In this document: in pieces, positions 1 to 5,514 of the stretch
How the letters are laid out: each line of letters opens with the position of its first letter
Numbering within the stretch: the first letter of the stretch is position 1
IMG/VR virus record: IMGVR_UViG_3300045988_036424
Location: 1-5,514 of that record
Reading direction: 5' to 3' (one strand)
Source: a virus
Length of the DNA stretch: 5,514 bases
Position numbers and translations under genes: made by a program
The notes under the pieces: generated by a model
The model's database searches: none
What the model was told of the DNA's origin: nothing
The model's input: only the letters and a program-made list of their open reading frames with translations

Positions 1-42
1 CTGTTGTACCTGTTTCAGCTGTTCCATTGTTTCGGCTGCTGC
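1..42. repeat. Left copy of a 42-nt terminal direct repeat, identical to 5473-5514. It is a circular-assembly overlap and implies a 5472-nt circular genome.
   Basis: Base-by-base comparison: ctgttgtacctgtttcagctgttccattgtttcggctgctgc occurs at 1-42 and again at 5473-5514. A minus-strand reading frame runs through the junction without interruption. Confidence 0.95.
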
Positions 43-357
43 CTCGGCCTTTTCGTGCATCGTCATGATGTCCTTCGGCAGATTTTCGAGGTCTGTGCCT
101 TCGGTGTATACCATGCTTTTTGCCTTGATGGATGTGTCTCCAGCTTCCAGTCTTGCGATTGCGCTTGCAAGGTCGTAGCCCTCGCCGGCTCGCTGGATTT
201 TCTCGTATGTGTTCTCATCCGGCTGCTGAATGTAGTCGGTTGTGTCGTTCGGTCGCTTTACTGCTTTCCACGTTGGGGCAGTCTTGCTGCCCGGATTGTT
301 TGCTACTCTTTCAGTTGGCATTCCGTAGTATCTTACCATCACATCAGGATTTAACAT
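1..357 (-). CDS. N-terminal 119 codons of a 142-aa ORF that crosses the circular junction and continues at 5472 down to 5401. Putative internal scaffolding protein (VP3-like) by position. The C-terminal tail is rich in Glu and Lys.
   Basis: Hand translation: ATG at 357-355 is preceded by AAGGAGA plus a 6-nt spacer. The product is MLNPDVMVRYYGMPTERVANNPGSKTAPTWKAVKRPNDTTDYIQQPDENTYEKIQRAGEGYDLASAIARLEAGDTSIKAKSMVYTEGTDLENLPKDIMTMHEKAEAAAETMEQLKQVQQ, open to base 1. The ORF sits immediately upstream of VP1 and downstream of the VP5-like gene, as VP3 does in gokushoviruses. Its start overlaps the upstream gene's stop by 14 nt. The functional call rests on synteny and size only. Confidence 0.6.
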   Translation of the reverse strand, partial: MLNPDVMVRYYGMPTERVANNPGSKTAPTWKAVKRPNDTTDYIQQPDENTYEKIQRAGEGYDLASAIARLEAGDTSIKAKSMVYTEGTDLENLPKDIMTMHEKAEAAAETMEQLKQVQQ

Positions 358-598
358 TGGCTGTCTCCTTCAGGTCGATGAGCCGTGCGATGTGTTCAGG
401 CATTGCTTCGCTCATGTAGCCGGTCTCGGTGTCAAATTCGCCCAGTTCCACGAGGCTGATGTCTTCGATTTCGCTTGGCTTGCTTTCGTTGGCTTTCCAT
501 CGTGCCGTTCGGACTGCCTGTGCCCGGTTGTTCTGCAGGAACGGCTGCGAGTAGCCATTGGTCAGCGAATCGTGGAATGTGTAGAACTTCAGTTTCAT
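344..598 (-). CDS. Small non-structural protein, 84 aa, resembling gokushovirus VP5/ORF5.
   Basis: ORF track. ATG at 598 is preceded by GGAGGGG plus a 7-nt spacer. The N-terminus MKLKFYTFHDSLTNGYSQPF...A.R and the segment EDISLVELGEFDTETG resemble the recalled VP5 pattern (MK.FT..D.K......PFF....A.R.F ... PEDY.L.EIG.FD..TG). The gene lies between the accessory genes and the VP3-like gene, as expected. Confidence 0.65.
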   Translation of the reverse strand: MKLKFYTFHDSLTNGYSQPFLQNNRAQAVRTARWKANESKPSEIEDISLVELGEFDTETGYMSEAMPEHIARLIDLKETANVKS

Positions 599-601
599 GT
601 T

Positions 602-994
602 TTAGCCCCTCCATCGAGCTTTCTTTTCCCTTACGTCTATGTGCGTAAAGTTTTCGTATCTGCCTATTCCGTATTTGTCTGGATATTTGCGGTTTAGGTA
701 TCTTTGCACTTCGCTTGCTGGCACCGTTTTCACTTTGATGTCGGCTGCCGTGCCCTTTGTGTGTTGTGAGTTTTTTACACCGCCGATTTTCTTGTTATAT
801 TCTGGTGTTCTGTATCCGCTGGTGATTATTACCGGCATTTTGAAGTTTGTTCTTACATCTTCCAGCACTTTTATCAGTTCTGAGTCGATGAGAACTTCAT
901 CACACTGGTAATCTTTTTGCGCAAATTCTTTCACTTTGAAGTGTTCGCTTACTTGGTGGGTGCCCTGATTGAATAAGCTGTATTCATGCAGCAT
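602..994 (-). CDS. Zinc-dependent cell-wall peptidase of the M15 family (Peptidase_M15_3 / DUF882-like). It is a catalytic domain only and a putative endolysin.
   Basis: 130 aa. Motifs SGYRTPEYN, SQHTKGTAAD (His-x6-Asp) and FTHID (distal His-x-Asp) match the H..D...H zinc triad layout of M15 peptidases. The N-terminal HFKVKEF motif is also typical. No N-terminal hydrophobic signal is present (MLHEYSLFNQGTHQ...). The RBS-like GGGGAAAGAG lies upstream of ATG 994. Confidence 0.88.
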   Translation of the reverse strand: MLHEYSLFNQGTHQVSEHFKVKEFAQKDYQCDEVLIDSELIKVLEDVRTNFKMPVIITSGYRTPEYNKKIGGVKNSQHTKGTAADIKVKTVPASEVQRYLNRKYPDKYGIGRYENFTHIDVREKKARWRG

Positions 995-996
995 TT

Positions 997-1107
997 TTAC
1001 TCTTTCCCCGCGTCTTTCAGTGCGTGGTAAATCTCGTCAAGCTTTTCCAGAATGCGCATCATCAGTTCAATCGCTTCTTTGACGTCCTTGACCTTAATCA
1101 GTGCCAT
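997..1107 (-). CDS. Hypothetical 36-aa micro-ORF with a charged, helical-looking product (MALIKVKDVKEAIELMMRILEKLDEIYHALKDAGKE). It is not in the ORF track.
   Basis: Hand translation. ATG at 1107 is preceded by AAGGAGATGG with about 7 nt spacing. The TAA stop at 999-997 lies 2 nt before the peptidase ATG, a translationally coupled layout. I recognise no homology. Confidence 0.5.
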   Translation of the reverse strand: MALIKVKDVKEAIELMMRILEKLDEIYHALKDAGKE

Positions 1108-1142
1108 TAAACCATCTCCTTTCTTTTTTGGCCTTTGTCCAG

Positions 1143-1259
1143 CTACAGCCTGATGCCGCCCCGGCTGACCTTTGGCCGGACGTTGATGTTTTTTACCCGC
1201 TTTGCAGTCTGGGTAAAATGTTTCTGGTCGCCTCGACCCGCTCCGCTTCTGTGTGCCAT
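1143..1259 (-). CDS. Small, highly basic DNA-binding/packaging protein of 38 aa (phiX174 J-like, gokushovirus ORF8-like). It is not in the ORF track.
   Basis: Hand translation: GAAAGGAGATAACACA-ATG gives a strong SD. The product is MAHRSGAGRGDQKHFTQTAKRVKNINVRPKVSRGGIRL*. It is rich in Arg and Lys and ends in RGGIRL, which I recall as the characteristic C-terminus (MRGGIRF/L) of chlamydiaphage ORF8-type proteins. Confidence 0.75.
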   Translation of the reverse strand: MAHRSGAGRGDQKHFTQTAKRVKNINVRPKVSRGGIRL

Positions 1260-1278
1260 TGTGTTATCTCCTTTCTTT

Positions 1279-1320
1279 TAAATATAAAAGGCAGACAACC
1301 AATATTGGTCGTCTGCCTTT
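1279..1320 (-). terminator. Rho-independent terminator-like hairpin downstream of rep. The stem is 14 bp, the loop 6 nt, and a U-rich tail follows.
   Basis: Minus strand reads AAAGGCAGACGACC-AATATT-GGTTGTCTGCCTTT followed by TATATTTAAAAG. The stems are 1320-1307 and 1300-1287. On the minus-strand RNA the only imperfect pair is a G-U wobble, whereas on the plus strand it is an A-C mismatch. This favours function on minus-strand transcripts. Confidence 0.6.
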
Positions 1321-1349
1321 ATTTTATACAAAAACTTCTGTTTTGTCAA
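1321..1349 (-). promoter_or_regulatory. Sigma-70-type promoter candidate for the J-like / orf36 / peptidase / VP5 / VP3 / VP1 gene block.
   Basis: Minus strand reads TTGACA (1349-1344), a 17-nt spacer, then TAAAAT (1326-1321). That is 6/6 and 5/6 matches to consensus with optimal spacing. It lies about 60 nt upstream of the first strong SD of the block. This is sequence-pattern evidence only. Confidence 0.5.
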
Positions 1350-1489
1350 TACGGCAAGGTTTTTTAAGAAAATAGATTGATATATTAGTTGCTGGTTTTG
1401 CTCCTTTGGTTTGAAAAGCGCTTTAGCGCTCTGCCGCATGGAGCTAAAGCGGAATGCGGCTAATCCATTCATTATAAGCGCTGTGCGCG

Positions 1490-2479
1490 TCATGCTTTCG
1501 GCTCACGCCATTTTTGCTTTAGCTTGTCCTTTTCCTTCTGAATGTTTAGATAGGTTTCATAATCCACGCTTGTAGACTGTTCGAGATTGATTAAGCTTTG
1601 TATTGCACTGCGTCTGCGTCTGGCTCTAACTTCTCTCAGCTCGTCAGAATGTGCCTTAAAATAGCTTTCAGTGTCTTGGCTGGTATCCTTATCAAGTATC
1701 TTATCAAAATAGCGTGGTGGCCTTTTTTCGCGTCCCCCTGCACAGATGATGCTATCTGTCTTTAAGATTTCATCTTTGTGTTCGTTCAGATACTTTTCGC
1801 CAATGCCTTTCGACATGATTCGGAACTCTGGCTCTCTGCCTTCCATCCAGTATTTTGCCGCTTGCTCTGCACCTATGGCTTTCTTGTTGACGTATTGCGC
1901 CACGTATGCAAAGCTTCCCGGTTGTGCTGGTGAAAAGTCTATCATGCCATTGCCCCAGATTTTTTGTAGCCATTCGCTTTTGAAATAGCTGTTGCCTTTT
2001 TGGTTTTTATACCATTGTGCATCCGGTGGCTTTAATCCGAATACTATAGCATGATAGTGTGGTCTTTTTGTTCTGTCGCCGTATTCGGCTGCTAGGAAGT
2101 ATTTTATTGGCTTCTTGTATGCTTTCCGTAGACGTTTCAGAAATAGCTGCACGTCTCGCTTGCTTACTGTTTGACTTTGAATGCTTCTGTAGCCTTTGAC
2201 GATTTCGCCGTATGGTATATGCTCATCGTCATACGTCAGTGTTAGAAAAATCACATCGTTCCATTCTTTGGCTTCTAGCTCTATTCTGGTTGCCCATTGG
2301 TCTGCTATCTGTTTGCGGCAGTACTCGCATTTACCGCATGGTAACAATGCGAATTTTCCTTTTTTGATTCCGTCCATGATGTCCGTTTGCAGTCCTTGTT
2401 TGGATAGGTTTTCCAGACTTCCCCATAGTTTTGGTTTTTTCGTATCCATTTGAAATACTAATGGTTTTGTACATGGCAT
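1490..2479 (-). CDS. Replication initiation protein (Microviridae VP4 / phiX174 gpA-like HUH rolling-circle endonuclease).
   Basis: Motif 1 is FLTLTY, motif 2 is HYHAIVF (HUH), and motif 3 is AYVAQYVNKK with paired catalytic tyrosines as in phiX174 A. An N-terminal Cys cluster PCGKCEYCR is present. The ORF track extends to a GTG at 2494 (334 aa). I prefer the ATG at 2479 (329 aa) because it gives the MPCxxP N-terminus typical of VP4 proteins. The start remains uncertain. Confidence 0.93.
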   Translation of the reverse strand: MPCTKPLVFQMDTKKPKLWGSLENLSKQGLQTDIMDGIKKGKFALLPCGKCEYCRKQIADQWATRIELEAKEWNDVIFLTLTYDDEHIPYGEIVKGYRSIQSQTVSKRDVQLFLKRLRKAYKKPIKYFLAAEYGDRTKRPHYHAIVFGLKPPDAQWYKNQKGNSYFKSEWLQKIWGNGMIDFSPAQPGSFAYVAQYVNKKAIGAEQAAKYWMEGREPEFRIMSKGIGEKYLNEHKDEILKTDSIICAGGREKRPPRYFDKILDKDTSQDTESYFKAHSDELREVRARRRRSAIQSLINLEQSTSVDYETYLNIQKEKDKLKQKWREPKA

Positions 2480-2487
2480 TTTTGTTA

Positions 2488-2520
2488 CCGGCACAAGCTT
2501 CCTTGTCTATCTTGTGCCGG
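2488..2520. promoter_or_regulatory. Perfect 10-bp inverted repeat with a 13-nt loop, immediately upstream of (or overlapping) the rep start.
   Basis: ccggcacaag (2488-2497) and cttgtgccgg (2511-2520) are exact reverse complements. On the minus strand the loop reads ATAGACAAGGAAG and contains an SD-like AAGGAAG. The alternative GTG start at 2494 lies inside the stem. Confidence 0.7.
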
Positions 2521-2573
2521 TTGACACCTCGCTTTCTTTATATATTAACTTGTTGTAGTCGTAGTAGTAGTGT

Positions 2574-2731
2574 TGTTGAAAGTGTTGAAAACTCGTTTTT
2601 TTAACGTTACTACGTTTATTTATTGTCTTTTTGCCTGTTGAAAACTTTGTTGAATTGTTGAATGTTCGTCATTTTTACGAATTTCTTTGTGCAACTTGTT
2701 GTTGAAAACCTGTTGAAAGTGTTGAAAACTC
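2574..2731. repeat. Iteron array of eight GTTGAA(A) copies (TTTCAAC on the coding strand) in three clusters. It includes a perfect 21-nt direct repeat.
   Basis: GTTGAA starts at 2575, 2584, 2637, 2649, 2657, 2701, 2712 and 2721. The clusters begin 62 and 64 nt apart. TGTTGAAAGTGTTGAAAACTC is identical at 2574-2594 and 2711-2731. The array lies in the only large non-coding region (2495-2805). Confidence 0.85.
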
Positions 2732-2769
2732 AAGTTTTCCACATTCTTTATTTTTTGGATTATTGTTAC

Positions 2770-2799
2770 AAAAAAGGGGGATGTTTTCCACCCCCCCTT
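2770..2799 (-). terminator. Rho-independent terminator downstream of VP2.
   Basis: Minus strand just after the VP2 TAA (2808-2806) reads AAGGGGGGG-TGGAAAACAT-CCCCC-TTTTTTG. This is a G/C stem (2776-2780 paired with 2791-2797) followed by a T6 run (2775-2770). Confidence 0.65.
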
Positions 2800-2805
2800 C
2801 CTTTC

Positions 2806-3675
2806 TTAGTCTCCTTTGTATGCGTTGAATGCGTCCATGTTTGGCATGATTGGCACTCTTTGGTTGTACTTTTTGAAGTTTTCTGCTGTGTCTTTGGCTG
2901 CTTTGCCAGCTTTTTCTGCTGCTTTTTCTGCTGCTTTTTTGGCTGCTTTGCCGGCTCCCGCAAGGCCTGCACCTAATTTGCTAGCTGCATAGGTGTACTG
3001 TTGCGCCTGTTTTGCGCTTGAGGTTGCCAGCTCGCTCGCTGCCTGTTCCCAGCTTTTCGCATTCTTAAACTGTTTTGCGCTGGTCGCCTGTTTTGCCAGC
3101 TGTAAGTATTTGTCTGCCAGTTCTGCCGTGTTGTTGCCATATTCGTACATTGCGGATACGCTTGCAGCCTGTGCGCTCTGCTGGTTATAACGTTGGCTTC
3201 CAATGCTTGCAGATGCTCCCGATGGTGCGCTTGTTGCTCCGTTGGTCGCTGCTAGGATAGGATTGATGCCCGCTGCGATCATGTCCTTTACGGTATCTTG
3301 ATAGGCTGTCCCGCGCATTTCCTTTTGAAACGCTCGTTCTGCTGCTGCTTCTGCGCTGTTGTACTTCTTGGCGCTTGCTTGGCTTCCAGCATTCGCGAGG
3401 TTGCTCAGCAGTCCGCTCATCATTTGCAGTGCGTTTGCGGTGTTTACGCTGCTCTGGTTGCCGAATGTGGCAATACCTGTTGGCGTGCTGATTTGTGTCG
3501 CACCGATTTGCTGTGGTGCTGTTACACTGCCGGTTGTGGTCTCGTTGCCTGATGTGGTCTCGTTGCCTGATGCTTGGCTGTTTTTGGCTCCGCTCTGGTT
3601 ACTGCTCGTTATGATGCCTGTTAATATGCTTAGCCCTTGCATGAGGTATGGCATAAAGCTTAATAACGTCTCCAT
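2806..3675 (-). CDS. DNA pilot / minor capsid protein (VP2, phiX174 H-like).
   Basis: 289 aa and located immediately downstream of VP1. It has a hydrophobic N-terminal segment (LLSFMPYLMQGLSILTGIITS), a long low-complexity body rich in Ala, Gln and Ser, and a Lys/Ala-repeat C-terminus (KAAKKAAEKAAEKAGKAAK). This composition is typical of microvirus pilot proteins. The call rests on synteny and composition, not on a specific motif. Confidence 0.8.
   Translation of the reverse strand: METLLSFMPYLMQGLSILTGIITSSNQSGAKNSQASGNETTSGNETTTGSVTAPQQIGATQISTPTGIATFGNQSSVNTANALQMMSGLLSNLANAGSQASAKKYNSAEAAAERAFQKEMRGTAYQDTVKDMIAAGINPILAATNGATSAPSGASASIGSQRYNQQSAQAASVSAMYEYGNNTAELADKYLQLAKQATSAKQFKNAKSWEQAASELATSSAKQAQQYTYAASKLGAGLAGAGKAAKKAAEKAAEKAGKAAKDTAENFKKYNQRVPIMPNMDAFNAYKGD
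3536..3571. repeat. Perfect 2 x 18-nt in-frame tandem duplication inside VP2.
   Basis: gtggtctcgttgcctgat occurs at 3536-3553 and again at 3554-3571. It encodes the duplicated SGNETT-SGNETT segment. Confidence 0.95.
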
Positions 3676-3709
3676 TCAAAAATAGCCCCGCTTTTGCGGG
3701 GCTTCCTCC
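3676..3709 (-). promoter_or_regulatory. Intercistronic hairpin between VP1 and VP2. It is a candidate partial terminator (attenuator) and sits between the only SD and the VP2 start codon.
   Basis: Minus strand reads TAA-GGAAGGAGGA-AGCCCCGC-AAAA-GCGGGGCT-ATTTTTGA-ATG. The 8-bp GC-rich stem (3703-3696 / 3691-3684) has an AAAA tetraloop and is followed by AUUUUUGA. GGAGG (3709-3705) is 29 nt from the ATG linearly, but only 9 unpaired nt separate them if the hairpin is folded. Confidence 0.65.
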
Positions 3710-3713
3710 TTCC

Positions 3714-5384
3714 TTAAATTCTTTCGATTCCCGGGATGCTGTAGATAGGCATTTCGCGGTACCAATCTTCTGTGAAATAGAAGTCACACAAGAATTGGTG
3801 GCTTTTTGCGCTTGTTACTGCAATCGTTCGGTCAACGTTCTTTGTTTCTTCCTGAATCCATTCTGCCGAGAGACGCGGAAGCGTTTCATAATCGTCTGCA
3901 TAGTGCCATGCGTCCAAACTTGTCTGGTAGTTAGACCGCATTTCGCCGGTTACGTAAGAAGGCTTGTAGCGGTAATCCGCCCATGCCTCTTGATAGCCAA
4001 AGATTTCATTATCTTCTGCCGTGCCTTGTGCATAGATTTCGCGGTTGTACACCGGTTGTTCGCCCAGTGCTGCCAGTCGCGGGTCGTAGTAGGTGAATCG
4101 TCCGCCACGTGTCCACTTGGTTGCAAGCCCCTGCTGGTAGCTGTGCTCTACTCGTACCACTGCCAGACCGATGATATAGCCGTACTCAGTTGCCGCATAG
4201 TCTACCATCTCTTTACTGCACGTGGTCAGGCTGTATGCTGCCGTATTGCCCAGTGCCTGTCCGGTTGTCGGGTCCGTCTGGCTTGTCTGCACAACCTGAT
4301 TGACATTGATCGCGATGCGCTGGCCGCCGATGTACTCAGGAATCTGCAGACGGCTGTCCGGTGACGTTACGCCCCACGTACCAGACAGGAACTCGCGATA
4401 GCGCGTGCCGTTGCGTGCATCTGCTTCAAAGATGTGCTGCAATGCAATAGCCATGCGCAAATCTGCAATGCTGATTGCGTTCAAGCTATTTAGGTTTGCG
4501 CCTAGGAATCCTTCTCTAAAGTTTGTTCCTTGGTTTGAGCTCGCCCCCTTTAATTGTGCCGGTTCATTTTCTCCCGGTGCTCCCGGTATATTACAGATTG
4601 CCGGGTATGCTGGTCCCGTTCCGTTCAGGTAAATTGTTACGTTATCCGTAAGTTTATTCGTCAATTCTTTGTTTGTGAATACATTTACGGCTGCGTTTCC
4701 CGTCAGGCTGATTTCCACAGGGTCAGCTTTTAACGGACTCGGCAAACAGCTGGTGAAGTAGTCGTGGAATTTACCAGCTTTTGCGGGATGTCGTGCGTAT
4801 AAGGTCCCCTCGTTTGTGTTTGTCGTTAGGCTTGGTTTGTTTGCGTAGAAATCTTTTGTTGCGTTCCCGGGATTTGGTTCTTTTCCTCCGTTATCTTCTT
4901 TTTTGTACCCTAACATTAACGGCGCTTCAAGATTTTCATCTCGAAACCATTCGTTGTATATCATGGCATACGCTCTTGCTGGGAGTGCGTTCACTTTGAT
5001 TTCGTTTTTTACTCCGGTCGGCAGTCCAAAGTAGTCTCCGATGCTGCCGTTATTTAGACCGGATGTGCCTCCGATTGTGCAAGTCGGTGTGCTGTATTCG
5101 GTCTTTTCTGCCCAGTAGTTTGTGTCGTTTTCTCCGAACATGTTTTCCCAGTGTTCCCAGAGCAGACGACAGGGCACAAAGAAGAAGTAGGTATCCATGT
5201 AGCAGTTGTCCATGATAGGATAGATTGGAGTACTCATACGAATAAGCCCGTTAAGTCGCACTCGTGCGGTATCGCCCGGAAGCACTTCATCGCAGTAGAT
5301 GGGCACTAGATCGCCTTCGTTGATGGTCGTCAGGAGCTGATGACTTCTGTCAAATTTGCTTCGTGGTCGTTCCATTCGCGGCAC
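3714..5384 (-). CDS. Major capsid protein (Microviridae VP1 / F-like).
   Basis: 556 aa from the track's GTG at 5384. The N-terminal signature is RPRSKFDRSHQLLTTINEGDLVPIYCDEVLPGDT, matching the microvirus pattern RS.FD.SH..KTT...G.L.P...DE.LPGDT. The size is typical of gokushovirus-like VP1. The true start is uncertain: alternatives are ATG 5375, or a non-canonical start upstream at 5417 (see findings). Confidence 0.95.
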   Translation of the reverse strand: MPRMERPRSKFDRSHQLLTTINEGDLVPIYCDEVLPGDTARVRLNGLIRMSTPIYPIMDNCYMDTYFFFVPCRLLWEHWENMFGENDTNYWAEKTEYSTPTCTIGGTSGLNNGSIGDYFGLPTGVKNEIKVNALPARAYAMIYNEWFRDENLEAPLMLGYKKEDNGGKEPNPGNATKDFYANKPSLTTNTNEGTLYARHPAKAGKFHDYFTSCLPSPLKADPVEISLTGNAAVNVFTNKELTNKLTDNVTIYLNGTGPAYPAICNIPGAPGENEPAQLKGASSNQGTNFREGFLGANLNSLNAISIADLRMAIALQHIFEADARNGTRYREFLSGTWGVTSPDSRLQIPEYIGGQRIAINVNQVVQTSQTDPTTGQALGNTAAYSLTTCSKEMVDYAATEYGYIIGLAVVRVEHSYQQGLATKWTRGGRFTYYDPRLAALGEQPVYNREIYAQGTAEDNEIFGYQEAWADYRYKPSYVTGEMRSNYQTSLDAWHYADDYETLPRLSAEWIQEETKNVDRTIAVTSAKSHQFLCDFYFTEDWYREMPIYSIPGIERI

Positions 5385-5400
5385 TTGCGCGAAATGGTTT

Positions 5401-5514
5401 TCACTGTTTCTGTTCGTTTTCCTTCACCTCTTCCTTTTTTTCTTCCTTCTCTTCCGGCTTCGGCTGTTCGGTCTGTTGTACCTGTTTCAGCTGTTCCATT
5501 GTTTCGGCTGCTGC
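5401..5514 (-). CDS. C-terminal part of the same junction-spanning VP3-like ORF. Bases 5473-5514 duplicate 1-42, and the stop codon TGA is at 5403-5401.
   Basis: Reverse complement of 5472-5401 reads ACC GAA CAG CCG AAG CCG GAA GAG AAG GAA GAA AAA AAG GAA GAG GTG AAG GAA AAC GAA CAG AAA CAG TGA, in frame with codons 1-119 across the junction (TEQPKPEEKEEKKEEVKENEQKQ*). Confidence 0.6.
   Translation of the reverse strand, partial: AAAETMEQLKQVQQTEQPKPEEKEEKKEEVKENEQKQ
5473..5514. repeat. Right copy of the 42-nt terminal direct repeat (circular overlap).
   Basis: Identical to 1-42. Confidence 0.95.

Follow-up and report, generated by a model that had tools for sequence, protein, structure and literature searches.

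How could a bare peptidoglycan peptidase, encoded by a microvirus with no recognisable means of carrying a protein across the membrane, act on the cell wall of its host? The question is raised by one gene in a window of 5,514 nucleotides, the whole stretch of viral DNA analysed here, which belongs to a gokushovirus with a genome of 5,472 nt, as had been assigned to this group from the sequence at the outset. Few ssDNA phages are as abundant in the human gut as gokushoviruses. The closest GenBank genome, KX513876.1, matches 87% of the window at 89% identity. All recognised genes lie on the minus strand, which is 36% A and 17% T, the plus strand being T-rich. The features that bear on the question are as follows.

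344-598, minus strand: VP5 (PF20577), directly downstream of the peptidase
602-994, minus strand: M15A / Peptidase_M15_3 zinc peptidase of the type A lineage, 130 aa, a bare catalytic domain and putative endolysin
997-1107, minus strand: orf36, 36 aa, a conserved, acidic, amphipathic single helix, with a strong Shine-Dalgarno site (AAAGGAG)
1143-1259, minus strand: J/VP8-like DNA-binding protein, 38 aa, very basic (pI 12), first gene of the late unit, with a strong Shine-Dalgarno site
1287-1320, minus strand: terminator-like hairpin, a 15-bp stem followed by a T-rich tail, downstream of VP4
1321-1349, minus strand: sigma-70-like promoter, TTGACA-17-TAAAAT (11/12), from a consensus scan only
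1490-2494, minus strand: VP4 replication initiator, the upstream bound of the accessory-gene region
3601-3675, minus strand: VP2 N-terminal hydrophobic segment (METLLSFMPYLMQGLSILTGIITSS), Kyte-Doolittle 19-residue mean 1.56

The peptidase gene lies in the late operon, between orf36 and VP5. The predicted promoter is upstream of the genes for the DNA-binding protein, orf36, the peptidase, VP5, VP3, VP1 and VP2, and this layout, together with the terminator, suggests that the peptidase is expressed late, along with the capsid genes. For comparison we used a clade defined by 66-93% identity in VP1, which comprises 71 genomes including the window. The DNA-binding protein is nearly invariant in this clade; it matches phrog_10695 (E=2.6e-6) and, by tblastn, 121 phage records, several of them annotated 'DNA binding protein'.

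The initial annotation read the minus-strand ORF at 602-994 (130 aa, ATG start) as a minimal M15-type zinc peptidase, and its location, family and motifs were all borne out. Pfam PF08291 (Peptidase_M15_3) matches with E=1.8e-28 and 99.3 bits (cut-off 23.2) over profile positions 2-108 of 108, PF05951 matches with E=6e-8, and PHROG 894 'endolysin' with E=7e-44; PF13539, put forward alongside PF08291, gave 0.065 in the Pfam profile search and stayed under its cut-off. The motifs listed at the outset (S59-G-Y-R62...N67, H78-x6-D85 and H118-x-D120) are present, and residues R62, N67, S76, H78, D85, H118 and D120 are invariant across 32 homologues. By motif, H78, D85 and H118 supply the zinc-ligand pattern (H-x6-D plus a third His), R62 is the substrate-binding Arg (SxxR) and D120, two positions past the third His, the acidic general base. 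By motif position, without alignment, R62 and D120 look equivalent to the catalytic residues Arg71/Glu181 of VanX and Arg47/Asp120 of ChiX described in PMC5778951. A single-sequence phmmer search of the peptidase against the PDB gave no match; a profile built from its homologues matched PDB 1LBU (8e-11). The S-x-H-x-x-G-x-A-A-D stretch of the peptidase aligns to the corresponding S-x-H...D stretch of 1LBU, which we take to contain two of that enzyme's zinc ligands. Structure prediction agreed with the family assignment: the AF2 model (pLDDT 93) has a DD-peptidase/hedgehog fold, for which the best Foldseek matches were 1LBU, VanY, hedgehog N-domains and ChiX (probability 0.99-1.0, at weak E-values), and BFVD tailed-phage peptidases match it at TM 0.87-0.91. 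The protein is 15 kDa and basic (pI 9.4).

It was likewise correct that this protein has neither a signal peptide nor a SAR segment, its highest Kyte-Doolittle 19-residue mean being 0.66. In the predicted fold, residues 2-6 make up a strand (pLDDT 97), placing the N-terminus within the folded domain, and this, together with the low hydrophobicity, sets the enzyme apart from the signal and SAR endolysins. We then scanned every stop-to-stop frame from 20 aa upwards on both strands by Kyte-Doolittle 19-residue mean. Only two segments stood out on the coding strand, the VP2 N-terminus (1.56) and an alternate frame within VP1 at 5053-5250 (1.72). Considered as an E-like gene, the latter has no ATG, GTG or TTG start, and it is not an ORF, since in nearly all relatives a stop codon immediately precedes the hydrophobic stretch; the claim that the VP2 N-terminus is the sole TM-like segment on this strand thus holds down to 20 aa. 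That segment is kept in a relative (L069, 1.62), and VP2 matches pilot-protein PHROGs. No holin-like or other TM ORF, and no overprinted TM ORF of the phiX174 E type, was found on the coding strand, either in the window or in its 70 relatives; the small TM protein beside the endolysin that marks a canonical holin-endolysin cassette is absent from the window and present beside its prophage homologues. A gokushovirus lineage as poor in T as this one leaves little scope for an overprinted TM gene.

Several other candidates from the scan were set aside. The plus strand yielded 73 hydrophobic frames, among them a 90-aa ORF antisense to the peptidase; these are an artefact of base composition, this non-coding strand being T-rich. 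The N-terminus of ORF71 (1278-1493) is mildly hydrophobic; this ORF is conserved in the two nearest genomes only, with other sequence in its place elsewhere, spans both the terminator hairpin and the promoter-like site, and was rejected as a gene. The likeness between genomes of the 5053-5250 frame reflects conservation of VP1 only.

M15-like peptidases had been described as sporadic in metagenomic microviruses, but in this clade the gene is universal: each of the 71 genomes carries exactly one recognisable copy, and none has a TM ORF. The clade peptidases fall into at least four lineages, which occupy differing genome positions in three gene orders. Type A, the lineage of the window, is 55-62% identical to endolysins of Oscillibacter-type prophages and 39-47% identical to microviral type B. 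More than 100 type A clusters and more than 120 type B clusters lie on contigs of up to about 6 kb, the complete ones measuring 5.3-6.2 kb. Among the matches listed, a type B search returned microviral clusters only, with no cellular homologues; type B is also the commoner microviral lineage. The nearest non-microviral homologues of the window peptidase are P0110 (61%, Oscillibacter sp. per NCBI) and P0109 (62%), both directly downstream of holin genes (Phage_r1t_holin for P0110, Phage_holin_Dp1 for P0109) and beside integrases, and a further homologue (54%) occurs in a 38-kb dsDNA phage with a holin nearby. M15 domains are also found in tail proteins of 900-1200 aa in tailed phages. Judged by these identities, the peptidase is a xenologue of an endolysin from the holin-endolysin cassettes of Oscillibacter-type (Clostridia) prophages, and its greater closeness to these holin-adjacent enzymes than to type B indicates that the lysin was acquired without its holin. 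That one peptidase per genome is retained in 71/71 despite repeated replacement argues for selection for a lysin.

The presence of such a gene is not in itself a discovery, as the initial annotation might imply. M15_3 peptidases were reported in 2012 from 5 human-gut Gokushovirinae and 6 Alpavirinae, in a study (Roux et al. 2012, PMC3394797) that showed horizontal transfer, noted holins beside the homologous genes of bacteria and put the enzymes forward as endolysins; Kirchberger 2022 and a roseophage study of 2024 count microviral peptidases among the lysis genes, and KX513876.1 and KX513864.1 carry the annotation 'peptidase M15'. The gokushoviruses of Roux 2012 share with ours the virus group, Pfam family, habitat, endolysin proposal and inference of Clostridiales-type transfer, but the missing holin and the orf36 family are not addressed there. 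What is new is the context, namely a single peptidase without a TM ORF across the clade, at least four lineages, a prophage origin without the holin, and the orf36 family. Even the closest genome differs at this locus: in KX513876 a type B peptidase, 42% identical to the type A enzyme of the window, lies between VP4 and the DNA-binding-protein gene.

We infer that the peptidase probably acts as a late-expressed endolysin that relies on a membrane lesion made independently of a holin. It would be made in the cytoplasm alongside the capsid proteins, the cytoplasmic membrane would be breached first, and the peptidase would then reach the wall and cut a stem-peptide or cross-link bond of host peptidoglycan. 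It would thereby supplement a lysis capacity that peptidase-free gokushoviruses must also have. For the lesion itself we would look to another phage component rather than a classical holin, with the VP2 N-terminal hydrophobic segment as first candidate and the amphipathic orf36 helix as second. We assign the membrane step to such a non-holin phage product only tentatively; an undescribed or otherwise different route is a lesser possibility, and a host export route or host autolysis seems unlikely. Several observations weigh against the endolysin reading. No element of the genome is demonstrably able to breach a membrane, the hydrophobic segment of VP2 is a general feature of pilot proteins rather than a mark of genomes with a peptidase, the acidic orf36 lacks a TM segment, and the M15 domains of large tailed-phage tail proteins act at entry. 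An A-rich relative (L138) lacks the peptidase, orf36 and any TM ORF, and all three may therefore be dispensable for lysis.

The prophage homologues show what the proposed system would lack. The cassettes of P0110 and P0109 likewise encode a bare M15_3 domain (129-131 aa, 61-62% identity, same invariant residues), but their lysin genes overlap or directly follow a gene for a 71-82-aa TM holin, and the microvirus has none. Similarly, the L-Ala-D-Glu endopeptidase ChiX of Serratia is a signal-less LAS-fold peptidase that matches ours in structure and, going by its motifs, in the equivalent Arg and Asp residues, yet it reaches the periplasm only via the holin ChiW. The small ssDNA phage phiX174 likewise needs no holin-endolysin pair for lysis, its E protein acting by inhibition of MraY; E is, however, an overprinted non-enzymatic TM protein, whereas the window encodes an enzyme and no overprinted TM ORF.

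If the peptidase worked at entry instead, no export route would be needed: a few packaged or capsid-bound copies would open a monoderm wall so that a VP2 conduit could reach the membrane. The lack of both signal peptide and holin, the predicted co-transcription with structural genes, the basic pI of 9.4 and the M15A domains inside large tailed-phage tail proteins all agree with this. So does the microvirus Ebor, whose peptidoglycan hydrolase Gp7 degrades host peptidoglycan when purified and is found in virions, although in trace amounts only (Bardy et al. 2025, PMC11980548). Gp7, of about 146 aa and with experimentally shown activity, resembles the window peptidase as an accessory wall hydrolase of a microvirus; Ebor belongs to the Tainavirinae, a different subfamily, and has an alphaproteobacterial host, and it encodes a 45-aa predicted membrane protein, Gp1, of a kind that the window lacks. 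Since the closest homologues of our enzyme are holin-coupled prophage endolysins, known microvirus virions hold capsid, pilot and DNA-binding proteins only (plus a charge-mitigating protein in Ebor), and no capsid-binding motif was identified in the peptidase, we consider a role at entry improbable.

A second alternative makes orf36 a dedicated partner, either as an export chaperone or as a membrane-perturbing helix that replaces the holin. The arrangement resembles that of mycobacteriophage Ms6, in which the chaperone Gp1 assists a holin-independent export of the endolysin LysA: a small ORF immediately precedes the gene of a signal-less endolysin, to which it is linked in translation, and the host is of monoderm type. 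Its conservation indicates that orf36 is a real gene under purifying selection: the core motif occurs in 84/84 related genomes, with I19, L20, D24, I26, Y27 and H28 invariant and a pooled pN/pS of 0.32. The AF2 model is a single helix (residues 6-35, pLDDT 92), with an 18-residue hydrophobic moment of 0.69 in the window and a range of 0.51-0.69, presumably similar to delta-toxin, PSM-alpha3 and melittin. In the window its TAA stop lies 2 nt ahead of the peptidase ATG, as would suit translational coupling. Both genes are present in 71/71 clade genomes and, among 74 outgroup gokushoviruses, occur together in 8, with the peptidase alone in 0, orf36 alone in 1 and neither in 65. No Pfam, NCBIfam or significant PHROG match was found for orf36, a search of 1.84e9 proteins yielded only 23 short representatives (30-79 aa), and an orf36 HMM found nothing in the prophage and dsDNA-phage loci where homologous endolysins have holins. 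This last result, together with the lack of any resemblance by eye to an r1t-type holin (L031), also led us to discard the idea that orf36 is the remnant of a donor holin's C-terminal tail.

The same comparisons nevertheless make a dedicated partnership hard to credit. Among 70 clade genomes scored for gene order (window included; one without a recognisable DNA-binding gene), the DNA-binding-protein gene separates peptidase and orf36 in 50, and orf36 adjoins the peptidase in the window and 18 further genomes. All four combinations of orf36 subtype and peptidase lineage occur, which argues against a co-evolving physical pair, and the suggestion that orf36 is a co-translated partner does not hold across the clade. 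Nor does orf36 have any sequence relation to Ms6 Gp1. It was rightly described as charged rather than hydrophobic (net charge -1), and its family, at -1 to -8, is unlike known membrane-active peptides. A relative (L121) retains orf36 without a peptidase, other microvirus-sized contigs have M15 peptidases without orf36, and the co-occurrence is confounded by shared ancestry. We therefore regard orf36 as an improbable partner of the enzyme.

A third possibility, to which we give little credence, is lysis from within: a cytoplasmic peptidase would destroy soluble or lipid-linked peptidoglycan precursors (D-Ala-D-Ala, UDP-MurNAc-pentapeptide or the lipid II stem peptide) and growing cells would lyse with no need of a holin, an enzymatic counterpart of phiX174 E, Q-beta A2 and LysM. 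Tailed-phage peptidase and amidase endolysins, however, accumulate in the cytoplasm and cause no lysis until the holin fires, and the window enzyme shares its invariant residues with holin-partnered endolysins that act on the mature wall, to which it is 55-62% identical. In its favour, lysis from within would explain why the window, like about 80 related genomes, has no means of export, and blocking wall synthesis is typical of small phages (PMC3394797). According to the passage of PMC11514776 that cites Sohya 2014, cytoplasmic VanX, an M15 enzyme of the same peptidase clan, lyses E. coli by blocking D-Ala-D-Ala incorporation, as described there without a membrane protein. VanX acts on the free dipeptide, though, and our peptidase is much closer to wall-acting endolysins: NCBIfam gives a weak likeness to VanXY (E=0.0099) and to MepK, and at 15 bits against a 250-bit cut-off the VanXY likeness is negligible. 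If true, lysis from within would be the first case of a small phage with an enzyme as its 'protein antibiotic' (single-gene lysis) and would explain why a T-poor lineage always has one M15 peptidase and never a holin. Least probable of all is a lesion supplied in trans by a resident-prophage holin or stress-activated host autolysins, the phage adding only the wall hydrolase: Oscillibacter-type prophages do carry r1t/Dp1-type holins beside homologous lysins, and the clade has no holin, but lysis would then vary with the prophages that each host strain carries, a lysogen keeps its resident holins repressed, and the fact that hundreds of genome clusters have all kept the peptidase speaks for a self-sufficient system.

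The holin-independent endolysin that we prefer makes this lineage a clean comparative case for lysis, with hundreds of genome clusters that always carry exactly one wall peptidase. The peptidase has been replaced several times from outside sources and the holin never taken, though the donor cassettes have one. This pattern implies a non-holin core membrane breach, signal-less export from a Clostridia-type cell or an intracellular target.

On present sequence evidence, the lineages of the peptidase also suggest that the hosts of this major uncultured gut phage group are Oscillospiraceae. The assignment is indirect, and a near-identical 5.7-kb contig binned with a 'Bacteroides sp. CAG:545' MAG runs against a Clostridia-type host. 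The strong AAAGGAG Shine-Dalgarno sites of the window were counted toward such a host, microvirus prophages have been reported in Firmicutes (Kirchberger 2022), and our search of genome contigs located a gokushovirus prophage, distant from the window, in a 132-kb Clostridia MAG contig.

The window carries a 42-nt direct repeat at both ends (1-42 and 5473-5514), and we therefore read it as a circular genome of 5472 nt. All its recognisable genes lie on the minus strand; A makes up 36% of this coding strand and T 17%. Among GenBank genomes, Human gut gokushovirus KX513876.1 comes closest (89% identity across 87% of the window). The features are as follows.

Features of the window
3714-5384, minus: VP1 (PF02305, E=1e-145)
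3684-3703, minus: GC-rich hairpin, terminator-like, in the VP1-VP2 gap
2806-3675, minus: VP2 pilot protein (pilot-protein PHROGs)
2771-2797, minus: G-run/C-run hairpin followed by T6, right behind the VP2 stop
2488-2520, minus: 10-bp hairpin across VP4's nominal GTG start
1490-2494, minus: VP4 Rep (Rep families)
1349-1321, minus: promoter-like site
1320-1287, minus: terminator-like hairpin
1143-1259, minus: 38-aa DNA-binding protein (MAHRSGAGRGDQKHFTQTAKRVKNINVRPKVSRGGIRL; pI 12, strong SD)
997-1107, minus: orf36, 36 aa (strong SD; stop codon 2 nt ahead of the peptidase ATG)
602-994, minus: M15 peptidase, 130 aa (Pfam Peptidase_M15_3, PHROG 894)
344-598, minus: VP5 (PF20577)
spanning the circular junction, minus: VP3-like, 142 aa (by position only)

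The VP3-like ORF, which a linear ORF list misses, has an acidic, K/E-rich C-terminus. The promoter-like site, the terminator-like hairpin behind it and the hairpin between VP1 and VP2 are the basis of a late-operon layout, within which the peptidase lies.

The initial annotation had described a 130-aa M15-type zinc peptidase within 602-1107 with no visible route to the cell wall, and had proposed a profile search and a structure prediction. Both were run; the feature is real and its description correct. The Pfam profile Peptidase_M15_3 matches the product over its full length (E=1.8e-28, 99 bits, cut-off 23), and PHROG 894, ‘endolysin’, matches it at 7e-44. R62, N67, S76, H78, D85, H118 and D120 are unchanged in all aligned homologues (n=32), and a profile built from these 32 finds the Streptomyces albus zinc DD-peptidase 1LBU (8e-11) across the S-x-H...A-A-D stretch, which we take to be the site of two zinc ligands. 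The AlphaFold model (pLDDT 93) has as its nearest PDB structures 1LBU, VanY, hedgehog N-domains and the L-Ala-D-Glu endopeptidase ChiX. In BFVD it superposes with tailed-phage peptidases (TM 0.87-0.91) and also matches several ‘Peptidase M15A’ entries from marine microviruses.

The enzyme has no hydrophobic N-terminus (Kyte-Doolittle 19-residue maximum 0.66), bearing out the reported lack of a signal or SAR-like sequence. A scan of all stop-to-stop frames of at least 20 aa in the window gave two hydrophobic hits on the coding strand, the VP2 N-terminus (1.56) and a frame within VP1. The latter was rejected, being start-less, with a stop codon directly upstream of the stretch in nearly all relatives; a further 73 hydrophobic plus-strand frames were set aside as an effect of the T-rich antisense composition. 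The VP2 N-terminus thus stands as the lone transmembrane (TM)-like segment on the coding strand, as first proposed.

We then surveyed 69 IMG/VR relatives fetched by VP1, together with GenBank and Logan genomes. Within the clade (71 genomes with VP1 66-93% identical, window counted), every genome has one M15 peptidase and an orf36 homologue, and all but one have the 38-aa basic DNA-binding protein. No coding-strand TM ORF beyond the VP2 N-terminus was found in these 71 genomes, save two above-threshold hits that look spurious. The ‘no holin’ puzzle, raised from a single genome, is genuine and now firmer, extending clade-wide, where it rests on negative evidence from phages of uncultured hosts.

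The gene order around the peptidase varies. In 19 genomes, window counted, the order is VP4, DNA-binding protein, orf36, peptidase A, VP5 (type A); in 50, KX513876.1 counted, it is VP4, peptidase B, DNA-binding protein, orf36, VP5 (type B); and one more is intermediate. Peptidase A is 55-62% identical to Oscillibacter-type endolysins as against only 39-47% to peptidase B, which itself shares 70-83% identity with its counterpart in a sister lineage (VP1 ~40% identical) that has a third order (peptidase, orf36, 75-aa ORF, DNA-binding protein, VP5). Two more peptidase lineages are represented by L063/L106 and by L043. The peptidase has thus been swapped repeatedly, at differing sites, with one copy always kept, which argues for strong selection for a wall hydrolase; no holin was kept at any replacement. 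The interval between VP4 and the DNA-binding protein (1260-1489 in the window, where it is empty) is an accessory-gene hot spot: most clade genomes have the type B peptidase there, L004 and L005 a 72-aa ORF, and L037 ORFs of 64 and 56 aa.

Contigs of up to ~6 kb (complete ones 5.4-6.1 kb) carry over 100 protein clusters with 72-100% identity to the window peptidase; below an identity gap, the next homologues are at most 62% identical. The first non-microviral ones belong to prophages, with integrases adjoining both: P0110 (61%, Oscillibacter sp. per NCBI), whose gene shares 4 nt with the end of a Phage_r1t_holin gene (82 aa), and P0109 (62%), directly behind a 71-aa Phage_holin_Dp1 gene. A 54% identical homologue in a 38-kb dsDNA phage also has a holin nearby. 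Of a holin-endolysin cassette, the microvirus therefore has the endolysin half: Oscillibacter-type prophages pair endolysin with holin, whereas the window has a related endolysin (55-62%) and no holin.

The core of the upstream orf36, h-x-x-h-h-x-I-L-x-x-h-D-x-I-Y-H, is conserved in 84/84 genomes of the clade and sister lineage, and a pooled pN/pS of 0.32 (at pS 0.61) marks it as a real gene. Its predicted structure is one helix of 30 residues, with a hydrophobic moment of 0.51-0.69 (the observed value is matched by only 0.2-4% of shuffles) and a net charge of -1 to -8. It has no Pfam, NCBIfam or significant PHROG match, and a search of 1.84 billion proteins returned only 23 representatives, all short orphans. 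Among 74 distant gokushoviruses (VP1 38-47%), eight have peptidase and orf36, none the peptidase alone, one (L121) orf36 alone and 65 neither. This co-occurrence fits a functional link. We did not accept orf36 as a dedicated peptidase partner, because the genomes that have the two together belong to one or two related lineages, so that shared ancestry confounds the count, its position beside the peptidase varies, and the subtypes EKLDEIYHAL and AMVDKIYHAV each occur with both peptidase types. It is still a candidate helper. The orf36 subtypes and peptidase types are found in all four pairings, which indicates recombination in the accessory region (602-1259, compared with KX513876.1 and 68 others); L004, L005 and the window have mosaic genomes, in which the type-B-typical EKLDEIYHAL subtype goes with a type A peptidase in the usual type A place.

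Two sister-lineage genomes, both A-rich gut gokushoviruses, do encode a 38-39-aa single-TM ORF (KT264793.1, 1941-2060, which has an M15 peptidase, and L121, 5146-5262, which does not). It lies between the DNA-binding-protein gene and VP5 and has a common C-terminal K-x-W-R-x-E-K; chance origin of such an ORF at 18% T is unlikely, and it is a candidate for a holin or an E-like lysis protein; the window's clade does not have it. An integrated gokushovirus prophage (L187, CALWEH010000003.1, ~6300-11600; VP1 41% identical), on a 132-kb uncultured Clostridia MAG contig, carries VP5, VP3, VP1, VP2, VP4, the DNA-binding protein and a pair of small TM ORFs, of 71 and 56 aa; neither peptidase nor orf36 was found in it. 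Judging from these TM ORFs, membrane proteins are possible in the group, but the window's clade manages with none of them. Peptidase, orf36 and TM ORF are all absent from L138, which is A-rich and related to L121, so that at least one relative lacks every candidate lysis gene. In the window and loci L046-L185, coding strands of peptidase-bearing gokushoviruses are very T-poor (15-19% T, 34-38% A) and peptidase-less ones average 29% T, with L138 and L173 as exceptions. T-poor genomes leave little room for overprinted TM proteins, which may be linked to a dependence on enzyme-based lysis.

We consider it fairly probable that the peptidase is a release endolysin. It would degrade the host wall at the close of infection, reaching it after a membrane lesion from something other than a classical holin. 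We favour a phage-made lesion, which the VP2 hydrophobic N-terminus or orf36 might produce; export by a host pathway, or autolysis of the host, would be our second choice for this step. A virion-borne entry lysin seems unlikely, even though tail proteins do contain M15 domains. The peptidoglycan hydrolase of microvirus Ebor, which breaks down host peptidoglycan in zymograms, occurs in virions in trace amounts only (Bardy et al. 2025, PMC11980548). Hydrolysis of wall precursors in the cytoplasm, with a precedent in the VanX autolysis of E. coli described in PMC11514776, is more doubtful again. A holin supplied in trans, for an enzyme whose prophage relatives adjoin holins, is the least probable reading.

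Both the gene and the role presumed for it had been published and annotated before, so the novelty is low. Roux et al. 2012 (PMC3394797) described M15_3 peptidases from five human-gut Gokushovirinae and six Alpavirinae, demonstrated that the gene was acquired horizontally at least twice, placed Faecalibacterium and Anaerofustis in one clade with four gokushoviral enzymes, and suggested an endolysin role, noting that bacterial homologues adjoin holins. Kirchberger et al. 2022 described peptidases as lysis-associated accessory genes in many microvirus families, peptidase recombination across families, and microvirus prophages in Firmicutes; a 2024 study found M15 peptidases in most Occultatumvirinae. 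KX513876.1 and KX513864.1 carry the GenBank label ‘peptidase M15’, and public metagenome assemblies hold a 100% identical peptidase on ~5.6 kb contigs (P0001).

Three indirect lines point to an Oscillospiraceae/Clostridia host: the donor lineage of peptidase A (Oscillibacter-type prophages), strong AAAGGAG ribosome-binding sites, and the Clostridia prophage, which is direct evidence of Clostridia infection by gokushoviruses. The only direct host label found, a free 5.7-kb contig (L186, CAVKUS010000079.1; VP1 86% identical) binned into a ‘Bacteroides sp. CAG:545’ MAG, probably reflects misbinning and is weak evidence against a Clostridia host.

Finally, the hairpin at 3684-3703 could reduce VP2 expression relative to VP1, and the hairpin over the VP4 GTG suggests that the true start may be an ATG five codons downstream. 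The 38-aa DNA-binding protein, almost invariant in the clade and matched by 121 phage records, several labelled ‘DNA binding protein’ (J/VP8-like), is unannotated in the four nearest GenBank genomes. Between VP2 and VP4 (2574-2727, minus), TTTCAACA occurs six times exactly in 154 nt as against 0.24 expected, with a duplicated 21-mer, GAGTTTTCAACACTTTCAACA, inside the array. The array was not found in 64 other gokushoviruses; it is kept in the clade on the coding strand (median seven copies) and in the sister lineage on the opposite strand (median seven), and it looks iteron- or operator-like.

Follow-up and report, generated by a model that had tools for sequence, protein, structure and literature searches.

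The intergenic region beside the replication gene (rep, VP4) of IMGVR_UViG_3300045988_036424 raises the question of which initiator its clustered GTTGAA repeats serve. The window, by which we mean the whole stretch of 5,514 nt that was analysed, is a complete-looking genome (~5.5 kb) of a gokushovirus-like microvirus, and its closest GenBank genomes are those of human-gut gokushoviruses (87–89% identity). A stem-loop with adjacent iterons is the classic layout of an HUH origin. The original prediction had accordingly read the repeats as iterons bound by the HUH Rep of the phage, forming together with a hairpin a rolling-circle origin of the kind found in CRESS-DNA viruses and plasmids, or else as operators for a regulator of rep.

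We scanned the six main ORFs against Pfam and PHROGs. Four of them carried Pfam families (Phage_F, REP_ORF2-G2P, Peptidase_M15 and Phage_ORF5), and a 71-aa ORF had no match in either collection. As had been assumed, all genes lie on the minus strand, and VP1, VP2 and Rep follow one another in this order (Table 1). No RepA-type protein, the winged-helix initiator of iteron theta plasmids, was found by Pfam and PHROGs among the six main ORFs. The hairpin of the intrinsic terminator that follows VP2 folds at –21.6 kcal/mol, and an equally good fold was obtained in 1 of 200 shuffles; a hairpin occupies this position in most but not all close relatives. This terminator is part of the VP2 gene and is separate from the repeat module described below. 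Two small ORFs overlap the intergenic region, one at 2620–2742 on the minus strand and the other at 2662–2976 on the plus strand.

Table 1. Coordinates of genes and sequence features in the window
Feature	Position	Strand	Remark
VP1	5384–3714	–	Pfam Phage_F, E = 1e-145
VP2/pilot	3675–2806	–	PHROG pilot protein match
Intrinsic terminator after VP2	2764–2802 (hairpin 2770–2802)	–	G-rich hairpin, then U-run
Third array	2700–2743	+	Direct boxes 2700–2708, 2711–2719 and 2720–2728; inverted box TTTTCCACA at 2735–2743
Second array, three direct DnaA-type boxes	2636–2644, 2648–2656, 2656–2664	+	Four boxes in close relatives
Tandem DnaA-box pair adjoining the trios	2574–2582, 2583–2591	+	TGTTGAAAG and TGTTGAAAA
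DnaA-trio array	2556–2570	+	TAG TCG TAG TAG TAG; three consecutive TAG adjoin the spacer; same array in relatives
AT-rich stretch, candidate DNA-unwinding element	2536–2555	+	TCTTTATATATTAACTTGTTG; ~81% A+T; ends in conserved AACTTGTTG (2547–2555)
GGTGTCA motif (coding-strand reading)	2522–2528	–	Directly 5' of hairpin H; anchor for the search for H
Hairpin H, candidate VP4 nick site or complementary-strand priming signal	2487–2521	–	Coding-strand loop ATAGACAAGGAAG
Rep/VP4	2494 or 2479 to 1490	–	Pfam REP_ORF2-G2P; PHROG replication initiation protein
M15 peptidase		–	Pfam Peptidase_M15
VP5		–	Pfam Phage_ORF5

GTTGAA occurs nine times in the window, always on the plus strand, compared with 2.76 on average and never more than 7 in shuffled windows (nine was reached in 0 of 200 shuffles). 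Eight copies are clustered within 2575–2726 (starts at 2575, 2584, 2637, 2649, 2657, 2701, 2712 and 2721), and the ninth lies at 2824, inside VP2. The eight clustered copies upstream of rep had been pointed out in the original prediction and were confirmed, as was the exact 21-mer shared by the outer clusters (TGTTGAAAGTGTTGAAAACTC, at 2574 and 2711). The copies were thus described correctly, but the length of their unit was not: instead of the 6–7-mer GTTGAA(A), the repeat unit is the 9-mer TGTKGAAAA, with the logo T-G-T-[T 0.85 / G 0.15]-G-A-A-A-A. The complement of its G variant, TGTGGAAAA, is the DnaA box TTTTCCACA, and the inverted box of the third array fits the relaxed DnaA-box consensus TTWTNCACA. 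The 2+3+3 arrangement of the window is a deletion variant; 2+4+3 is the commonest pattern in its clade and 2+4+4 the commonest overall, and the number of boxes ranges from 8 to 13 per genome among the 121 microvirus genomes introduced below.

We compared the region with the basal unwinding system (BUS) elements of bacterial chromosome origins. For these elements, the DnaA-trio consensus is 3'-GAT-5', that is, 5'-TAG-3', and the published rules allow a DnaA box with up to two mismatches and a spacer of up to 16 nt and require at least three NAN trios, placed on the 5' tail; the unwinding scaffold of B. subtilis reads 5'-TAGTAGAAGTAATAGTAG-GGCC-TGTGGATTTGTGGATAAGT and that of H. pylori TAGTAACAGTAGTAG-GGG-CGTGAATGG..., and the distal (upstream) box was reported to be sufficient for strand separation in vitro (Richardson 2016, PMC6669920, PMC8287927). 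The supplement table of PMC8287927 leaves Bacteroidales origins unresolved.

The window shows this arrangement in nearly every respect. Its trio array, in which the second trio is TCG, ends in three consecutive TAG trios (relatives have 3–6 trios). The tandem box pair follows after a spacer of 3–13 nt and stays within two mismatches of the box; TGTTGAAAA, for example, has two mismatches to TGTGGATAA and none to the Oscillospiraceae flavour described below. The trios lie 5' of the boxes on the strand that carries the box as TGTGGATAA, which is the layout of oHM558, TAGTAG...TAG-GGCC-TGTGGATTTGTGGATAAGT. GTTGAAAA in the distal box starts 13 nt beyond the last trio of the window; B. subtilis and the phages of the other configurations have the same distance. 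An AT-rich stretch lies distal to the boxes, 5' of the trios, on the same side as the AT-rich flank of chromosomal BUS elements, and its local GC content is 0.34, compared with 0.41–0.57 elsewhere in the window. The clade of the window departs from the canonical form in its spacing: the spacer is TGT rather than a 4-nt G/C-rich gap, the proximal box lies 1 nt nearer the trios, and the boxes are 9 instead of 8 nt apart. Most phages of the other configurations have the canonical gap and spacing. The invariant AACTTGTTG stands outside the logic of the BUS model and is unexplained by it; ACTTGTTGTAG was present in 17 of 17 BLAST-derived genomes, a set chosen independently of the motif. We also noted that AACTTGTTG, which in the window is on the non-coding strand, resembles the phiX174 cleavage context CAACTTG^A.

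We defined module M as approximately positions 2536–2743 (~210 nt), read on the plus (GTTGAA) strand of the window, and compared it among 121 related gokushovirus genomes, which comprised 16 full genomes fetched after BLAST and further ones obtained from a motif scan of IMG/VR. The module was found in all 121 genomes, always near rep, and hairpin H in 96 of them. A comparison with related microviruses had been proposed in the original prediction, and it showed that repeat module and hairpin are both conserved; the view of the locus as a conserved, structured, replication-related cis region beside rep was thereby upheld. A sensitive blastn search with 2440–2860 returned 42 phage records, with alignments mostly over the repeat region (2534–2729), and in one record that is too diverged for megablast elsewhere (H5), the module stretch was the sole megablast match. 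No other DNA of the diverged genomes is as well conserved as the module. All copies share one order of parts: an AT-rich stretch ending in (T/A)AACTTGTTG, the trios TAG-NNG-TAG-TAG-TAG, ~4 nt, a tandem box pair, a spacer, 3–4 boxes, a second spacer, again 3–4 boxes and sometimes an inverted box. Across genomes with VP1 proteins only ~40% identical, conservation within the module is strongest in the trios, in their 13-nt distance to the distal box and in the AT-rich flank.

The position and the orientation of the module were not constant. In the majority configuration (90/121), it lies downstream of VP4, and the GTTGAA/trio strand is the coding strand. In the clade of the window (25/121), it is inverted and occupies the VP2–VP4 interval, and in a third configuration (6/121), it lies downstream of VP4 and is inverted; the trio strand is therefore the non-coding strand in 31 of 121 genomes, including the window. 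The flanks around the module in L004 and L005, which represent the other two configurations, are reverse-complementary to each other, indicating an inversion in place. The AT-rich end faces hairpin H in 115 of 121 genomes, and the boxes face it in the remaining 6. These comparisons show that the module is under strong purifying selection and that it tolerates inversion. Its occurrence in both orientations makes double-stranded DNA the most likely substrate of the module.

In the viral collection, the BUS pattern was nearly confined to these microviruses of 4–6 kb. Fifteen non-microvirus viral contigs that matched AACTTGTTGTAG..GTAGTAG contained low-complexity coding repeats without adjoining box arrays, and we treated these matches as chance. 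The module was absent from the classical gokushoviruses phiMH2K, SpV4 and Chp2, in which we found weak BUS-type matches only, taken as chance; it is thus dispensable for gokushovirus replication in general.

To determine how specific the arrangement is, we searched 596 Gb with the pattern GTAGTAGTAGNNNNNGTKGAWANGTTRA, which was derived from the phage modules and for which we estimated a chance expectation of ~0.5 matches; the core of the window itself falls outside this pattern. At least 120 bacterial contigs matched, mostly from Clostridia and other Bacillota. We located dnaA and dnaN by tblastn, using DnaA and DnaN queries verified by Pfam. Among the 120 matches listed, 112 had dnaA and/or dnaN at a distance of no more than 2.5 kb (both genes in 89), and the sole microvirus contig among the matches listed was L230. 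For example, in Clostridium sp. HCS.1, the match sits between dnaA (1–1356) and dnaN (1629–2729). This location of 112 of the 120 listed matches indicates that the arrangement found in the phages is a specific signature of chromosomal origins.

The flavour of the boxes narrows this likeness further. Boxes of the type TGT[T/G]GAAA(A) were found in Oscillospiraceae, Ruminococcus (including R. flavefaciens), Ruthenibacterium and some uncultured Eubacteriales, and the flavour of Clostridium sensu stricto is TGTTGATA and TGTGGATAA. With both strands counted, the origins of Oscillospiraceae and R. flavefaciens contained ~20 TGTKGAAA boxes within ~650 nt, and boxes of the GATA type were absent from those examined; the boxes of the window have two mismatches to TTATCCACA, the usually conserved C6 among them. 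Such host-type origins consist of direct box arrays with spacings of 8, 9 and 11 nt and occasional inverted boxes, which is the phage architecture at a larger scale. The agreement extends to the sequence itself: a related phage (L054) and an Oscillospiraceae MAG (L202) share their 33-nt BUS core without a single difference, and the third array of the window is 96.8% identical over 31 nt to an Oscillospiraceae origin (L216). Judged from the origins of candidate hosts, the host DnaA would prefer this box, and we consider it somewhat probable that the box flavour points to a host in Oscillospiraceae/Ruminococcaceae.

These results bear directly on the idea that the repeats are iterons of VP4 or operators of a rep regulator. 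Their clustering beside rep and a conserved hairpin is what that idea would lead one to expect. However, the same 9-mer arrays fill bacterial dnaA–dnaN origins, where VP4 is absent, and in the phages they are physically joined to DnaA-trios at BUS spacing. Furthermore, the boxes remain constant while VP4 diverges to 32–40% identity, and the module inverts with respect to both hairpin and rep, whereas the geometry of iterons and hairpin is fixed in CRESS origins. Instead of iterons for its own Rep in a fixed geometry with the hairpin, as an HUH origin would have, the region appears to hold repeats of variable orientation. We therefore abandoned the assignment of the repeats to Rep or to a regulator of rep, which we now regard as very unlikely.

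If the boxes are sites for host DnaA, they might regulate transcription, with the module serving adjacent genes as a promoter or operator. Control of promoters by DnaA boxes is known from bacteria and from phage lambda, and the module does lie upstream of rep in the window. However, a promoter scan of 2300–3000 detected no sigma-70-like promoter, the module lies downstream of rep in 96 of 121 genomes and does so in both orientations, and repression needs no trios. A role of DnaA as a transcription factor at this site is thus extremely unlikely.

Alternatively, the module might be an origin for the complementary strand, in which an inverted and a direct box pair with each other on the packaged strand, and the double-stranded DnaA box in the resulting hairpin brings in DnaA, helicase and primase, as in the ABC-primosome. 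In the window, the direct box (2720–2730) and the inverted box (2733–2743) can form a hairpin with 10 of 11 positions paired, and the trio strand coincides with the coding strand in genomes of the majority configuration. However, inverted boxes were present in only 33 of 121 genomes, and the arrays consist of direct repeats, which are unable to pair mutually. We also asked whether the orientation of the module sets the packaged strand, and rejected this possibility: AT and GC skews and the composition of four-fold sites were the same in all three configurations, following the coding strand throughout (A 0.43, T 0.125 at four-fold sites), although this comparison is weakly informative because the coding strand of phiMH2K is also A-rich. 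The trio strand is non-coding in the 31 genomes mentioned above, yet their four-fold sites show no strand switch. We consider a complementary-strand origin of this type highly improbable.

It is also conceivable that the arrays serve solely as a sink, which titrates or senses host DnaA and thereby shuts host initiation or times phage development, with no part in unwinding or in an origin. In B. subtilis and E. coli (datA), initiation is disturbed by extra clusters of DnaA boxes, each phage genome carries 8–13 boxes on a multicopy replicative form, and indifference to orientation would be expected of a sink. However, boxes alone suffice for titration, yet conservation is highest in the trios, their 13-nt spacing and the flank rich in A+T. 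This pattern argues for unwinding rather than titration, so that selection of the module for unwinding, and not for mere binding, seems fairly likely and a pure sink unlikely.

We further analyzed the hairpin that neighbours the module. Hairpin H is an inverted repeat (2487–2497/2511–2521) with a stem of 11 bp, 100% complementarity and a 13-nt loop, and folds as ssDNA at –14 kcal/mol (z = –7.3). A perfect hairpin with a 13-nt loop beside rep had been predicted and is present, although its stem has 11 rather than 10 bp. We identified the family to which it belongs by a k-mer survey on coding-oriented genomes and a targeted search. Its members have the form GGTGTCA, stem, loop ATCAAG(T/A)A or AGACAAG(G/T)A, and return stem; GGTGTCA and H occurred together in 96 of 121 genomes, and in some of them the motif is part of an extended stem. 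In all 96 genomes, H is on the coding strand and abuts VP4. The stems comprise 34 distinct 5' arms, with three to four Watson–Crick pair types per stem position, and pairing at positions 4–11 is 96–100% in a loop-anchored pair count, a value biased toward pairing since the finder allowed at most one mismatch. Two compensatory stem changes occurred within the clade of the window. RNAalifold predicted no pairs on the MAFFT alignment of the hairpins, in which the arms are out of register, and this explains the null result.

In the clade of the window, H ends ~8–10 nt ahead of the ATG, but in 73 of the 96 genomes that have it, H lies downstream of VP4 and not upstream; in L004 and L005, it begins 2 nt past the VP4 stop codon. 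In addition, the SD-like AAGGAAG of the loop is AAGTAAG or AAGTAAT in members of the clade. The proposal that the loop exerts translational control of Rep finds no support in these two observations, and we rejected it. The complement of the majority-type loop, ACTTGATA, matches the phiX174 origin core at 8 of 8 positions; the loop of the window matches less well (CCTTGTCTAT), and its motif is on the non-coding strand. A T-run follows H in many genomes of the majority configuration. Because H is always on the coding strand at VP4 while the module flips beside it, H is strand-specific and the module is not, and the two are separate conserved cis elements of 2488–2805. Candidate roles for H are a site nicked by VP4, a signal that primes the complementary strand and, where a T-run follows, also a terminator.

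Taken together, these results suggest that the module is likely a mimic of the host chromosome origin, namely, a DnaA-dependent unwinding or replisome-loading module placed next to a strand-specific hairpin. We infer DnaA binding, unwinding and the use made of the unwinding from sequence architecture, conservation, identity with origins and behaviour on inversion, and we hold these steps with different degrees of confidence. That the module binds host DnaA is very likely. Host DnaA-ATP would occupy the box arrays on the double-stranded replicative form, and the tandem boxes beside the trios would start the growth of a DnaA filament along the TAG strand, which would melt the adjoining AT-rich stretch. 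The opened DNA might then load the host helicase and replisome for replication of the replicative form, or expose the neighbouring hairpin/nick region as ssDNA for the HUH Rep, or both. Theta-like replication of the replicative form driven by the module is a tentative suggestion, to which we give slightly less than an even chance. Assistance to Rep nicking is rather doubtful, and the idea that melting exposes H is weakened by the six genomes in which the boxes face the hairpin. Since the site lies between VP2 and VP4 of a 5.5-kb microvirus and not in a bacterial chromosome, where oriC is located, the module would be like an origin core in its working, yet it is not a chromosomal origin.

As far as we found, a complete core of DnaA-trios and DnaA boxes has so far been described only in bacterial chromosome origins. 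Our full-text literature search, in which subscription journals were thinly covered so that a prior description is possible, returned no study linking gokushoviruses or other microviruses to DnaA boxes, chromosomal-type origins or DnaA-trios, and, with the same coverage, no description of DnaA-trios in phage genomes. We know of no mapping of gokushovirus DNA replication and of no hosts for the abundant gut gokushoviruses. We therefore propose, as a possibility that we do not yet favour over its negation, that gut gokushoviruses include a large group of hybrid replicons, which combine an HUH Rep with a working, DnaA-recruiting miniature of the host origin. If so, their replicative form might replicate in a host-like, possibly plasmid-like or persistent manner, or melting by DnaA might license Rep nicking, and phage replication would be coupled to the initiation state of the host. 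Each module would then copy the box flavour of the origin of its host and could serve as a host predictor, here for Oscillospiraceae/Ruminococcaceae. A functional module would mean that a rolling-circle ssDNA phage co-opts the master initiator of its host, and it would be readily accessible to biochemistry because DnaA strand-separation assays exist. It would also permit the hosts of hundreds of uncultured gut microviruses to be predicted from sequence and provide a compact natural origin core of ~210 nt for the study of origin architecture in Clostridia.

Several known systems share single features with this locus. Reekeekee- and roodoodooviruses have an intergenic stem-loop beside rep with an identical loop and compensatory stem changes, for which the authors suggest negative-strand priming but cannot certify it; these phages belong to other clades, their sequences differ, and no DnaA-type module was reported there (PMC9865509). 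phiX174, whose origin comprises 30 nt (CAACTTG^ATATTAATAAC), is a member of the same virus family with a homologous Rep, and AACTTG recurs beside the trios of the window. However, phiX174 has neither DnaA boxes nor trios, its origin is inside rep gene A and its primosome assembly hairpin is separate, whereas both phiX174-like motifs of the window are on the non-coding strand. With the origins of CRESS-DNA viruses and rolling-circle plasmids, the locus shares a hairpin that has a conserved loop and a covarying stem and abuts rep, but its repeats appear to be host-type DnaA boxes, and their orientation relative to the hairpin varies.

Recruitment of host DnaA by a mobile replicon through DnaA boxes is familiar from the origins of pSC101, P1, F and RK2 and from the A site of the ABC-primosome. 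In these plasmids, one or a few DnaA boxes assist a plasmid-encoded initiator that acts on its own iterons. To our knowledge, neither these plasmid origins nor the A site have a complete core of trios and tandem boxes or arrays like those of a host.

A close counterpart is the chromosomal BUS, as in incC of B. subtilis. Unlike the chromosomal element, the module does not lie between dnaA and dnaN but beside the HUH rep of a 5.5-kb ssDNA rolling-circle phage; it is compressed to ~210 nt, it contains the additional invariant AACTTGTTG, and in the clade of the window its proximal box is shifted by 1 nt and its spacer is not G/C-rich. In both, (TAG)n trios are located 5' of TGTGGATAA-like boxes on the same strand, a short spacer separates them from tandem boxes 8–9 nt apart, 13 nt lie between the trios and the distal box, and an AT-rich flank and extra box arrays accompany the core (Richardson 2016, PMC6669920, PMC8287927). 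In related phages, the core is identical over up to 33 nt to that of an Oscillospiraceae origin.

Alignment with related phages (L007, L008 and others) showed that the middle box array of the window lacks one 11-nt unit, TTGTTGAAAAC, which is present in most of its clade. Those clade members that carry the unit have a 2+4+3 box pattern, whereas the most frequent arrangement overall is 2+4+4; therefore, the number of DnaA-type boxes is somewhat plastic. Throughout all modules, boxes within an array are spaced 8, 9, 11 or 12 nt apart (start to start), a 10-nt spacing being almost absent (1/713), and the second DnaA-trio is NCG instead of NAG in approximately half of the genomes.

We also noted an inverted-box-like 9-mer inside the stem-loop of the VP2 terminator. 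Because close relatives carry GTTTTGCCA at this position, its likeness to a box is probably coincidental.

Sequence features in the window and in related phage genomes
Feature	Sequence	Genome	Position (strand)
Gap of the missing box unit	TTGTTGAAAAC	window	2645-2648
Inverted-box-like 9-mer	GTTTTCCAC	window	2783-2791 (+)
Motif adjoining the trios	AACTTG	window	2547-2555 (+)
Complement of hairpin loop, majority type	CTTACTTGATAG	L004 and relatives	3617-3626 (L004)
G/C-rich repeats	CGCGCACGCGCG-type	L004	3690-3735
		L013	~1085-1120
		L019	~5540-5590
		L016 and others	
15-mer in flank of module M	CGCGCACAGCGCTTA	L004	3951-3965

Many genomes of the majority configuration contain G/C-rich alternating purine-pyrimidine repeats, some of them directly repeated, in the segment that separates hairpin H from the AT-rich end of module M; these repeats are absent from the window. 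The 15-mer flanking the module in phage L004 is also found in the origin flank of L172, an Oscillospiraceae contig, just after its basal unwinding system (BUS).

A BUS core with DnaA-box arrays was observed in two larger 'viral' contigs, L269 (IMGVR_UViG_3300013947_000130, 23.6 kb) and L271 (IMGVR_UViG_3300032030_000312, 28 kb), whose retrieved stretches gave no match to VP1, VP4, DnaA or DnaN. Possible explanations are that these contigs represent further mobile elements equipped with an origin-like module, or that bacterial origins were wrongly classified as viral. Among the contigs matching the BUS pattern, neither dnaA nor dnaN was found within 2.5 kb of the match in L148, L208, L235 (Porphyromonas), nor in L159, L232 and L194, which fits either origins located apart from dnaA in some lineages or a match near the edge of the retrieved stretch. 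A microvirus contig of complete size with the module (L230, CALBJK010000280.1, 5840 nt) had been assigned to a 'Prevotella sp.' MAG, probably through a binning artefact, and is therefore unlikely to be evidence of the host.

The phiX174 origin core is CAACTTG^ATATTAATAAC. The motif adjoining the trios in the window is similar to this core. When the H loop of the majority type is read as its complement, it contains ACTTGATA, which matches the core at 8/8 positions. In the window, both phiX174-like motifs lie on the non-coding strand. Rep may recognize these motifs, or the similarity may be a coincidence.

The coding strand of the window and 120 relatives displayed an extreme skew at synonymous sites (A 0.43 and T 0.125 at four-fold sites), identical across all three module configurations. 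The coding strand of phiMH2K is likewise A-rich. In contrast, the viral strand of phiX174 is T-rich, the opposite of the bias in the window and its relatives.

Follow-up and report, generated by a model that had tools for sequence, protein, structure and literature searches.

Where does translation of the major capsid protein VP1 begin in this gokushovirus, which belongs to a widespread group of small human-gut phages with single-stranded DNA? The window analysed here is the whole 5,514-nucleotide stretch of IMG/VR record IMGVR_UViG_3300045988_036424, which carries direct terminal repeats and has a completeness estimate of 100%; its last 42 nt are a copy of its first 42 (circular genome). The sole canonical start codons near the VP1 5' end are GTG 5384 and ATG 5375. 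The original prediction, made from this one sequence, held that the conserved coding sequence begins upstream of both, and that an in-frame ACG at 5417, behind GAGGTGA, lies where a start codon would be expected. It offered three explanations: (a) initiation at the ACG, (b) a T-to-C substitution or sequencing error of an ATG, and (c) an out-of-frame start at GTG 5404 combined with a slip or indel in the A run that follows.

The VP1 gene and its start region

When read from the ACG, VP1 matches the Pfam Phage_F profile (PF02305) with 488.9 bits (E = 2.4e-146; cut-off 25), and residues 10-563 align to positions 1-500 of the 501 in the profile. Position 1 of Phage_F corresponds to VP1 residue 10, which is encoded upstream of GTG 5384 and ATG 5375. 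VP1 is also homologous to the solved capsid proteins of SpV4 (9CGM; E = 8.8e-116) and phiEC6098 (8DES; E = 1.1e-112). The alignment with 8DES runs from query residue 2 and places the N-terminal extension on 8DES residues 11-23 (NRNSENHFAQVP against NAKSQHNFSVIP). Judged by the full-length Phage_F match and the homology to solved capsids, N-terminal arm included, VP1 is the major capsid protein of a member of the Gokushovirinae. The resemblance to gokushovirus VP1 N termini noted in the original prediction is thus borne out, and the alignment that it proposed, of the extended translation with reference VP1 proteins, finds similarity upstream of 5384 and 5375. In solved gokushovirus capsids, the N-terminal arm lies inside the shell, beside the DNA and a small DNA-binding protein (PMC11281519). 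Homology with SpV4 and phiEC6098 suggests that the peptide encoded here likewise lies inside the capsid and touches DNA or the small DNA-binding protein.

Features of the VP1 start region (positions in the window)
Feature	Position	Strand	Remarks
VP1 major capsid gene as proposed	3714..5417	(-)	567 codons, ACG 5417 to stop 3716-3714
Extended Shine-Dalgarno sequence GGAAGAGGTGA	5424..5434	(-)	core GAGGTGA 5430-5424; inside VP3-like gene
ACG, proposed VP1 initiation codon	5415..5417	(-)	6 nt after GAGGTGA
N-terminal extension, VP1 codons 2-14 (NRNSENHFAQVPR)	5376..5414	(-)	upstream of ATG 5375
Stop TGA of VP3-like scaffold gene	5401..5403	(-)	12 nt downstream of ACG
GTG, read as internal Val-12	5382..5384	(-)	VP1 start in GenBank annotation of KX513876
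ATG, codon 15, read as internal Met-15	5373..5375	(-)	start used by gene callers for most relatives

The sequence statements of the original prediction on this region all check out, on the minus strand. The last three bases of GAGGTGA, TGA 5426-5424, are a stop in the VP1 frame, after which the codons run AGG AAA ACG AAC AGA AAC AGT GAA AAC CAT TTC GCG CAA GTG CCG CGA ATG. From this stop to 5384, the VP1 frame contains no ATG, GTG, TTG, CTG or ATH, and codons 2-11 lie upstream of GTG 5384 as well as ATG 5375. GTG 5404, which is followed by A4, is out of the VP1 frame. The predicted anti-Shine-Dalgarno pairing is -14.6 kcal/mol at the ACG site, -3.9 at GTG 5384 and -1.7 at ATG 5375; the latter two codons are therefore essentially without a Shine-Dalgarno sequence, as had been claimed. 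Read-through from upstream was considered and rejected: stops interrupt the VP1 frame at codons -3, -24 and -40, and neither of the two intervals between them contains a start.

The gene immediately upstream encodes a VP3-like scaffold protein of 142 aa (357..1, continuing across the junction of the circular genome). It overlaps the VP1 gene, as started at the ACG, by 17 nt in a different frame, in agreement with the overlap originally described, and ATG 5375 lies 26 nt past its stop. The protein has a weak match to Pfam Chlamy_scaf (21.1 bits, E = 3.7e-4; cut-off 25) and none in a comparison with PHROGs. The arrangement of scaffold and then VP1 is called likewise in relatives. A C to T change at 5416 would be synonymous in the overlapping scaffold frame (AAC to AAT; read from the sequence), and so the scaffold gene provides no explanation for the retention of ACG.

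Variation and selection among relatives

The codon equivalent to 5417-5415 was compared across 112 distinct related junctions from IMG/VR, ENA and JGI metagenomes, Logan and GenBank. It is ACG in 92, ATA in 9, ATG in 8, GTG in 2 and GCG in 1, at a constant distance of 6 nt past GAGGTGA. Within this collection, the comparison shows that the start-position codon swaps only with ATG, ATA, GTG and, once, GCG. KX513876 (China) and MT121961 (Ireland) carry an identical ACG...GTGAAAACC stretch, and one ACG contig is covered 343x. Ten relatives were fetched in which the annotated VP1 begins MNRNSE..., and in all of them an ATG lies exactly at the ACG position (10/10). The outgroup also has ATG at the VP1 start position, likewise behind a Shine-Dalgarno sequence. 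On the tree, two deep clades descend from an ACG ancestor, with nucleotide identities as low as 73%; ATG and GTG starts are scattered tips, and weak and strong start codons have switched at least 13 times. By this comparative evidence, the ACG at the proposed start is a clade-wide trait that extends beyond this one genome. Explanation (b) survives only in part. A sequencing error is incompatible with 92 distinct ACG junctions from several collections and studies, and a T-to-C substitution holds only in a historical sense: given the ATG of the outgroup, the change is one that was fixed and maintained, not a lesion.

At codon -3 of the VP1 frame, ACG genomes have TGA (63/66) or TAA (3/66). At the position of GTG 5384, 18 of the 76 ingroup genomes have GTA instead, and the tree shows 16 switches between the two codons. 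No ingroup genome departs from Met-15, encoded by ATG 5375, whereas both adjacent residues, Arg-14 and Glu-16, vary; the ATG-start outgroup lacks an equivalent of Met-15. In a partial contig, L035, a 5-nt deletion destroys the extension.

For measuring selection on the extension, loci were found through capsid-body peptides, and hence without ascertainment on the N-terminus. In this unbiased set, 67 of the changes in VP1 codons 2-14 are synonymous and 7 are non-synonymous (omega about 0.03), and omega is equal for codons 16-28 (0.03). Within 52 ACG genomes, the counts for codons 2-11 are 30 synonymous against 4 non-synonymous (p = 7e-20; omega about 0.03, or 0.026), and these codons contain no stop or indel despite up to 27% divergence in the adjacent VP1 coding sequence. 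The other two frames of the same stretch give synonymous/non-synonymous counts of 16/52 and 1/67, plus stops. Upstream of GTG 5404, codons 2-5 have 14 synonymous changes and 1 that is non-synonymous, which indicates purifying selection in the VP1 frame, and the Ser at position 7 is encoded by AGC as well as TCG/TCA. These patterns of substitution show that the 13 codons following the ACG are read as protein in the VP1 frame and contribute to fitness. The original proposals that the conserved coding sequence begins before 5384, and that the ACG stands in the place of a start codon, thus receive strong comparative support.

The Shine-Dalgarno sequence at the ACG site has the strongest anti-Shine-Dalgarno pairing in the genome, the remaining genes falling at -6 to -10 kcal/mol. 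Across the clade, pairing energies are -15.6 kcal/mol for ACG and -14.4 for ATA, compared with -7 to -9 for the ATG outgroup. The G's of GAGGTGA are synonymous sites of the overlapping frame, yet the 7-mer is kept in 85/92 ACG and 9/9 ATA junctions. It has been lost in 11/18 ATG/GTG genomes versus 4/70 weak-start genomes (Fisher p = 1e-6). In 7-8 of 12 phylogenetically independent pairs, a weakened Shine-Dalgarno sequence goes with ATG/GTG, and the opposite is seen in 0 (sign test, p about 0.008-0.016). These comparisons show that the strength of the start codon co-varies with that of the Shine-Dalgarno sequence. In the predicted RNA fold, the Shine-Dalgarno region is unpaired, and around GTG 5384 and ATG 5375 there is just a weak local hairpin (z = -0.25). 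A Shine-Dalgarno sequence brought to ATG 5375 by a bridging hairpin was also considered; this was rejected, as the hairpin is weak and about 30 unpaired nt would still separate it from the Shine-Dalgarno sequence.

Probable initiation at the ACG and alternative readings

Of the three original explanations, initiation at the ACG is the one favoured by selection on the extension, the behaviour of the start codon and the compensation by the Shine-Dalgarno sequence. The codon is one base from AUG, stands at the distance from the Shine-Dalgarno sequence expected of a start, precedes codons under selection and is replaced by canonical starts in relatives, all of which is consistent with a near-cognate start. 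We consider it probable that VP1 is genuinely initiated at the ACG, driven by the Shine-Dalgarno sequence, and that this arrangement is evolutionarily stable in this gokushovirus and most of its clade. Presumably, the initiator tRNA reads ACG 5417-5415 as a near-cognate of AUG to give (f)Met-NRNSENHFAQVPR..., and initiation would be driven by the exceptionally long Shine-Dalgarno sequence GGAAGAGGTGA, 6 nt upstream, which sits in a predicted unstructured, purine-rich stretch within the 3' end of the VP3-like scaffold gene. Help may also come from ribosomes that finish the scaffold protein 12 nt downstream of the ACG. We infer that the ACG itself is the decoding start, that Met is the first residue, and that the weak codon is tolerated or even favoured through compensation by the strong Shine-Dalgarno sequence.

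In E. coli, GFP initiated at ACG carries an N-terminal Met, which speaks for the feasibility of such a start, and codons of the ACG class initiate at just 0.1-1% of AUG (bioRxiv 10.1101/063800); indeed, an AUG-to-ACG change serves as a start-codon knock-out (bioRxiv 10.1101/520783). Such a low rate runs against ACG initiation: it would hardly be expected for the protein that is most abundant in the virion, unless the host, the Shine-Dalgarno sequence or translational coupling makes a difference. The invariant Met-15, which could begin a shorter and possibly commoner isoform, the GCG found at the site in one relative and the broken extension of L035 also count against it. More tentatively, the weak start (ACG, or ATA in one subclade) may be actively kept together with an over-strong Shine-Dalgarno sequence, with capsid synthesis needing ribosomes delivered by the scaffold gene or, alternatively, with a host that initiates efficiently on ACG. 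If scaffold-delivered ribosomes are required, the arrangement would have a built-in scaffold-to-capsid stoichiometry. If instead the uncultured gut host initiates well on ACG, some gut bacteria would exceed the start-codon repertoire of table 11. As to the host, a scan of genome contigs found a binned 5.7-kb contig labelled 'Bacteroides sp. CAG:545' and, on a 132-kb contig from a Clostridia MAG, a 40%-identical VP1 with a canonical ATG; neither is decisive.

ATG 5375 may serve as a secondary VP1 start besides encoding the internal Met-15. The gene could then make two isoforms, a long VP1 from the ACG and a shorter, perhaps more abundant one from ATG 5375 by reinitiation after the scaffold stop. 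The layout is that of AAV, with an ACG upstream of an in-frame, conserved ATG; the scaffold stop lies just 26 nt upstream of this ATG, the ACG is expected to be weak, and Met-15 is invariant between variable neighbours in the ingroup and absent at codon 15 from the outgroup that starts with ATG. However, ATG 5375 has no Shine-Dalgarno sequence (-1.7 kcal/mol) and lies within the weak local hairpin, the extension is constrained as much as the capsid core, and a single branch of the tree accounts for the origin of both Met-15 and the weak start, so that their association carries no statistical weight. We regard this reading as unlikely; moreover, it contains ACG initiation rather than replacing it. 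Far less probable is that VP1 starts solely at ATG 5375 or GTG 5384, with the upstream similarity an untranslated remnant of a former N-terminus. Just these canonical codons are present, the annotations of KX513876, MT121961 and 101 of the 120 closest database proteins use them, and L035 lacks an intact extension. But a remnant would decay, yet codons 2-11 show 30 synonymous against 4 non-synonymous changes; GTG 5384 is GTA in 18/76 genomes; and neither codon has a Shine-Dalgarno sequence, whereas other genes have pairings of -6 to -10 kcal/mol.

The scaffold frame crosses the site and is the sole open frame upstream, and a +1 frameshift from it between 5423 and 5415 would produce a scaffold-capsid fusion. 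We give this very little credence. The bases at the shift site vary among relatives (AGGAAA, AGCAGA, AGGACA, AGAAGA, ACGACA and others), which have no slippery or hungry-codon motif there; where relatives have ATG or GTG at the site, this codon is plainly their start; the co-variation of Shine-Dalgarno sequence and start codon is a prediction of initiation and not of frameshifting; and a 140-residue N-terminal fusion on every capsid subunit would be implausible. Equally improbable is a C to U change at 5416, in the mRNA or the replicative DNA, that would present the ribosome with AUG. We know of no established bacterial mechanism for site-specific C-to-U mRNA editing, the ATA genomes (9 junctions) could not be rescued by it, and the pattern of Shine-Dalgarno compensation implies a codon that is functionally weak. 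ACG-to-AUG editing does exist in chloroplasts (PMC9845219), with nothing direct to suggest it here. Explanation (c) is refuted by the comparison with relatives. GTG 5404 overlaps the scaffold stop as GTGA, a start/stop overlap common in coupled genes, and one extra A, or a -1 slip on the A run, would give MKNHFAQVP. The A4 is present in just 32/60 relatives, however, the others having GTGAAAGC, GTGAGAAC, GTGAATCG or GTGAAGAC; purifying selection in the VP1 frame acts on codons 2-5, which precede this GTG; and a one-base indel error is contradicted by identical sequence in independent assemblies.

Comparison with known systems

ACG is not in the start set of table 11 and is treated as a bacterial non-start. 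A literature search for ACG starts in phages, Microviridae or bacteria found just eukaryotic, organellar or synthetic cases. If VP1 is indeed initiated at the ACG, this would be natural near-cognate initiation compensated by the Shine-Dalgarno sequence, clade-wide, in the structural gene with the highest expression in an abundant group of human-gut phages, and a ready system for studying the trade-offs between Shine-Dalgarno strength, start-codon identity and translational coupling. There would also be a consequence for annotation. The internal ATG or GTG is the annotated start in 101 of the 120 closest VP1 proteins in the databases, and these therefore lack the conserved N-terminal arm (14 residues are missing in 100 of them and 11 in one), a truncation that annotation pipelines, structure predictions and capsid phylogenies of the clade would inherit.

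Plant organelles also have a genomic ACG at a conserved start-codon position, which C-to-U editing converts to AUG; this needs editing machinery, and the ATA variants found here do not fit it. Rare bacterial starts other than AUG, GUG and UUG include the AUU of E. coli infC and pcnB and the near-cognates AUA, AUC and CUG. Like the infC and pcnB type, the VP1 start is a conserved near-cognate one base from AUG, behind a Shine-Dalgarno sequence, and presumably tunes expression. In contrast to them, ACG has its mismatch at the middle position, the weakest class in E. coli, and the product is the most abundant structural protein rather than a low-level regulator, with no feedback of the IF3 type implied.

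Known ACG-initiated proteins include the capsid protein VP2 of AAV and the C' protein of Sendai virus. AAV resembles the phage described here: both are small ssDNA viruses with a T=1 shell whose capsid gene has an ACG ahead of an AUG in frame with it. The N-terminal extension that AAV VP2 gains from its ACG start lies inside the particle, as the one proposed here putatively does. The AAV system differs in that VP2 is a minor isoform made by eukaryotic scanning and leaky initiation, whereas VP1 would be initiated at a bacterial site led by a Shine-Dalgarno sequence. A further comparison is with the canonical-start VP1 proteins of phiEC6098 (8DES), SpV4 (9CGM) and the ATG-start sister clade (L084, L095 and L168). 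These are homologous throughout and share with VP1 the N-terminal motif H-x-F-x-Q/V-x-P ... RS-x-F-[DN]-R and the gene order, with the scaffold gene immediately upstream. Their start is an ATG behind an ordinary Shine-Dalgarno sequence (about -7 to -9 kcal/mol in the sister clade), whereas in the clade studied here ACG or ATA stands behind one of about -15 kcal/mol.

Layout of the VP1 junction and homology of the extension

The window holds the genome of a gokushovirus, complete and circular, 5472 nt long with a further 42 nt of terminal repeat; its genes lie on the minus strand. The original prediction placed conserved capsid sequence upstream of every canonical start of VP1, the major capsid gene, and its description of the stop, the ACG, the missing in-frame starts and the scaffold overlap is accurate in each respect. 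Between the VP1-frame TGA and the GTG at codon 12 (GTG-12), no canonical or table-11 start codon occurs in the VP1 frame, and farther upstream this frame contains stops only. The 142-aa gene preceding VP1 has a weak Pfam Chlamy_scaf match, under the cut-off, which points to a VP3-like scaffold gene. The Lys/Glu-rich tract in its C-terminal tail (EEKEEKKEEVKENEQKQ) varies in length and sequence among relatives; its protein sequence is free to change, whereas the VP1 codons of the overlap and the Shine-Dalgarno (SD) sequence are conserved.

Features of the VP1 junction in the window
Feature	Position	Strand	Description
VP1, as proposed with the ACG start	3714..5417	minus	567 codons
SD core	5430-5424	minus	GAGGTGA
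VP1-frame junction	TGA 5426-5424; ACG 5417-5415; GTG 5384 (codon 12); ATG 5375 (codon 15)	minus	GAGG-TGA AGG AAA ACG AAC AGA AAC AGT GAA AAC CAT TTC GCG CAA GTG CCG CGA ATG; read from sequence
VP3-like C-terminal tail	5436-5470	minus	Lys/Glu-rich tract
VP3-like scaffold gene stop	TGA 5403-5401	minus	gene crosses the ACG stretch in another frame than VP1

The claimed similarity to other VP1 N-termini is real: alignment with the solved phiEC6098 capsid protein (8DES) begins at residue 2 of the ACG-started VP1, and the match to the Pfam Phage_F model starts at residue 10, ahead of both GTG-12 and the ATG at codon 15 (ATG-15). In SpV4 the counterpart of this N-terminal arm is found within the capsid and becomes ordered upon genome packaging; in phiEC6098 it contacts VP8, a small DNA-binding protein (PMC11281519).

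Selection on the extension

Substitutions were counted on the VP1 tree of 60 loci picked via capsid-body peptides. Codons 2-14, the extension, accumulated 67 synonymous versus 7 non-synonymous changes (omega about 0.03), indistinguishable from codons 16-28 (112 versus 13), whereas the same bases read in the two other frames gave 16/52 and 1/67, together with stops. For codons 2-11, strictly upstream of GTG-12, the 52 ACG genomes alone, which diverge by up to 27% in adjacent VP1 sequence, gave 30 synonymous versus 4 non-synonymous changes (p = 7e-20). The Arg-3 codon alternates between AGA, CGA and CGG through changes that alter the residue encoded in the overlapping scaffold frame, and Ser at position 7 is encoded by both AGC and TCG/TCA. 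GTG-12 is replaced by GTA in 18/76 genomes and is thus an internal Val codon. Together, these patterns indicate that the extension peptide is made in the VP1 frame and matters for fitness.

Database entries mostly omit it. Among the 120 nearest VP1 proteins in a public collection (P0002-P0121), 100 start at ATG-15, one at GTG-12 and 19 at an ATG in the ACG-equivalent codon; most entries of the clade are therefore N-terminally truncated. Annotated starts also differ between two GenBank relatives (L001 2721, L002 5411): KX513876 is annotated from GTG-12 and MT121961 from ATG-15.

The proposed start codon and its ribosome-binding site

A sequencing error had been offered as one explanation of the ACG, and is refuted by its recurrence. 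The same ACG and A4 run occur in the closest two GenBank genomes, KX513876 from China and MT121961 from Ireland (89% and 87% identical, respectively); one ACG contig has 343x coverage; and across 112 distinct junctions pooled from IMG/VR, metagenome, Logan and GenBank sequences the codon is ACG in 92, ATA in 9, ATG in 8, GTG in 2 and GCG in 1. ACG is the sole conserved feature between the VP1-frame stop and codon 2, the two codons before it varying (AGG/AGC/AGA/AAG, then AAA/AGA/ACA/AAG). All ten fetched relatives with VP1 called as MNRNSE... have ATG exactly at this position, as does the ATG-start sister clade. The VP1 tree places ACG at the base of two deep clades and ATA at the base of a third. 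ATG and GTG turn up at scattered tips, and the tree requires no fewer than 13 switches between weak (ACG/ATA) and strong (ATG/GTG) codons. The overlap does not account for the retention of ACG, since C to T at 5416 would leave the scaffold protein unchanged. The ACG and extension are a real, clade-wide feature.

There are two exceptions to the ACG reading. One otherwise intact genome (L102/L015, IMGVR_UViG_3300045988_013551) has GCG at the start position, a codon that differs from AUG at two bases, with GAGGTGA intact ahead of it. The other, L035 1440-1560 (IMGVR_UViG_3300045988_030479, a partial 4740-nt contig), has an ATG at the start position followed immediately by a 5-nt deletion (ATG AAC CAG TGA) that disrupts the scaffold stop as well as the VP1 extension, the sole such case in 61 loci; either the genome is defective or the assembly is wrong.

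Pairing of GGAAGAGGTGA with the 16S rRNA tail (-14.6 kcal/mol) is the strongest in the genome, compared with -6 to -10 for other genes, -3.9 for GTG-12 and -1.7 kcal/mol for ATG-15, and the site lies in an unpaired purine tract. Mean pairing is -15.6 kcal/mol in ACG and -14.4 in ATA genomes, which almost always keep GAGGTGA, and -7 to -9 in the ATG outgroup. GAGGTGA is lost in 11/18 ATG/GTG genomes (GAAGTGA, GAGGTCA, GAAGTAA and others) versus 4/70 weak-start genomes. Of 12 phylogenetically independent pairs, 7-8 combine the stronger codon with the weaker SD and none shows the opposite (sign test p about 0.008-0.016). Such a trade-off is expected of an initiation codon; neither a sense codon within a gene nor a site of frameshifting would be expected to show it.

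Two further relatives bear on the host. L225 (CAVKUS010000079.1), an ACG-type genome of 5.7 kb, was binned into a MAG whose label, 'Bacteroides sp. CAG:545', is weak host evidence. L226 (CALWEH010000003.1), a VP1 with 40% identity, comes from an uncultured Clostridia MAG, where it lies on a contig of 132 kb and probably belongs to a prophage; its start is ordinary (AAAGGAG-N7-ATG).

Alternative routes to VP1 and known systems

Initiation at GTG 5404 followed by slippage on the A run, also raised originally, is refuted: only 32/60 relatives have the run, and codons 2-5 are under constraint. A +1 shift out of the scaffold frame would likewise deliver ribosomes into the VP1 frame, but relatives share no conserved shift motif there. 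Neither the ATA genomes nor the compensation by the SD is consistent with editing of the ACG in the RNA. ATG-15 may be a second start, giving a shorter VP1 isoform: Met-15 is invariant in all 88 VP1 genes of the ingroup, amid variable codons, is Ala in the ATG-start sister clade (QVPHAEIRR), and lies 26 nt past the scaffold stop. However, this ATG has no SD, and the association of Met-15 with a weak start rests on a single branch.

The conserved translated extension, the start-like alternatives to ACG and the trade-off between codon and SD favour ACG initiation among the explanations first proposed. VP1 would initiate at this ACG, a strong SD offsetting the weak codon, and we consider it likely that such SD-compensated initiation of a major capsid gene is genuine. 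In E. coli, ACG falls among the codons that initiate at 0.1-1% of the AUG level, though its product nevertheless carries an N-terminal Met (bioRxiv 10.1101/063800), and AUG-to-ACG has served as a start-codon knock-out (bioRxiv 10.1101/520783). Our literature search returned natural ACG starts in eukaryotic viruses and genes only, none for phages or Microviridae, and ACG-to-AUG editing in organelles only. In logic, the nearest parallel is VP2 of adeno-associated virus, which is initiated at ACG; in mechanism, the nearest are the rare near-cognate start codons of bacteria, for example AUU in infC.
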